Assembly (NCBI GenBank): GCA_963977015.1
Contig: CAXBMO010000015.1
Location: forward strand, 32,001-96,000
DNA: 64,000 nt
Source of the DNA: an uncultured bacterium
Lineage (GTDB): Bacteria; Verrucomicrobiota; Verrucomicrobiia; Verrucomicrobiales; DEV007
Direction: 5' to 3'
Made by a program: the position numbers and the translations under genes. Positions 1 to 64,000 of this stretch are shown here, in pieces (position 1 is the first letter of the stretch; every line of letters begins with the position of its first letter). The notes below the pieces were generated by a model, which was not told the origin of the DNA, made no database searches, and was given only the letters and a program-made list of their open reading frames with translations.

Positions 1-1
1 C

Positions 2-523
2 CCGGATCCCCGTCGCGAATCCAACTACCTTTTCCTGAACCAAGCCGGAAAAACCTTCGTCAACTCCACCGAAGAAGCGGGACTGACCAACTATCTTGCT
101 TCGGCATGCTATACCTACACGGATTATGATCAGGACGGTGATCTCGATATCATCATGGTTCCCATCGCCGGACCGATTGAAGTTTGTGAGAATCGGTTTC
201 CCACCAAGAACTCCATCGCCTTTGAAGTGGATGACCAGGTTGGGAATCGTTCCGGCATCGGTGCGAAGCTGATTATTCAGTATGGAGAAGGCGGGAAGCT
301 CAAGCAATACCGCGAAATCAAGGCAAGCGGCGGATTTGCATCCTTTGACGCACCGGTCGCTCACTTTGGCATTGGCGATGAAACATCGATTCAACAACTC
401 TGGGTCTTTTGGCCAAATGGCGACCAAACGAAGTTCGATCGCGAGTTCGAGGCGGGTCGGATCTGGCGGATTCGACGCACCCAGCCTGACTTGCCTGATT
501 CAAGTCCCAAACCAGAGTCATGA
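2..523 (+). CDS. CRTAC1/FG-GAP-repeat protein with C-terminal ASPIC/UnbV domain (5' end lies outside the window)
   Basis: Frame 2 is open from base 2 and reads PDPRRESNYLFLNQAGKTF...DYDQDGDLDII (FG-GAP motif), then GNRSGIGAKL...QYREIKASGGFASFDAPVAHFGIG...VFWPNG, typical of ASPIC/UnbV. Confidence 0.8.
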   Translation, partial: PDPRRESNYLFLNQAGKTFVNSTEEAGLTNYLASACYTYTDYDQDGDLDIIMVPIAGPIEVCENRFPTKNSIAFEVDDQVGNRSGIGAKLIIQYGEGGKLKQYREIKASGGFASFDAPVAHFGIGDETSIQQLWVFWPNGDQTKFDREFEAGRIWRIRRTQPDLPDSSPKPES

Positions 524-590
524 GGAAAACCGAACCACCCGCTCCCGCTTTGACACCTTGCCACAGGCTCGGTATCGTTGAAACGCACCA

Positions 591-2774
591 ATGTCTGTAA
601 AACGACTCAAGCTTCTAACTCGATTGTTGTGCTTCGCTTTTTTGTCGACAACCGGCCTCCAACTGTGGGCGGATGTCGTCGTTCCTTCGAAGAGTGCTGA
701 GCAAAGTCGAACGGAGAGAGAACGGGAACGCCGGAGCAAGATCGAGAAGATGGAGGGAAACCTGGGCGAGGAGAATCGCATCCCGACCCTGGCCGTCCAG
801 GATTTCAAGGTCGATCGCGGCGAGACCATCACGATTGAGTTGCAGACGGTTGGTGACAGCAATGCCCAGGCCGTGCACTACATCATCAAGGACGAGCCCC
901 TCGCCGGCACTCTTTCCGAAGTCCGTTTTCTGGATACCTCTCGATCGAAAGCCGAAGTCGATTACACCGCGACGGCGGATTCAAGGTTGCCTTCGGATCG
1001 CTTCAGCTTTTCCGCGCAGTATCCCAACGGTCGCGTATCCGCGCCACAGACGGTTTCCATCACCATCGTTCAGCCAAAACCAGCTCTCATCGCCCCGGCC
1101 AACCTCGACTTTGGAAAAACGATGATGGGCCAGGAAGCCACCATTGAGGTTAGCCTTGAGAACAAGGGTAACTACTACTTTGAAGGCGGCTTTAAATTGG
1201 AGAAACCGTTTTTCATGGTGCGTAAGCCGGGCGATCCGGAAACGATTCGGATTGATCCCGGCGAAACCAAGACGGTCACCTTTGGATTCCGGCCATTCCA
1301 TCAGGGCCTGCGAATGCATCGCATGAGTTTCCCGGCGAGTGAAGAGGGGTCCATCCGGTTTACCGGCGAAGGCTACGTCCCCTTCACCTTGGGCGGCCCC
1401 GAATTGACGTTGGCTTACGATCCAGAGACGCGCAGTCGCCGCGGAATTCTGAGTATTCGCGGCAACGACACCCCCGGAGTCCGATTGTCAGTGGACCCCA
1501 GCGAACGACTCTTTATCTGGGGTGGCCAGAAATACTGGCTGGAAGGACGCGACCTGATCAGCATGGTCATGCAATTGAATTCGACCGACACGGCACCGTT
1601 CGAAGGCGAGATTCTGATTGAGGCGGGTGGTTACCAACGTCGGGTCAAGGTCCAGGCTGACGCCAGTCCGGCCCACCTCGTCTTGACGGGACATCCGATC
1701 ATCGATTTTGGAAAAGTGGAATTCGGAAGCGAGGCCACCCAAACATTAACTGTCAGCAATTTGGGTGGCCAGGATGGTCGTCTCATCTGTCCCGATTTTT
1801 CGCCATTCGCATTGAAGGGCCGCCAATCCCTCTCCTCGATCCCGGTCCCGGCAAATGGCAGCATCGAACTGGAAATCGGCTTCCGCCCACCAAAGCCGGA
1901 GCGATTTCAACGAACCTTTAAACTTGATGGGGGAGACCAGAAGCTTCTCGTGATCCTGGAAGGGGAGGGAATGACGCCCGAAGCGTTGGCCGAGTTCGCC
2001 GATTTGAGAACGGACGATTCCGGAGCCTATGGATCGGTCGGCACGTATGCCAGCCAGGGACCTGACGGCCAGGTCAGAACCGGATCCGGGCTGATCCTGA
2101 GACCCGGTGCTGGAGGATCCAACCAGATCGTCTCGCCATTGGCCCGATCCAGCTATTACCAGGAATTGGCGAAAGCGCGCCAATCGCAATCGGCCCGCCC
2201 TCTAACCGCGGAAGACCTCAAACGGCGCGACCTCGTTCAGGAGATCGAAGCCACCGTGACCGGACAACTTGGTAAAATCCCGCTTCCGGTCACCCTCGCC
2301 CGTGACGGAATGCTCGCCTTCAGCCCTTACAAAACGAAGACGGATCCAACCTTGCCGAGAATTTCGCGCTTCGGCGTTATCAAATCAAAACCAACTTCCG
2401 TCAGTCTCGTTTTTCGGGCCCCCGCCGGCAAAGCATTTGAAGATTATGCGCTCGAGATGCGAATCACCCGGTCCAATCCCAAAAAGCAGCGCTATGAGGC
2501 GGTTTGGATTCCTTACCACAACGTGAAGTTCACCTCGAAAGACGAACTGGTTGTGGCGGAGTTGGTCGGGCTGAAACCGGACGCCTACTATTTGATGCGC
2601 TTGTTCACCATGGGGGAGGGCGAGACCAACAGTCTACCCTCGGAAGAATTCGGAACGCGCACGCCGGTTGCGAAGATGGGGTTGGGAATGCAGATGCTGA
2701 TCGGTTTGATCGCGCTCATCATTGTCTCCGTGGGAGGAATGCTGATGTATCTCAAGCAGACCGGTTTGGCGTAG
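591..2774 (+). CDS. Secreted, C-terminally membrane-anchored Ig-like protein (ASH/choice-of-anchor D-like repeats plus FN3-like domain)
   Basis: 727 aa. N-terminal signal peptide; repeated LDFGK...V.LEN.G and IDFGK...LTVSN.G...F.P modules; GLKPDAYY.MRL FN3-like motif; C-terminal hydrophobic helix. Confidence 0.65.
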   Translation: MSVKRLKLLTRLLCFAFLSTTGLQLWADVVVPSKSAEQSRTERERERRSKIEKMEGNLGEENRIPTLAVQDFKVDRGETITIELQTVGDSNAQAVHYIIKDEPLAGTLSEVRFLDTSRSKAEVDYTATADSRLPSDRFSFSAQYPNGRVSAPQTVSITIVQPKPALIAPANLDFGKTMMGQEATIEVSLENKGNYYFEGGFKLEKPFFMVRKPGDPETIRIDPGETKTVTFGFRPFHQGLRMHRMSFPASEEGSIRFTGEGYVPFTLGGPELTLAYDPETRSRRGILSIRGNDTPGVRLSVDPSERLFIWGGQKYWLEGRDLISMVMQLNSTDTAPFEGEILIEAGGYQRRVKVQADASPAHLVLTGHPIIDFGKVEFGSEATQTLTVSNLGGQDGRLICPDFSPFALKGRQSLSSIPVPANGSIELEIGFRPPKPERFQRTFKLDGGDQKLLVILEGEGMTPEALAEFADLRTDDSGAYGSVGTYASQGPDGQVRTGSGLILRPGAGGSNQIVSPLARSSYYQELAKARQSQSARPLTAEDLKRRDLVQEIEATVTGQLGKIPLPVTLARDGMLAFSPYKTKTDPTLPRISRFGVIKSKPTSVSLVFRAPAGKAFEDYALEMRITRSNPKKQRYEAVWIPYHNVKFTSKDELVVAELVGLKPDAYYLMRLFTMGEGETNSLPSEEFGTRTPVAKMGLGMQMLIGLIALIIVSVGGMLMYLKQTGLA

Positions 2775-2782
2775 CGCCAGGA

Positions 2783-3688
2783 TCATTGGCGAATCAAACG
2801 GCCGCTTTTTTCCCGAAGGTAGGCGATTGCGAAGCTGATTTCTTCTCCCTTCAAAAAGCTACAGACCAGCAGCATCATCAGGAACTGGAAGAGGAAGAGG
2901 AACATTCCATAAAAAATCGCGAGATGGAGCACCAATCCGAGCGCGACTCCCACCAAACGCGTTCGCGGAATCCACAGCAGAAACGGGAGCAGAAGTTCGA
3001 CAAGAATCACCGCCCAAGTCACCAGCTTCTGAAGAAGCAGGGATTGCAGGAAAAAGCCCGGAATTGGGAAATGCTCGTATTGGGCGAGCTGAAAGACGTA
3101 GTACAACGCATGCCCGCTGGTCCAGTCGTCGCTTTGCAGCTTGTAAATCGCCGACGAAAAATAGACCAGCGTGAGTTGAATCCGCACCAATTGCAGCGCC
3201 CATAGTTTCCTGGGCGTTGGAGTCTTGCTCGAGGAATCGATTGCCCAACGATTTCCCAGCGGCATCAGGATGAGGAAGAAGCTCAGCAACCGAAAAAGCA
3301 CGTCTGAAGCATCGAGAATGAGTGGATTGCGATTTTGGAAGGAAACCAGCCAGACAAATACCGCGATGGCCTGGAGTCTGGATTTCCAACCCAACAGAAG
3401 CGCAACCAAGTGAAATGCGAGCAGCGCAATCGCCAGCCAAACCACCCAATCACGCTTTGGGAGCAGCGCAAAAAGGGTCCACTGCGTCGAAAATTCGACG
3501 ACTGTCCTCGATGCGACGTAGGGGAGGAGACCGTGTTCACCAAACCAGAGCGTCCCATCCAACGCCAGAAATCCCAGATTGATCAGGCCCAGAATCGAAA
3601 ATCCGATCCGCAGAAGATCGCACGTCGTTGGATCGCCAAGCCCAAAAAAGAACCGATTCCACATGTTCGTCAGACGATTCGCCAACAT
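2783..3688 (-). CDS. HTTM-domain membrane protein (SdpB / vitamin K-dependent gamma-carboxylase-like)
   Basis: Multi-TM protein with LLRI, LLLGWKSR, SFQNRNPLILDASD, QLTLVYFSSAIYKL..DWTSG and ELLLPFLLW.PRTR...LHLAI motifs. ATG at 3688 overlaps the upstream gene's stop (TGATG). Confidence 0.8.
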   Translation of the reverse strand: MLANRLTNMWNRFFFGLGDPTTCDLLRIGFSILGLINLGFLALDGTLWFGEHGLLPYVASRTVVEFSTQWTLFALLPKRDWVVWLAIALLAFHLVALLLGWKSRLQAIAVFVWLVSFQNRNPLILDASDVLFRLLSFFLILMPLGNRWAIDSSSKTPTPRKLWALQLVRIQLTLVYFSSAIYKLQSDDWTSGHALYYVFQLAQYEHFPIPGFFLQSLLLQKLVTWAVILVELLLPFLLWIPRTRLVGVALGLVLHLAIFYGMFLFLFQFLMMLLVCSFLKGEEISFAIAYLREKSGRLIRQ

Positions 3689-4227
3689 CAGCGATAAAGC
3701 AGGGTTCGTTCTGAATAGAGGGTTGTGTCCCACCCACGCGAGTTTGGCATCTGGTCGCTTTCACTGTTGGAAGGAGGAGGCTCACTGGCGATCCAACTCC
3801 AGACAATCGCCGGTCTCGTCGTGGTACCACCACCACCATCAAACGCAAATTTGGAAAGGCCATCGAATGCCAGCGAGTCACTCATAAAAGGAAGAATGGT
3901 TTCATAGGGGCTCATTCGGTAGCTTCGCCATTTTTCAAAAATTCCCGTTTCCGCCCAATCCGGCGTCTCCCACAGCACGCCCTCGCTGCCGACCGCTTCG
4001 ATCTTCGCATTGTTCCGCTTAATCTCAGGACTGAACAAAGCCCACTCTCCTTGTTTCAGGCCGGTAGCCCATGCCACTGGTACGAATTGAGCCCGGATTA
4101 CGCGTTGGAAAGGATGAACAATCGGGAATGCCTGCACCACCATCAGCAGGAGAACCAGGAAGATGAATTTCGAAAGAATATCGTTGGAAATTGAGGAATT
4201 TGCATCCCCAGTGGATTCGTCCGCCAT
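3688..4227 (-). CDS. SdpA/DUF5819-like partner of the HTTM protein
   Basis: N-terminal TM helix followed by GLKQGEWALFSP, resembling the Q.W.LF.P motif of SdpA-like proteins; translationally coupled to the HTTM gene. Confidence 0.55.
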   Translation of the reverse strand: MADESTGDANSSISNDILSKFIFLVLLLMVVQAFPIVHPFQRVIRAQFVPVAWATGLKQGEWALFSPEIKRNNAKIEAVGSEGVLWETPDWAETGIFEKWRSYRMSPYETILPFMSDSLAFDGLSKFAFDGGGGTTTRPAIVWSWIASEPPPSNSESDQMPNSRGWDTTLYSERTLLYR

Positions 4228-4360
4228 ATCTCAAACTCTGCGCCGGAAGAGAACTTTTTAAAAGTTCAAATCCCCACGCAGTTTGTCTCAAAAAATACTT
4301 GGATAAAATTTGAGATGGGTGTTGACGTTAAGATTTCAATTGTGTTTACATCGTAAAACT

Positions 4361-5356
4361 ATGAACCGCAACGCTTTCGTCCTCCCTCTCTTGGCGGCCA
4401 TTCTTATGCCCGTTCAGTCACAAGCAATCACAGGAGGTCCCTGGGACCACCTGTTTCCCGAGAAGTTTAGCAGAAACAACACCGATGGCGTTTATGAGGC
4501 TGTTGTTTCGCTGACGAACGGGTCCGGCTTCATCAAATTTGAAAGTCAGGCTACGCGCTTGACGCTTGACGACCCGACCGTTGAAGAGCAGCAGGCCCAA
4601 GCCGGTTTTTTCTCCGCCACCACCACCTCCACGGACGTCAGCACAACGCTGGCTGCGGTGTCCAACTCGATCATCTTTTTCCAGGGCAATAGCTACTTTG
4701 GAAATACCTTTGGTTCCGTTGATGCCCAAACGGGTGATGTCAGTGGTTCTACCACGGGACAGTCTTCCATCGTCAGCAATATTGAGAACAGCTTGTCAGG
4801 TCTCACGGATACGGCCGGAGCCGCCATCGATGTCTCTGGTCTGTCCGAGACGATGAACATGTCTTTCACCGGTAACATTACCGAAAGAAACCCTCAGGTT
4901 CGATTTGAAGCCGAAGGCGACATCAACTTTTTGAGTCGGCCTCCCATCAACTTCCAGTTCATTACTCAAACCACTCCCGGGGCGCAAAACAACCCTCCGA
5001 CCACCACACTGGTCGCCACGATTGCTCAAATTGCAGCAGGCGGATCAACTACCGAATCCGTGACCACCACGGGTAATGAAACGACCACGACGCAGGACTC
5101 GACGGTGATCACTACCACGACCAACGATACGGTCGGCAATACCACGACCAACACCGTTCGCACTCAACAGACGGGAAGCGGTCCGGACACCAACACGATT
5201 GCGACCAACCGGACCAGAAACGAACCCACCGAGTCCTCAGGAGCACCTCTTGAGCCCGACTTGACCCGCACGATTCGTCTGTTCGGAGGTCGCGTGGCAC
5301 TTGAAGGCGTCTCCGCAGGGGATGCGACTGCCGCAGCGCAATCCGGCGGAGGTTAA
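4361..5356 (+). CDS. Secreted Thr-rich hypothetical protein
   Basis: ATG at 4361 after an A-rich leader; signal peptide MNRNAFVLPLLAAILMPVQSQA; long Thr/Asn-rich low-complexity segment near the C-terminus. Confidence 0.7.
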   Translation: MNRNAFVLPLLAAILMPVQSQAITGGPWDHLFPEKFSRNNTDGVYEAVVSLTNGSGFIKFESQATRLTLDDPTVEEQQAQAGFFSATTTSTDVSTTLAAVSNSIIFFQGNSYFGNTFGSVDAQTGDVSGSTTGQSSIVSNIENSLSGLTDTAGAAIDVSGLSETMNMSFTGNITERNPQVRFEAEGDINFLSRPPINFQFITQTTPGAQNNPPTTTLVATIAQIAAGGSTTESVTTTGNETTTTQDSTVITTTTNDTVGNTTTNTVRTQQTGSGPDTNTIATNRTRNEPTESSGAPLEPDLTRTIRLFGGRVALEGVSAGDATAAAQSGGG

Positions 5357-5385
5357 ACCCTTGCTACGGTAAGAAGATTCGGTTT

Positions 5386-5904
5386 ATGAATCCAAAATTT
5401 CGAAACCATCATCTTGGCTTTACCTTGGTCGAGATGATGGTTTCAATGGCAATAATGGCAACGCTCGCCGGGATCATGACGATCTCCTACGGGGCGTTTC
5501 GAGAGCGCGCCGAGAAGGTTGCCTGCATGGGCAAACTCAAAACTCTCCACAGCGCGTTCGCCACCCATGTTGAAGACGTTGGCTATTGGCCTCAGATTCC
5601 TGAGGACGTTGGCGATGCGTTCGAATACTACAATGCCATCATCAAAGCAGTATCTCCCTATGGGGGCGACCGCTACGCTTGGATGTGCCCGACGGAAGCA
5701 CGCATCGGCCTCGTAAGCATCTCTCGAGATGACTTCATGGGTTCCTACGCTCCCACCATGTACGACACCGTTCCCGGGCGACCCTATGAATGGGGATCAC
5801 AGCCCTGGTTGATTGAGCGCGTCGATAATCATGGGACCGGGCAACTCTTTGTCCTGCCCGACTCCTCGATTCACTCCGTTGGCGACCTGATGAAGGGCCG
5901 CTAG
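5386..5904 (+). CDS. Prepilin-type N-terminal cleavage/methylation domain protein (pseudopilin-like)
   Basis: GFTLVEMMVSMAIMATLAGI class III signal; RERAEKVACMGKLK motif common in PVC pseudopilins. Confidence 0.85.
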   Translation: MNPKFRNHHLGFTLVEMMVSMAIMATLAGIMTISYGAFRERAEKVACMGKLKTLHSAFATHVEDVGYWPQIPEDVGDAFEYYNAIIKAVSPYGGDRYAWMCPTEARIGLVSISRDDFMGSYAPTMYDTVPGRPYEWGSQPWLIERVDNHGTGQLFVLPDSSIHSVGDLMKGR

Positions 5905-5973
5905 CAGTGCCGTTTCCTCACAGGACTGCGATCGCTCGTTGAACTTCCTGTAGTCTGAAGCAAAGTTGGTTCC

Positions 5974-7563
5974 GTGAACGCGCACGCTCAACGGATCGCC
6001 TTTTTCGCCGCTGCGGTTGTTGCGACGCTCTTGGTCTATTTTCCAATCGCTTCATCGGCGGACCGCTATTCACTCTACAAAGTGCTGGGACGGATGCCCG
6101 CTTCGATCGAAGAGCCGACTCTGCCCAGCCACAGACTGACGGACTCCGAAGTTCCCAACTTTTCGCAGCTGAATCAGGAATACACTCGCGTAATCGCGCA
6201 TGTGATTCCTTCGGTCGTAAGTATTGACACCACTTCAGCCAAACAGGTTCCGGAACTGGAGATTGTGAAAAGCAAGGCCATGCGGAGCATGCGTATGCCT
6301 GACGGGAAAGAGGCAACGGTGATGATCCCGACCGAGACCCGCGTCACCAGCCGGGATATTTTCACCGAGATCCCGGGTGTTGGTTCCGGCGTTTTTATTT
6401 CAGAGGACGGCCACATCATCACCAATCACCATGTGGTGCAGGGTGCGGATGACATTTTGGTTACCACCCATGACCAACAGCAGTTCAATGCGATCGTCAT
6501 CGGTGCCGATTCCACCGTTGATCTTGCCGTCCTCCTGATTCCCGATGCCGGGGACCGAAAGTTCCCCGTCCTTAATTTTGCGGATTCGGAATCCATTCAG
6601 CCAGGCCAAATCGTTTTCGCCTTCGGAAACCCATTCGGCCTTTCGGAATCCATCACCCAGGGAATCATCAATGGAACGGGGCGCCGATTTTACGGTTCGA
6701 GCGACAACGCCTACATACAGACGGACGCAGTGATTAATCCCGGGAATTCGGGCGGCCCCTTGTCTGATATCTATGGTCAGGTCGTGGGAATCAACGTCAT
6801 CGCGTATGCCGGCGAACAGGATCCTGATCCCAGACGAGTCCGGGCCTGGCAGGGAATGGGCCTGGCGTTGCCCTCAAACCGAGTCGTGAGAGCCTATGAG
6901 GAAGTCATGAATCTCGGGCAACGCAAGCGGCCCTACCTCGGTGTCATTTTCAACGAAGTGAAGCAAGAAATGGCTGATGCTGTTGGACTGGAAGAAGCGT
7001 CAGGTGCGATGATTTACTCCCTCGAAGAGGACTCGCCAGCTCGCGATATTCTGCAGGAAGGAGACATTGTTTTGGAAATCGGAGGAGAACCGGTTCAATC
7101 CGTAATGGATGCTTCCCGAACGATTCGATCTCAATCTCCCGAGACCCCGGTTGAGATCAATGTGTGGAGAAAAGGGGCCAATCAGTCGGTCAAGGTCAAG
7201 CTGGCCCAGTTTCACGACGTCAACCAAATCGCGCGTTTGCCCGCCATCCTTTCAGAAGGTTTGACCATGTCGGAACTGCGAAGCTCGCTCGGATTGTTGC
7301 TTCGAGAATTGACGCCACGCGATAAAATCGAATCGGGAATGCCCAAAGATCTGGGCGGAATTTTCGTCTGGAGGGTTGATGAGCAGTCTCCCATGAGTGG
7401 CCATGTTGAAGGCTATGATTTGATCCACGAAATTAACGGACACCCGGTCTGGACGGAGGAGGACTTTTATACGCTTCTGAGCGAATTGCCCACTGATCAG
7501 CCATCCACAATGATGCTGACACGAAATCGCCGACGCTATTACCTTGAGTTTAGGCCTGGTTAG
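5974..7563 (+). CDS. degP: HtrA/DegP-family serine protease with two PDZ domains
   Basis: GSGVFI, TNHHVV (His), DLAVL (Asp), IQTDAVINPGNSGGPL (Ser); two PDZ-like C-terminal segments. Confidence 0.88.
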   Translation: MNAHAQRIAFFAAAVVATLLVYFPIASSADRYSLYKVLGRMPASIEEPTLPSHRLTDSEVPNFSQLNQEYTRVIAHVIPSVVSIDTTSAKQVPELEIVKSKAMRSMRMPDGKEATVMIPTETRVTSRDIFTEIPGVGSGVFISEDGHIITNHHVVQGADDILVTTHDQQQFNAIVIGADSTVDLAVLLIPDAGDRKFPVLNFADSESIQPGQIVFAFGNPFGLSESITQGIINGTGRRFYGSSDNAYIQTDAVINPGNSGGPLSDIYGQVVGINVIAYAGEQDPDPRRVRAWQGMGLALPSNRVVRAYEEVMNLGQRKRPYLGVIFNEVKQEMADAVGLEEASGAMIYSLEEDSPARDILQEGDIVLEIGGEPVQSVMDASRTIRSQSPETPVEINVWRKGANQSVKVKLAQFHDVNQIARLPAILSEGLTMSELRSSLGLLLRELTPRDKIESGMPKDLGGIFVWRVDEQSPMSGHVEGYDLIHEINGHPVWTEEDFYTLLSELPTDQPSTMMLTRNRRRYYLEFRPG

Positions 7564-7669
7564 GCAATATCGTATTTAAGTTTTAAAACGGATAAATTTT
7601 CTCAAGATTAAGAGGTACGTTTGACAGCAGATCCGAAGCAGCAAACACTCCCTCACAGATTCATCTCTC

Positions 7670-9052
7670 ATGAAAAATCATAAAGTTGCTGGAAGTATCA
7701 GCGGACCGGTTTTGGCCTTCCTAGGTGTCTTGGTAGTCGGCCTTGGCGTGGCTGCATTTTTGTTTGTGCCCAAATTCAAGGAGGTGTTGAAACAGAAAGC
7801 AGAAGACGAAATCGCTGCCACTGAGGATCCCAGCAACGAGTCCTCTCCCACAACTGCGGAACCCGAAAGCACTCCTGAACCGGTAGCTCCGAAGCCCGTG
7901 ATGGTTGAACCGGAAGGTGAAAAACCATCGCCGTATTTGACCGATTCGGTCCTGATCTCAGATCTGACATCCAAACTTCAAAGTGGGGACATCGTTGGCT
8001 TTTTGGAACTGTCGGGAGAAAAAATTGCCACACCAGTCAACAAACAACGGCTAAAGAGCCTCATCGTTGATCGCAAATATATCGTGGATGCCGATCGTCC
8101 CCAAGTTGAGCTCGGCAGCGAGGGAGACGCCAAATCCTGGGGAATCAATTTGACCCCTCCCGCTGAAAGCAAGGATTTGGGCGCACAGCAAATCAAATTG
8201 GGATTGGCCAATTCACCGAATTTGGGCTGGAACCTTGTCAGCCTGGCAGTTCCAGATATTGAAGCAATTGCCGCAGCTCAGGCGAAGAAAGCCAGCGAAG
8301 AGATGGAAGAGCCTGGCGTGAAACCGGTCGATATTGCGCGTGAATTCTTTGAGGCTGTGTTGAACCGGAATTTCCGAGAGGCGAAGGCACACGTCAATCC
8401 TGACCGGCTTACCGACGAGAAGCTAGCTGCACTTTTCATCGTCGTCGAAGAAGGCGAATTTAAGCCTCACAGCAAAAACGCCCTTGTTGCCACTGCCGCG
8501 CAGGAGCGAAATGCCTGGGTCATTGCGCGCCTGGAGTCTGCTGCAAAGCAATCCGATTTCGGAATCGAAATGGAGCGAAAAGCCGTGAGCGAACCTTGGA
8601 AAGTGGTCGGTTTGAACTTCTCCAAACTGATCCAGGCTCAAGCGGCGATGCTCGGCGCTGGAGATATTGCCTACACGCCCATCAAGAAGAACCTCAAAGG
8701 CGGCGACTCCCTCGTTCTTTATTTCGAGTATGACGATACTGAGTTGAATCCGCGAGCCGCAAAGCAGTTGGAAATTATTGCGCAGATTCTGAAACAGGAT
8801 CCCAAACGCCAGCTGCACATCAATGGGCATGCTGACGCGATGGGTGACGAGGACTACAACGAAGGTCTCAGTAACAATCGAGCCACCAATGTGCGCAGCT
8901 CACTGATTGCCTACGGGATCCCTGCAAACCAGATCGTGACAAAGGGTTTCGGGGAAAGCGCCCCTAAAGCGCCCAACCTCAATCCAGACGGAACCGACAA
9001 TCCGAGTGGACGGGCTCAAAACCGGCGGGCTGAAGTTTACCTCGACTTCTAG
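7670..9052 (+). CDS. OmpA-family peptidoglycan-binding protein with N-terminal TM anchor
   Basis: C-terminal LYFEYD...INGHAD..G.EDYN.GLS.NRA..V...GFGE..P...NRRAEV. Confidence 0.88.
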   Translation: MKNHKVAGSISGPVLAFLGVLVVGLGVAAFLFVPKFKEVLKQKAEDEIAATEDPSNESSPTTAEPESTPEPVAPKPVMVEPEGEKPSPYLTDSVLISDLTSKLQSGDIVGFLELSGEKIATPVNKQRLKSLIVDRKYIVDADRPQVELGSEGDAKSWGINLTPPAESKDLGAQQIKLGLANSPNLGWNLVSLAVPDIEAIAAAQAKKASEEMEEPGVKPVDIAREFFEAVLNRNFREAKAHVNPDRLTDEKLAALFIVVEEGEFKPHSKNALVATAAQERNAWVIARLESAAKQSDFGIEMERKAVSEPWKVVGLNFSKLIQAQAAMLGAGDIAYTPIKKNLKGGDSLVLYFEYDDTELNPRAAKQLEIIAQILKQDPKRQLHINGHADAMGDEDYNEGLSNNRATNVRSSLIAYGIPANQIVTKGFGESAPKAPNLNPDGTDNPSGRAQNRRAEVYLDF

Positions 9053-9082
9053 GTCGACGACCTCTTCCGACTCCCACTCAGC

Positions 9083-9814
9083 TTAGAGAAATTCCTGATA
9101 GAGGGGCTTCACAATGATCTCCGGCACGACGACGTGTTTGGGAAGTTGTGCAATCGCGACGACCATCGCCCCAATATCCTCAGGATGAACCATTTGGGCC
9201 TTCTTCTCGTCAGGGACCGGTTCCGGACGATCGTCCAACAGAGGCGTATTCACTTCGCCAGGGTAAACGTTGGTGATTCGGATCCCGTTTCCGGCTTCTT
9301 CGGCTCCGATTTCGGTTCCGAGCGCCGTTGCTGCGAATTTTGAGGCGGCATAAGCAGCTCCGGCAAGCGGCAAGGCCCGTTTGCCGGCAATCGAAGAAAC
9401 GTTGAACACGATTCCATCTTTTCGCTGGCGCATGGAGGGCAAAACCGCGTGAAGGACATTGAAGAAACCGGTGCAATTCACCGCGATCAACTTGTCGAAA
9501 TCAGACGGGTCGAGAACCTCCATTCGCCGTTTCGCGATATTGACTCCCGCACTGTTCACAACAATGTCGATTTCTCCGATTTGCTCGTTGGCCCACTCAA
9601 AAAGCTGCCTGGCGTCCGTACGGTCCGCCACATCGCAGGCTTTCACCAAAGGCGGATTTTCATCGAAAGACTCAGCAGCTTTTTTCAGTTTGTCCTCGTT
9701 TCGACCCGCGATCACGACCTTGGCGCCAGCTGAAGCAAGCGATTGGGCAATGCCCAAGCCAATCCCACTTCCACCTCCCGTGACGACAACGTTTTTTCCT
9801 TCGATGGGGTTCAT
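9083..9814 (-). CDS. Short-chain dehydrogenase/reductase
   Basis: TGGGSGIG, VNSAG, SSIAG and YAASK motifs. Confidence 0.9.
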   Translation of the reverse strand: MNPIEGKNVVVTGGGSGIGLGIAQSLASAGAKVVIAGRNEDKLKKAAESFDENPPLVKACDVADRTDARQLFEWANEQIGEIDIVVNSAGVNIAKRRMEVLDPSDFDKLIAVNCTGFFNVLHAVLPSMRQRKDGIVFNVSSIAGKRALPLAGAAYAASKFAATALGTEIGAEEAGNGIRITNVYPGEVNTPLLDDRPEPVPDEKKAQMVHPEDIGAMVVAIAQLPKHVVVPEIIVKPLYQEFL

Positions 9815-9875
9815 TTTCGAATCAGAGTCAGCAGGTTTTTAGAAATTTGTGGGAACTAGCCGGTCGGTTTGGAAA

Positions 9876-10973
9876 TCAGCGGACGACCCGGGCGCCTCCA
9901 CCGGCCATGATTTTTTCGACCTCACCGAGCGACGCCATCGTCGTATCTCCTGGTGTCGTCATCGCCAGCGCGCCATGAGCAGCGCCATAATTCACGGCCT
10001 TTGCCGGATCATTGTGCTCCAAAAACCCGTAAATCAGCCCCGAGGCAAAGCTGTCGCCACCTCCAACCCGGTCAAGAATTTCGAGCCGGTCTCGTTGCTC
10101 GGCCTGATGGAATTCGCCATCGTGCCAGCAAATCGCACCCCAATCGTTCACCGTAGCGGTATGAACTTCGCGAAGGGTTGTCGCGGTTGCCTGGAAGTTG
10201 GGAAACTCTTTGATCGCGGTCTCAATCATGCTCTTGAAGTTGGCAACGTCGATCCCGGAAATGTTCTCGTCCACGCCCTCGACCTCGAAGCCTAGCGAAG
10301 CTGTGAAATCCTCCTCATTGCCGATCATCACATCCACATATTTCGCGATTTCCCGGTTCACCTCCTGCGCTTTTTTCTGGCCGCCAATCGATTTCCAAAG
10401 CGAAGGCCGGTAGTTGAGATCATAGGAGACAATTGTGCCGTGTTTTTGGGCGGCCTTGCAGGCTTCAATGGTCACCTCTGCGGCGGACTCGGATAGAGCC
10501 GCAAAGATTCCTCCGGTATGGAACCAGCGCGAGCCTGCCTTCCCAAAAATGTTGTCCCAATCGACATCTCCAGGCTTCATCTGGGACGCAGCCGTATTGC
10601 CTCGGTCAGGACAGCCCACCGCACCACGAATGCCAAATCCTCGCTCCGTGAAGTTGAGCCCGTTGCGGACTTCCCTGCCAATTCCATCATAATCCTTCCA
10701 TTGAATGAACCGGGTATCGACCCCGCCTTGAAGGATGAAATCCTCAATCAAACGCCCAACGGGATTGTCCGCAAACGCAGTCACAACCGCACCCCTCAAG
10801 CCGAAGCAGCGCCGAAGCCCTCGGGCCACATTGTATTCCCCTCCACCTTCCCATGCAGCAAAGGATCGACTCGTATGAATTCGACTCTCACCGGGGTCAA
10901 GTCGCAGCATCACCTCGCCGAGGGATATGCAGTCGAATTCACAATCAGAACTGGGGCGTAATTTAATGGACAT
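9876..10973 (-). CDS. kdgK: PfkB-family sugar kinase, probably 2-keto-3-deoxygluconate kinase
   Basis: LGEVMLRL, GGGEYNVA, SYDLNYRPSLW, GNEED and DRVGGGDSFASG motifs; ATG at 10973 (MSIKLRP). Confidence 0.8.
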   Translation of the reverse strand: MSIKLRPSSDCEFDCISLGEVMLRLDPGESRIHTSRSFAAWEGGGEYNVARGLRRCFGLRGAVVTAFADNPVGRLIEDFILQGGVDTRFIQWKDYDGIGREVRNGLNFTERGFGIRGAVGCPDRGNTAASQMKPGDVDWDNIFGKAGSRWFHTGGIFAALSESAAEVTIEACKAAQKHGTIVSYDLNYRPSLWKSIGGQKKAQEVNREIAKYVDVMIGNEEDFTASLGFEVEGVDENISGIDVANFKSMIETAIKEFPNFQATATTLREVHTATVNDWGAICWHDGEFHQAEQRDRLEILDRVGGGDSFASGLIYGFLEHNDPAKAVNYGAAHGALAMTTPGDTTMASLGEVEKIMAGGGARVVR

Positions 10974-11275
10974 TCTAGGGTAGAGTTTAGCTGGTAAAAA
11001 GTGCCTGGGGCCGGGAAATGCTTGATGGATGCGCAACAACGGCAGAATCCCTCCCCTCGGCAGGTGTATCCTTCTCTAGCTGGGTTTCCCCGATTGTCGA
11101 CCGCAAAACCAATGCGGACAAGATACCGGGTATCCTCGCACTATCGCAAGAACATGAATGCGACCCCATTTATCCGTTGACTCTCCATGACGAGGCTGAG
11201 ATTATGAAAATCACTGAAGTTTCTAATTTTTGTTGACTTAAGTTAAAAGTCTAGAAAACTTAATAGAAGAACTTT

Positions 11276-12931
11276 ATGAAAATCCCGCATCGATTTCTCG
11301 TCCCATCCGCCCTTCTGCTTTTGCCTTTCGGCAATCTCGCACATGCTGAAGACTCGGTAGTCTACACGGACATCATTGCTCCTGTATTGGAAGCAAAATG
11401 CGTCTCCTGCCACGGAGCCGACAAGCAAAAAGGAAAGTTGAGAATGGACTCCATGGAGTTCCTCAAGAAAGGCGGCGGCGAAGGACCTGCGATCGTCGCA
11501 GGAAATGTGGATGAAAGCCTCGCGTTGTTTCGGCTCTCCCTGCCGTTGGACGACGATGAGCACATGCCGCCCGAAGACAAGGAACAGTTTACAGAGGCCG
11601 AGACCAAGCTTCTGACCTTCTGGGTGGAGAAAGGTGCAAACCCGACAATTAAACTCAGCCAACTCGGATTGCCTGACGACCTCAAGGGAAGTGTAAACAC
11701 GATTTTGGCATCACTGAAGGCCAAGCCTGCCAAACCCGCACCAACTGCAGAGGAATTGAAACAGGCAGAAGCCAAGAAAAAGCTCGCCGCAGAGGTCATG
11801 GCGAAGGTCAACGCCACCGGTGCCACATTGATGCCGATTGCCCAGAACACGCCCGAGCTCCGGTTTTCCGCACTGAATGTTGCCAAGGACTTTGGCGATG
11901 CCCAGCTCAAAATGCTTGAGCCTGTTGCCGACCAGATTGCGACGGTCGACATTGCCCGCACCCAGGTTTCCGATGCCGGTTTGGCGACAATTGGGAAAAT
12001 GTCCAACCTGAGGCAACTCAAGGTGGAGAAAACAACCATCTCCGACGCAGGCTTGAAACACCTCACCGGGCTCAAGAATTTGGAGTATCTCAATCTCTAT
12101 GGAACTCAGGTAACGGATTCCGGACTCGCTCACCTTTCCGGACTATCCAATCTTTCCCGACTTTATCTCTGGCAGTCGAAAGCGACGAGTGACGGAGCAG
12201 AAAACCTGAAGAAAAAACTTCCCAAGGTGATCATCAACCTGGGTTGGGAACACGAAGCGAAGCAAAAAGCCGTTCAAGTTGCCGCCGCAAAGCCCACTCC
12301 CGCCCCAGCCCAAAAACCGGCGCCAGCGCCAGCGCCCAAACCGACTCCCAAGCCCGCTCCAGCTCCAAAACCCGAACCTAAGCCAGCGGCTGCTCCTGCC
12401 ACACCCGCACCTGCAGCCACCGCTGCGGCAGGCGTAACTTTGGCCGTGCTCGAGTCCCATTTGAAAGCGGCTCACGATGAAGCCAACCGTCTCAACTCGA
12501 CTGCAACCAAAGTCTTGGCTGATGCAAAAGCAGCGTCTGCTGCCGCTGCCACAAGTCTAGACCAGGCAAAGAAAGACGCAGCTGCAAAGCAAAAAGCGGC
12601 GGAGTTGGCCAAAGGTCAAATTAAGGACCGCGAAGCTGCGGTGAAGGCCATTCAAGGAGCTCTGGAGACCACCAAGGCACAGGCTGCGCTCGCGGCCCTC
12701 TCAAAGCGTCTCGAAGCAGATCTTGCTGAAGCTCAAAAACTTCTCACGGATGGTAGGAATGCCGTGACTGCCGCTGATGATGCGGCCAAGAAAGCAACTG
12801 CAGCCATTGCTGCAGCTGAGAAAACTGCTGCCGCCAAGGCGCAGGCTGTTGAGTTGGCCACCAAACAGGTTGCCAAGGTCGAAATGATCACGAAATCGAT
12901 CGTCGCTGCCGTCGCATCTTCCAAGAGCTAA
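11276..12931 (+). CDS. Planctomycete-type cytochrome c domain + leucine-rich repeats + Pro/Ala linker + Ala-rich coiled coil
   Basis: Signal peptide; IAPVLEAKCVSCHG...KGKLRMD...HMPP...WV.KGA; LRR units (NLEYLNLYGTQVTDSGLAHL); PAPKP repeats. Confidence 0.8.
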   Translation: MKIPHRFLVPSALLLLPFGNLAHAEDSVVYTDIIAPVLEAKCVSCHGADKQKGKLRMDSMEFLKKGGGEGPAIVAGNVDESLALFRLSLPLDDDEHMPPEDKEQFTEAETKLLTFWVEKGANPTIKLSQLGLPDDLKGSVNTILASLKAKPAKPAPTAEELKQAEAKKKLAAEVMAKVNATGATLMPIAQNTPELRFSALNVAKDFGDAQLKMLEPVADQIATVDIARTQVSDAGLATIGKMSNLRQLKVEKTTISDAGLKHLTGLKNLEYLNLYGTQVTDSGLAHLSGLSNLSRLYLWQSKATSDGAENLKKKLPKVIINLGWEHEAKQKAVQVAAAKPTPAPAQKPAPAPAPKPTPKPAPAPKPEPKPAAAPATPAPAATAAAGVTLAVLESHLKAAHDEANRLNSTATKVLADAKAASAAAATSLDQAKKDAAAKQKAAELAKGQIKDREAAVKAIQGALETTKAQAALAALSKRLEADLAEAQKLLTDGRNAVTAADDAAKKATAAIAAAEKTAAAKAQAVELATKQVAKVEMITKSIVAAVASSKS

Positions 12932-13180
12932 TATCGAGCCTGACTCTCCTTTCAAAAGAGAAACGATTTCGGAGGAACATCGTTTCGATCAATGGCTGAC
13001 ACCTCGCCTGCGATGAACTGACCGGGCCACCCCATCTCCGGTGGACCCCCGGCTCACGAGGGCCTTTTTACCCAATAAATTTGCGTGCATATCAAGGGCC
13101 ATTCCGTCTTCAAAGGCGGGTGGCCCTAACCCCGTTTCTGTGAAACGAGTTTGATGGGTTCCCGCGGCGTGCTCCTCGAA

Positions 13181-14275
13181 TCAATCTCCTCCGCCGGAGT
13201 TCGCCAAGGCCTGGTATTCCTCAGGAAGTGCTTTGGCGAACCGGGTCTTGTCGATCGCCTTCATGTAGGCTTCCACGGCACCGACCTTACCCTGCACCAT
13301 TTGGTCCCAAATGGCCTCATCCATGAACTGCATTCCGTGTGCCTTGCCACCGGTAATGATGTCATAGAGTTTCTGGGTCGCTCCTTCCCGAATCACCGCT
13401 CCCACAGCAGGAGTTGCCACGAGGATCTCGTTGACGGCGACGCGACCTGGCTGGTCCTCACGCTTCAACAACAACTGCGCGACGACTCCTCGAAGGGAGG
13501 CCGAAAGCATGGTTCGAACCTGCGCCTGTTGGTCGGAAGGAAACACATCGATAATCCGATCAACGGTCTTGCGCGCGTTGTTGGTGTGAAGAGTACCAAA
13601 GACAAGGAGACCGGTCTCTGCCGCGGTTAATGCCAGTGAAATGGTTTCCAAATCACGCATCTCACCCACCAGAACAATGTCGGAGTCCTCCCGCAACGAG
13701 GCGCGAAGTCCATCCGCAAACGAAGGCGTCTGGATCCCGACCTCGCGCTGAGTGATGATGCTCTTCTTGTTGTTGTGAACAAATTCGATCGGTTCCTCAA
13801 CGGTGATGATGTGGCGTGAAAAATTCGAATTGATGTAATCAATCAAGGCCGCCAGCGTGGTGCTTTTTCCGGAGCCTGTCGGGCCGGTCACCAAGACCAA
13901 CCCGCTCTTCATCTGACCAAAGTGTTCGACCACGGAAGGAATGCCCAACTGCTCCAATGTCGCGATCTTGGTTGGAATCAGTCGAAACACGGCTCCCAAT
14001 CCGTTCTGCTGCTTGAAATAGTTGCAGCGGAAACGGGAATCCGCGTTCATCTCGTAGGCAAAGTCGAGATCACCGGTTTCCATGAACTTCTCGAACGCCT
14101 TTGGTTCGCAAATCTCGGAGAGCATGTCTTTGAGCACGTCATGGGTGAGGACACCTTCTGAGATCGGGCTCACCGCGCCGTGCACACGCACTTTGGGCGG
14201 TTGGCCTTCGCTGAGGTGAAGATCGGAACCTCCACCGTTCACCAGAACGTCAAAATATTGGTCGATTACAGCCAT
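13181..14275 (-). CDS. pilT: Type IV pilus retraction ATPase PilT family
   Basis: GSDLHL, GPTGSGKSTT, TVEEPIE, VGEMRDLET and GTLHT motifs. Confidence 0.9.
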   Translation of the reverse strand: MAVIDQYFDVLVNGGGSDLHLSEGQPPKVRVHGAVSPISEGVLTHDVLKDMLSEICEPKAFEKFMETGDLDFAYEMNADSRFRCNYFKQQNGLGAVFRLIPTKIATLEQLGIPSVVEHFGQMKSGLVLVTGPTGSGKSTTLAALIDYINSNFSRHIITVEEPIEFVHNNKKSIITQREVGIQTPSFADGLRASLREDSDIVLVGEMRDLETISLALTAAETGLLVFGTLHTNNARKTVDRIIDVFPSDQQAQVRTMLSASLRGVVAQLLLKREDQPGRVAVNEILVATPAVGAVIREGATQKLYDIITGGKAHGMQFMDEAIWDQMVQGKVGAVEAYMKAIDKTRFAKALPEEYQALANSGGGD

Positions 14276-14310
14276 TTCAGTATGTAGAGAGGAGTTTTCG
14301 AGAAAGTGCG

Positions 14311-15405
14311 TTAGTTAGGAGTGGCAAGACCAAAGTGTTGCCGCATCACCGTTTGATCGATGGAACGCATAATGCATTCCTCCTGCGTGATTTTTCCGGC
14401 GGCATGAAGATCTCGCAGGGCGTCGTCCATCAGGATCATCCCGACATTGCGACCCGTTTGCATGATCCCCGGGAGCATGAAGGTTTTGCCGTCGCGGATA
14501 CTGGCGGAAACGGCGGGAGTATTTACCAGCAATTCCATCGCCAGTGCGCGTCCATTTCCGTCTGCGGTTGGGACGAGTTGCTGGCTGATGACACCGCGCA
14601 GCGACTCGCTCACCATCTGGCGAATCTGACCACGCTGGTCGACCGGAAACACGTCCAACACCCGGTCGAGGGTTCGGGCCGCGCTCCCGGTGTGCAGGGT
14701 CCCCAGAACCAGGTGACCGGTCTCTGCCGCGGTGATGGCGAGCGAAATCGTTTCCAAGTCACGCATCTCACCCACCATAATGACGTCGGGGTCTTCCCGG
14801 AGTGAGGCACGGAGGGCCCGCGCAAATGAATCGGTGTGGAGATGCACCTCCCGCTGGTTCACATGGCAGCGTTTCGAATCGAAAATGTATTCGATCGGGT
14901 CTTCCAAGGTAATGATGTGGTCGTCGCGATCCTCGTTAATCTCGTTCACGAGCGAGGCGAGAGTGGTCGATTTGCCACTGCCGACAGAACCCGTCACCAA
15001 AATGAGTCCGTTGGTGTATTGAAGAAGTGGTTTGATGTGCTGAGGCAGCTTCAGATCATCCATCGTCCGGATTTCCGTGCTGATGATCCGGAAGACGATT
15101 TCCCAGCCAAGGCGCTGTTTCACTACACTGGCTCGGAAACGCCCAAACTCATTGTGATAAGCAAAGTCGATATCACCGCGCTCCATAAACCGCTGAAGCT
15201 CCGGGCCGCTGAGAAAGCCTTTCACCAATCGCTCGGAGTCTTCCTTGGTGATGATGTCTGCGTTCTCCCAAATCGGCTGCAATACTCCAAATCGCCTCCA
15301 GGTTGGCGGCGCCGCGGCAGGCAGGTGAAGATCGGAGCAATCGTATTCGACAGCAACTTTCAGATAGTCATCAACGTGATCAAAAACAGCAATCGTGTCT
15401 GACAT
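14311..15405 (-). CDS. pilT: Second PilT/PilU-family ATPase
   Basis: SDLHL, GSVGSGKSTT, TLEDPIE, LREDPDVIMVGEMRD and GHLVLGTLHT motifs. Confidence 0.85.
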   Translation of the reverse strand: MSDTIAVFDHVDDYLKVAVEYDCSDLHLPAAAPPTWRRFGVLQPIWENADIITKEDSERLVKGFLSGPELQRFMERGDIDFAYHNEFGRFRASVVKQRLGWEIVFRIISTEIRTMDDLKLPQHIKPLLQYTNGLILVTGSVGSGKSTTLASLVNEINEDRDDHIITLEDPIEYIFDSKRCHVNQREVHLHTDSFARALRASLREDPDVIMVGEMRDLETISLAITAAETGHLVLGTLHTGSAARTLDRVLDVFPVDQRGQIRQMVSESLRGVISQQLVPTADGNGRALAMELLVNTPAVSASIRDGKTFMLPGIMQTGRNVGMILMDDALRDLHAAGKITQEECIMRSIDQTVMRQHFGLATPN

Positions 15406-15477
15406 AAGCCAGTTAAAAAGGGGATTAAGAAATTGGGTGGTTGGTTATGTAGGCTGAAACCGCCATCAAATGCAACC

Positions 15478-15888
15478 CTATTGCTTTGAGGACATGCCTT
15501 TCGCCCAGTTTTCGACGGCTTCTGTCGCCATTTTCGTCAAAGTTGGTCGCGCCATGGCGATCCCTCCCTTGACCAATCCCGCCAAAATCGGCCCAACCAT
15601 CGAAGCCTTGCGGGGTCCCTTGACTTTGGCGGTTCCCTGGGGTCGTGGCTTCGTGGGGCGCTTGGAACCCTTTTTCGGAAGGACCAAAAATCCCGTGACA
15701 ACTCCGGCGACCAATACCGCGCCAAGCCACTTCCATTTTCCGTCGTGAAACGACTCCTTGATTTGACCGGGAATGTTGAGAAAATCGCCGACCTCTTCGA
15801 AATCAATCACCAAATCACGACGCGATTCATCGAGAGACGCAATCAGCGCTCCCTTTTTTTCTTCGATGGAAGATTCTGAGCCAGCCAT
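15478..15888 (-). CDS. Single-TM hypothetical protein in the YqjK-like position
   Basis: Short helix, TM segment (WKWLGAVLVAGVVTGFLVL) and basic tail; third gene of a yqjD-yqjE-like cluster. Confidence 0.55.
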   Translation of the reverse strand: MAGSESSIEEKKGALIASLDESRRDLVIDFEEVGDFLNIPGQIKESFHDGKWKWLGAVLVAGVVTGFLVLPKKGSKRPTKPRPQGTAKVKGPRKASMVGPILAGLVKGGIAMARPTLTKMATEAVENWAKGMSSKQ

Positions 15889-16271
15889 TTTTCGTCCTTT
15901 TCCAATTCCTGAAGAGTGGCCTCAAAAATCGGCTTATTACGCACGGTCCTTGCCACTATGATCAGAATACAGCCGGCAACAACATGGAATGCCGCAATTG
16001 CCAATCCCACATACTCCCACTTCGTTCCAAATCGGTCGGCAATAAGATTTACCAGAGCGGCGATCGAAAGCATGTATCCCGTGAACAGGAATCCAGCTCC
16101 TACGGCAATAAATACGGCCTGATCCGCCAAGAGCCTCGAAGCTTCGCGAGTTTCCAGAATGGCGAGTTGGACACGAATCTGACCATAATCAATCAATGCA
16201 CGAAGCGAATCCCGCGCCTGTTGCTTGAGGCTGGATGGGCCGGATTCGTCACGATTTTGAGGATTCGTCAT
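15843..16271 (-). CDS. Phage holin family (YqjE-like) membrane protein
   Basis: RVQLAILETRE, two TM helices and FEATLQELEKD motif; ATG at 16271. Confidence 0.75.
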   Translation of the reverse strand: MTNPQNRDESGPSSLKQQARDSLRALIDYGQIRVQLAILETREASRLLADQAVFIAVGAGFLFTGYMLSIAALVNLIADRFGTKWEYVGLAIAAFHVVAGCILIIVARTVRNKPIFEATLQELEKDEKWLAQNLPSKKKRER

Positions 16272-16311
16272 CTTCGGAGCTGGCGCGAAGCGTGCGACTG
16301 ATCTCAAGCAA

Positions 16312-16674
16312 CTAGCGCCGCAGCAACATCCCAAGAAACACGCCGATTCCAAAGGTTGTCAAAACCGCTTTGGTGGGATTCTCTCGAACGTAAGCCTCCA
16401 ACTCCACTTTGAGATCCTCCACCTTGGCTCGAGCATCGCGAAGCCCCACTTCTGCAACTTCGCGAACGTGGCCGGCTTGCTCGCCAGCCGCGCTTTTCAG
16501 CGTATCTGCCTGTTCACCGGCGACATCGCGAATCTGGCTGGCCCGAGATTCCGCCGCCTGCTTCAATTGAGCAGCTTTTGCACTTGCCGCCGCACGGAGT
16601 TCCTCCGCGGCTTGCAACGCATGAGATTTGGTGGATTCGAGCGGCGTATCTTGATTCTGGACAGGTGAACTCAT
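16312..16674 (-). CDS. DUF883/ElaB/YqjD-family membrane-anchored protein
   Basis: Ala-rich helix ending in YVRENPTKAVLTTFGIGVFLGMLLRR. Confidence 0.88.
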   Translation of the reverse strand: MSSPVQNQDTPLESTKSHALQAAEELRAAASAKAAQLKQAAESRASQIRDVAGEQADTLKSAAGEQAGHVREVAEVGLRDARAKVEDLKVELEAYVRENPTKAVLTTFGIGVFLGMLLRR

Positions 16675-16755
16675 GCTTTAGAAAAATGGTTATTCTTCAT
16701 CAAACCACCGGTGCCTGCAAAATCAACCAACAACCCAGGGGAAGGTGCGCGGCGT

Positions 16756-16965
16756 TCAGTCCAGAGTTTCGATGATCCGGGCCTGGCTCATGTCATAGGC
16801 CGAAAACTCAACCCTCACGAGATCATCGGTCGCAACATCGGCCTTTATCCCTTTTCCCGAATATCCCCGGGCCCGGTAACCATTCGGCAGCTCAACCCAG
16901 TAAAAACCACTCGAGCTCAACTCCACCACTTTTCCGGTCGCTTGAATCGGCTGTCTTCTCTCCAT
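16756..16965 (-). CDS. infA: Translation initiation factor IF-1-like protein (divergent paralogue)
   Basis: G.VVEL....Y.VELPNG...GY.GK...D.VRVEFSAYDMSQARI matches the IF-1 OB fold, but the RMR..YIRI loop is shortened. Confidence 0.7.
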   Translation of the reverse strand: MERRQPIQATGKVVELSSSGFYWVELPNGYRARGYSGKGIKADVATDDLVRVEFSAYDMSQARIIETLD

Positions 16966-17044
16966 CAAAATAACAAATAACGGTTGTGTAAATCTAAACC
17001 GTCTTTATAATTACCATAACCAGTAGAACTTACTAGCCCTACTC

Positions 17045-17473
17045 ATGGCCGCACACAACGATCCAGTTCCTCCAATCCTTCACCAACTTTGGAATTTGTC
17101 TTCGCAAATCCATCAAACGAGTGAATATCTGCCCCCACACCAAGCAATGCTGGGCGACGAGCACATCACCTATGTTCGCGAAGCAGCCATGGGCATGTTG
17201 CAAAAACTGCACGCAATGATGCACGCCTGTGTGTCGATGTCTACCAACGGACAAGAAGTGGTCAATCCGCTCGAAAACAAGGACGAGCGGCATGACATGC
17301 GCAACCAGGTCGCGGTCGTCAGAGGTTTCAGCGATCTGATGTTGATGGACGTTCCCCCTGGCCATCAATCCGCCCAAATTTTGGATCATCTTCGCAATTT
17401 GGCAGACAGCTATTGTGGCGTCTTGGACCAAATCAAGTCAGCGGACGAGCATGTGAACGTTTTCGCCGGCTAG
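17045..17473 (+). CDS. Small protein made of two HisKA-like helical repeats, with no ATPase domain
   Basis: RHDMRNQVAVVRGFSDLM resembles an H-box; LHQLWNLSSQIHQTSEYL is a degenerate N-terminal copy. Confidence 0.55.
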   Translation: MAAHNDPVPPILHQLWNLSSQIHQTSEYLPPHQAMLGDEHITYVREAAMGMLQKLHAMMHACVSMSTNGQEVVNPLENKDERHDMRNQVAVVRGFSDLMLMDVPPGHQSAQILDHLRNLADSYCGVLDQIKSADEHVNVFAG

Positions 17474-17643
17474 TAATCGAATCTTTTTCTCGCGAAACTG
17501 AGAATAGAATCTCAGACCAAACGTCAGAACTGAGCGGATCCGTGGGCATCCGTACCCTAACACGTTTCCAAAAGTCGTAATTACTGAATTTTTTGGAAAA
17601 GTTTAGTTGTTTGTTGGCACAGAATTAGGCATTCTTTTACCTT

Positions 17644-19638
17644 ATGGAAAACGACACTCCTAAAGGTGGCCAAGAGGCCAACGACAAAACGGTCGTCGCG
17701 ACTCTCGCGATGGCCTTGGGAATGCCTTTTCTCCTGGCGTTGTTCATCATCATCTCAAGCTGGAACCACATCGTCGAGCCTAACGACGATTCCGTGGATC
17801 GTCCCCCGCTTGAAACGGCATCCAACGTTTCAGAAGAATCGGCTTCGAAGGCAGCTGCACAAGCCGCCCTTCAAGACGCTAAAAAGAGTAGCGAAACGGT
17901 CGCTGCTGTTAAGCCTGAAACCGAGAAATCGGAAACACCTTCGAAGTCGGATGATCCCCCTGCTGAAACGGTAGCGGCGAAAACCGAACCCACCGAAAAA
18001 GCGGATGAGTCGAAGCCCGCCGCTGTGGTCGCCAAAAATGATGCGCCCGCCGAGGACACCAAGCCGGCCGAAACCACTGAACCTGAGAAACCAAGCCTGG
18101 CCCAGAACATGCAGTCGAGTTCTCTGGAACTCGAACCCAATCTGGTAGCGGCCCAGCCTCCGGTCGAAGTGAAAAAGGATGAGCCGAAAGCAACGCCGGT
18201 CGTTGCTGAGGTGAAGAAAGATGAATCGGCAGACTTGGCTCTCCAAGTCAAAGAACTGAAGAACCAGCTCAAAGCTGCTGAGGCAAAGCTCGTGTCAGAG
18301 CAGGCCGTAAAAGCCAGCCTCCTCGCCAAAGTCACCAATCTTGAAGCCGAGTCGGAGAAAGCTAAGGAATGGCAATCTCTTGGCGCCCGTGCCCAGGCCC
18401 GCCTTGCCGACGCCCAGAAGCTTGCGAACAATCGCCAGGAAAAAATCTCCAAGCTTGAGAACACGGTAAAAACTCAAGCCAACCAGATCGCCGCAATCGA
18501 GAAATCGGCCAAGACGCTCGCCGTAGAGCCGTTCCAGGTAAAACTCCGCTCGCTTGAGGCCGAATATCAAATGATCCTTGCGAGCTTGGACGCATCCAAG
18601 GCTGATGCCGCAAAAGCGGAATCCGCCATTGCCGCTTCCAAGAAACAAGTCTCCGCCGCCAACGCCATGGTCGCGAAACTGCAATCCGATCTCGCCTCGT
18701 CGCAAAAGGCACTTGCTGTTGCCGCGAAAAAGCCTTCCTCCACCGAACCGATGGAAGCAAAGCTCCGCTCGTTAGCCTCAGAAAATGCCACGATGGCTTC
18801 CCAGCTCAAGGACGCGCAATCTCAAATGCTCGCTGCGCAAACCGCGGCGGCTTCCGCGAAGAAGCAGGCTCAGTCTGCGGCAGCGAAGGCCCATCAGATG
18901 ATTTCCAGCTCGAACACGGAGATGATGGAAATGAAGCAAGCGCTGATCGCCGCCCAGAAGGCTCCCAAGAAGGACGCAAATATTGAGGCTTATGAAGCCC
19001 AACTCCGCTCCATCACCGCCGAGAACAAGGCGCTTCGCTCTCGCCTCACCGGCATGGAAGCTCAAATCGCCAGCCACGACACCGCGAGCAACAAGCTGCG
19101 CCATCAAGTGGCATCGCTCAATCGTCAGCTTTCTCAGACCGCGGTTGTGGCCAAAGCTCCCGCCGCAAAACCGACTCCCGACGTCGCCGCGCTTCAGGAG
19201 CTGCATGCAAAGACCCAGGAGCGACTCGCATCGGCGCAGAAGCTCGCGAACACTCGGGGAGAAACCATTCAAACGCTTCAAGCTCAGCTCAAAAGTGCTC
19301 GCGACAAAATGGTTGTGGTCACTTCCAAGCCTCCGGCCGCAGCAGACAGCGCACCGTTGAAAGTCGAGGTCGAAAGCCTTGCCGCAAAGCTGTCTACCGA
19401 ACAAGCTGTCAAAGCCGATTTGATGCGCAAGGTATCCGATCTGCAGACCAAGCTGAAAACGGCCGCCGCAAATTCCGACTGGCTGAACAAGCTGGGCAAA
19501 GAGATCACGATTCTGAAGCAACAGAACGCCGAAACCCAGGCCCGGTTGGCTGAAGTTCAGGCGCAGGCACAGAGTCGCCATGAGAAATTCTCGCAACTTG
19601 AGAGCGCCGTCAGCGACGCGCTCAAAGGCGAGAAGTAA
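17644..19638 (+). CDS. Membrane-anchored long coiled-coil protein with internal repeats
   Basis: N-terminal TM helix, acidic Pro-rich linker, then about 450 aa of Ala/Lys/Gln heptads. Confidence 0.75.
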   Translation: MENDTPKGGQEANDKTVVATLAMALGMPFLLALFIIISSWNHIVEPNDDSVDRPPLETASNVSEESASKAAAQAALQDAKKSSETVAAVKPETEKSETPSKSDDPPAETVAAKTEPTEKADESKPAAVVAKNDAPAEDTKPAETTEPEKPSLAQNMQSSSLELEPNLVAAQPPVEVKKDEPKATPVVAEVKKDESADLALQVKELKNQLKAAEAKLVSEQAVKASLLAKVTNLEAESEKAKEWQSLGARAQARLADAQKLANNRQEKISKLENTVKTQANQIAAIEKSAKTLAVEPFQVKLRSLEAEYQMILASLDASKADAAKAESAIAASKKQVSAANAMVAKLQSDLASSQKALAVAAKKPSSTEPMEAKLRSLASENATMASQLKDAQSQMLAAQTAAASAKKQAQSAAAKAHQMISSSNTEMMEMKQALIAAQKAPKKDANIEAYEAQLRSITAENKALRSRLTGMEAQIASHDTASNKLRHQVASLNRQLSQTAVVAKAPAAKPTPDVAALQELHAKTQERLASAQKLANTRGETIQTLQAQLKSARDKMVVVTSKPPAAADSAPLKVEVESLAAKLSTEQAVKADLMRKVSDLQTKLKTAAANSDWLNKLGKEITILKQQNAETQARLAEVQAQAQSRHEKFSQLESAVSDALKGEK

Positions 19639-19663
19639 GGAAACCGACTCCGCCAGAGTTTTC

Positions 19664-19702
19664 AAAGCGACCGCTGCGTGATCCGTGGCGGTCGCTTTTT
19701 CT
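19664..19702 (+). terminator. Intrinsic terminator, probably bidirectional
   Basis: AAAGCGACCGC-tgcgtgatccgtg-GCGGTCGCTTTTT between convergent genes. Confidence 0.8.
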
Positions 19703-19709
19703 TGGGCGG

Positions 19710-20816
19710 TTACCGTGGTCGGCTGAGAATTTGGGTGGCCAACTGGCTCAACACCGTGCCGGGCTCCATTTGCGTGGTCACCAATCGCCGATTGGCATCG
19801 AGACAGGCAACCAAGGCTGCCCGCAACTCCTTGAGGGTAAATCTCTGACAGCCTTTGGTCGCCAGAAAAATGGGATAGGCGCTGATGCCGCCATCTTTCT
19901 TTCGAGGCAAATGGGCGGTGGCTGACTTGGGCAGTCGATTGATGTTCGATTCGTAGGAACGGTAATTGCCGCCGTTGAGCCCGAAATTTTCCAACAAATC
20001 GCGAGCCAGAAGGAGGCTGCGGACTCTCGGGACAATCGCCGCGAGCAAAATCCCAATCGCATTCTCGCCTTTGCGAAGCTGCTGATCGATCAATTCGATG
20101 GATCGTGGAAGGTTGCGTTCGGCGATCGCGTCTCCAATCTCAAAAATCACCCCCGCTCGCGTCGTCGCGACCACCGCACGGACATCGTCCGTTGTCGCCA
20201 CCTGACCTTCGCCCAGATAAAGACCCAGCTTCTCAAGCTCGCTGTCGAGTTGCCGCGTATTTTCACCGGTCGCCATGACGAAGTATTCCAACGCTTCTCG
20301 TTCGAACTGAAAACCGATCCGTTTCGCGTGTTTCTCCGCCAGCAGCATCACCTCCTGCTCCCAACCGGATTTTGACGGATCCGGAAGATCGTGAATCGTG
20401 ATTTCACCAATTTTGCCCAGCTTCTTGTAGAAGGCCCGGCGCTTATCGATGCCCGTCCCGCTGATGATGAGGTGAACGCCGGGCGCAAGTCCCTGCTCCA
20501 TCAGTTTCGTGAGTTGCTCGACCGCCGCCTGCGTCGCCGCCGCGCGCCCCATCACGTTGTCTGCAAAGAAATTCGCCCCTTGCAGCCAAACCGTCTTGTC
20601 TCCCCCGAGGAAGGGGAGGGTTTGCAGCGCCTCAATCGTATCGCGGACGATTCTCGAAGCATGTTCGCTGGTCTCCGCGTTTCCATTGATGAGATCCAGC
20701 CCGAAGTCCGCGTTTTCCTCAGGCGTGAGTTCACGCGAAAGCTTCAGCGCGTCTTCTTTCACTCGCGCATCGTCCGTTCCAAAAAAAGCGATGATCTGTT
20801 TGCCCGATTTCGGCAT
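19710..20816 (-). CDS. holA: DNA polymerase III subunit delta
   Basis: FFGTDD, LQTLPFLGGDKTV, IDKRRAFYK, LDSELEKL.LY and IFEIGDAI motifs. Confidence 0.88.
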   Translation of the reverse strand: MPKSGKQIIAFFGTDDARVKEDALKLSRELTPEENADFGLDLINGNAETSEHASRIVRDTIEALQTLPFLGGDKTVWLQGANFFADNVMGRAAATQAAVEQLTKLMEQGLAPGVHLIISGTGIDKRRAFYKKLGKIGEITIHDLPDPSKSGWEQEVMLLAEKHAKRIGFQFEREALEYFVMATGENTRQLDSELEKLGLYLGEGQVATTDDVRAVVATTRAGVIFEIGDAIAERNLPRSIELIDQQLRKGENAIGILLAAIVPRVRSLLLARDLLENFGLNGGNYRSYESNINRLPKSATAHLPRKKDGGISAYPIFLATKGCQRFTLKELRAALVACLDANRRLVTTQMEPGTVLSQLATQILSRPR

Positions 20817-20924
20817 AGCGGAGGAAACTAGCTGGCGATTGCGGCTACGCTAGGGCAATTTTTGCCCGAATTTGCCCACTCATTTCCCCTTGACCCCGCA
20901 TCGCCCCGGTCGTGGAATGCAAGG

Positions 20925-22085
20925 GTGAAAACCCCACTATTCCTGTTTTTTGCCTTGGTTGGCTCCCTCTTCGCGGCTCCGCCACCACCTGGCGGTGTCA
21001 AAACGCTCGAAATCGGGAGCCCCGCGCCGGACTTCACGTTGCTCGGCGTTGATGGGAAACAGCACACCCTCGCGGCGTATGCCGACAAGAAGGTGCTCGC
21101 GGTGCTGTTTACCTGCAATCACTGCCCAACCGCGCAGGCAGTTGAGGAACGGGTGAAACAGTTGGTGACCGACTTCACCGGCGAAAGCTTTCAACTCCTC
21201 GCGATTTCGCCCAATGACCCGCTTTCCGTCCGCGTGGATGAGCTTGGCTACTCCGTTTACGGCGACAGCTATGAGGAGATGATCGCTCACGCCAAGGAAT
21301 ACGGATTCAACTTTCCGTATCTTTACGATGGCGAGACTCAGGAGACTTCGATGGCGTTCGGAGCGATGGCGACACCTCACATCTTCATTTTCGATCATGA
21401 GCGCAAGCTCCGTTACCAAGGCCGGCTCGACGATTCGAAATATGAGGATGGCGCGACGACTCACGATGCGCGAAACGCGATCAACGCCCTGCTCGCCAGC
21501 CAACCGGTTCCGGTCGAGACGACCCGGATTTTCGGCTGTTCGACGAAGTGGGCCTACAAACGCGACTTGGTGAGCAAGCACGAAACTGGCTGGAAAGAAC
21601 GCGAGGTAACCCTTGAAAAGACCGATGCCAAGGGAGTTCGCCAGCTCGTGGCGAACCAGAGCGACAAACTCCGGCTCATCAATCTGTGGGCAACCTGGTG
21701 CGGACCTTGCGTCGCAGAATTTCCCGATCTGGTTTCCCTGGGACGCCAATTCGAAAACCGCGGTTTTGACTTCATCAGCCTCAGCATGGATGAGCCGACT
21801 CAGGAAGCCAAAGTTCTCCAGTTTCTCAAAAGCGAGCACGCTGCCCTGGGAAAACGAACCGAGTTATCGGTCAAAGAAGAAGGCCGCACCACCAACAACT
21901 ATCTTTTCACCGGAAGCCAGGATGCGATGGCGAAAGCACTCGATCCCAGTTGGAACGGTAGCCTGCCCTATACCATCCTGGTGAAGCCCGGCGGTGAAAT
22001 CGTTTGGCGCCATGAGGGAGAGCTTGATCTGATGGAAGCCCGGATGGCCATCGTAGGGGAACTCGGTCGCTTTTACGCGAAATGA
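20925..22085 (+). CDS. Secreted two-domain redoxin (thioredoxin-fold) protein
   Basis: GTG start and signal peptide; G.PAPDF...FTCNHCP...YQGRLDD...GCSTKW, then NLWATWCGPC (TlpA-like). Confidence 0.85.
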   Translation: MKTPLFLFFALVGSLFAAPPPPGGVKTLEIGSPAPDFTLLGVDGKQHTLAAYADKKVLAVLFTCNHCPTAQAVEERVKQLVTDFTGESFQLLAISPNDPLSVRVDELGYSVYGDSYEEMIAHAKEYGFNFPYLYDGETQETSMAFGAMATPHIFIFDHERKLRYQGRLDDSKYEDGATTHDARNAINALLASQPVPVETTRIFGCSTKWAYKRDLVSKHETGWKEREVTLEKTDAKGVRQLVANQSDKLRLINLWATWCGPCVAEFPDLVSLGRQFENRGFDFISLSMDEPTQEAKVLQFLKSEHAALGKRTELSVKEEGRTTNNYLFTGSQDAMAKALDPSWNGSLPYTILVKPGGEIVWRHEGELDLMEARMAIVGELGRFYAK

Positions 22086-23083
22086 AGCTGGTTGCCCAAA
22101 GTCTGTTTTTCCTCGCACTTCTTGTTGGGACCAGGGTTGCGGCTGAGCCCATCTCAACGCACGAATTGGTTCCGCTGCCGAATCACGAAGTTTCGTTTCA
22201 GATTGAAGGATCCGAGAAACTCCGGTGGCATTTCGGCAAGCAGTATCCCCGGCCGTTCTTTTACCCCTTCAAGGGACCTTCGGGCGCTTCGCTGACTCGG
22301 ATGGGCCATCCCGGAGCCCAAAATCACGATCATCACCGCTCGATCTGGTTTGCTCACAATGACCTTAACGGGGTGAACTTCTGGAGCGATTCAACCACGG
22401 CGAAGATCCGGCAAAAGATGTGGCTATCCTATCACGACGGTGATGAGGAAGCGATCATGGCCAGCTTACTGGGTTGGTTTGACGGGGAAGGTGTCGAGGT
22501 GATGGAGCAGGAATTGGTTACCTCGTTGCGTGTTGTTGACGAAGGCGAACACGCTCTCGAAATTCAGATCACGCTGAGGCCGGCCAAGGAGGCCAAAACG
22601 GTTGAACTGGGCAAAACCAATTTCGGCTTTCTCGCCGTGCGCGTCGCAAAATCCATTTCCGAGTATTTTGGGGAGGGTCTTCTCACCAACAGCGAAGGCC
22701 AAATCCATGAAGCTGAGATTTTTGGAAATCCCGCTCGCTGGATGGACTACAGCGGTCCGGTCGCGATCGGCACCGGTTCCGACCGAAAAACCGTGGTCGA
22801 AGGCATCACCTATTTTGATCACCCGTCGAACCCTCGCTATCCCACCAAGTGGCACGTTCGCCAGGATGGCTGGATGGGTGCGTCATTTGGCATGGATGAG
22901 GCCTTTACCATTTCCCACGAGTCGCCACTCGTCTTGCGCTACTTGCTTCACGCCCACCAAGGAGCCTACGATGCGGAAAAAGCGGGCCGCGTCGCGTCGG
23001 ATTTTCACGATCGGCCGGGATTCGTTGTTCAGAAGCGCACCAAACGGCATGGCCAGTTTGATGTGCTGAGGATTCCGAAGTAA
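22082..23083 (+). CDS. PmoA-family/DUF6807-like secreted protein
   Basis: RPFFYP...DHHRSIWFAH...NFW, GFLAVRVA, ARWMDYSG and FDHPSNPRYPT.WHVR motifs; ATGA overlap with the upstream gene. Confidence 0.7.
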   Translation: MKLVAQSLFFLALLVGTRVAAEPISTHELVPLPNHEVSFQIEGSEKLRWHFGKQYPRPFFYPFKGPSGASLTRMGHPGAQNHDHHRSIWFAHNDLNGVNFWSDSTTAKIRQKMWLSYHDGDEEAIMASLLGWFDGEGVEVMEQELVTSLRVVDEGEHALEIQITLRPAKEAKTVELGKTNFGFLAVRVAKSISEYFGEGLLTNSEGQIHEAEIFGNPARWMDYSGPVAIGTGSDRKTVVEGITYFDHPSNPRYPTKWHVRQDGWMGASFGMDEAFTISHESPLVLRYLLHAHQGAYDAEKAGRVASDFHDRPGFVVQKRTKRHGQFDVLRIPK

Positions 23084-23180
23084 AAAGTGCGCCAATTTTC
23101 GAGGTAATCGGCGATGACGTCGAAATTGCTGAAAGGAACTGGACGCGGGGAAGAATCGAACAAAGTTAGCTTCCGAACCG

Positions 23181-24710
23181 ATGGACAATCCTTTTCGTGA
23201 ATTCCTTGTCTCGCGCAACGCTCCCGAGCCTTGCACAATCGTCATCTTCGGCGCCACCGGCGACTTGACGCACCGCAAACTAATCCCGGCGCTCTACAAC
23301 ATGCATTCCGCGGGAGATCTTCCGGCCGGAACCCGCGTGATCGGATTTGCCCGCCGTGAGAAATCGCACGAGCAATTTCGAACTGAGTTGGCGGAGATGA
23401 ACCGAAAGGTTTCCCGCAGTGGTCACAGCGAGGATGACTGGAACCTTTTCGCGAACTCGATTTTTTATCACCAAAGCGAGTTTCAGGATGAAAGCGGCTA
23501 TCAGGGCCTCTCCACGTTTTTGGCCGAATTGGAGAAGGACTGTGCGAATCCACCCAACCGCCTCTACTACCTCGCCAGCGCGCCGGAATTCTTTGACGAC
23601 ATCCTCGAGAAAATGCGCGTTACCGGCCTCAACGAGACTTCCGGGAACGGTTGGGCGCGTGTCGTGGTGGAAAAACCATTCGGAACGGACCTGAAGACCG
23701 CACAGCGTCTCAACTCGATCGTTAACGCGACGTTCGACGAAAAGGACACCTACCGGATCGATCACTACCTCGGGAAAGAGACGGCGCAAAACATCATGGT
23801 GCTTCGCTTCGCGAACGCCATTTTTGAGCCGATCTGGAACAATCGGCACATCGATCACGTCCAGATTACCTGCGCCGAAAACCTGGGAATGGAAGGCGGA
23901 CGCGGCGGCTACTACGACACCGCCGGCGCTCTCCGCGACATGGTTCAAAACCACCTGCTTCAGCTGTTCAGCCTGATTGCGATGGAACCTCCGGTCGACC
24001 TCAGCGCAGACGGCATTCGTGACGAAAAGGTGAAGGTGATCAAATCGCTTCGCCCGATGGAAGGCCGGGTCGGGGAGAACGCGGTTCGCGCCCAATATAC
24101 CGAAGGCACGATTCTTGGGGAAGTGGTTCCCGGTTATCGCCAGGAAGACCGGATCGCTCCCAATTCCATGACGGAACCCTATGTCGCGCTGCGTTTGCAA
24201 ATCCAGAACTGGCGCTGGGAAGGCGTCCCGTTTTACATGCGCATGGGCAAACGGCTCCCTAAAAAGGTCACCGAGATTTCCATTCACTTTAAAGAGCCGC
24301 CGGGCGTCCTCTTCAGCCATTTCCCGGTTACGGCTCGAGAGAACGTCCTCACGATCCGAATTCAACCGGACGAAGGCATCTCGCTCCGGATGCTTTCGAA
24401 AATTCCCGGTCCGTCCATTCGGATGGAACCCGTGAAGATGGATTTTCACTATTCGAGTTCGTTTGGAAAGGCGAGTCCCGAAGCTTACGAGCGGCTGTTG
24501 CTCGATGCGATGGCGGGCGATGCGACTTTGTTCGCCCGGCGCGACGAAGTGGAGAACGCCTGGCACTTCATTGATCAAATCGAACACGGCTGGCATGGCG
24601 TCGACGAAACGCTCCAACCGCCCATGGCCGAATATCCCGCCGGAACCTGGGGACCGACGGAAGCAGACGAACTTCTTCATCGCGATGGACGACGCTGGCG
24701 CCGGTTATAA
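23181..24710 (+). CDS. zwf: Glucose-6-phosphate 1-dehydrogenase
   Basis: IFGATGDL, EKPFG, RIDHYLGKE, RDMVQNHL and GVPFY.R.GKRL motifs. Confidence 0.97.
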   Translation: MDNPFREFLVSRNAPEPCTIVIFGATGDLTHRKLIPALYNMHSAGDLPAGTRVIGFARREKSHEQFRTELAEMNRKVSRSGHSEDDWNLFANSIFYHQSEFQDESGYQGLSTFLAELEKDCANPPNRLYYLASAPEFFDDILEKMRVTGLNETSGNGWARVVVEKPFGTDLKTAQRLNSIVNATFDEKDTYRIDHYLGKETAQNIMVLRFANAIFEPIWNNRHIDHVQITCAENLGMEGGRGGYYDTAGALRDMVQNHLLQLFSLIAMEPPVDLSADGIRDEKVKVIKSLRPMEGRVGENAVRAQYTEGTILGEVVPGYRQEDRIAPNSMTEPYVALRLQIQNWRWEGVPFYMRMGKRLPKKVTEISIHFKEPPGVLFSHFPVTARENVLTIRIQPDEGISLRMLSKIPGPSIRMEPVKMDFHYSSSFGKASPEAYERLLLDAMAGDATLFARRDEVENAWHFIDQIEHGWHGVDETLQPPMAEYPAGTWGPTEADELLHRDGRRWRRL

Positions 24711-24713
24711 ACC

Positions 24714-25829
24714 ATGAATCCAGAATCTCTCATCACCCCGGAGCTCAACCAGAAGCTCGAGTCCGGTGCTCTCGGCAAGCCGGTGGCACTCGAAAAAATT
24801 ACGTTGGAACTGGAGGCGTTCTTTGGCGACGACGAGATGATGACTCGCGCTTCGCTGATGAACTTTGCGGTTTTCAGCGAGTCACCCGAGTGCCTGATCG
24901 AGAATCACGAGCTGATTCGAGATATCACCCGCAGTCACGCCTGTCGCGCCCTGCTTATTTGTGTCGCGCCCCACGAAACGGAGAATCGAGTCCGAGCGTG
25001 GATTGAGGCCCTTTGCGAACTCAATGATCGGGGAGGCAAAATGGTCTGCTCCGAGCAGGTCTCGTTTTTGCTCGAAGGCACCAGCCGGGATTCGCTTTCC
25101 AGTCTGGTGTTTTCCCACCTTCGTTCGGACTTGCCTTTGGTGGCGTGGTGGAAGGGCGAATTGAGCGAGTATTTTCAAAAGGGGCTCTATAGCCGGATTG
25201 ACCGTCTCATCGTGGACAGCAACCGGTGGACCGATCCGAGAAAACAATTCCAGATTCTCGCCGAAGCCCATCAAGCCAAGGGCAATCAATTCGACGAAGC
25301 CGGCAAGAGCCAGTTCCTGATCCACGATCTGGCCTACACCCGCGGCCATCAGCATCGGCGAGCGATTGCGCACGTATTTGATGATCCTCGTTGGTTGAAG
25401 GAGCTCGATTCGATTTCTGAAGTTGAGGTCAACTACGCGAATCCTCATCGGACCGCGGCGCTCTACTGGGCGGCATGGCTCGTAGCCCAACTCCAGGCGT
25501 CGCTGGTATCCAAGGAGAATGACGAGTTTCAATACGACTCAAACGGAAAGGCGCTTCGCCTGCGCTTGTCTGAAACGACTGACTCGGAAAGCGATCGCTT
25601 TTTCTCTTCCATTCGGCTCGTCAGCGCAATTGGCGAAATCCTCATCACTCCCAACGAGGATCCCCGGTTTCTCTCGCTCGTCGCCAAACTCGGTGGCTCC
25701 GTCACTCTCGATGAGTTGTTTCCCGCGACTCAGGGAACCGATGCGGATCTGGTGAGTGAGATTCTGATGCGGGGAGGCAGAAACCTGCTTTTGCGGAAGG
25801 TGCTCCCCAAACTCCGCGAAATGCTCTAG
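24714..25829 (+). CDS. opcA: G6PD assembly protein OpcA
   Basis: Directly after zwf; HACRAL, SDLPLVAWWKG and RLIVDS motifs. Confidence 0.85.
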   Translation: MNPESLITPELNQKLESGALGKPVALEKITLELEAFFGDDEMMTRASLMNFAVFSESPECLIENHELIRDITRSHACRALLICVAPHETENRVRAWIEALCELNDRGGKMVCSEQVSFLLEGTSRDSLSSLVFSHLRSDLPLVAWWKGELSEYFQKGLYSRIDRLIVDSNRWTDPRKQFQILAEAHQAKGNQFDEAGKSQFLIHDLAYTRGHQHRRAIAHVFDDPRWLKELDSISEVEVNYANPHRTAALYWAAWLVAQLQASLVSKENDEFQYDSNGKALRLRLSETTDSESDRFFSSIRLVSAIGEILITPNEDPRFLSLVAKLGGSVTLDELFPATQGTDADLVSEILMRGGRNLLLRKVLPKLREML

Positions 25830-26001
25830 CTCGAAAAACGGTCTCGCCGAAAACTGCCCATTTTTCGCATGCCTGCGAATATCAGGCGGATATTTTCCCA
25901 TTCATGAGTCGAAATCGCGTTAAATTGCGAGATTAAGTCATATTTTTCATAAAAACTGCGTTTTATAGTTGAGAAAATTCTAAAATGATGGAATCTATAT
26001 T

Positions 26002-26161
26002 CATCACGAGCGAGACACGGTGAGACGATCCCAACGCTCCTACGAATTTCCCAATTTTGTGAGAACCATAGTTATTGTTTGTTTATTTGTTTTCAGTTTG
26101 AGTGAGTAGCTAACTGAGTGAGTGACTGGATTAGGGCCGACAGATTTCTGTCGGCCCTTTC
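26002..26161 (+). ncRNA. Candidate small RNA in an AT-rich intergenic region
   Basis: 5' hairpin GAGCG/CGCTC, U-rich core, TGAGTGAGT twice, and a terminal 11-bp hairpin AGGGCCGACAG/CTGTCGGCCCT with no gene ending just upstream. Confidence 0.45.
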
Positions 26162-26201
26162 CATGTACCGAAAACGCGCTTTCTCGTTTTCTTGAAACTA
26201 A

Positions 26202-26228
26202 TGTAACGGGCCGGGGTTGATATCGTCT
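26202..26228 (+). promoter_or_regulatory. ECF-sigma-type promoter upstream of the EF-hand gene
   Basis: TGTAAC-N16-CGTCT, matching the AAC...CGT ECF consensus, ending 11 nt before ATG 26240. Confidence 0.6.
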
Positions 26229-26239
26229 GAAAATCCAAG

Positions 26240-26950
26240 ATGAAAATCATGACAAAAAATCTTCTGATTGTTGCAGCTTCGGCGGCAGGACTGACTCTCG
26301 GCTTTGCTGAGGGCGATGGTAAAAAACCAGAGCGTGGGCCGGGAGGAGGAAACCCTCTCAAGGCACTCGACACCGATGGCGACGGAGCCATTTCCAAAGC
26401 TGAAGCGGGTGACAAATGGGAGCGCATGGGCAAACTCGACAAGAACGGTGACGGCTCCATCACGGCAGACGAGATGCCGAAACGAGGTCCAGGGGGACCA
26501 GGTGGTGATCGCCGCGGAATGATGGAGAAGATGTTTGAGCACATGGACAAAGACCAAGACGGCAAAATCACTCAGGCAGAAGCTGGAGAGCGCTGGGAGC
26601 GTCTCGGAAAACTCGACAAAGACGGCGACGGAGCGGTGGCGAAGTCTGAAATCCCCCAAGGTCCTGGACCAGGCGGTCCTGGTGGCCCTGGCGGTCGCGG
26701 CGATCTCTTCGCCAAAGCTGACAAGGACCAGAATGGTCAGTTGACCGAAGACGAAGTTCCTGCGGAAGCATGGGCCAAGATCTCCAAAGCCGATGCCAAC
26801 AGCGATGGCGCGGTCACCAAGGAAGAGATGGCAGCAGCTCGCTCGAAAGCCGGCGGACCTGGCGGAAAAGGCCCAGGAAAAGGAAACGCCGACGCTGGAA
26901 GCGGCAAAAAGCCATCCCGTCCTCCACTCGAAGAAGACGCAGCATCCTAA
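26240..26950 (+). CDS. Secreted multi-EF-hand protein with Gly/Pro-rich linkers
   Basis: Six DxDxDG-type loops (DTDGDG, DKNGDG, DKDQDG, DKDGDG, DKDQNG, DANSDG); signal peptide. Confidence 0.9.
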   Translation: MKIMTKNLLIVAASAAGLTLGFAEGDGKKPERGPGGGNPLKALDTDGDGAISKAEAGDKWERMGKLDKNGDGSITADEMPKRGPGGPGGDRRGMMEKMFEHMDKDQDGKITQAEAGERWERLGKLDKDGDGAVAKSEIPQGPGPGGPGGPGGRGDLFAKADKDQNGQLTEDEVPAEAWAKISKADANSDGAVTKEEMAAARSKAGGPGGKGPGKGNADAGSGKKPSRPPLEEDAAS

Positions 26951-26976
26951 GTTCAACCTCACCCACCCATTTTTTC

Positions 26977-27015
26977 AGAAAAGGTCGCCTGGATACCCGG
27001 GCGGCCTTTTTCTTT
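26977..27015 (+). terminator. Intrinsic terminator
   Basis: AGAAAAGGTCGCCTGG-atac-CCGGGCGGCCTTTTTCTTT. Confidence 0.8.
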
Positions 27016-27083
27016 GCGCGCGAGAGGCGGATTCCCTCCGGCGATTTCCTGTTCTCCTCATCAAATCAACGGTATGTTCCCGC

Positions 27084-27539
27084 ATGAAATCAACCCTCGC
27101 ACTCTGTGTCGTCCTCGGGCTGCTCTCGACCATTTCCACCTATGCGGATCAATTAGCCTACATTTCCAAAGCTGATGCCGAGCGAGCTGCCGAACACATT
27201 CAAGATCAGCAACTCATCATTACCTATTGCTCCCTCTGCGACAATGAACCCGTCGAACTGTGGCACGTTCAGGAGACCAAAGTCGCCCACACCGGCTACG
27301 AGAACTACTTTGAAGTGATCGTCAAAGCCCGCCGAATTCTCACGTCCGCCCGGGTCTTCAATAGCGGAGAATACACAGAACCGGTCGAGCTCGACTATGT
27401 CGGCCATCCCGAATCCGCGCTCGAAGAATTGAAGCTCGATTTGGCCTACGTCTATACCGCTTCCGACGGTGCCTGGCTCTGCGTTGGCAAGCTTCTCGAA
27501 ATGGACTGCGAAATTTTGGTCGAGAAAATCCGGCTATGA
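27084..27539 (+). CDS. Secreted hypothetical protein (CxxC plus two C-terminal Cys)
   Basis: ATG at 27084, signal peptide MKSTLALCVVLGLLSTISTYA, YCSLC and LDLAYVY motifs. Confidence 0.65.
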   Translation: MKSTLALCVVLGLLSTISTYADQLAYISKADAERAAEHIQDQQLIITYCSLCDNEPVELWHVQETKVAHTGYENYFEVIVKARRILTSARVFNSGEYTEPVELDYVGHPESALEELKLDLAYVYTASDGAWLCVGKLLEMDCEILVEKIRL

Positions 27540-30128
27540 ACTTTCCACCCGGCTCATCCGGACCAGATCGCTCATCACAATCGCGGTAATCACCGCCGAA
27601 TAAGTGCCGCCTGATTTCTGGGCAGTTTCATGAATCTGCTGCACGATTTTCGCGTCATCGACGGTCAGCGGACGGCCCAGTGCAAACTGAGTCAACTTCC
27701 ACGTTAGGCTTTCCCGCACCCGGTCGCTCTTCGCCAGCAGATCCATCAACTCCGCCGATGTCTCGTAGCTTACCGGCGACTCCGCGCCCGGAAAGAGAAT
27801 CTCGCCGTCGTCGCGCAACGGGTTTCCATGGTGATCCTTTTCGTGATACGCGCCAATTCCGTCGAACTTCTCCAAGCCAAAGGCAAGCGGTTCAAACCGG
27901 GCGTGACAGCCGCCACAACTGACGTTGGCAATGCGTTGCTCGGCCACGTTGCGATGCGTGAGACCTTCCTTCGTCGGCACCGGTGCGACGTTCAATCCTG
28001 GAGGCGGTTCCTTGACACTGCCGCGCAGAAGATCGTGCAGCACAAAGAGACCACGCGTCACCATGGAAGCTTCGTCGCCACCGATCGTGAGAATACTGCC
28101 CTGCGTGAGCAATCCACCACGCGCCGGAATCGACGCCAACTCATAACGGGCAAGCTCGGCACCCTGAGATTCCAAGCCGTAGTGCCGGGCCAATCTCCCG
28201 GAAGCGAAGGTGACTTGCGCGTTCAGCAGATCCGCCAGCGGACGATTTTGCTTCCAGACAATCTCTTCAAAAAACGCGAGCGTTTCGTTTTGCATGTCCG
28301 CCGCCAATTCCGCACTCCACTTGGGAAACATTTTGGCATTCGGCTGCAAGTGATTAAGGCGATCCAGATCGAGCCATTGCGAAACGAACTGGCGGGACTG
28401 ACGAATCGCTCTCGGGCTCTTCAGCATCCGCTCAACTTGACTCGAAAGCGTCGCCGAATCCGTCAGCTCACCGTTTTGGGCCGACACCAACAGCGCCTGA
28501 TCCGGTGGTCCTCCCCAAACAATGTAGCTGAGTCGTGAAGCCAGCTCGAAGTCGTCAACCATTCCGCCAGACCGCTGATTCTCGATGCGATAGATGAACC
28601 GCGGCGATTGCAACATCGCCTCCAGCACATAACTCATCGCCTCGTCAAAATCGCCACCCGCCGCGGAGACGGTCGTCGCGATTCCTCGAAACGCGTTCAG
28701 CTCAAAACTCTCGACCGGCCCCCGCAAAAGCAATCTTCCCATGTTCTCCAACAACGGACGCATGGGTCTGTCTTCCATACTTCGGCTGCGCCCAAACTTC
28801 GCCACAAACCCGGCGACATCCATTTGCCTGACAATGATGCCGGCCAGTTGCGCATACGCATCCACGTGTTTCAGGTCAACATTCAGGTTGTACGCCGTGT
28901 TGGCAAAGCCGTCGGTTCGCACATCCGGAGGAAGCAACTCCAAGGCTTCCTGCCGAATATCAACACCCACCGTATGCTGAACCGTCTCGATGTATTCGTC
29001 TCGAGTCAGGCGCTGAACCCAGACCTGGCCGCTGGCGCCGTCGTGCTCGTAGATCGCCGGATCGATTGTTTCCAGCGTCCATGGCGCTCCGGCCAAAATC
29101 CATTCCTTGATCAACTGCTTCTCCTCGGAACTCAGGGGATCCCGTTCGTCCGGCATGTCATCGTGTTCGATCTCCTGCCAAATCGCGCTCTTTTCCAGAT
29201 TCCCCGGGACCAGCGCCGGACCACCTTTTCCACCGGCCAGTGCCATTGCCTTTCGAGACAGATCCAGCTTCCCTTTGCGAATGCCGGAATCGTGACATTC
29301 CAGACAATGTTGGGAAAGGAGCGGCGCAATCTGGTGTTCGAACAACTCCGCACCTGGATCCGGACCGCGATTCACCAGCTGCCCTTCATCGATTTCCGAC
29401 GTTGGTCCTGCTTTGAAGCGATTGACAATCTCCGGCCCTTCCAGTTCGCGACTGTAGACGGCCACCCGATAAAAGGTTCCCAGCCACGGCCGGTCCTTGC
29501 TGAGTTCGTTCGCCAAAGCCAGTTGAAAGTTTCCGTCCCAGTTCCGGAGATCCCCGGAAACCTGCTTTTCGACATTCCGTTTCCCGTTCACGAAAATTCG
29601 AGCCTTGCCGTCCCGATTCCGCGTGTAAACAACGTGGGTCAGCTTGGTGGTTACCTGCCCCGAACCGGATGAAACCGACGGCATCCCATTCTTGCTCGTC
29701 TTGCTGCTTCGAAGCCGCACGTCCAAACGATCTTTCTCCTGACCCAGCGTCAGGTTCCGTTCGCTACTGTTTCGCGAAATGGTGAGAATTCGCGCCGGAC
29801 CTTCCTGCCTGGTGTTGTCGGGTTTGATCCAGACTTCGATCGAAATTTCGCCGCTCTTGCCAACTGCCTCACGAACCTTGTCGGGCTTTCGCTCACTTCG
29901 AATGAGGGTTTTTCCGGTGACTTCGAGCGAGCCGACCCGCCGTTGAACCATTTTGGGATTGTCGATCTTCAAGTCGATTGGCTGACCAACTCCGGAACGA
30001 TCATAGACCACGTCGCCAGAGGCGGCGGCAAAGTCGTAGAGAACAATTGGCCCGGATTCTTCCGCAAATCCGCGAATCGCAAAACAGAGGCAGAGAAGAA
30101 AGAGGGAAGGGGACGACTTCGACGGCAT
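27534..30128 (-). CDS. LamG + planctomycete cytochrome c + DUF1587/1592/1588/1585-type protein
   Basis: LamG-like N-terminus; IAPLL.QHCLECH; QRLTRDEY..TV; LQSPRFIYR; ELASRLSY..W.GPPD; RGGLLTQ; SCGGCHARFEPLAFGLE.FD.IG; FALGRPL. Confidence 0.85.
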   Translation of the reverse strand: MPSKSSPSLFLLCLCFAIRGFAEESGPIVLYDFAAASGDVVYDRSGVGQPIDLKIDNPKMVQRRVGSLEVTGKTLIRSERKPDKVREAVGKSGEISIEVWIKPDNTRQEGPARILTISRNSSERNLTLGQEKDRLDVRLRSSKTSKNGMPSVSSGSGQVTTKLTHVVYTRNRDGKARIFVNGKRNVEKQVSGDLRNWDGNFQLALANELSKDRPWLGTFYRVAVYSRELEGPEIVNRFKAGPTSEIDEGQLVNRGPDPGAELFEHQIAPLLSQHCLECHDSGIRKGKLDLSRKAMALAGGKGGPALVPGNLEKSAIWQEIEHDDMPDERDPLSSEEKQLIKEWILAGAPWTLETIDPAIYEHDGASGQVWVQRLTRDEYIETVQHTVGVDIRQEALELLPPDVRTDGFANTAYNLNVDLKHVDAYAQLAGIIVRQMDVAGFVAKFGRSRSMEDRPMRPLLENMGRLLLRGPVESFELNAFRGIATTVSAAGGDFDEAMSYVLEAMLQSPRFIYRIENQRSGGMVDDFELASRLSYIVWGGPPDQALLVSAQNGELTDSATLSSQVERMLKSPRAIRQSRQFVSQWLDLDRLNHLQPNAKMFPKWSAELAADMQNETLAFFEEIVWKQNRPLADLLNAQVTFASGRLARHYGLESQGAELARYELASIPARGGLLTQGSILTIGGDEASMVTRGLFVLHDLLRGSVKEPPPGLNVAPVPTKEGLTHRNVAEQRIANVSCGGCHARFEPLAFGLEKFDGIGAYHEKDHHGNPLRDDGEILFPGAESPVSYETSAELMDLLAKSDRVRESLTWKLTQFALGRPLTVDDAKIVQQIHETAQKSGGTYSAVITAIVMSDLVRMSRVESS

Positions 30129-30208
30129 GAAGGGTTTGTCACCCGCAATTCCCGGAGGTTCGAAATTCGGCTGGCTGAAGTCCGGCTGTCAGACGTAATT
30201 GACCTGAA

Positions 30209-31108
30209 ATGAAGATCGGAATCACGGGAATACGCGGTTACATCGGATCAAGCCTGGCTCGGGCATGTCGCACTGCCGGTCACACGGTCGTCGGGTTTTC
30301 GCGATCAACGAACGCGGCGAGTCCGGAAGCGGATGAGATGCGGGTTCTCCGCGACGGGGAAGGAGACTTGAGCGGGCTCGATGCGTTGGTCCTCCTTGGT
30401 CACGAACCGATCTTTGGAATCTGGACGCCGGAAAAGGCGAAACGCGTTTGGAACAGCCGGGTCGAAACCACGGAAAAACTTCGAAACACCCTGGAAAAAC
30501 TGGATGCGGCGGAAAGGCCCGGCGTTTTGGTTTCCGCATCGGGCATCGCGATTTACGGCGATCGCGGTGATGAGTGGCTGAGCGAAGAGGCCGGAAAAGG
30601 GAAACGCGAATACTTCACCGATCTAACGGAAGCCTGGGAACGCGAAGTGCTGTTGGCTGAAAAACTGGGCGTCCGTCCCGTTTGCGCCCGAATTGGTGTG
30701 GTGCTGGGCAAAGACAGCCCGGCCTGCAATCTCTTCGGCAAGGTCTTCGGGATGGGCCTGGGCGGCAAACTCGGCAGCGGGCGGCAATGGTTTAGCTGGA
30801 TCGGGAGTCAGGATCTCACGCAAATGCTGTTTCGCGCAATCGAAGACTCCAGCATTTCCGGTCCCATCAACTGCGTCAGCCCAAATCCGGTTCGCAACGC
30901 GGAAATGACCCACTTGATCGGCAAGACGCTCAACCGGCCCACCCTGATTCCGGCGCCTGCATTCGGCGTGAAACTTGCGTTTCGAGAGTTGTCGCAGGCT
31001 CTCCTTTCGAGCCAACGGGTCGACCCTGCATTTTGGAAAGGGCGCGACTTCGAATGGGAGGTCGATTCGATCGAAACCGCCTTTGCCGAGGCATTCGGAA
31101 AGGCCTGA
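30209..31108 (+). CDS. TIGR01777-family NAD-dependent epimerase/oxidoreductase
   Basis: GITGIRGYIG, SRVETT, SASGIAIYG, WERE, GLGGKLGSGRQWFSWI and NCVSPNPVRN motifs. Confidence 0.9.
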   Translation: MKIGITGIRGYIGSSLARACRTAGHTVVGFSRSTNAASPEADEMRVLRDGEGDLSGLDALVLLGHEPIFGIWTPEKAKRVWNSRVETTEKLRNTLEKLDAAERPGVLVSASGIAIYGDRGDEWLSEEAGKGKREYFTDLTEAWEREVLLAEKLGVRPVCARIGVVLGKDSPACNLFGKVFGMGLGGKLGSGRQWFSWIGSQDLTQMLFRAIEDSSISGPINCVSPNPVRNAEMTHLIGKTLNRPTLIPAPAFGVKLAFRELSQALLSSQRVDPAFWKGRDFEWEVDSIETAFAEAFGKA

Positions 31109-31111
31109 TCC

Positions 31112-31489
31112 TCAGCCAATGTGGGCGCAATAGGACGCCACATCCATCAAGTGATCCAACGCGTCATCACCGCTCACTTTGATCTTGAACATCCAGCCCT
31201 CGCCGAACGGATCGGTATTCACTTTGGCGGGATCTTCGCCCGTCGCCTCGTTGACCTCGACGACTTCACCGGCGACCGGAGCGTAAATGTCGCTCGCTGA
31301 CTTCACGGACTCGATCACCGCGACCTCTTCTCCAGCTTCCACGACCTTGCCAACTTCCGGCAACTCCAGATAAACGATGTCCGTTAGTTCCGCCTGGGCG
31401 TGATCCGTGATTCCTACGGTGACAATATCGCCTTCGAGGCGAGCCCATTCGTGGGACGTAGCGTATTTGAGTTCGTCGGGAACATTCAT
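31112..31489 (-). CDS. gcvH: Glycine cleavage system H protein
   Basis: SHEW, VGITDHAQ, ESVKSASD (lipoyl Lys) and NTDPFGEGW motifs. Confidence 0.97.
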   Translation of the reverse strand: MNVPDELKYATSHEWARLEGDIVTVGITDHAQAELTDIVYLELPEVGKVVEAGEEVAVIESVKSASDIYAPVAGEVVEVNEATGEDPAKVNTDPFGEGWMFKIKVSGDDALDHLMDVASYCAHIG

Positions 31490-31569
31490 GCTAGGAACGA
31501 ATGGAGCGGGATGGGAACGAATTCAAATCGAACCTGCCATTGGCCGAAAATCGGCTCGCTCCCTTCCGG

Positions 31570-31980
31570 TCACCCAACCCAGATAAATTCGACGGGGATT
31601 TCGATATCGTGGAGCAGGCTTTGATGAACCGGACAGGTCAACGCCGCTTTCTCCAGGGCTTTGGCTCTGGGATGGTCCGAGGGGAGGGGAATCTCGATTT
31701 CGACCTCCAGTCTGGCGATGCGGCGGGGCGGATCGGTCTTCATGATCTTGCGGACTTTCGCCGTCATCCCTACCAAGTCGATTTCGTGCTGCTGAGCATA
31801 GATCCCCATCACGGTTTGCATGCAGGAGCCCAGTGCCGTCGCCACCAGATCGGTCGGTGAAAAGCTCTCGCCTTTCCCGTGATTGTCGACGGGCGCATCG
31901 GTGAAGAGCTTTTCGCCGGATGGACCATGGGTAGCGGTGGTTCGCAAATCACCGTCGTAGGAAAATTGGATTTCTACCAT
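31570..31980 (-). CDS. OsmC-family protein
   Basis: TDAPVDNHGKGESFSPTDL..ALGSC...CPVHQSL; ATG at 31980. Confidence 0.9.
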   Translation of the reverse strand: MVEIQFSYDGDLRTTATHGPSGEKLFTDAPVDNHGKGESFSPTDLVATALGSCMQTVMGIYAQQHEIDLVGMTAKVRKIMKTDPPRRIARLEVEIEIPLPSDHPRAKALEKAALTCPVHQSLLHDIEIPVEFIWVG

Positions 31981-32000
31981 GCGTGAACGGTAGGACAATC

Positions 32001-33188
32001 CTAGCCCCGAAGCAATTCCTGAGCGATGGTCCGCGCGCCATCCTGAGGCACAAAGTTCACGGCTCGCTCTTCGAACGGAAGGTGGGCGAGGCGCTCAAAA
32101 TGCTCATTGATCTTGGTGACAATTGCCTTCGGTGAACGGGAAAAATCTCCCAATCCATGTTCCTGGACGAAGCGGACGTTGGGGTATTCCTGGCCCGGCA
32201 CAAAATCATAAAGCAGGACATAAGCGCCAACCGTCAACGCTTCCATCAACACGGTCGGACTTGCCTTGATCAGGGCCATGTCGCTCGCCGCGAGCATCTC
32301 GGGAAGATTCGAGACAAAACCATGCAGATGAATGTTGTCCCCGAATTTCTGGGCTTCCAACTTTCGCTTCAGCGCCTCGTTCTTTCCGCAGACCAGATGC
32401 ACGTCGATCCCTTTCGACACTTTCGCCAACGCCGGAGCAATCCGCTGAATCCCCATCCCATCGGCTCCGCCGACGCAAATCACGGAAGGTCGCTCGAAAC
32501 CCAGCTCGTTGCGAAGTTGATTGCGGCGGGCGCGGAGCTCGAAAAGCCGCGAAGCCAGGGGCAGTCCGGTCAGTTGAATCTTTTCCCGAGGAATTTTCTG
32601 CTTCAGCGCCCGATTCATCATCGCCTCGGTCGGCACAAAGTAGCGATCCGCGCCATGGGCAAACCAGCTCGCGTGTCCATACACCAAATCGGTCACCACG
32701 GTCGCAATCTGTGGACGATTGACCATGCCCTGTACCGTCTTGTAGGTGGCGTAGGTGAGGCAGGGATGCAAAACCACAACCAAATCCGGATCGCCCTCAA
32801 CAATCGAGCGGCGCAGCGCATGCTTGCTGAAACGTTGCCAGGGGTAGATCAACGTGTTGGAAAGGCGGCGCCCATTGGTCAGGTAAAACGTGGTGCGCCA
32901 GAGATTCCGTTTCTCGCTCCAACGGGTATAGAGTTCCGGCATCCGATGAATCGGAAATCGCCCGGTTTCGCGCAACCCATCAACAATGTCGACATGGAGA
33001 TCCGGCCCCGCCTCGAGCAGAGCATCCCGAAGAGCGGTCGCGCATGCCCGGTGTCCGCCTCCAGTGTCAGAAATAAGCAGCCTAATTCTTCGGATTTCCG
33101 TTGCGCGATTGAGGTCGCGTTTCGAATCACCGAACCATCTTGGCCTTTGAAGTCGGATCATTTCGGGCGAAAGTTTGCGTAAGGTCAA
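32001..33188 (-). CDS. MGDG-synthase/UgtP-like glycosyltransferase (GT28); start codon uncertain
   Basis: SDTGGGH, TVVTD...H.SW, TGLP, VCGKN, GFV, EAL and PGQE..N motifs. Confidence 0.85.
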   Translation of the reverse strand: MTLRKLSPEMIRLQRPRWFGDSKRDLNRATEIRRIRLLISDTGGGHRACATALRDALLEAGPDLHVDIVDGLRETGRFPIHRMPELYTRWSEKRNLWRTTFYLTNGRRLSNTLIYPWQRFSKHALRRSIVEGDPDLVVVLHPCLTYATYKTVQGMVNRPQIATVVTDLVYGHASWFAHGADRYFVPTEAMMNRALKQKIPREKIQLTGLPLASRLFELRARRNQLRNELGFERPSVICVGGADGMGIQRIAPALAKVSKGIDVHLVCGKNEALKRKLEAQKFGDNIHLHGFVSNLPEMLAASDMALIKASPTVLMEALTVGAYVLLYDFVPGQEYPNVRFVQEHGLGDFSRSPKAIVTKINEHFERLAHLPFEERAVNFVPQDGARTIAQELLRG

Positions 33189-33385
33189 AAAATGTCACGA
33201 GCTTTTTGATAGGTTAGGATTCCTGATGCCTAGGTTGCCCGTGAAATCCGGGTATTTTGACGAAAATGTCACCAAGGCAGGGCATCTCGGATGCGATCGC
33301 GCGAGACTTTCCCTAAAAATTGATCGTATTCTCACGATTCTCAGCCAATTTACCGCGTTGCCCCTGATACTGATCCTTTAGATAC

Positions 33386-36190
33386 ATGAATTCCTTTGTT
33401 TCCGCTCGGTTGAACGCCGATCTGCTGGACGAAAAATACGCTCTTTGGAAAAACGACCCACGCTCCGTTGAAACGGATTGGTCCGCCTTTTTCGAAGGGT
33501 TCGAACTTGGAACATCCCAGCTCAAACTCGGGAAAAACGAAGGAACGAAAGCGGATGCGGGCCCTGCCGACGAACTCCAGTTGGCACGCCGTGCCCTGGT
33601 CGTGAGCATGGTCTACAACTACCGTTTGCTCGGGCACACTCAGGCTTGGCTGGATCCCCTGAGCACCTCTGCGCCACGGAACGAACGACTGAGTCTCGAA
33701 ACGCTCGGATTTACGGAAGAGGATTTGGATCGCGAAGTTCAGAGCCAATTTTTCCGCCGCGCCCGGCGGATGACGTTGCGCGCGATGATCGAGGAATTGG
33801 AGTCGATCTATTGCGATAAGATCGGATTCGAGTTCATGCACATCAACAACCACGATGTGCGCCACTGGCTCCGCGATCGGATTGAGGCACGCAATGAGCT
33901 TCCGCCGCCGAAACCCAAGAAGAAAAAGCAGGTCCTGCGCTGGTTGGTCGAGGCAGAGAGCTTTGAGCAATTTCTTCACCACAAGTATGTCGGTCAGAAA
34001 CGCTTCGGACTCGACGGTGGTGAATCCGTGATGGTGGCTCTCGGCGCGATCCTGGAAGGATGCCCTGGTGCCGGAATCGATCACATCGTCATGGGGATGG
34101 CTCACCGTGGACGCCTCAACGTTCTCGCCAACTTTCTTCGCAAGCCCCTCAAGGTGTTGCTCTACGAGTTCAGCGAAAACTATGTCCCGAACGTCGCCAT
34201 GGGCGATGGCGATGTGAAATATCACCTGGGTTTTGAGACGGAACGGAAAACGGAGAACGGCACCGAAATTGGAATTTCGCTCGCCGCGAACCCCAGCCAC
34301 CTCGAAGCGGTGAATGCCGTGGTTGAAGGAAAGGCGCGGGCCCGCCAGCGTCTGGCCAACTATCCGGACGACGACAGTGTCAACCGCGACACGGTGCTGC
34401 CCGTTCTGCTCCATGGTGATGCCGCATTTGCCGGACAGGGTCCGGTGGCGGAGGTCTTGAACCTTTCCAAACTTCCCGGCTATCGCACGGGTGGAACCAT
34501 CCACATCATCATCAACAACCAGATTGGATTCACGACTTCGCCCGAGGACGCCCGTTCATCCGACTATTGCACTGACGTGGCCAAAATGATCGAGGCCCCG
34601 ATTTTTCACGTCAACGGCGACCATCCCATGGAGGTGGCCTTCGTTACCGAATTGGCGTTGGAGTTCCGTCAAAAATACAACACGGATGTGGTTCTGGATA
34701 TCGTGTGTTATCGCCGCCACGGCCACAATGAGGGCGATGAGCCCGCCTTTACCCAGCCGCTTCGCTATCGCGACATTCGCAACCACGATGGCGTCGCCAA
34801 ACTCTTCGAGAAACAGTTGCTCGAGAATCAGGACCTGAGCGAAGAGCAGATCCAAGAGATTCACTCCGAGTTCGAAACCCGGATGAACAACGAATACGAG
34901 GCTCTGAAGGAAAAGGAGAGCAAAGGCGAAGGCCACATTTTCGCCGGTTCCTCAGCCGTGATCCAGCTTCCCTATTCCCACGCGCCATTCGAAACCGGGA
35001 TTGAAGAAGACAAGCTTCGGCACATCGCCAAGCGCCTCGGCGAATTGCCAGAGGGCTTCAAGGCCAACGACAAACTGGATAAGCGTTTTCTCGCCGTCCG
35101 CCGCAAAGCCGCGGAAAAAGGGGGCCCCTTCAACTGGGCTTTTGCCGAAAGCCTCGCCTTTGGCTCGCTCCTCATCGAAGGCTATGCCGTAAGACTTTCC
35201 GGCCAGGATTGCCGCCGCGGAACCTTCAGCCAACGCCACGTCGTCCTTTATGACGTCGAAACTCGCGAGCGCTATTTTCCGTTGAAAAATGTCGCGAAGG
35301 AAGGCGAGGAGCAGGGTCGCTTCTTCGTGTTCAACTCCCTGCTGTCCGAAGCCGCCGTTCTCGGTTTTGAATACGGCTACTCCCTCGTCGCGCAAGACAT
35401 GCTCGTGATGTGGGAAGCTCAGTTTGGCGACTTTGCCAATGGTGCGCAGGTGATTATCGATCAGTTCCTCTCATCGGCCGAATCCAAGTGGCAGCAGCCG
35501 AGCAATGTGGTGATGCTGCTTCCCCACGGCTACGAAGGCATGGGCCCCGAGCACTCCAGCGCCCGATTGGAGCGTTTCCTCCAACTCTGTGCCGACAACA
35601 ACATGCAGGTTTGCAACCTGACAACGCCCGCTCAGTACTTTCACCTTCTCCGTCGCCAGGCGCTGCGCAAACCGCGCAAACCGCTCATCTTGATGACGCC
35701 GAAGAGCTTGCTGAACCATCCGCTCTGCGTCAGCCACGAAGCCGACATGACAGGCGACACCCACTTCCAGGAAGTCATCGATGACGATCAACTGGTTGAT
35801 GATCCGGATCGCGTGACTCGCCTTGTTTTCTGTAGCGGCAAGGTCTACTACGACCTTCTCAAATACCGCAACGAGGAGAAAATCCGCAATGCCGCCATCA
35901 TTCGGTTGGAGCAATTTTACCCCTTCCACAAGGAAGCGATCGCAACGATCGTCGAGCGTTACCCACGGGCGAACAAGAAGTGGGTTTGGGCGCAGGAGGA
36001 ACCGAAGAACATGGGCGGCTGGACCTTTATTGCACCGCGATTGCAGAAAATCGCCGACAAGGTCGCTGGCGGTGATCACGTCAACCTTCGTTACGCCGGT
36101 CGCGACAGTAGCGCGAGCCCTGCTGCTGGAGCGAAGGCGATTCATGTGCGAGAACAGGCGCGGTTGGTTCGCGAAGCGTTCTCCGGTTAA
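33386..36190 (+). CDS. sucA: 2-oxoglutarate dehydrogenase E1
   Basis: GMAHRGRLN, GDVKYHLG, NPSHLE, HGDAAFAGQG, WEAQFGDFANGAQ and LPHGYEG.GPEHSSAR motifs. Confidence 0.97.
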   Translation: MNSFVSARLNADLLDEKYALWKNDPRSVETDWSAFFEGFELGTSQLKLGKNEGTKADAGPADELQLARRALVVSMVYNYRLLGHTQAWLDPLSTSAPRNERLSLETLGFTEEDLDREVQSQFFRRARRMTLRAMIEELESIYCDKIGFEFMHINNHDVRHWLRDRIEARNELPPPKPKKKKQVLRWLVEAESFEQFLHHKYVGQKRFGLDGGESVMVALGAILEGCPGAGIDHIVMGMAHRGRLNVLANFLRKPLKVLLYEFSENYVPNVAMGDGDVKYHLGFETERKTENGTEIGISLAANPSHLEAVNAVVEGKARARQRLANYPDDDSVNRDTVLPVLLHGDAAFAGQGPVAEVLNLSKLPGYRTGGTIHIIINNQIGFTTSPEDARSSDYCTDVAKMIEAPIFHVNGDHPMEVAFVTELALEFRQKYNTDVVLDIVCYRRHGHNEGDEPAFTQPLRYRDIRNHDGVAKLFEKQLLENQDLSEEQIQEIHSEFETRMNNEYEALKEKESKGEGHIFAGSSAVIQLPYSHAPFETGIEEDKLRHIAKRLGELPEGFKANDKLDKRFLAVRRKAAEKGGPFNWAFAESLAFGSLLIEGYAVRLSGQDCRRGTFSQRHVVLYDVETRERYFPLKNVAKEGEEQGRFFVFNSLLSEAAVLGFEYGYSLVAQDMLVMWEAQFGDFANGAQVIIDQFLSSAESKWQQPSNVVMLLPHGYEGMGPEHSSARLERFLQLCADNNMQVCNLTTPAQYFHLLRRQALRKPRKPLILMTPKSLLNHPLCVSHEADMTGDTHFQEVIDDDQLVDDPDRVTRLVFCSGKVYYDLLKYRNEEKIRNAAIIRLEQFYPFHKEAIATIVERYPRANKKWVWAQEEPKNMGGWTFIAPRLQKIADKVAGGDHVNLRYAGRDSSASPAAGAKAIHVREQARLVREAFSG

Positions 36191-36228
36191 ACTCACGATC
36201 CACAATCTCATTTTTTTGATTCCTAAAA

Positions 36229-37347
36229 ATGGCTAACGAAATTCGTATCCCTTCCGTCGGAGAATCCATCACGTCCGGCACAATTGCGGAATGGCTGGTG
36301 GAAGATGGTGCTCATGTCGATTCCGGCGATGCCGTGTTGATGTTGGAAACCGACAAGATCTCCACCGAAGTTCCGGCGGAACACGCGGGAATCGTTCGCA
36401 TTCAGGTGGAAGCCGGTGAGGAAGTCGAGATCGGAGCCGTGGTTGGATCGATTGAAGAAGGCGACGCCGCTCCTTCAGCCACCGAATCCGAACCAAAGGA
36501 AGAGCCAAAAGCGGAAGCCAAATCTGAACCCGATCCTGAATCCGCCACCGAAACCAAGCCGGAATCAGAAGCGCCCGAAGAGTCCGAACCGCAGCCTGAG
36601 CTGAAAGTCGTCGAGCCGACTGCTATATCCGTGCCGGATTCGGAACGCGTGACCCGCAAGCGGATGTCTCCGCTTCGCCGCAAGATTGCCTCACACCTCG
36701 TCAACGCGCAGCAAACTGCGGCAATGCTCACGACCTTTAATGAGGTCGATATGAGCGAAGTGATGGATTTGCGCAAACAGCTTCAACCCTGGTTTGTGGA
36801 GAAGTATGGCGTGAAGCTGGGCTTCATGTCGTTTTTCGTGAAAGCCGTTGTCGAGGCTCTCAAATCCGTCCCCGCCGTGAATGGCCGGATCGATGGCGAA
36901 GACGTGATCCAACATCACTTTTATGATATTGGCGTCGCCATCGGCACCGACAAAGGCCTGATGGTTCCGGTCCTGCGGGATTGCGATCAAAAGAGCTTTG
37001 CGGACATTGAGCGCGACATCATCGCCTACGCCGAACGCGCCCGGGCCGGAAAAATCCAATTGGGAGATCTCCAGGGCGGCGTGTTCACAATTTCAAACGG
37101 TGGAATCTATGGATCCGTCCTCAGCACACCGATTCTGAACTTCCCCCAAAGTGCGATTTTGGGAATGCACGCGATTCAACAGCGCCCCATCGCCGTGGAT
37201 GGCGAAGTGGTGATTCGGCCCATGATGAACCTGGCCATGAGCTACGATCACCGCATCATCGATGGAAAAGAAGCGGTCACGTTCCTCGTCCGCATCAAGG
37301 AATGCATCGAGGCTCCCGCTCAAATGATGGTCGCGGCCAACGCCTGA
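36229..37347 (+). CDS. sucB: Dihydrolipoamide succinyltransferase E2
   Basis: Lipoyl domain [21 protein letters not shown] and SYDHRIIDG motifs. Confidence 0.96.
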
Positions 37348-37725
37348 TCAGGCATCGGCAGAAACGGCGGCGCCTTCAAGCTCCAACTCAATGCGGGGAG
37401 CGTCTCCCCACAGGTCTTCGAGCGCGAAATGCCCACGCTTGTCGGTGTGGAAAACGTGAACAATCACGTCCCCGTAATCGAGCACGACCCATTCGCTTTC
37501 CGGCTTTCCATCCGCGGAAGCCGGAGCCACGCCGTGGTCGTTCTTCAGCTTCTCGCGGATTTCGCGTTGGATCGCCTTGAGATGCGGTTTGGACGTTCCC
37601 GTGCAAATCACAAAGTAATCGGTGATGGAAGAAATCCCTTTCAAATCCAAAACCATGATCTCCTCCGCCTGCATGTCATCGGCAAGTGTTGCGGCGGTTT
37701 TGGCTAACTCCAGTCCTTCTATCAA
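37348..37725 (-). CDS. rsfS: Ribosome silencing factor
   Basis: VLDL...TDYFVICTG, WVVLDYGDVIVHVF and LEDLWGDA motifs. Confidence 0.95.
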   Translation of the reverse strand: MIEGLELAKTAATLADDMQAEEIMVLDLKGISSITDYFVICTGTSKPHLKAIQREIREKLKNDHGVAPASADGKPESEWVVLDYGDVIVHVFHTDKRGHFALEDLWGDAPRIELELEGAAVSADA

Positions 37726-37818
37726 AATGTGCTCGTGTTAAAAATTCGGACACTAAGAGTACGACCGAACTGAGGAAATGCAATCGGCGTTGTCGGCCGG
37801 ATTCGTTTCCGTTAGACC

Positions 37819-37887
37819 TCGCCGTAAAGCGTGTGGCCGGTCGTCTCGGTAATCTTGACGTCAAACAGCTTCCCGATCAGGCGGTCA
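37819..37887. repeat. 69-bp direct repeat, copy 1 (displaced miaB 3' end; att-like)
   Basis: TCGCCGTAAAGC...GATCAGGCGGTCA is identical to 40109-40177; with its flank it reads DRLIGKLFDVKITETTGHTLYGEV-stop on the minus strand. Confidence 0.97.
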
Positions 37888-37928
37888 CGGTGATGACTTG
37901 GTTCCTAAGTCCACACACCCGTCAGCTC

Positions 37929-38780
37929 TCAATCAAGTCTCAGCTTTTGGAGCAAATTATTGACCTGCCCGAATGCATCTGTTTGCACTTGTTCTGGAGT
38001 CAGTTCCGTGAATTCCGGTGCATCCTCCAGAAACCGTCGGACGGTTGTCGGCCCGAAATCATCGCGGCTACGAAACTTCACTGCTATTTTTCGAAATCCC
38101 TCCAAGGCTATTTCATCAGCCAAAAGGGGTATACATCGTTCGGCCAGAGCAGCAATGCCACCATCAAAATTGCGAACCGAGAAATAGATATCGTAGGCAT
38201 CTTTCATCTTGTCCCGTCCACTGAGCGCATAGCCCTTCATCACCAACGTCGCGGGAATGGTAGCGATTCTCACTTCTACGGAATTCATCCGCCCGTCCGG
38301 CATATAGCCTTCCAAGTGCTTGGTGATGTTGTCTCTGATCGCAATCGAACAACCATCCACAGCTTGCACTCGCAGTCCCTCCACCAATGGTGGCCGATTT
38401 TTTACGTATTTGGCCTCGCGCGGCATCAACAAGTCAACAATCACGGGAACTGGCTCACCTCCATCATCTACGTTAATCAAGCGAAGTAGTTGAAAGGGCT
38501 TCAGGTCATCTCCACGCCGATATCCCTGCTTTTCCAGCGTTTCGACCAACTCGGCGTATTGTCCTTCAGAAAGTCCTTTCGGATTCAACCCAAGATCGAC
38601 ATCCAGGGTGCCGAGATGCGCTGGTCTTGCATGGTTCAACAGCAACCAAGGAACCGAACCGCCAACGAGGACCACATTGTTTCGAAACGGTACCAAAATC
38701 TGCCCGAGTTCGATGATAACCTGAAAAACGGCCCGAACATCCCGGTCATGGTAATCAGTTGCAATAATCGGTTCCTTCAT
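37929..38780 (-). CDS. Nucleotidyltransferase, AbiEii/AbiGii-like putative toxin
   Basis: VLVGGSVP, HLGTLDVD (Pol-beta-like GG...DxD), LVMKGYA and RDKMKDAYDIY motifs; ATG at 38780 overlaps the upstream stop (ATGA). Confidence 0.8.
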   Translation of the reverse strand: MKEPIIATDYHDRDVRAVFQVIIELGQILVPFRNNVVLVGGSVPWLLLNHARPAHLGTLDVDLGLNPKGLSEGQYAELVETLEKQGYRRGDDLKPFQLLRLINVDDGGEPVPVIVDLLMPREAKYVKNRPPLVEGLRVQAVDGCSIAIRDNITKHLEGYMPDGRMNSVEVRIATIPATLVMKGYALSGRDKMKDAYDIYFSVRNFDGGIAALAERCIPLLADEIALEGFRKIAVKFRSRDDFGPTTVRRFLEDAPEFTELTPEQVQTDAFGQVNNLLQKLRLD

Positions 38781-39922
38781 AACTGCCAATCCTTAATGAT
38801 TTTGTGTTTTAGGAGATGCTCAGCAGCTTCCTGACCCCGTTCGCCGCCAGAAACCAGATCGAGGTAGGTTTGTATTGGGTTGGTTGCCCACAGATCCGGT
38901 GAAACCTGTTCCGCCCTCCAAAAAACGGCCTCATCACGCACTTGCGTAATTACGACATTTTCACCCTCCGGAACTGTCTGCAACTGCATTGCTGCCGCAG
39001 AGTCCTCGAGATACCGAAAGCCTGGATTCAGGGTGCTCACAATATACAGCTCAGTGAATGGTGAACGCCCAAAGGGCGCATACCATTTGGCAGCAGAATA
39101 GGCGGCGTAAACAACTCGTGGCCGACGCAAATCACTATCAGGAGAGCGTTGATCATGAGCCACCTTGGAAAATTGAACGATGGCGTTTTGCAACTCCGCG
39201 CCGTGTAATGGAGTATAGTATCTCTTGGATTCCCGTTTGCCGGACTTGTAAGCCTGCCCCCACGCGATAAGTAAATCCGATGGGTTTGCGATTTGAACTC
39301 CATTCGGCGTATCCACTGCGTAGTTCTCCTCCAACAAACGATGGGTCACTTTCTGCACCATTCCCAAACTCACTCCCGAGGTTACCGCTTCCACCAACTC
39401 CCTTAAACGCCAAGATCGTTTCACATTTTCGGGATGAAGCATGGTTCGCAACACCAACTGAGCCTTCTCACTGGACCACGCAACCTTCCTAGATTCTTCC
39501 ACATACGGATTCGGGATTCCTTCACGGTGATCGTGAAATCCTCGGACGCTGATGTGACAATTGCCCGCCAAGTCGAACCATCCAAGCCCGGCTTGTTCGA
39601 TGACCTCGCCTGCGCGTCTGGAAATCCAGGGTGCTGCTAGCAGTCCGTAGACTGGCGTTTTCTTCGGCAAATTGAGGGCCGTCAGCAATGATGGTTCACA
39701 CCGGTTACGCTCCAACCGTTGCGCAAGTTTGGCAATCTCAGACGGGCGAATCGAAGATTTGCATTCGACAAGAAAAGCAACCCGACCGAGGGGGCCGTGC
39801 ATGACCGCAGCGAGATCGACGCGGTCGTCGAGCGGGAATTCGGAAACGGTTGGGGGCTCCTCCATCCAATGGTGGTTGAGAAGTTCCAGAAGCGTCACCG
39901 ATAATTGGGAAAAATAATCCAT
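38777..39922 (-). CDS. Type IV TA AbiEi-family (AbiEi_2/DUF2186-like) putative antitoxin/regulator
   Basis: N-terminal VD...LVECKSS, APWIS...GWFDLAGNC, wHTH-like LRELVEAV..GVSLGMVQKV..L, and C-terminal TNPIQTYLDL...GERGQEAAEHL. Confidence 0.8.
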   Translation of the reverse strand: MDYFSQLSVTLLELLNHHWMEEPPTVSEFPLDDRVDLAAVMHGPLGRVAFLVECKSSIRPSEIAKLAQRLERNRCEPSLLTALNLPKKTPVYGLLAAPWISRRAGEVIEQAGLGWFDLAGNCHISVRGFHDHREGIPNPYVEESRKVAWSSEKAQLVLRTMLHPENVKRSWRLRELVEAVTSGVSLGMVQKVTHRLLEENYAVDTPNGVQIANPSDLLIAWGQAYKSGKRESKRYYTPLHGAELQNAIVQFSKVAHDQRSPDSDLRRPRVVYAAYSAAKWYAPFGRSPFTELYIVSTLNPGFRYLEDSAAAMQLQTVPEGENVVITQVRDEAVFWRAEQVSPDLWATNPIQTYLDLVSGGERGQEAAEHLLKHKIIKDWQL

Positions 39923-39931
39923 TTTCGCGGT

Positions 39932-39988
39932 TTGTTCACGTTTTGTTATTGTTCACGCCCATCGTGAACTTCTCCATTTCATGAACAA
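39932..39988. promoter_or_regulatory. Nested palindromic operator upstream of the AbiEi-like gene
   Basis: TTGTTCACG (39932), TTGTTCACG (39949), CGTGAAC (39963) and CATGAACAA (39980). Confidence 0.65.
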
Positions 39989-40095
39989 GCGCAACAGATT
40001 TCTGCAGAATCACTTGAAGCGATTTCAGCTCCTCGAATTGAGTTCAGTGCCGGTACGCTAAAATGCCGATCTTTTGGCTATAGAAAAACGAGGCT

Positions 40096-41451
40096 TCAGT
40101 CACTCACTTCGCCGTAAAGCGTGTGGCCGGTCGTCTCGGTAATCTTGACGTCAAACAGCTTCCCGATCAGGCGGTCATCGCCTTCGATGATGACGATCCG
40201 ATTGGTGCTCGTGCGGCCGCTGAGACGTTCGGCATTTCGCTTGCTGGGCCCTTCGCAGAGAATCTGAACGGTCTTGCCAACCAACGCTTCGTTCTTCCGG
40301 ATCGAGATTTCGTCCACCAAACGCAGCAAATCCTGGTTCCTCTCTTCCTTCACCCGCTCCGGCAGTTGCTCGTCCATCTCAGCTGCAGGTGTGTCCTTGC
40401 GTTTGCTGTAGCGGAATACAAATGCGTGATCGAAATCGACCCGCTTCACGACTTCCTTGGTCGCAAGGTAGTCTTCGTCCGTTTCACCAGGAAATCCGAC
40501 GATGACGTCGGTCGAAATCGCGATGTCTGGCCGGGCTTCCTTCATGCGATCGCAGATTTCGATGAACTTTTCGGCTTTGTAAGGCCGATGCATCCGCTTG
40601 AGAATGCGGTCCGATCCGGACTGCATGGGGAAGTGAACGTGGCTCGCCAGCTTTGGCAGGTAAGTGAACGCGTCGATCACGTCCTGCTTGTAACCGACCG
40701 GGTGAGGGGAGGTGAATCGAATCCGCTCTAGGCCATCGACTTCGTGGACCGCTTCCAGCAATTGGGTGAACGGCGTTTTGCCGTCAACCTTTGGAAACTC
40801 ATGGCGACCGTAGAGGTTGACGATCTGGCCAAGCAGCGTCACTTCCTTGGTTCCGCCGTCCACCAGCCGCTTGACCTCATCCACAATCTGCGAAATCGGG
40901 CGCGCCCGCTCCGATCCCCGGGTGTAGGGCACGATGCAGAAGGTGCACTTCATGTTGCAGCCCTGCATGATGCTCACGAATTCGCTGATCCCGTGGTTTT
41001 TGGTCAGGTGATCGCGAATCGTATTCTGCGATTCATCTTCCTCACCGATATCGACAATCGAATGTCGAAGATCGTCCATCTGCGCATCGAGCCGAGGCTT
41101 GAGAATGGCCTCAACATGATCCACGACCTTGTGATACTTCTGCGTTCCGGCAACGAGATCGACGTGCGGCATCTGCTCAACCAATTCGGCACCGCGACTT
41201 TGCGCCATGCAGCCGAGAAAACCGTAGACCACGTGATGCCGTTCACGACGCAACTTACTGAGCCTCGCCATATTGCCGAGTGCCTTCTGCTCTGCCTGAT
41301 CGCGCACACTACAGGTGTTCATCAGTACGACATCCGCCTCCGTCTCGTCCGCCGTCAGGGTATAACCACGCTCGACGAACATCTGCTCCACCTGTTCGGT
41401 ATCGCGAACGTTCATCTGGCAGCCATAGGTGCGAATGTAGACTTTGGGCAT
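40096..41451 (-). CDS. miaB: tRNA-2-methylthio-N6-isopentenyladenosine methylthiotransferase
   Basis: TYGCQMN, NTCSVR, GCMAQ, radical SAM CNMKCTFC, RIRFTSPHP and C-terminal TRAM domain. Confidence 0.97.
   Translation of the reverse strand: MPKVYIRTYGCQMNVRDTEQVEQMFVERGYTLTADETEADVVLMNTCSVRDQAEQKALGNMARLSKLRRERHHVVYGFLGCMAQSRGAELVEQMPHVDLVAGTQKYHKVVDHVEAILKPRLDAQMDDLRHSIVDIGEEDESQNTIRDHLTKNHGISEFVSIMQGCNMKCTFCIVPYTRGSERARPISQIVDEVKRLVDGGTKEVTLLGQIVNLYGRHEFPKVDGKTPFTQLLEAVHEVDGLERIRFTSPHPVGYKQDVIDAFTYLPKLASHVHFPMQSGSDRILKRMHRPYKAEKFIEICDRMKEARPDIAISTDVIVGFPGETDEDYLATKEVVKRVDFDHAFVFRYSKRKDTPAAEMDEQLPERVKEERNQDLLRLVDEISIRKNEALVGKTVQILCEGPSKRNAERLSGRTSTNRIVIIEGDDRLIGKLFDVKITETTGHTLYGEVSD
40109..40177. 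repeat. 69-bp direct repeat, copy 2 (inside the miaB 3' end)
   Basis: Identical to 37819-37887. Confidence 0.97.
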
Positions 41452-41570
41452 CGGTAACGGGGGTGCAGACTATGCTCGGAAAATGCCCGGAAACAAGCGG
41501 GGAACCCGATTTCCCGCAAACTCACAGGACTGAATGCAGACGAATCCAAGAACCGTCCGTATCCGCTTCG

Positions 41571-42092
41571 ATGAAGGCAATCTTCACTCAGTCCGTTCTA
41601 CTCTTGGGAATATCGACGCTTTTTTCGGGAGAAAGCAGGGCCGAAGACTTCGATCGCGTCAATGCAACGAAACTGAATGGAGTCACTGCGATTGACCAAT
41701 TCGGAAAAACTCATCGATTTCAGTTTCCCACTCGCCGCCCCGTGCTCGTCACAACGGCGGGACAACGCGGATCCCGGGACATTGAATCCTGGATTCGCCC
41801 AATCGGGGAAGAATTCTACGGCAAGGTCGAGATCATCGGCATCGCTCAACTCGAGGGCGTCCCGGCTTCGCTGCGGGGCCCGCTTCGCAAGCTCATCGCG
41901 ATGCATTCCGCCAACCACCCCGTTCTCCTGGATTGGAATGGCGAGCTTTGCCGACTGTTTCCCTACTCGAAAAACACGGTGTCAGTTTCCCTGCTCGACC
42001 AAAACGGAACCGGCGTCTGGGCGGCAACCGGAAAGGTCACCCCAGCCGAGCTGGAAGAGCTACGCCAGCAGCTGCGGAAAATGGTCCGCTAG
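41571..42092 (+). CDS. Secreted Cys-motif-less thioredoxin-like protein (YtfJ/ATP10-like)
   Basis: Signal peptide; IDQFGK, PVLLDWNG and LLDQNG.GVW...G pattern. Confidence 0.55.
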   Translation: MKAIFTQSVLLLGISTLFSGESRAEDFDRVNATKLNGVTAIDQFGKTHRFQFPTRRPVLVTTAGQRGSRDIESWIRPIGEEFYGKVEIIGIAQLEGVPASLRGPLRKLIAMHSANHPVLLDWNGELCRLFPYSKNTVSVSLLDQNGTGVWAATGKVTPAELEELRQQLRKMVR

Positions 42093-42094
42093 AT

Positions 42095-42943
42095 TTAGTG
42101 CGACAGGAAAAGCGCAACTTTCCCGTAATCAATCAGGCTTGTCGCAAAGCTTCCGACGAAGGCGTCTTTGATGAACTTTCGTGAATGAATGCCGGATACG
42201 ATCAAATCCGCTTTTTCCAGCAACCCTTCTTTTTCGAGCGCTTCGAAGGCTGTGTCTGTCGACGTCACGACGTCAAAATCATTGATGTCGTGAGACCGAA
42301 GGTAACTCGCCGCACTCTCGATCGAATGCTTGGCGTGCTCTTCGTCTTTGTCCGCACAAAACAGTGTGTAGTTGAACTCGAAAGGCTTGGCAAATGCCAC
42401 GAAATCCCTCAGGGCGCGGGCGGAATTGAAACTTCCGTCATAGGCCACGACCACGTTTTTGATCGGGGCGGGCTCGGAATTCGGAACCGCCAAAACCGGT
42501 GTCACGGTTCGATCCAGAATTTTGACGAGGGAGTCGCCGGGAGTGTCGCGGGTCTCAAAATGGAAAAACGTCCGCAACCCCACCACGATCAGATCGAACA
42601 GAGCCGACGCTTCGAGGATCAGGTTGGGAGGCAATCCTTCCACCAGAACTTCCTGGTGAGTGGTATGAAGCGAGTCACACGTTTCCGCAAACCGCTTTTC
42701 AACGTCTTCGATCTCCTCTTTGGCTTCTTCCAGAGCGCTCGACATCGCATCGATCACTGCCGGCCAATTCTGCATCTCCAACGGAGCAATGTAGGAGCGA
42801 ATCTCGGGTGAATCGAGAACGACCAATCCCTCGACTTGGGCGTAATGTGCCTTGGCGACATCGCAGGCTCGCAAGGTTGCGGCAGTCGAATAATCGGACG
42901 GATCAAGGGGAACCAGAATGCGCTGAATGGATGAGTGATTCAT
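42095..42943 (-). CDS. Tandem universal stress protein
   Basis: RILVPLD.S...DLIVVG...PVLAVP, then VVVAYDGS.NSARAL...DLIVSG...FVGS. Confidence 0.9.
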   Translation of the reverse strand: MNHSSIQRILVPLDPSDYSTAATLRACDVAKAHYAQVEGLVVLDSPEIRSYIAPLEMQNWPAVIDAMSSALEEAKEEIEDVEKRFAETCDSLHTTHQEVLVEGLPPNLILEASALFDLIVVGLRTFFHFETRDTPGDSLVKILDRTVTPVLAVPNSEPAPIKNVVVAYDGSFNSARALRDFVAFAKPFEFNYTLFCADKDEEHAKHSIESAASYLRSHDINDFDVVTSTDTAFEALEKEGLLEKADLIVSGIHSRKFIKDAFVGSFATSLIDYGKVALFLSH

Positions 42944-43057
42944 AATCTTAGTGTTCGTAAATTCGGCGTGGGTTGCCTCACGTTGGTAGCGGTTGACGGA
43001 ACAGTCTTTGTCCCACCGATCCCAGTGACGCTCAACTCGTTTTTTTGCATCAAATCA

Positions 43058-43543
43058 TCAGCTACCATAACCTGGAAACTCGGACTTGTATGCGACATCG
43101 AGATACTCCACCAAATCAATTAGCTGCTGTATGGTCATCGACTCCGTCAACTTCGGCATGAACGGCTCAACGTCCTCTGCTCCCGGAGTCTGCTGCAACA
43201 AGGCGCGATAGCGTTCCGTCATCACATGACGCGGATTGGTAATCGCCGTGATCAGATCCTCGTAGCGCTTCACAAACCGCATTTCATCGCCGAGTTGCAA
43301 TTCCAGACGCGCGTCTGCCGGCTGTTTCGCCTCGGAGCCTTTCACCGAATGGCATTGAACGCAGACCAGTTGACTGAATACCATTTCTCCCCGGTCGGGA
43401 TCTCCTCCGAGGAACCGGAACGGAGCATGTTCCTGGGATGGATCGACCAGTTCTTTTTCGCCCGCTTCGGGCCCCGGTGCTGCATTCGCGACGGCCAGCA
43501 CTCCTGTTGAGACAAGTAGAACGAGACGAATGATCGACTTCAT
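43058..43543 (-). CDS. Monoheme c-type cytochrome
   Basis: Signal peptide; GDPDRGE.VF...CVQCH; ITNP.H; MP. Confidence 0.8.
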   Translation of the reverse strand: MKSIIRLVLLVSTGVLAVANAAPGPEAGEKELVDPSQEHAPFRFLGGDPDRGEMVFSQLVCVQCHSVKGSEAKQPADARLELQLGDEMRFVKRYEDLITAITNPRHVMTERYRALLQQTPGAEDVEPFMPKLTESMTIQQLIDLVEYLDVAYKSEFPGYGS

Positions 43544-43574
43544 CAGCCGGGCAGGGTGGAAGTTTTTCACGGTC

Positions 43575-43922
43575 TTAGCTGGCTTCCTTTTTCTTCTGAC
43601 AATCGATACAGAGCGAAACCGATGGTTTGGCCATTAAACGCTCGATTGGAATCTCGGTTCCACATTGGAGACAATTCTCGTAGGTCCCTTCGACAAGGCG
43701 CTGCAACGCGAGATCAACTTTCGCAATCAGGTAGGCGTCGTCCATGCTCAATTGATGCTCAACGATGCGCTCGGCTTCCAATTCCGCTCGCTCAGCAAAG
43801 TCGGCTCCCACCTCAAAGGTCGTTCGTTCTTCGCGACGACGAAGCGCGCCGATCTCACCCACGATTTCATCGCGTTCCTCAAGGAGTTGCTTTCGAATCT
43901 GGTCTTTCTGCTCTTCAGTCAT
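43575..43922 (-). CDS. TraR/DksA C4-type zinc-finger protein
   Basis: ALQRL.EGTYENCLQCGTEIPIERL.AKP..SLCIDCQ. Confidence 0.9.
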   Translation of the reverse strand: MTEEQKDQIRKQLLEERDEIVGEIGALRRREERTTFEVGADFAERAELEAERIVEHQLSMDDAYLIAKVDLALQRLVEGTYENCLQCGTEIPIERLMAKPSVSLCIDCQKKKEAS

Positions 43923-43935
43923 GAATTCGTTTTGC

Positions 43936-44586
43936 TTAAGGTTGGGCATCTGGTTCACCGTCCAGCCGCGTGGTGATGAACGCTGCGATGTTTCTGATAT
44001 CGCGAGGCCGCCAGAGACGCTTGGCCATGGCATGCATCGCGACTGAATCCAAATTTTGTGGATCAGCTTTGCGCTCTCCGCGCCTGAATCGCTGAACCTG
44101 CTCGATCAGGTACCAATCCTGAAAACCGTGAAGCGGCGGACTCTCCTTCGCCGCATTTCCTTCTGCCGCGGAACCATGGCACTCGGCACAGAGATTGGCA
44201 TAAAGAACCTGACCCCGCTCGATATCACCAACAACACTGTGGGCCGCACGACGCGGAGGCAACGCGGCTACGTAGGCTGCCAGATCCCGAAACAACTCGT
44301 CGTCCAGTTCCACAGCCTCGCGATGCATGAAGTAGACGTTTTCATCGTCCGTCCCCCCACGCATGCCTTCACGATACTTGGCGATCTGCTGCATGAAGTA
44401 GTAGTCCGGCAACCCGGCGATGGCGGGTCCTCTGCCTTCGTCATAGCCCTGGCCATCCTGGCCGTGGCAGGACGCACATTCGTTCTTCCAGAAATGGAGC
44501 GTCCGAAACTCCCTCTCGTCGTCATCCTGAGCAACGGTAGGGAGAATGAGGCAGATCCAGAAGAAAAGGAAAACCATTCGCATCAT
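43936..44586 (-). CDS. Diheme cytochrome c (c4/c553-like)
   Basis: CASCHG and CAECHG, each followed by P.(I/L).G..(D/W)Y...Q...R.G.R and a Met ligand. Confidence 0.88.
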   Translation of the reverse strand: MMRMVFLFFWICLILPTVAQDDDEREFRTLHFWKNECASCHGQDGQGYDEGRGPAIAGLPDYYFMQQIAKYREGMRGGTDDENVYFMHREAVELDDELFRDLAAYVAALPPRRAAHSVVGDIERGQVLYANLCAECHGSAAEGNAAKESPPLHGFQDWYLIEQVQRFRRGERKADPQNLDSVAMHAMAKRLWRPRDIRNIAAFITTRLDGEPDAQP

Positions 44587-44682
44587 CTATGAATGACACG
44601 TTTGGCGAACTTTGACTTCACCGCGATTGCGAAGGTATGCGCGAATCTTGCGACTGTTGTCGTCGACGCAATCCCAACAAAA

Positions 44683-44970
44683 TCAGCCAACCGGGTGAAA
44701 AACCCAAATGCGCTTCACGTATTCGCCATACACGACCCAACTCGGCTCCTCGGTCAGCAATTGGGGACGAAGCGCAACGAATTCCAGATCCTCGAATTTC
44801 TTCTCGCGGGATGGAACCTGAACCGAGCCGCCTCCCGGCGCCACGTCCGTATCGGTTTCCATCACCTGGAGTTTAATCACGAACCAAACCGCCACGGCGA
44901 TCGCCAAGGCTGCCAGCTTCGCTTTCCAGTCGTGGAGGAACAGATTCTTCAGAAGGCGTGTCAGTTTCAT
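44683..44970 (-). CDS. Short CdaR/YbbR-like N-terminal TM peptide
   Basis: NLFLHDWKAKLAALAIAVAVWFVI resembles the CdaR N-terminus; sits immediately downstream of cdaA and overlaps it by 98 bp. Confidence 0.55.
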   Translation of the reverse strand: MKLTRLLKNLFLHDWKAKLAALAIAVAVWFVIKLQVMETDTDVAPGGGSVQVPSREKKFEDLEFVALRPQLLTEEPSWVVYGEYVKRIWVFHPVG

Positions 44971-45736
44971 TCGGCAATAAAAGTTCGTAAAGGCGACGGT
45001 GGAACGCTTCGTCACTCAAATTCTGTTCGAGCTTGCCATCGACGGCAATGGAAAGATTCCCAGTTTCCTCAGAAACAACCAGGGCAATCGCGTCAGACTC
45101 ATCACTCACGCCCATCGCCGCGCGATGTCGCAATCCAATGCTGCGATCCGAAAGCTCTTTCTGCGAAACCGGAAACACGCAACCCGCACCTTCAATCCGC
45201 TCATCGACCACCCGAAAAATCACACCGCCATCGTGCAGCGCCGCCTTGGGATGAAAAATCGCCAGCATGATCTCCGGCGTCAGCTTTGCATCCAGCTCAA
45301 CCCCAGTATCGAGCAGGTGCTTCAGGCTGATTCCCCGTTCAATCGCGATCAAGGCCCCAATTCGGCGTTTCGAGAGAATCTGGGCGACTTCCGCCAGTTC
45401 GTCGACCGTCTCGCGACGTTGTGCGATCAAAAACGAACTGAATCGGCTTCCCAGCTCCGCCAAACCGCGTCGCAATTCCGGCTGGAACAGGATGATGAGG
45501 GCAATGGCCAGCAAGGCCGAAAAGCTTTTCACCAACCATTCGATGACTTCCAACTGGAGATAGCGCGAAAGCAGCGTCAGTCCGATGATGACGAGAAGCA
45601 GGCCGATCAAGATCCGTGCAGCCCGGGTCGCCCGGAAGTAAATGTACCCCTGGTAAACGATGACCGCGAGAATCAGAATCTCAACCGCGGCACGCCACCA
45701 GTCGGTTTCTTGAAGCAATTCAGCGAAAGGTTCCAT
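44873..45736 (-). CDS. cdaA: Diadenylate cyclase CdaA
   Basis: Three TM helices, FQPELRR.L, GALIAIER, LHDGG, GLRHRAA.G and VVSEETG motifs. Confidence 0.95.
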   Translation of the reverse strand: MEPFAELLQETDWWRAAVEILILAVIVYQGYIYFRATRAARILIGLLLVIIGLTLLSRYLQLEVIEWLVKSFSALLAIALIILFQPELRRGLAELGSRFSSFLIAQRRETVDELAEVAQILSKRRIGALIAIERGISLKHLLDTGVELDAKLTPEIMLAIFHPKAALHDGGVIFRVVDERIEGAGCVFPVSQKELSDRSIGLRHRAAMGVSDESDAIALVVSEETGNLSIAVDGKLEQNLSDEAFHRRLYELLLPNETDTPSEESVPPRLESEAGSLGDRRGGLVRD

Positions 45737-45809
45737 GGAGCACCTGAAGTTTCGCGTCGAGGACGGTTGGGCGCAAGGCGATTATGGATGGATTGGCAAC
45801 TACGGTGAT

Positions 45810-46646
45810 TCAATCCCGCTTCAAGGCCTCCGCCAGCCTCATCGCATCCAGATTTGCCCGGACATCGTGAACGCGATGAATTCGGACGCCGGAAACGCTG
45901 GCCAACGCCGTGGTGGCCACGGTTGGAGCAAAACGGTTGCCCAAATCTGCATCGAGAAGCTTGCCGAAGAAGGACTTTCGGGAAACGCCAAGCAACAGTG
46001 GACGTTCGGCAACGGTCAATCGATCCAAATTGCGCAACAGCTCCAAGTTGTGTTCCAAGGTCTTTCCAAAGCCGATTCCGGGATCAAAAACGATCCGATC
46101 GCGATCAATCCCGGCGTTCTCAGCCACCTCAAGACGCTCGGCAAAGAATTCGCGGACTTCGCCCACAACATCGTCGTAGGCCGGTTCCTGCTGCATGGTC
46201 CGCGGTTGCCCCTGCATGTGCATCAGCACGACCCCGGCGTTGGTTTCCGCCGCGGTTTTCGCCATTTCCGGGTCCCCCCGGAACGCCGTCACGTCATTGA
46301 TGATCACCGCTCCTCGTTCGCAAGCCTGGCGCGCGATGGATGCCTTCGATGTATCAATCGATATCATCACGTTGGAATCATGGCCGCTCAACTGCTCGAT
46401 CACCGGCATCACTCGGCGCGCCTCTTCCTCCGCCGTCACCGCCTCAGCTCCCGGTCGCGTCGATTCTCCACCAATGTCGACAATCGCCGCTCCCTCGGAA
46501 ATCATCTCGTGAGCATGATTGATCGCCGCAACAATTTCCTCAAACCGGCCTCCGTCCGAAAACGAATCCGGAGTCACATTCAAAATGCCCATGATGAGCC
46601 CTTGTTCGGACAAATGGATGGTGTGGTTGCAGCAACGCCAGATCAT
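45810..46646 (-). CDS. folP: Dihydropteroate synthase
   Basis: MGILNVTPDSFSDGG, DIGGESTRPG, DPGIGFGK, GVSRKSF and RVHDV motifs; ATG at 46646. Confidence 0.96.
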   Translation of the reverse strand: MIWRCCNHTIHLSEQGLIMGILNVTPDSFSDGGRFEEIVAAINHAHEMISEGAAIVDIGGESTRPGAEAVTAEEEARRVMPVIEQLSGHDSNVMISIDTSKASIARQACERGAVIINDVTAFRGDPEMAKTAAETNAGVVLMHMQGQPRTMQQEPAYDDVVGEVREFFAERLEVAENAGIDRDRIVFDPGIGFGKTLEHNLELLRNLDRLTVAERPLLLGVSRKSFFGKLLDADLGNRFAPTVATTALASVSGVRIHRVHDVRANLDAMRLAEALKRD

Positions 46647-46743
46647 TGAAATCACGATAAAGCGCAAAACCTGCGAATTCCCAAAAGAATTAGCCAAAAG
46701 GCTGAAGGAGTTCCGCTTGCTCTTTCGTCGGATAATTTTTACA

Positions 46744-47415
46744 ATGCTGGTCCCGACCATGAAATTCCCTCCCAAAGCTTTCCCTTGCCTGTTCGCAGGA
46801 TTCGTTGCGTTCGTATTCACCGGCGGACCCGTCTGCGCCCAACAGGGAAGCCAGCGCGAAGGGGGACCTTTTGTCCGCATGGTACGCCACAATGACGGCA
46901 GCCGCACCGTGACGGCAAGATCGGAGCTCGACCCCGGCTCCTCTCTCAATCTCGGGAAATCGCAGACGATCTCGACCTACGATCCCGAAGGAGACCTGCG
47001 CCTGAAACGCATTTACCAGCTCAACAAATACGGAAAGCCGGAAACGTTTATCATCTCCGACGGTGCGGGCCGGCCCTTGGTCGAGGGATTGTTCACCTAC
47101 GATTTGCAGAACCGGCTCGAGAAGGAAGAACTCTTCGAATTGCCCTCCAAACGCCCGTTGCGAACCCAGATTCACAGCTACACCGCTGGGAATTACGGAA
47201 CCGTAAGGACCGTGAATCACGGCCCGCTTCCCCCGGAATTGCTGCGTTGGATGGATCCGGACGGAAACGTGGCCGGCGTAAAATCGGAGGAAACCAGTGA
47301 TAGCTGCAGCGTGTGGAACCTGGGGGCACGCAAGAAATCCCAGCAAAACGCAGCGGGAGACGGCAACGAGGATGAAGGCGGACTCTTCAGTCGCTTTCGG
47401 AAGAAGAAGAAATGA
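46744..47415 (+). CDS. Secreted hypothetical protein (start at 46744 or 46759)
   Basis: Signal-peptide-like N-terminus, beta-rich body with YD-like motifs, basic C-terminal tail. Confidence 0.6.
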   Translation: MLVPTMKFPPKAFPCLFAGFVAFVFTGGPVCAQQGSQREGGPFVRMVRHNDGSRTVTARSELDPGSSLNLGKSQTISTYDPEGDLRLKRIYQLNKYGKPETFIISDGAGRPLVEGLFTYDLQNRLEKEELFELPSKRPLRTQIHSYTAGNYGTVRTVNHGPLPPELLRWMDPDGNVAGVKSEETSDSCSVWNLGARKKSQQNAAGDGNEDEGGLFSRFRKKKK

Positions 47416-47642
47416 TTTCGGGACCCGCGAGGGATTTGGTCTCGATTCTTCTCGTCGCGATCGCGATTGGCGGATGCTGCTACGGCCTCTATTGGCGCCT
47501 CCAGGCAGGCGCAAACCAGGCCAACGTGAACAACGATCAACAGATCCTCGACCTTTACCGCAAGCTCGAACAGGTCGAAGCGGTCAATGACCGCCTTCTG
47601 GAGCGAATCGCCGAATTGGAGCAGTCCGAACCGGCAAAATAA
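47412..47642 (+). CDS. Small membrane protein with coiled-coil tail
   Basis: ATGA overlap with the upstream gene; TM helix followed by heptads. Confidence 0.6.
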   Translation: MISGPARDLVSILLVAIAIGGCCYGLYWRLQAGANQANVNNDQQILDLYRKLEQVEAVNDRLLERIAELEQSEPAK

Positions 47643-47764
47643 GTTTTTGAAATTTCCCCGGATTGATCGCTTTTTGACCGAAAAGGTAATAAATTACGCT
47701 TTCAAAAATCACCATAGGGTCGTATCAATATTCTAACAGGGGGCTTCCATGCACCCATCTTATT

Positions 47765-48346
47765 ATGAATACGATTGATATAGGAGGCTGTGGCAGGCTC
47801 TATCTGTCAAAATCTGGGAAGTGGCTCATTGGGGCTGTTTTACTGGGAATTGGGTTTTCAACTTCAACCGGGTGGGCGCAATCTTCGGAAACGCGCTTTG
47901 GCTTTGTCGAGAGGCAGGCCGGATTCAGCCAGGGATATGGCGTCTATAGCACCACTGCATTCCCTGCGGTAAACACCTACGGCTTTAAACATGCCGCCCT
48001 CGCCGTTGAGAAGGGGAAGAAAGTCGCGTTGCTCAGTAGCAGCGGATCGTCCCTCCCTTCCAGCAACGTCAATACCGGAGCAAGCGTTCCTCCACCAAAC
48101 TTGATGGTGGTTTCCGGCCGATCGGCCAGCTCGGCTTCCCGGGCAGCAACGACGTCGGCACCGCGCCGCAGGTTATTTGCCCGAAACACCGAAAGCGGCG
48201 TCAGCAAGGACGGGTTCTACATCCTTTCCAGAACGAATGGCAACCCGCCGAAATCTCAAACAGCGAACGTTCGTTCCACCACCACTTATTCGGAAAGCCC
48301 GGCTAAAAAGAGACTCGGCCTGAGAAATCTTTTCCGGCGGCGCTAA
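47765..48346 (+). CDS. Hypothetical exported Ser-rich protein
   Basis: 193-aa ORF with a signal-like segment, followed by a terminator. Confidence 0.5.
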   Translation: MNTIDIGGCGRLYLSKSGKWLIGAVLLGIGFSTSTGWAQSSETRFGFVERQAGFSQGYGVYSTTAFPAVNTYGFKHAALAVEKGKKVALLSSSGSSLPSSNVNTGASVPPPNLMVVSGRSASSASRAATTSAPRRRLFARNTESGVSKDGFYILSRTNGNPPKSQTANVRSTTTYSESPAKKRLGLRNLFRRR

Positions 48347-48376
48347 GTCGCCACGTGTTGTTGACTTGAAGTTTAC

Positions 48377-48410
48377 AAGTGCTGGTAGCGAAAGCTGCCA
48401 GCACTTTTTT
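48377..48410 (+). terminator. Intrinsic terminator
   Basis: AAGTGCTGGTAGC-GAAA-GCTGCCAGCACTTTTTT. Confidence 0.85.
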
Positions 48411-48435
48411 GTTGGGATCTTTGCGAGAGCCTCGT

Positions 48436-48642
48436 CAGAGCATTTAAAGTGAACTTGTAGCCAATGAAAATGACTGGGATCCAGAAAGAGTGCGGCTTCG
48501 CCGAAGGAAGAGTGACAGCGGAATCTTTGGCTTCCTGCTGCGTTCTTGCTCGGTCACAGAGCAAGCTCTGCTCCCTCACAACGCCTTGTAGGAAGCCAAA
48601 TCTCCTCGCTGCATTGGCTACACCTCCACTTGATATGCTCTA
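48436..48642. repeat. ~205-bp nested-palindromic element (MITE/REP-like or structured RNA)
   Basis: Nested pairings AGAGCAT/ATGCTCT, TGTAGCCAATG/CATTGGCTACA, CAGCG/CGCTG, TTTGGCTTCCT/AGGAAGCCAAA, GCGTT/AACGC and CTTGCTC/GAGCAAG. Confidence 0.7.
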
Positions 48643-48672
48643 ATAACCACCAATCCAACTCCAATTCTCCCC

Positions 48673-49335
48673 GTGCCAACATTTGACGCAATCATCTTCG
48701 ATATGGATGGGCTGCTCATCGATACCGAGCGAAAATCGAGAGCCGCCTGGCAATCCGCCGCCACTTCCATTGGGAAAACCCTAACCAATGAGCTCTATCT
48801 CGACATGGTGGGTCGAACCACCCCCAGTTGCCTTCAGGTCCTCGAAGAAGCATTTGGATGCGACCTGAAAAACAGCGGATTTCATCAAAAGGTCGAGCAC
48901 CACTATTACACCAGCATTTTCAAAGAAGGGATCGAAGTCAAAACGGGAGTGCCCTCCCTGCTTCAGGAGCTGCGCATCCGGGAAATCCCGCGTGCGGTTG
49001 CAACTTCGACCAATCGCCAGATTGCGCTCCGCAAGTTGAGAATCACGGAGCTGGACACCTTCTTTGCAGTGGTTTGTTCCGGAGAAGATGTGGCCCGCTC
49101 CAAACCCTTTCCCGATGTCTTTCTCGCCGCTGCGGAAGCGATTGGAGTCGCTCCGGAGCGGTGCCTCGTCCTGGAAGATTCCTTCGCCGGAGTTCGAGCC
49201 GCTCATGCCGCCGGGATGGCACCGATCATGATCCCGGATCTGCGCCAACCCGATTCAGAAATCGAAGCCCTGGCTTTCCACATCTTTCCGACCATGAGCG
49301 CGGCGGCTGACACGATTGTTGAGCTGGTGACCTAA
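48673..49335 (+). CDS. HAD-superfamily phosphatase (beta-PGM-like)
   Basis: FDMDGLLIDTE, ATST, KPFPD and LEDS..G motifs. Confidence 0.92.
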   Translation: MPTFDAIIFDMDGLLIDTERKSRAAWQSAATSIGKTLTNELYLDMVGRTTPSCLQVLEEAFGCDLKNSGFHQKVEHHYYTSIFKEGIEVKTGVPSLLQELRIREIPRAVATSTNRQIALRKLRITELDTFFAVVCSGEDVARSKPFPDVFLAAAEAIGVAPERCLVLEDSFAGVRAAHAAGMAPIMIPDLRQPDSEIEALAFHIFPTMSAAADTIVELVT

Positions 49336-49349
49336 CTCGGTGCGGAGCG

Positions 49350-49889
49350 CTATGCTTCCTTTTCCTCAAGCCGCGCAAGCAACCAACAAACATCCGACAA
49401 CCGGTTCAGGTGTTGTAGGATGGAGATGTTTTTGAAATCACCTTCGTCGATCCGCTCCGCAACGTGACGTTCGGCACGGCGACAGGCGGTTCTGGCGACA
49501 TCCAATGCGGCTCCGGCCGGCGATCCGGCTGCGCCAGGCACGGCCCAGGTCATAAAGCTGATTTCGTATTTTCCTTCCAACTCGGCCACCCAGGCATCCA
49601 GCTTCTCCACTGCGGCTTGCGTGATTCGTTGAAAGCCTTTTTCATCGAATTGTGGCAAGTCTTCGTCCAGGGTCGCGATTTCCCCCATCATAATTACGAG
49701 GTCGGCCTGGGTCTCGGCAATGCATTCGCCGGTCCAGGGATGCGTCGCGGCAACCCGGGCCATGCCCAACGCGGCGTTCAACTCATCAATAGCACCATTC
49801 GTCACCACCCGTGGATGGGTTTTGGAGACGCGGCGTCCAAACATCAGTCCGGTCTCGCCGGCGTCGCCTGTTCTCGTGGAAATGGACAT
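49350..49889 (-). CDS. PduO-type cob(I)alamin adenosyltransferase
   Basis: TRTGDAGETGL, GAIDELNA, ARTACRRAER and LNRLSD..W.LAR motifs; ATG at 49889. Confidence 0.92.
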   Translation of the reverse strand: MSISTRTGDAGETGLMFGRRVSKTHPRVVTNGAIDELNAALGMARVAATHPWTGECIAETQADLVIMMGEIATLDEDLPQFDEKGFQRITQAAVEKLDAWVAELEGKYEISFMTWAVPGAAGSPAGAALDVARTACRRAERHVAERIDEGDFKNISILQHLNRLSDVCWLLARLEEKEA

Positions 49890-49900
49890 TGGGCAGCTCG

Positions 49901-51280
49901 TTAGACGGTCAATTTGGAGAGCATCATCGATGCGAGATTGAGTACGAGGAAGAACCCGCACATGTCGGTCGCCGTTGTCAAAATGGGACCCGATGCTAGG
50001 GCCGGGTCGATTTTGAAACGTTTCAGAATGAGCGGGACCATCCCTCCAAGAAGAACGGACAGCATCGTATTGAGCGTGAGCGCGCCACCAACCACCAGCC
50101 CCAACCAGACATTGCTTTTCCAAAGCCCGGCGATGCTTCCGAGAATGAGGCCGAGAATCAATCCGTTGATGATCCCGAGAACGCCCTCCTTGAACACAAT
50201 CCGAAGATACTCCGTGGGTCGAATCAGGCCAAGCGTCAGTTCCCGAATGCTCACCGCGACTGCCTGGTTTCCTGAACACCCGCTCATGTCGGAAATGATC
50301 GGCAAAAAGATCGCCAGTGCGATCACTGCCTGCAGCGTATCTTCATGCATCGCAATGACACTCGCGGCAACCAGGTTGAGCACGATGTTTGGCGCAAGCC
50401 AGGCCAGCCGTCGGCGGGAGCGGAGAAACATCGGCATGCTCCGGAGTTCCTCACCCCCCACAATTCCGCTGACGTGAAGGTAGTCCTCGGTCTGGTGGTG
50501 CGCCGTCGCGTCAATCACCGACTGATGACTGATAACGCCTTTCAACACCTTCTCTCCATCGACGACGGGTAGACCAATGTAGGACTTCTCTTCAAAAATC
50601 GTCTTCAAGGCTTCAAAACTGTCGCTCACCGACGCAAAACTTGGGTTGGGCAGCATGATCTTCGTCACGGCGCGGTCTCCCGGGGTCATCACCAGATCCC
50701 GCAGTCGCAGGACGCCCTTGAGTTCCCCTTCATCCCCGACCACATACACATACTGCACGTCCAAGTCTTTGTAGCGGTCTGCGTTCTTGCCCAATTCCTT
50801 CACCACATCTGCAACCGTCAGGCTATCGCGAACCGCGGCATAGGAATCCGACATGAGTCCGCCCGCGGTATCCCAAGGGTAGTTGGAACGTTCGCGAAGA
50901 TTGTCCGCCTCGACCGAATCGTCCATCTCCGCGAGAAGCGCTTCGGAGTCGTCGTTGTCCATCTCGCGCAGGAGATCGGCCCCAACGTCATCGGGCAGTT
51001 GCTCAACGATGTCGGCAGCTGCGGAAGCCGCAATGTCTTCAAGAATGTCCTTCGCCTGAACTTCGGGAAGGTGCTCCAGAAGTTCTGCGGCAACCTCCGG
51101 TTCCAGCAACTCAACCAGTTGATTCCGGCTTTCATCGTTGAGGTGAGCGATCAGGTGGCGTTGATCCTCCGCAGAAAGCCCCTCCAGAATCTCAGTGATC
51201 CGGAATTGATCATCGCTCTCTACAAGTTTGGTGAGTTCATCCCAGAGGCGAACCTCTTCATGTTCGGTGGCAGTCGGCAT
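49901..51280 (-). CDS. mgtE: Magnesium transporter MgtE
   Basis: Acidic N-domain, two CBS domains, RRLAWL, SGCSGNQA and DPALASGP..TT.TD motifs. Confidence 0.95.
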   Translation of the reverse strand: MPTATEHEEVRLWDELTKLVESDDQFRITEILEGLSAEDQRHLIAHLNDESRNQLVELLEPEVAAELLEHLPEVQAKDILEDIAASAAADIVEQLPDDVGADLLREMDNDDSEALLAEMDDSVEADNLRERSNYPWDTAGGLMSDSYAAVRDSLTVADVVKELGKNADRYKDLDVQYVYVVGDEGELKGVLRLRDLVMTPGDRAVTKIMLPNPSFASVSDSFEALKTIFEEKSYIGLPVVDGEKVLKGVISHQSVIDATAHHQTEDYLHVSGIVGGEELRSMPMFLRSRRRLAWLAPNIVLNLVAASVIAMHEDTLQAVIALAIFLPIISDMSGCSGNQAVAVSIRELTLGLIRPTEYLRIVFKEGVLGIINGLILGLILGSIAGLWKSNVWLGLVVGGALTLNTMLSVLLGGMVPLILKRFKIDPALASGPILTTATDMCGFFLVLNLASMMLSKLTV

Positions 51281-51492
51281 CGTGTTCGAAGGGCAAAAAG
51301 CTCAAGCGCGTGGGCTCCCATCGGGTTGAACCAAGCCATCGCGCTCATTTGGCTGTGCTACGTTGCACGAACATCCCGGCGATTCCAACGAATCAGCCGA
51401 CGGATTCCTCCCCCTGTTGCCGGGAGAGCTGGCGCGTGTTTTGGCTTCTCACTTGCACCTCCGGTTCGCCTGTTCATAGTTCGCGGCTCATC

Positions 51493-52743
51493 ATGGCACT
51501 GATCGTCCAGAAATACGGCGGCACCTCCGTTGGCACAGCGGAGCGCATCCGCAATGTGGCGCGACGCATCCTGGAAACCCAGAAAGCGGGCAACCAGGTC
51601 GTGGCCGTCGTTTCGGCAATGAGCGGCGAAACCAACCGAATGGTGGCATTGGCCGATGAAGTGAGCGGCGGCAATCCCACGGAACGCGAAGTCGATGTGC
51701 TTCTTGCGACCGGTGAACAGGCGAGCATCGCGTTGACGGCAATGGCGATCAACTCGATGGGCGGCAAAGCGGCTTCGATGACCGGTTCCCAAGCTGGAAT
51801 TTCAACCGATGGCGTTCACACCAAGGCGCGAATCGACACCATTAATCCCGTGCGCGTCCACGAGCTGCTCGAGAGCGGTCATATCGTGATTTTGGCGGGA
51901 TTTCAGGGAACGACGAGCGACGGACGCATCACCACGCTGGGCAGGGGAGGGTCCGACCTGACCGCAATTGCGATGGCCGCGGCAACCAAAGCGGATCTCT
52001 GCCAGATTTTCACGGACGTCGATGGCGTCTACACCTGCGACCCGCGCATCGTCAAAGATGCGACCAAACTCGATGAAATCGCCTACGATGAGTTGTTGGA
52101 AATGGCCAGCAGCGGCACCAAGGTGATGCAATCGCGATCGGTCGAGTTCGCGAAAAAGTATGGAGTGGTTTTCGAAGTTCGAAGCAGCCTCAACAACAAC
52201 CCCGGAACCCTTGTCAAAGAAGAAGATATGAGCATGGAAGCCGTCGTCATCCGCGGCGTCAGTCTGGAACGCGATCAGGCGAAAGTCACGATCAGCAACG
52301 TCAAAGACACGCCCGGCATCGCTACGAAAATCTTCGCCCCACTCGCTGAAGCCCAGCTGATCGTGGATATGATTGTGCAAAACGTCTCCACGACCAAGGA
52401 AAAGGGCGTGACCGACATTTCGTTCACCCTGAACAAGGCTGAACTCGCCAAAGCGGAAGCCGCCTTGGAACCACTCCTGGAGTCGCTCGGCGATGAAGTC
52501 GATGTTTTGGCAACGGACGGCATCGCGAAATTGAGCGTCGTGGGTATCGGCATGCGCTCACACTCCGGAGTCGCTTCCCAGATGTTCGACGCGCTGGCCA
52601 AGGCTGGAGTCAACATTCAGATGATCTCAACCTCAGAGATCAAAACCGCCGTGATCATTGACGAAGCGGACATCGAAAGAGCCGCCAACGTGGTTCACGA
52701 AGCGTTTGGCCTCTCCGGAAAACCGGTTGACGAAACGGCCTAG
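51493..52743 (+). CDS. lysC: Aspartate kinase
   Basis: VQKYGGTSV, VVSAM, TLGRGGSD, TDVDGVYT.DPR and two ACT domains; ATG at 51493. Confidence 0.95.
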   Translation: MALIVQKYGGTSVGTAERIRNVARRILETQKAGNQVVAVVSAMSGETNRMVALADEVSGGNPTEREVDVLLATGEQASIALTAMAINSMGGKAASMTGSQAGISTDGVHTKARIDTINPVRVHELLESGHIVILAGFQGTTSDGRITTLGRGGSDLTAIAMAAATKADLCQIFTDVDGVYTCDPRIVKDATKLDEIAYDELLEMASSGTKVMQSRSVEFAKKYGVVFEVRSSLNNNPGTLVKEEDMSMEAVVIRGVSLERDQAKVTISNVKDTPGIATKIFAPLAEAQLIVDMIVQNVSTTKEKGVTDISFTLNKAELAKAEAALEPLLESLGDEVDVLATDGIAKLSVVGIGMRSHSGVASQMFDALAKAGVNIQMISTSEIKTAVIIDEADIERAANVVHEAFGLSGKPVDETA

Positions 52744-52860
52744 GATTTTCACCAATCCGGCTTTGAACGTTCCCAAATCCCATTTGTCTGCTTTTTGCGC
52801 GGAAAGTCACGCTGCAGCACGTGATTTCGCCATCCTATCGCGCTCAAACTCCCCAATTTC

Positions 52861-55473
52861 ATGATGACATCCCGAACTCTCGTTTTCCTCGCCCTCCTGC
52901 CGCTATCACTCGCATTCGCGCAAAAAGGCGACCGCAAAGGTCACGTGATGACGCCTCCGCCTGAGGAATGGAACATCCCGTCACCGGTTTTGGAGCCTGC
53001 CGACGCGCTGAAGTCGTTCCAATTCGGCGAACCCGGATTCACCCTCGAGATCGTCGCAACCGAGCCGCTGATTCGCAATCCCGTCTGCATCACGTTTGAT
53101 GGCAACGGTCGCCCCTGGGTTTGTGAAATGCGTTCCTACATGCCGAACATCGATGGAACCGGCGAAGATGCCCGGCTCGGCCGAATCACCATTCTTGAAG
53201 ACACCGATGGAGACGGTCAGGCGGATGAAGCGAAGGTCTTTCTCGACAATCTGCTTTTGCCTCGCGCCCTTCAGTTCGTTGATGGCGGTATCCTTTGGGC
53301 CGATCAGGAGAAACTTTATTTTACGGAGCGCAACGGCGACGAGGCTGGCGAAACCACCGTGATCGATCCCGATTGGGCTCCCAGCGGCAATGTGGAGCAC
53401 AAATCAAACGGGCTGCTCTACGGCATGGACAACTGGCTTTACAACGCCAAGAGCGACATGCGATACCGCAAGGTCGATGGGGAATGGATCAAGGAAAAGA
53501 TCCAGTTCCGCGGACAATGGGGCATCTCGCAGGATGATTTTGGCCGCATTGTCACCAACACCAACTCGAACCTGTTGGCCATGGAAACCGTTCCGCCGGG
53601 CTACGTGAAGCGCAATCCCAATCACAGCTTTCAAACCAACACCGTCGCCAAGATGGACAACCGCGTCTACCCGATCCGCATCACCTGCGGCGTGAACCGC
53701 GGTTACATGAAAGGCACGTTGAACGAAAACGGCTTCCTCGCCAAGGCGACGGGCACCTGCGGGATGACGATCTATCGCGGCGACAATTTTCCTGAGGAAT
53801 ACCAGGGCAATGCCTTCATTCCCGAGCCATGCGGGCTGTTGGTGAAGCGGGCGATTCTTTCCGAAACCGATGGCAAAATTTCAGCGCGACCCGCCTATGA
53901 AGGCCGGGAATTTCTCGGAAGCCTGGATGAGCGGAACCGCTTCGTGAACAGCTACACGGCTCCTGACGGAACCCTCTACCTCGTCGATATCTACCACGGC
54001 ATCATCCAGCACAAGACCTACGTCACCAGCTATCTTCGCAAGCAGCTGGTTGAACGCGGGATCGACAAAAACAACAACGATCGCGGACGCATTTATCGCG
54101 TGCGCTGGAGCGAGAATCCCCGCAGCGAACTTCCAACCATGGAGGACGCCTCCAGCTCCGATCTCGTCGCTCACCTCGATCACCCCAATGGCTGGTGGCG
54201 CGATACCGCACAGCGGCTGATTGTTCAGCGTGGCGATGATGCCTGCGTCCCAGCCCTTCGCGCCTCCCTGCAAACCGCCGGACCGAAAGGCCAAATGCAT
54301 GCGTTGTGGACCTTGGAAGGCCTCGGGCAGCTTTCGATTTCCGATCTCGAAATCGCCGCTGGCAGCAGCGAACCCAAGTTGCTGGCGACCGTCGCTCGCG
54401 TCGCAGAAAGCTTTCAGAACACCGACGATGAAGCTGCCGCCGCCAAGGTGCTGGGTTCGATCGCGAGCCACTCACCGGGCCTGGAGGTCGATCGCTACCT
54501 CGCCGCCGCGCTGGCCACGTTTCAATCCTCCGGTCAGGCCGTCTCCCAGCAATTGCTGGCCGACATCCTCATGCACCACAACGGTGACGGCGATAGGCTA
54601 ATTCGCGACATGGCCATGAGTGGGCTTTCCGGCCGCGAACTGGAATTCGCCAAAATCGCGCTGCGCGATAATTTGGAAATCACGACCGATCTCGTCCGCG
54701 CAATCGTCAATTCCGGCAAACCGGAGCTTACCAAGCAACTCATCGCCTTGGTAACGGATGATTCCGTCGATCCCTCACGCCAATCCAAGCTGATTCATGA
54801 AATTGCCCGGAGCGCCGTTGCCAAGCGTAGTGCCGGAATTACCGCTGATTTGCTCGTCCTGGCTACGGAAGATTCCCGGCGCAAACCCATTCTCGATGGG
54901 ATGATTTCGGGTGGTAAAACCAAGGGGTTCAAGCAAATCGCCATGAACGCCGCCCTTCCGGAATTCCTCACCGACGTCGATTCGGCGGAGAACAAGCAAT
55001 ACGCCTCCGTCGTCAAGCTGTTCGACACGTCCGGTCAATCGGAGAAGAATTACATTCAAACCGCAGAGCAGAAGCGGCTCTACGCGCTTGGCAAAACGGA
55101 ATACGCCAAGCTCTGCATTGCCTGCCACCAGCCCCATGGCCAGGGCATGGCGCCACTGGCCCCACCGCTCGTCGATTCGGAATGGGTGACCGGACCGGAG
55201 CGCCGGTTGATCGCGATCACGATGGAAGGAATGATGGGACCGCTGACCGTGAACGGGACTCTCTATCAGGCGCCCGACATCCAGCCGGTCATGCCCGGAA
55301 TCCGGGTCAATCCCGAGATCAACGACGAGGAACTCGCCGCGATTCTCACCTACGTGCGCAACACCTGGGGCAATCACGCTCCCCCGGTTTCGGCCAAGGC
55401 CGTTGCCGAGTGGCGCAATGAGGAAAGCCCGCGTGCGCCGTTTACCGAGAAAGAGGCACGTTCGATCAAGTAG
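52861..55473 (+). CDS. PVC-type heme-binding membrane-bound dehydrogenase-like protein (beta-propeller, HEAT repeats, cytochrome c)
   Basis: ATEPLIRNPV, DTDGDG.AD, NGL.YGMDNWLY, RGRIYRV, HPNGWWRDTAQRL, CIACHQ and ILTYVRN.WGN motifs. Confidence 0.85.
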   Translation: MMTSRTLVFLALLPLSLAFAQKGDRKGHVMTPPPEEWNIPSPVLEPADALKSFQFGEPGFTLEIVATEPLIRNPVCITFDGNGRPWVCEMRSYMPNIDGTGEDARLGRITILEDTDGDGQADEAKVFLDNLLLPRALQFVDGGILWADQEKLYFTERNGDEAGETTVIDPDWAPSGNVEHKSNGLLYGMDNWLYNAKSDMRYRKVDGEWIKEKIQFRGQWGISQDDFGRIVTNTNSNLLAMETVPPGYVKRNPNHSFQTNTVAKMDNRVYPIRITCGVNRGYMKGTLNENGFLAKATGTCGMTIYRGDNFPEEYQGNAFIPEPCGLLVKRAILSETDGKISARPAYEGREFLGSLDERNRFVNSYTAPDGTLYLVDIYHGIIQHKTYVTSYLRKQLVERGIDKNNNDRGRIYRVRWSENPRSELPTMEDASSSDLVAHLDHPNGWWRDTAQRLIVQRGDDACVPALRASLQTAGPKGQMHALWTLEGLGQLSISDLEIAAGSSEPKLLATVARVAESFQNTDDEAAAAKVLGSIASHSPGLEVDRYLAAALATFQSSGQAVSQQLLADILMHHNGDGDRLIRDMAMSGLSGRELEFAKIALRDNLEITTDLVRAIVNSGKPELTKQLIALVTDDSVDPSRQSKLIHEIARSAVAKRSAGITADLLVLATEDSRRKPILDGMISGGKTKGFKQIAMNAALPEFLTDVDSAENKQYASVVKLFDTSGQSEKNYIQTAEQKRLYALGKTEYAKLCIACHQPHGQGMAPLAPPLVDSEWVTGPERRLIAITMEGMMGPLTVNGTLYQAPDIQPVMPGIRVNPEINDEELAAILTYVRNTWGNHAPPVSAKAVAEWRNEESPRAPFTEKEARSIK

Positions 55474-55496
55474 CCTCCCAAGCGTGGACTGACTCC

Positions 55497-56150
55497 GTGA
55501 ATTCGAAACCCATGATCGAGCTTCGCGGAATCGGTCTCGATTTTGGGGAACGGTCCGTCCTCGACGATTTCAACCTTTCCATTTCGGAAGGCGAAAAGGT
55601 CGTGATTCGGGGAAAGTCCGGGACCGGCAAATCGTCGCTCCTGCGATTGGTGCTCGGCTTTGTCCAACCATCGAGAGGGGAGGTGAGCTATCGTGGCCAG
55701 CCGCTTTCGCCGGAAATCGCCTGGTCCCTGCGCCGCGAGGTCGCCTACGTGAATCAAGGCGTGGACCTGGAATCGGGAACGGTCGCAACCGCGCTTTCCG
55801 CCATCTGTCGGCTTCGCTCCTGCGATGCACCTCCCGAAACCGCCGCGATGAAGGAAGCGCTCGCCGTCTTCGAGTTCGACGCCTCACAGTTGTCCCAGAA
55901 AACTTCAGAGCTCTCCGGTGGCGAACAGCAGCGGATCGCCCTCGCGGCAGCCCTGCTCCTGCAACGGGAGATCGTCATTCTCGATGAACCAACCGCTTCC
56001 CTTGATGAGGGTCTCACCAACGTGGTCGCGCAGTATTTTCTGGAGACCTATCCCGGAACCACGTTGGTCGTGAGTCATGACGACGCCTGGTTCCAGCCAG
56101 AGCGCGCAACGATCGTGAACTTCGACACGCTTAAATCGATCGCCGCATGA
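55497..56150 (+). CDS. fetA: ABC transporter ATP-binding protein (FetA/YbbL-like)
   Basis: GKSGTGKS, LSGGEQQR, ILDEPT and VSHD motifs; coupled to a fetB-like gene. Confidence 0.75.
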   Translation: MNSKPMIELRGIGLDFGERSVLDDFNLSISEGEKVVIRGKSGTGKSSLLRLVLGFVQPSRGEVSYRGQPLSPEIAWSLRREVAYVNQGVDLESGTVATALSAICRLRSCDAPPETAAMKEALAVFEFDASQLSQKTSELSGGEQQRIALAAALLLQREIVILDEPTASLDEGLTNVVAQYFLETYPGTTLVVSHDDAWFQPERATIVNFDTLKSIAA

Positions 56151-56938
56151 GTGGTGCCACCGACCTTTCCATCGGGTCGCTCGTCGCTGCGTTTGCCCTG
56201 CTTTCGATCCCGATCGCGTTCAGCATAACCTTGAAGCTGGGTATCGTTCGCGAATCCATCATCGCGTCGATCCGGATGGGGGTTCAGCTGTTCCTCGCCG
56301 GGCTCTATCTCACGTGGCTTTTCAAGATCAACAACCCGGCGCTCAACATCATCTGGATTCTCTTCATGATGCTGGTCGCCTCCCTCACCACGGTTCAGAA
56401 AAGCGATTTGCGTCCCCGCTACCTGCTCGGTCCGGTTTGCGTTGCCACGTTTGTCGCGACCATCGGCGTCGTTCTCTACTTCAACGGTTTCATCGCCCGG
56501 GTCGATCGCCTTTTTGAGGCCCGATACCTCGTTGTGATCGGAGGGATGGTGTTGGGAAACTCGCTTCACGGTAACATTGTCAGTTTGACCCATTTTTACA
56601 GCGCGCTCCGCGATCGCGAAGAACGCTTTCTCTACTTCCTCGGCAACGGCGCGACGCTGCAGGAAGCGGTTCGTCCCTTCTTTCGGGAATCGATGATTCG
56701 GGCGCTCAAACCGACCCTGGCGAGCATGGCAACAATCGGACTGGTCGCGCTTCCCGGCATGATGACCGGTCAAATGCTCGGGGGCTCCGATCCCCTCGTT
56801 GCGATCAAGTACCAGATCGCGATCATGCTCACCATTTTTTCATCGGTCACCGTGAGCACCGCTTTGGCGATCTACCTGAGCAGTCGTTCCGCCTTCGATC
56901 GCTACGGTATTTTGCGACCGAAGATCTTTCGCGATTGA
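56147..56938 (+). CDS. fetB: ABC permease FetB/YbbM (UPF0014)
   Basis: RMGVQL, GMVLGNS, GLVALPGMMTGQMLGG.DPL.A.KYQI motifs. Confidence 0.88.
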   Translation: MSGATDLSIGSLVAAFALLSIPIAFSITLKLGIVRESIIASIRMGVQLFLAGLYLTWLFKINNPALNIIWILFMMLVASLTTVQKSDLRPRYLLGPVCVATFVATIGVVLYFNGFIARVDRLFEARYLVVIGGMVLGNSLHGNIVSLTHFYSALRDREERFLYFLGNGATLQEAVRPFFRESMIRALKPTLASMATIGLVALPGMMTGQMLGGSDPLVAIKYQIAIMLTIFSSVTVSTALAIYLSSRSAFDRYGILRPKIFRD

Positions 56939-56944
56939 GTCGGC

Positions 56945-57712
56945 TCAATCCGCTTCCAAATCCTGCAACGCCGGAAATTCGTCTCGCCACGCCTGAAGTT
57001 TGGTCGCTGAAATGTCAGTCACAAGGACTCCTTCCTCTTCGCCGGCATCCGCAATGACTTCGCCCAGTTCATCGATCACCAACGAACGTCCGGGATAGTG
57101 ATAGGCCGGATCATCGCCGCAACGATTGACGCCAATCACCACGGCCAGGTTCTCAATCGCCCGAGCACGCAGCAGGGTCATCCAATGCTCAACGCGCGTC
57201 GCCGGCCAACTCGCAATGACCACAAAGAGATTGGCGCCTCGCTTGGTTCCCCGGCGGAAGAGTTCCGGAAATCGTAGGTCGTAGCAAATGAACGGGCACA
57301 CCGAAAAATCACCAACTGCGGAAACCAACAACTCGCGGCCCGAATCATAATGCTCGGTCTCGCCGGTGTAGCGAAAGCAGCGGTTCTTCTGATAACGGCC
57401 CGTGATTTCGCCGACGGGATTGACGATCGCGAGTTCGTTGCGACCACGGCCATTCTCACTGCGAAATACCAAGCCAGCGATAACCCAACTTTGATACCGG
57501 GTCGCCAATTCCTGCAGGAACTTCTCACTTGATGAAGGAGACGCTTCGGCGATTCGCTCCACATCCATGCTGAATCCGCTGGAGAACATCTCCGGCAGGA
57601 CAATCAACGCGCCCGGCAAGATCTCCTTTGCTTCGAGGAGCTTGCGAATCTTGCGGAAATTGCCCTCGCGGTCTTCCCAGAGAATGTCGTACTGGCAGGC
57701 GATGACTTGCAT
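56945..57712 (-). CDS. Carbon-nitrogen hydrolase (omega-amidase-like)
   Basis: LPEMF (Glu), YQK (Lys), ICYDLRFPE (Cys) and RARAIEN motifs. Confidence 0.92.
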   Translation of the reverse strand: MQVIACQYDILWEDREGNFRKIRKLLEAKEILPGALIVLPEMFSSGFSMDVERIAEASPSSSEKFLQELATRYQSWVIAGLVFRSENGRGRNELAIVNPVGEITGRYQKNRCFRYTGETEHYDSGRELLVSAVGDFSVCPFICYDLRFPELFRRGTKRGANLFVVIASWPATRVEHWMTLLRARAIENLAVVIGVNRCGDDPAYHYPGRSLVIDELGEVIADAGEEEGVLVTDISATKLQAWRDEFPALQDLEAD

Positions 57713-57716
57713 CGCC

Positions 57717-59543
57717 CTAGGAAGAAAGGACCTTGCCGACCACGCTCACCAGCTCGTGAGGTTCGTAGGGCTTAGGTAACACATCCGCGAAGCCAAAATC
57801 GTGCGGCTGAGACATCGCCGGGTCGTCACTGTATCCGCTCGACACAATGCCACGGGCAGCCGGGTCAATCGCTTTGATCCGATTCATCGTCTCAATTCCG
57901 CCCATCCCACGTTCAATCGTGAGATCCATGATCAAGAGGTTGAACGGATCGCCGCTCGCTACAGCTTGTTGATAGGCTTCGATGGTTTGCTCGCCATCGC
58001 GGGTTTCGATCACCTCATAACCCGCTTGGCTAAGAGTGGCTTTGATCAACCGGCTGACCAATTCTTCGTCTTCAAGAACGAGAATTCGTCCGCTCCCGCC
58101 TGCCGCGGAATCTGAGGATGCGTTTGGAGTGCTCATGGTATGCTCTTCGGTAACAAGAGGCAGTCGCACCGTCGCGATGGTGCCTTCTGTGGGAGTTGAA
58201 ACGAGGTCGACAGAGCCGCCGTGGGCCTGGGCAATCGATTCGCAAACCGTGAGGCCCAACCCGCTGGCGTTCCGGTCGCCTCGCGTGGTGAAGAAAGGTT
58301 CAAATGCTTGATCCCTCACAGCAGGATCCAAGCCATGCCCAGAGTCAATGATCTCGAGAAGCAGCATCGTCTCCTCGATCTCGCCACGAAGAAAAATCGT
58401 GCCTTCGTTCATGGCCTGCTCCGCATTGAGCAACAAGTTCTCGATCAGTCGCCGAATTTGCTTCGGGTCGGCATGAATGATGGCATCCGGAAACCCGGAA
58501 ATCCATTCGTAACGCAGACCGCTGCGTTGATCGCGCTCCGCCACAATCATGGCAAGGAGGCCCTTCGCCGCAACCGGTCCCTTCACGGGAGCCCCGCCCC
58601 GGGCAAAGGTCATCAACTGCTGCACCAATCCCTGGGCTTTGAGCGTGGCGCCGGTCGCCAGTTCCAGCTCATAGAGCAACTCCGGATCGTCGATCACGCG
58701 ACCTTGCGCCATCGACAAATTCCCAAGCAAAATGGTTAAAAGATTGTTGAAGTCATGAGCAAACCCCCGGGCCAGGGAACTCAGCCCTTCCAGTTTCTGA
58801 TTCCGGCTTTCCAGTTTCGAACTCGCCTTTCGTTCCTGGAACACGGTCGCGATTCCGCTGAGACCTCCATCCGGATTTTCGAGCGGAACCGTCTCCACTT
58901 CGATTGCGATTTCTCGACCGTCTCGACGTTTCAACGCGGTTTTACCCACTCCCTGAAACACCTCACTGAGCGACTCGCCCGCCGCTTCATTCAAACTCCA
59001 TCCCGTCAGTTCTTCCGCCTGACGGTTTAAAAAAGCCACGTTTCCCGCCAGGTCCGACACGATCACGCCTTGCGACAGACTCGCGAGCGTTTGGTGCAGG
59101 GTGTGCGTCTTGAGCGGGGCGCCGGTGCAAGGCCGCCCCACATCCAACGCCGCATCGAGCGCAAGCTTCAACCCCTCTTCGTTCACCGGCCGGGTAATGT
59201 GGCCGCAGAGAAAGGGGACTTTGGTGAGCGAAAGATCCGTTCCCGCATCCGCCAGAAACACGATCGGAATTCCAAACCGTTCATGAATCCACGTTCCGGT
59301 GCGAATCGCACCACGCGATTGCGCATCAATCAGAACCAGGTCCGGCTGCAAGTCGTCGACCTTCTCCAGCGCTTCGCCGCCAGGACGCGTCAACGAGGGA
59401 ACGCTGTAACCCAACCCCACCAGCAGGGATTGCAATTCGCGTCCGGAGTCGCGCTGGTCTTGCACTAGCAAGATTCTGGACGCTGAAGCGATCCGTCTCA
59501 CAATCGGTAAGCTAGCTGATCGATAGGTCGTTGGCCACCGCAA
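57717..59543 (-). CDS. Hybrid sensor kinase REC-PAS-HisKA-HATPase-REC (start uncertain)
   Basis: AHDFNNLL, NLLLNA, DSGHG, FEPFFTT and GLGL motifs; C-terminal LVLEDE...IMDL...KP; the N-terminal REC is degenerate. Confidence 0.9.
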   Translation of the reverse strand: MRWPTTYRSASLPIVRRIASASRILLVQDQRDSGRELQSLLVGLGYSVPSLTRPGGEALEKVDDLQPDLVLIDAQSRGAIRTGTWIHERFGIPIVFLADAGTDLSLTKVPFLCGHITRPVNEEGLKLALDAALDVGRPCTGAPLKTHTLHQTLASLSQGVIVSDLAGNVAFLNRQAEELTGWSLNEAAGESLSEVFQGVGKTALKRRDGREIAIEVETVPLENPDGGLSGIATVFQERKASSKLESRNQKLEGLSSLARGFAHDFNNLLTILLGNLSMAQGRVIDDPELLYELELATGATLKAQGLVQQLMTFARGGAPVKGPVAAKGLLAMIVAERDQRSGLRYEWISGFPDAIIHADPKQIRRLIENLLLNAEQAMNEGTIFLRGEIEETMLLLEIIDSGHGLDPAVRDQAFEPFFTTRGDRNASGLGLTVCESIAQAHGGSVDLVSTPTEGTIATVRLPLVTEEHTMSTPNASSDSAAGGSGRILVLEDEELVSRLIKATLSQAGYEVIETRDGEQTIEAYQQAVASGDPFNLLIMDLTIERGMGGIETMNRIKAIDPAARGIVSSGYSDDPAMSQPHDFGFADVLPKPYEPHELVSVVGKVLSS

Positions 59544-59562
59544 ATCGCGATGGAACCAGAGG

Positions 59563-60525
59563 CTACCACTTGTTCGCCTGGATGAATTCGCCCTCGCCCG
59601 TGAGGAACGCGATCAGGTTGTTCGTTGCCTTGGAGGCTTGGCGCACGACGCTTTCATAGGTGCGGGAACCAATGTGGGAAGTGACGACGCAGTTGGGAGC
59701 GGTGAGCAACGGATGATCCGACGGTGGCGGCTCCTCGTCGAGCACGTCGGTTCCGTACCCACCAATTTTGCCGTCTTCCAACGCCTTGGCCATGTCCTTC
59801 GCCACGACCAGCTCCCCGCGCGCGCAGTTGAGAACCACCGCATCATCCTTCATCTCGGCAATCTTCGCGGCGTTGATCATGTCGCGCGTCTTGTCGTCGA
59901 GAAAGCAATGGAGCGAAATGACATCGGCCTGATGCAACACCTCATCCATCGAATCACAGCGCGTGATTCCGTGTTCTTCGGCAAATGCTTCATCCCAGTA
60001 GATGTCATAAGCGATCACGGGCATGCCAAAGGCTTTGGCGCGAATCGCGACTTCCTTGCCAATGCGTCCCAATCCGATGATTCCCATGGTTCGACCCATG
60101 ATTTCATGACCGGTGACCCGTTTCCACTCGCCCTGGCGCGCGGCCGCACCAACCGTCACCAGGTGCTTGGAGAGACAGAGCAGAAGGCCGAAGGTGTGCT
60201 CGGCCACCGTGGTGTGGTTCACTCCCGGAGTGAACAAGACCGGCAACTTCTTACTCGTGGCATATTCGACATCGATCTTGTCGAGCCCGATTCCGTATTT
60301 GGAGATGACCTTGAGCCGGGGAGCCGATTTCTCGATCACGGCCTGGGTGATGGCGTCGTCTCCACAGAGAAAGGCATCAAACTCGCCCGCCAGTTCCAGC
60401 ATCTTCGCTTCGGGCAACGGTCCACGCTCGCGAACGATTTCCCAACCCTGGCTTTCGAGCAGGTCGTGATGAGGGCCGGGAGTGTCTTGATACGAAGTGG
60501 TGGTTAATAGGATTCGGGTTGTCAT
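59563..60525 (-). CDS. D-2-hydroxyacid dehydrogenase (phosphoglycerate dehydrogenase-like, no ACT domain)
   Basis: KYGIGLDKID, GIIGLGRIG, NCARG, DVL.EEPP and TSHIG motifs. Confidence 0.88.
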   Translation of the reverse strand: MTTRILLTTTSYQDTPGPHHDLLESQGWEIVRERGPLPEAKMLELAGEFDAFLCGDDAITQAVIEKSAPRLKVISKYGIGLDKIDVEYATSKKLPVLFTPGVNHTTVAEHTFGLLLCLSKHLVTVGAAARQGEWKRVTGHEIMGRTMGIIGLGRIGKEVAIRAKAFGMPVIAYDIYWDEAFAEEHGITRCDSMDEVLHQADVISLHCFLDDKTRDMINAAKIAEMKDDAVVLNCARGELVVAKDMAKALEDGKIGGYGTDVLDEEPPPSDHPLLTAPNCVVTSHIGSRTYESVVRQASKATNNLIAFLTGEGEFIQANKW

Positions 60526-60576
60526 GGGCTGGCGGAAGACTTAGCGATGGGGAGCACGTTTGCAACCCCGCATAAT

Positions 60577-60840
60577 ATGGCGAATCCCTCGAATTCCGAC
60601 TCAAATTCCAGCATGGACGCTGGTATTCAGCCCCTCGATGCCCTGCTCACGAAGCTGGAGCTCAGTTCGCACGATCTGGTGGCGGCATCGACCGAGCAAA
60701 TCACCCACAAAATGGTGACCAAGGGGCGAAAAGGCCGAAAACTGACCGCCAACCTCCAGGGCAAGATCACTCGAGCCCTCAGCGCGGCGGCCAATCAGCA
60801 ATTTGAGCCGGGCGAGCTCTTCAATTACGACGGCCGATGA
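60577..60840 (+). CDS. Small hypothetical protein (HTH-like)
   Basis: QPLD...HDLV.ASTEQITHKMV.KGRKGRKLT...ELFNY; ATGA overlap with the next gene. Confidence 0.65.
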   Translation: MANPSNSDSNSSMDAGIQPLDALLTKLELSSHDLVAASTEQITHKMVTKGRKGRKLTANLQGKITRALSAAANQQFEPGELFNYDGR

Positions 60841-61835
60841 GGGAGGTTGATTACCTCGTAATCGGGCAGGGAATCGCCGGAACGCTGTTTGCGTGGCAGG
60901 CGCTCGAACGCGGAAAACGCGTCTTGGTCATCGATCGCGAGGAAGCCGTGACCTGCTCGCGCGTCGCCGCCGGAATCATCAACCCCATCACCGGAAGCCG
61001 TCTCGCCAAATCCTGGCGCCTGGATGAGCTTTGGCCAGCGGCGACCGCGTTTTACGCGACTCACGGCGCGGAATTTTTCCAACCTCGCCACGTGCTTCGC
61101 CTTCTCCACGATCCCGAGCAAATCTCGCGCTGGAGCAAACGCCGTTCTGATCCGGAATATCAAGCGCTCTGCCAACCTGGCAAACTCGTAGTGGATCCGG
61201 AAAAGATTCAGCCCCATGCCGACGCCTTTGAAACGACAATTGGAGGCTGGCTGAATTTGCCGGATTTTCTCGACCACGCCAAACGCCACTTCCACGACCA
61301 AAACGCCTTTCAGTGCGGCGAGTCCGTTCCCCCCGACGTTCAGGCGCGCCACACGATCTGGTGCCAGGGCCATGAATCGGCGAAATCCGGGGTGTTCGAT
61401 TGGGTCCCGATCCGGGCCGGGAAAGGACAGATTCTCGACCTCACCATTCCCAGGTTGGAAGAAACCCGGATCCTGAATCGCCGCAAATGGCTGCTCCCGC
61501 TCGATGGAGACCGCTACCGGGCCGGGGCCACATTTGAATGGGATGAAGCGGATGTCAGCCCAACGGCGGAAGGCCGCGCCGAAGTCGAGTCCGCCCTTCG
61601 CCAAACCATTCGGCTTCCGTTCGAAGTGACGGGGCACCAAGCCGCGTTTCGCCCCATGGCCCAACAAGGTCGCCCCATTCTCGGTCGCCATCCCGCGCGT
61701 CCCGAGCACATCATCTTCAACGGCCTTGGCTCAAAAGGTGTCCTGCTGGCTCCGTTTTTCGCGAACCACCTGCTCGAACATCTCGAAACCGGATCGCCGA
61801 TTGATCCCGAAGTCGACGTTCGCCGTTTTTGGTAG
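60837..61835 (+). CDS. FAD-dependent oxidoreductase (DAO / MnmC C-terminal-like)
   Basis: VIGQGIAG, SRVAAG, KGQ, GATF, RP and NGLGSKG motifs. Confidence 0.85.
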   Translation: MREVDYLVIGQGIAGTLFAWQALERGKRVLVIDREEAVTCSRVAAGIINPITGSRLAKSWRLDELWPAATAFYATHGAEFFQPRHVLRLLHDPEQISRWSKRRSDPEYQALCQPGKLVVDPEKIQPHADAFETTIGGWLNLPDFLDHAKRHFHDQNAFQCGESVPPDVQARHTIWCQGHESAKSGVFDWVPIRAGKGQILDLTIPRLEETRILNRRKWLLPLDGDRYRAGATFEWDEADVSPTAEGRAEVESALRQTIRLPFEVTGHQAAFRPMAQQGRPILGRHPARPEHIIFNGLGSKGVLLAPFFANHLLEHLETGSPIDPEVDVRRFW

Positions 61836-61902
61836 GATGGATCGCTGATCCATCACCAATGGCTTCGTTTCTCAGGCAATGCAGACGGATCGGCGATCCA
61901 TC

Positions 61903-63072
61903 CTACGTCAGACCGCGTCGTCCCAGTTCGGCCAAGGTCCAACGATACTCGTTCTCCAGCTGATCCACGACATCGGCGGAACGCATCTCCTCGGGCAGAA
62001 CCTCCCACGTATAAGTCTCCATCTCCAGGTGCTGACACAGGTCCGGCTGCTTCGCCAACACATCGAGCGTGCTGTGCAGATGCTCGCGGGTGTCGCCAAA
62101 CGGAGGGAGTGGCTGAGCATGAAGCGGCACGTGAAAATGAACCCGCCATTCTTCACCAACATCATCCGGCAAGTCCGTCGCCATCATCAAGGCCGCGTCC
62201 AGATCCCGGTAACGCCGCAACTCACCGTTCGCCTCGCGAATCACGACCTGATGCAGATACACGTCTTCCTGAAAATCGGCCAACCGCTTCAACGCAGCTT
62301 CGGTCGGAGTCAAACTCAGGGCGGAACTGAGGTGCAGCTTGCTGATCCGGATTCCGGCATCCTTGAGCCGGCCCAGAGCTTCACCCGCCTCTTCATATTC
62401 CACGCCCAAATGGCAGGTGTCGTAGTTAACGCCGATGTTTTGCAAAATTTGAGCCTTGTCGTCGGCACGTTCGAGCAATTTTTCGAAGAACGCGACCGTC
62501 TCCGTGCTCGTCTCGAACAAGCCGAGCGGTTCCGGCTCCAAACCCAGATGCAGATCCCGTCCCGTTTTCTGGCGCAACTTTTCAATGTATTGCGAACAGG
62601 CAATCAGGTGGTCGCAAATTAGGTCGATCTGGGATTCGCTCTCGATGAATTCCTTGAATGAACCGGGCAACGTGCTGACGCTTCCCGCCTCGCCTTCCGG
62701 TGCCAATTCCGCGATCAAATCGAAAAGCCGGCTGGTGTAGAGGAGCCGCTCGGGCTTGGTCCAATCCGGAGCGTAAACCTGCTCCTTCACCCGCGTCCCA
62801 TGAAACTTGCCATAGGGGAAGCCATTGATCGTGAACACGTAGCTGTTTTCGTCAGCGAGCCAGCTTCGAAATTCCTCAAGGTTCGCGGGTTTGGCCAGAT
62901 CCGCCGCCGCATCCGCGCCCAAACGCAACCCAATCCCATACGGCTGATCCTTGCTCACCCGATCGCGCACGGCCATGGTGTAATCGCGCAACGTTTGAAA
63001 CGTTTCCGACCACGTTTCGCCGCGGTGAATATTCGTGCAATAACCGAGATGGATGTTGTTCGCGAGCTTCAT
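61903..63072 (-). CDS. eboE: EboE-family TIM-barrel protein
   Basis: YCTNIH.GE, FTINGFPYG.FH..RVKEQVY.PDW, LEPEP, DTCH, YLHQV, WRVHFHVP and LEMETYTW motifs. Confidence 0.88.
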   Translation of the reverse strand: MKLANNIHLGYCTNIHRGETWSETFQTLRDYTMAVRDRVSKDQPYGIGLRLGADAAADLAKPANLEEFRSWLADENSYVFTINGFPYGKFHGTRVKEQVYAPDWTKPERLLYTSRLFDLIAELAPEGEAGSVSTLPGSFKEFIESESQIDLICDHLIACSQYIEKLRQKTGRDLHLGLEPEPLGLFETSTETVAFFEKLLERADDKAQILQNIGVNYDTCHLGVEYEEAGEALGRLKDAGIRISKLHLSSALSLTPTEAALKRLADFQEDVYLHQVVIREANGELRRYRDLDAALMMATDLPDDVGEEWRVHFHVPLHAQPLPPFGDTREHLHSTLDVLAKQPDLCQHLEMETYTWEVLPEEMRSADVVDQLENEYRWTLAELGRRGLT

Positions 63073-63180
63073 AACAGGGGCTGAGTCGCCACTTTCGCGA
63101 GAAGGGAAGCGAAATCAAGAAAACCGGGCGGCTCGATTTCCAAGTTGCCCCGTGGCCGGAAGCACCCAATCGGTGAAGTG

Positions 63181-64000
63181 ATGAAACCCCTGATCGTTCT
63201 TTTTTTTCTGATTTTGACGCCAAACCTCTTGGCGATTGAGGTTCCCCCGAAGGTGCCCCACGCGGTCAAGGCCTTGCAACCGGGGGTGAAAGTGACCTTG
63301 TTGGCCGAGCACCCGGATTTGGTGACGCCAACCGGAATTGACGTGGATGATGAGGGACAACTCTGGGTCGTCTCAAGCCACACGCATTTTCGGCCCGAAG
63401 GCTACGAGGGTCCGGAAAAGGACGAGATTCTGGTGTTTGACGCGGATGGCTCGAATCGGCGGGTGTTTGCGACTTCAACCGTCGCGACGATGGATCTGGA
63501 GCTCGGAAAAGACGGCTGGGTTTATCTGGCGGAGCGTGACCGCATCTTCCGAATCCGCGATTCCAACGGGGACGGCAAAGCCGATCAGGAAGAGAACCTG
63601 GCGACGCTCGAAACCGAGGCCGATTATCCGCACAATGGCTTGGCCGGACTTGCCTGGCATCCGTCCGGCGACCTGGTTTTCGCGTTGGGAGAGAACTTCT
63701 GGACGCCGTGGACGCTCACCGATGTCGGAGGTTCCAACGTCATGGGAACCGGTGAAGGCGGAATCTTCCGGATGACGGCCGATGGCAAAAACCTTCGCCG
63801 AATCGCCCAGGGATTCTGGAATCCATTCGGGATTTGCGTGCGCGAGGACGGCGAGATTTTCGCGGCGGAAAACGATCCGGGAGCACGACCGCCCTGTCGC
63901 CTGATTCACGTCGTCGAGGGAGGCGACTACGGTTATCAGCGACGTTATGGCAACGCGCCTTTCCATCCCTTTGTCGCCTGGAATGGCGAGTTGCGCGGCA
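63181..64000 (+). CDS. PVC-type membrane-bound dehydrogenase / heme-binding protein, runs off the 3' end of the window
   Basis: Open frame from ATG 63181: signal peptide, LLAEHPDLVTPTGIDVD, SHTHFRPEGYEGP, DSNGDGKAD, YPHNGLAG, GFWNPFG. Absent from the ORF track because no stop codon falls inside the window. Confidence 0.8.
   Translation, partial: MKPLIVLFFLILTPNLLAIEVPPKVPHAVKALQPGVKVTLLAEHPDLVTPTGIDVDDEGQLWVVSSHTHFRPEGYEGPEKDEILVFDADGSNRRVFATSTVATMDLELGKDGWVYLAERDRIFRIRDSNGDGKADQEENLATLETEADYPHNGLAGLAWHPSGDLVFALGENFWTPWTLTDVGGSNVMGTGEGGIFRMTADGKNLRRIAQGFWNPFGICVREDGEIFAAENDPGARPPCRLIHVVEGGDYGYQRRYGNAPFHPFVAWNGELRG

Follow-up and report, generated by a model that had tools for sequence, protein, structure and literature searches.

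A two-gene AbiE-like islet probably acquired by Campbell-type insertion at the 3' end of miaB in an uncultured Verrucomicrobiales bacterium

The miaB gene of an uncultured member of the Verrucomicrobiales is followed by a 2,290-bp islet carrying two AbiE-like genes, which was very probably acquired horizontally through a Campbell-type insertion into the 3' end of the gene. We have moderate confidence in the whole reading, in which a horizontally acquired two-gene islet is joined to host homologous recombination or gene conversion as its favored catalyst. All features described here lie on the minus strand of the window, that is, the whole 64-kb stretch of DNA analyzed, and coordinates count within the window unless the related locus L003 is named.

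A repeat search of the window returned one direct-repeat family with two copies (37816-37887 and 40106-40177) that are 72 nt long, 99% identical with one mismatch, and spaced 2,290 nt apart; their exact core of 69 nt (37819-37887 and 40109-40177, 69/69 identical) is the repeat on which the original prediction was built. When the 72-mer was compared by local blastn with the window and with 80 Verrucomicrobiales miaB loci, the second copy was recovered with an E value of 3.6e-34, and no relative matched it better than 87.7% over 57 nt, indicating that the identity within the window is neither chance nor plain conservation. The proximal, attL-like copy belongs to the functional miaB (40096-41451; 451 aa, with UPF0004, Radical_SAM, and TRAM domains), where it encodes DRLIGKLFDVKITETTGHTLYGE(V) and spans the conserved TGHTLYG motif of MiaB. 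This gene now ends ...GHTLYGEVSD-TGA, and alignment places the last base of the Val codon, the Ser and Asp codons, and the stop (40096-40105) in a replacement tail borne by the islet. Judged from the sequence, the SD-TGA tail is thus part of the inserted DNA, and it resembles the C termini of MiaB in two relatives, L003 (GD*) and L002 (CD*). The distal, attR-like copy is, by repeat search and alignment, the displaced native 3' end of miaB. It reads on to ...GEV-TAA through the native end of the gene (the last base of the Val codon and a stop at 37812-37814), as claimed in the first reading, and the stop lies 86 nt upstream of rsfS (37348-37725; PF02410, E = 6e-32), which encodes ribosomal silencing factor and is the native downstream neighbor. 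The inserted unit consists of 2,218 nt of unique DNA and one 72-nt repeat. Direct repeats therefore bound the islet, with one copy belonging to the target gene, and miaB has been rebuilt by element sequence while its native end has moved to the far junction.

Comparison with relatives turned up the site in both states, empty and occupied. MiaB of the window is 95, 92, and 87% identical at the amino acid level to that of L001, L002, and L003, respectively. In L001, the closest relative, the site is empty: miaB ends GEV* and is followed by 86 nt and then rsfS, whose product is 91% identical to RsfS of the window. This is exactly the compact miaB-rsfS locus that excision between the repeats had been expected to restore. 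The distal miaB end and 86-nt spacer of the window (37726-37815) are orthologous to the L001 sequence (local alignment score of 85 against a shuffle mean of 13.5, 0/1000 shuffles), which bears out the proposed Campbell-type signature with a replaced gene end. L003, a more distant relative, carries the same cassette directly after miaB at the same position (84 to 85% amino acid identity), collinear with that of the window at 82.7 and 83.4% nucleotide identity, and its flank downstream of the cassette is unrelated to that of the window. L003 has its own host-matched repeat of 39 nt (38/39; 11309-11347 and 15458-15496 in L003 coordinates), the distal copy of which likewise ends GEV*. Between the two genomes the repeat segment is 87% identical over 47 nt, and it is identical or nearly so inside each host; its 3' edge of identity in L003 falls one base past that in the window (GGCGAGGTT versus GGCGA(A/G)GT). 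L003 is the sole occupied locus among the 80 relatives and holds the same cargo as the window, so the suggestion that miaB is an attachment hotspot is weak: a second insertion at the site was found, but not the different cargo that a hotspot would collect.

Two co-oriented open reading frames (38777-39922 and 37929-38780), whose stop and start overlap as ATGA, lie between the repeats, and the GC content of the islet (~0.49 to 0.54) compares with 0.555 for the window. The upstream gene encodes a 381-aa AbiEi_2-family partner protein in which the match to PF09952 (E = 5.6e-6; 27.2 bits against a cut-off of 21) is confined to the C-terminal residues 211 to 371; homologues of this protein carry the NCBI name AbiEi family antitoxin. 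Its AF2 model (pLDDT of 90.6) comprises a nuclease-like N-terminal domain, a helix-strand segment, and the C-terminal AbiEi_2 domain. The segment, at about residues 150 to 212, is a putative winged helix as read by eye from the secondary structure of the model. The best PDB matches of the N-terminal domain in Foldseek were EndoMS/NucS, the FokI cleavage domain, Can2, and MspJI, all with E values of 2e-3 or weaker, and the C-terminal domain of the model resembles the nucleotidyltransferase fold of MenT1. Across 36 family members, D36 and K55 of the nuclease-like domain are conserved in ≥90%, and the majority have E53; the whole family shares the domain, with members in many unrelated genomes and plasmids. 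The downstream gene encodes a predicted AbiEii-family nucleotidyltransferase toxin of 283 aa, counted from the ATG within the ATGA overlap, which matches PF08843 (E = 9.6e-6; 26.1 bits against a cut-off of 22.5) and the PADLOC AbiEii model (E = 2.6e-4). Residues G40-G41, D60-x-D62, and D116, which we take to be motifs I to III of Pol-beta nucleotidyltransferases, are invariant across 20 homologues. By family match, the cargo would be an AbiE-like toxin-antitoxin or abortive-infection pair, in line with the defense or addiction cassette originally proposed, although the Pfam matches of both proteins barely exceed their cut-offs and neither protein has a match in NCBIfam. Like the type IV AbiE systems (AbiEi-AbiEii and mycobacterial MenAT), the pair is bicistronic with the partner gene first, encodes a DUF1814/AbiEii Pol-beta-type nucleotidyltransferase with an intact G-[GS]...DxD motif, and has candidate regulatory inverted repeats upstream. 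The partner differs from that of AbiE in belonging to the AbiEi_2 family and in having an extra N-terminal nuclease-like domain and, in the model, a nucleotidyltransferase-like C-terminal domain.

The noncoding margins of the islet measure 173 nt (39923-40095) and 41 nt (37888-37928). The part of the larger margin adjoining the cassette (39923-40012) is conserved in L003 (score of 59 against a shuffle mean of 14.8, 0/1000 shuffles) and contains four GTTCA(C/T)G/CGTGAAC half-sites (39932-39988), all of which L003 retains. Since AbiEi is described in PMC3985639 as autoregulating its operon by binding inverted repeats in the promoter, this region is probably, by analogy, the promoter and operator of the cassette. 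The remaining 83 nt (40013-40095) form a spacer found only in the islet copy of the window: it is absent from the blastn segments shared with L003, blastn matched it neither to the 80 loci nor to the rest of the window, and it has no Rfam match. The distal margin, or P arm, holds no open reading frame, and its 41 nt show no similarity to the 26-nt P arm of L003 (1897/2000 shuffles score as high). As anticipated from the initial view of two cargo genes with margins of about 40 and 170 bp, no recombinase is encoded here. Neither islet open reading frame matches a recombinase in Pfam, PADLOC, or NCBIfam; no recombinase or transposase family was detected at an E value of ≤1e-5 in the 52 other window open reading frames that reach 100 aa; and tRNA genes were detected in neither the islet nor the 64-kb window. 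The integrase or recombinase that a Campbell-type element would itself encode is accordingly missing from both the islet and the window.

To estimate divergence, we calculated dS by NG86, in which values above ~1.5 are saturated, so that just the ranking is safe. Between the window and L003, dS was 0.64 for abiEi and 0.60 for abiEii but 1.85 for miaB; between the window and L001, it was 1.36 to 2.0 in 7 of 9 computable genes, the exceptions being cdaA (0.70) and a cytochrome c gene (3.9), while folP gave no value. The cassette is thus younger than the split between the window and L003 hosts, and its far lower dS indicates that it moved horizontally and was inserted at miaB at least twice. The miaB gene of the window shows no mosaic pattern, making it less likely that an occupied allele was imported whole. 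The perfect repeat (69/69), set against a host dS of ~1.5 to the nearest relative, agrees with the recent event originally suggested; gene conversion between the copies can produce the same identity.

We propose that a miaB 3'-end "hook" on a circular element would have undergone a single reciprocal crossover with the chromosomal miaB 3' end. Such a crossover would leave the host miaB intact with an element-borne tail (SD* replacing the stop) and push the native miaB end, with its stop and the region upstream of rsfS, to the far side of the islet. Both the circular intermediate and the catalyst of insertion are inferred. Because no recombinase is encoded and the minimal form was already present in the ancestor of the window and L003 cassettes, the islet appears to move as a two-gene unit on borrowed functions, a view based on two occupied sites (n = 2). 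For present-day maintenance and movement within species, we slightly favor host homologous recombination or gene conversion across the hook, as the sequences suggest: the repeats match their own host's allele, vary in length and left edge (69 to 72 versus 39 nt), and lack conserved arms. With ~13 to 15% divergence between its two host versions, the hook would be a very poor substrate for RecA-dependent integration from one lineage into another, so another catalyst or unsampled intermediate hosts would be needed; jumps between diverged lineages may require a trans-acting site-specific recombinase. The near-coincident 3' edge in both genomes counts against host recombination, as it is also expected from the fixed core site of such an enzyme. 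Once integrated, the toxin-antitoxin pair would hold the islet in place by addiction and may also guard the host against phage, and AbiE systems are described in PMC3985639 as stabilizing mobile elements and as able to confer phage resistance.

The strongest competing explanation, possible but appreciably less probable, is that the islet is a remnant of the CIME type: a larger integrative element, whose tyrosine or serine integrase recognized the miaB 3' end, would have decayed until only its att sites and an addictive AbiE pair were left, and a related element that has an integrase would be moving it, or have moved it, in trans or in cis. CIMEs of streptococci and other Firmicutes are characterized in PMC5704250 by attL and attR sites that include the 3' end of the target gene and by the absence of integration and transfer genes, and the miaB islet has the same makeup. 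The coincidence of the 3' identity edge to within one base fits a CIME remnant, as does the position of the hook over TGHTLYG. Conserved motifs often serve as integrase targets. Genes for other tRNA- or ribosome-modifying enzymes, including dusA, thdF, and the MiaB-like rimO, are known targets (PMC4482086). A weak integrase-like open reading frame also occurs in L003, 2.1 kb past the distal repeat, but its PF00589 match (E = 1.6e-3; 18.6 bits) falls under the cut-off of 27.1, and it lies outside the repeats, beside a truncated DUF1501 gene, and looks degenerate. CIMEs are decayed ICEs or IMEs for which an intact integrase-bearing relative is normally known, whereas none of the 80 related loci holds an integrase-bearing island bounded by miaB-end repeats. 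The islet further departs from CIMEs in having just two genes and repeats that fit each host's allele and vary in length. Both copies, about 0.6 apart in dS, share this two-gene content, so decay must have preceded the spread or recurred identically; the short, unrelated P arms leave no room for conserved arm sites; and after transfer between lineages, a fixed crossover point would be expected to mark one repeat copy with differences of donor type, whereas the copies agree at 69/69 and 38/39 positions.

A bolder proposal, which we regard as speculative and unlikely, is that recombinase-free "hook islets" exist, for which a two-gene toxin-antitoxin unit, together with a copy a few dozen bases long of a housekeeping gene's conserved 3' end (here miaB), would suffice for repeated targeted Campbell insertion across species, the hook being re-templated on the host allele by host recombination. 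In an alternative version, the conserved nuclease-like domain modeled in the AbiEi_2 partner might aid insertion.

Descent from an ancient insertion in the ancestor of the window, L001, L002, and L003, with precise loss in L001 and L002 and repeats homogenized by gene conversion, would account for the same cassette at the same position in two lineages and for a cassette amino acid identity (84 to 85%) near that of MiaB (87%). We consider it very improbable, given that cassette dS is about one third of that of miaB and is below host dS even against the nearer L001, and that the two copies of the islet have different P arms, different left edges to their repeats, and unrelated sequence downstream. 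We give equally little credence to self-promoted insertion, in which the PD-(D/E)xK nuclease-like domain predicted in the partner would cleave the end of miaB or DNA close to it and the cassette would be installed during repair, so that the islet would not be truly recombinase-less. The modeled fold and conserved residues described above favor it, but Foldseek E values were never better than 2e-3, the domain occurs throughout a widely dispersed family, a homologous cassette carried by a Ralstonia megaplasmid lacks flanking repeats of at least 20 nt, and double-strand-break repair (homing) would give no 69-nt duplication. An assembly artifact, with a chimeric join or collapsed strain variants creating a false duplication in what appears to be a metagenome-type assembly (all close relatives being MAGs), is scarcely credible, as the 69-nt repeat is under the usual read length and easily assembled through, L003 independently has the same architecture on a 180-kb contig of another species, the cargo proteins occur on 3 (partner) and 4 (toxin) contigs in the protein collection, and both junctions keep the reading frame and make biological sense.

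The proposed Campbell-type acquisition of the miaB islet has partial parallels in known systems. The microcin H47 island of E. coli, which excises and integrates independently of RecA through host functions with crossovers in several identity segments (PMC3191183 and PMC5426353), is likewise small, recombinase-free, and flanked by direct repeats at both ends. It is, however, a 13-kb island that carries a microcin system, with extensive imperfect repeats and experimentally demonstrated mobility, unlike the 2,290-bp, two-gene miaB islet, whose mobility is inferred from comparative data. The islands and prophages at dusA, thdF/mnmE, and rimO, whose target genes are reconstituted by element DNA, also use a housekeeping gene of the same functional class as attachment site, but they encode their own integrases and, at dusA, occupy the 5' end (PMC4482086); the miaB islet encodes none and occupies the 3' end. 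A full-text literature search did not find miaB as an integration target.

With two occupied sites in uncultured Verrucomicrobiales, the reach of these findings is modest for now. Defense and toxin-antitoxin genes are known to be highly mobile, although movement of single small recombinase-free cassettes between genomes is poorly documented. Three miaB loci form a clean triplet: the occupied window, the empty L001, and L003, which belongs to another species and is occupied but has an unrelated downstream flank. The divergence estimates add a molecular-clock argument for travel by the two-gene unit itself. Whether 40 to 70 nt copied from a conserved gene end can suffice to direct insertion, and which function of the host or acting in trans catalyzes it, can now be tested. 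miaB joins the short list of translation-related modification genes that serve as attachment sites, and hook islets, if they exist, would make up a minimal class of mobile element of their own and not be decayed islands.

A repeat search of window positions 36500 to 41500 returned one outstanding family, a 72-nt direct repeat with a single mismatch at 37816-37887 and 40106-40177 (spacing, 2,290 nt). The exact 69-nt repeat that the original prediction had placed at 37819-37887 and 40109-40177 was recovered at identical coordinates. When the window and 80 related loci were searched by local blastn, the second repeat copy scored an E value of 3.6e-34, while the best match in any relative reached 87.7% over 57 nt; the identity of the two copies therefore reflects neither chance nor simple conservation. 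The proximal copy lies within the functional miaB gene (40096-41451, minus strand), which encodes a 451-aa protein with UPF0004, Radical_SAM, and TRAM domains and the C terminus ...GHTLYGEVSD-TGA. The distal copy continues to ...GEV-TAA (stop at 37812-37814, minus strand), 86 nt upstream of its downstream neighbor rsfS (37348-37725, minus strand). Two open reading frames (ORFs) on the minus strand, 38777-39922 and 37929-38780, overlap at an ATGA stop/start between the repeats, leaving margins of 173 nt (proximal) and 41 nt (distal). The GC content of this islet is ~0.49 to 0.54, compared with 0.555 for the window.

The repeat could not be extended by alignment of its surroundings. By eye, the 173-nt proximal spacer gave the impression of a diverged native miaB-rsfS spacer, and thus of a longer duplication, but shuffled local alignments rejected this: its score was 13 against the distal flank of the window (818 of 1,000 shuffles as high) and 14 against both L001 (620 of 1,000) and L002 (785 of 1,000), two of the nearest miaB loci of relatives. 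Leftward extension of the window repeat was likewise not significant, either for GTCATCA(T/C)CG (score of 15, equalled by 73 of 1,000 shuffles) or with a longer flank (307 of 2,000 as high), nor was it in L003, the third of these nearest loci (GGCGACT, equalled by 134 of 2,000). The miaB stop is separated from the conserved region upstream of the cassette by an 83-nt spacer (40013-40095) that is absent from L003 and matched nothing in Rfam, in the 80 loci, or elsewhere in the window. No Rfam match was found over 37300-40400 at an E value of ≤1, and a promoter and terminator scan of the sense strand gave nothing above shuffle level.

The two islet genes resemble an AbiE pair. In Pfam, the upstream ORF matched AbiEi_2 (PF09952; E = 5.6e-6; residues 211 to 371) and the downstream ORF matched AbiEii (PF08843; E = 9.6e-6), with scores that barely exceed the respective cutoffs (27.2 bits against 21 and 26.1 bits against 22.5). 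PADLOC also assigned the downstream ORF to AbiEii (E = 2.6e-4); neither protein matched an NCBIfam model, and a PDB sequence search with both returned nothing relevant. A collection of 5.8 billion proteins contained 461 relatives of the partner and 790 of the toxin at an E value of ≤1e-3, several of which bear the NCBI names AbiEi family antitoxin or AbiEii/AbiGii toxin. The L003 copy is the closest in each case (85%), and the next-best relative falls to 40% (partner) or 65% (toxin). The toxin looks intact from its sequence, because G40, G41, D60, D62, and D116, which are invariant across 20 aligned nucleotidyltransferase (NTase) homologues, are all present in the window protein. Upstream of abiEi, within a stretch conserved with L003, lie four GTTCA(C/T)G / CGTGAAC half-sites (39932-39988): CGTGAACAA occurs twice in direct orientation, 17 nt apart, and the other two half-sites are inverted partners. 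Their arrangement is consistent with that of the inverted repeats through which AbiE is reported to autoregulate (PMC3985639), making them a likely operator, and by this analogy they would be bound by a cassette-encoded regulator.

An AlphaFold2 model of the AbiEi_2-family partner, built on 36 family members, was confident (pLDDT of 90.6 and pTM of 0.81). All Foldseek matches of this model to the PDB were weak (E values of 2e-3 or weaker); among them, the nearest folds to the predicted N-terminal domain (approximately residues 20 to 135) were the PD-(D/E)xK nucleases EndoMS/NucS, the FokI cleavage domain, Can2, and MspJI, and the predicted C-terminal AbiEi_2 domain weakly resembled viral poly(A) polymerases and the NTase fold of the toxin MenT1. 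At least 90% of family members share D36 and K55, and a majority have E53. The nuclease-like N-terminal domain is a family-wide feature, and a role for it in insertion finds no support here.

We scanned genome contigs with MiaB as the query and obtained 80 loci, 78 of them from Verrucomicrobiota, each with up to 10 kb of flank. Together with the window, these provided two occupied sites (the window and L003) and one empty site (L001). L001 (MiaB identity of 95%) is syntenic with the window across sucA, sucB, rsfS, miaB, usp, and further genes, and its miaB ends in GEV-stop, followed by 86 nt and then rsfS. This spacer aligned to the distal flank of the window with a score of 85 (shuffle mean of 13.5; 0 of 1,000 as high). 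The original prediction held that excision between the repeats would restore a compact miaB-rsfS locus, and L001 has precisely the arrangement expected from recombination between the window repeats. In L002 (MiaB identity of 92%), miaB ends in GEVCD-stop (11139-11270), no cassette is present in the 449 nt up to the contig end, and the DNA past the stop resembles the native flank of the window (2 of 1,000 shuffles). The tails carried by the islets (SD-stop and GD-stop) thus resemble a miaB ending that occurs natively in this clade, as in the CD-stop of L002. Since L002 has such a tail with a native-like flank and no cassette, the comparison suggests that the hook, the miaB-end segment carried by the islet, was once copied from an L002-like allele.

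A downstream copy of a locus's own miaB end was found in L003 only among the 80 loci, the remaining hits being exact matches of 13 to 15 nt with E values of 0.001 or weaker, and tblastn likewise detected AbiE homologues only in L003. The other 76 loci have different MiaB C termini, no downstream miaB-end copy, and no AbiE homologue. Across loci L004 to L080, the C-terminal extension of MiaB after TLYG varies in length (for example, DPVLH-stop, or tails of up to approximately 30 residues with the ending ...ALQMADSVRI-stop), and the downstream neighbor of miaB is never rsfS. A homologous cassette on a Ralstonia megaplasmid was not flanked by direct repeats of ≥20 nt (n = 1).

In L003 (MiaB identity of 87%), the cassette lies directly 3' of miaB and is collinear with that of the window, with nucleotide identities of 82.7% and 83.4%. 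L003 miaB ends in GEVGD-stop, and a second copy of its own miaB end lies behind abiEii and continues to GEV-TGA; the repeat (11309-11347 and 15458-15496) is identical at 38 of 39 positions. Its 3' identity edge falls one base past that of the window (GGCGAGGTT in L003 versus GGCGA(A/G)GT in the window), while the 5' edges differ, giving 39 nt in L003 versus 69 to 72 nt in the window. The stretches separating abiEii from the repeat (26 nt versus 41 nt) are unrelated, as is the DNA beyond the distal copy, which in L003 contains an ankyrin-repeat gene and no rsfS. An insertion sequence at 12535-14517, encoding a 372-aa DDE_Tnp_1 transposase and a DUF6788 ORF and bounded by terminal inverted repeats and a 9-nt target duplication, interrupts L003 abiEi 16 codons from the 3' end of the gene; the NTase motifs of the toxin gene are retained.

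Comparison of synonymous divergence bears on whether the two occupied sites descend from one insertion. Between the window and L003, NG86 dS was 1.85 for miaB versus 0.64 for abiEi and 0.60 for abiEii; values above ~1.5 are subject to saturation, yet their order is unambiguous. Third-position identity was 0.50 for miaB versus 0.68 to 0.70 for the cassette. Between the window and L001, dS was computable for 9 of 10 shared genes and fell between 1.36 and 2.0 in seven, the exceptions being cdaA (0.70) and a cytochrome c gene (3.9). The cdaA-like diadenylate cyclase (44873-45736) is 97.6% identical in protein sequence to that of L001, and its low dS could reflect either strong constraint or more recent exchange. 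Judged by these distances, the common ancestor of the two cassette copies would clearly be much younger than the host split, which rules out simple vertical inheritance from one ancient insertion. The possibility that window miaB is a mosaic derived from an imported occupied allele was also rejected, as sliding 90-nt comparisons with L001, L002, and L003 showed no switch in identity near the 3' end; given this and the nonsyntenic downstream flanks, transfer of a whole allele through flanking homology is unlikely. The sequence evidence requires at least two insertions of the cassette into the miaB end, each of them involving the same two-gene unit.

The arrangement is that expected if a circular element underwent a single reciprocal crossover with the chromosome at the miaB end, which would duplicate the target-derived segment, replace the gene end with element DNA, and displace the native end together with its flank. 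The geometry of a single reciprocal crossover is well supported, and we conclude with high confidence that this is, overall, a Campbell-type, horizontally moving islet. The catalyst is not encoded by the element. The original prediction of an islet free of recombinase genes was upheld, the two cargo ORFs matching AbiEi_2 and AbiEii. No integrase, transposase, or resolvase was found among the 52 further window ORFs of ≥100 aa (Pfam, E ≤ 1e-5), which gave matches to housekeeping and Planctomycete/Verrucomicrobia-type families, and the window contains no tRNA or tmRNA gene. A holin-type ORF (15843-16352; Phage_holin_3_6, E = 2.3e-11) lies among small unassigned ORFs adjoining two T2SSE-type ATPase genes; the Pfam scan of the window revealed no further phage genes. 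In L003, a 436-aa ORF (17612-18922) has a subthreshold Phage_integrase match (E = 1.6e-3) confined to the N-terminal portion of the catalytic domain. The ORF is 2.1 kb past the distal miaB repeat and adjoins a 5'-truncated DUF1501 gene, and three-frame translation of its 3' end revealed no clear catalytic C terminus. From its sequence, this ORF is probably a degenerate integrase from another element, unlinked to the islet.

Two sources of the catalyst were considered, of which host homologous recombination or gene conversion has a slight edge. The repeat copies are identical at 69 of 69 positions in the window and 38 of 39 in L003, while the same segment differs by ~13 to 15% between the two hosts and from L001. 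In a reciprocal exchange, identity between the attL-like and attR-like copies equals that between the element and host segments wherever the crossover falls, so the hook was either matched to the host beforehand or homogenized later. Host recombination is also favored by the differing identity lengths and left edges of the two elements and by arms that are short and unrelated, with no space for conserved arm sites. The other source, slightly behind, is a site-specific recombinase acting in trans on an element in a state like that of a cis-mobilizable element (CIME). It would account for the near coincidence of the 3' identity edges in the window and L003 and for the fact that the hook covers the conserved TGHTLYG motif, and RecA-dependent pairing would be difficult across ~15% divergence whenever the element changed lineage.

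The islet resembles two kinds of known element. CIMEs are described as att-flanked remnants without integration genes (PMC5704250). The 13-kb microcin H47 island is recombinase-less yet is reported to excise and integrate via its repeats, independently of RecA and through host functions of unidentified nature (PMC3191183, PMC5426353). Integrase-bearing elements are reported to target genes for tRNA- or ribosome-modifying enzymes, including dusA, thdF, and the "MiaB-like" rimO (PMC4482086). Among the papers listed by searches of openly accessible full texts, we found no report of miaB itself as an attachment site. Among att-flanked islets lacking a recombinase, what is new here is the target gene, miaB, and the minimal size, and the comparative evidence indicates that the minimal two-gene form itself spreads.
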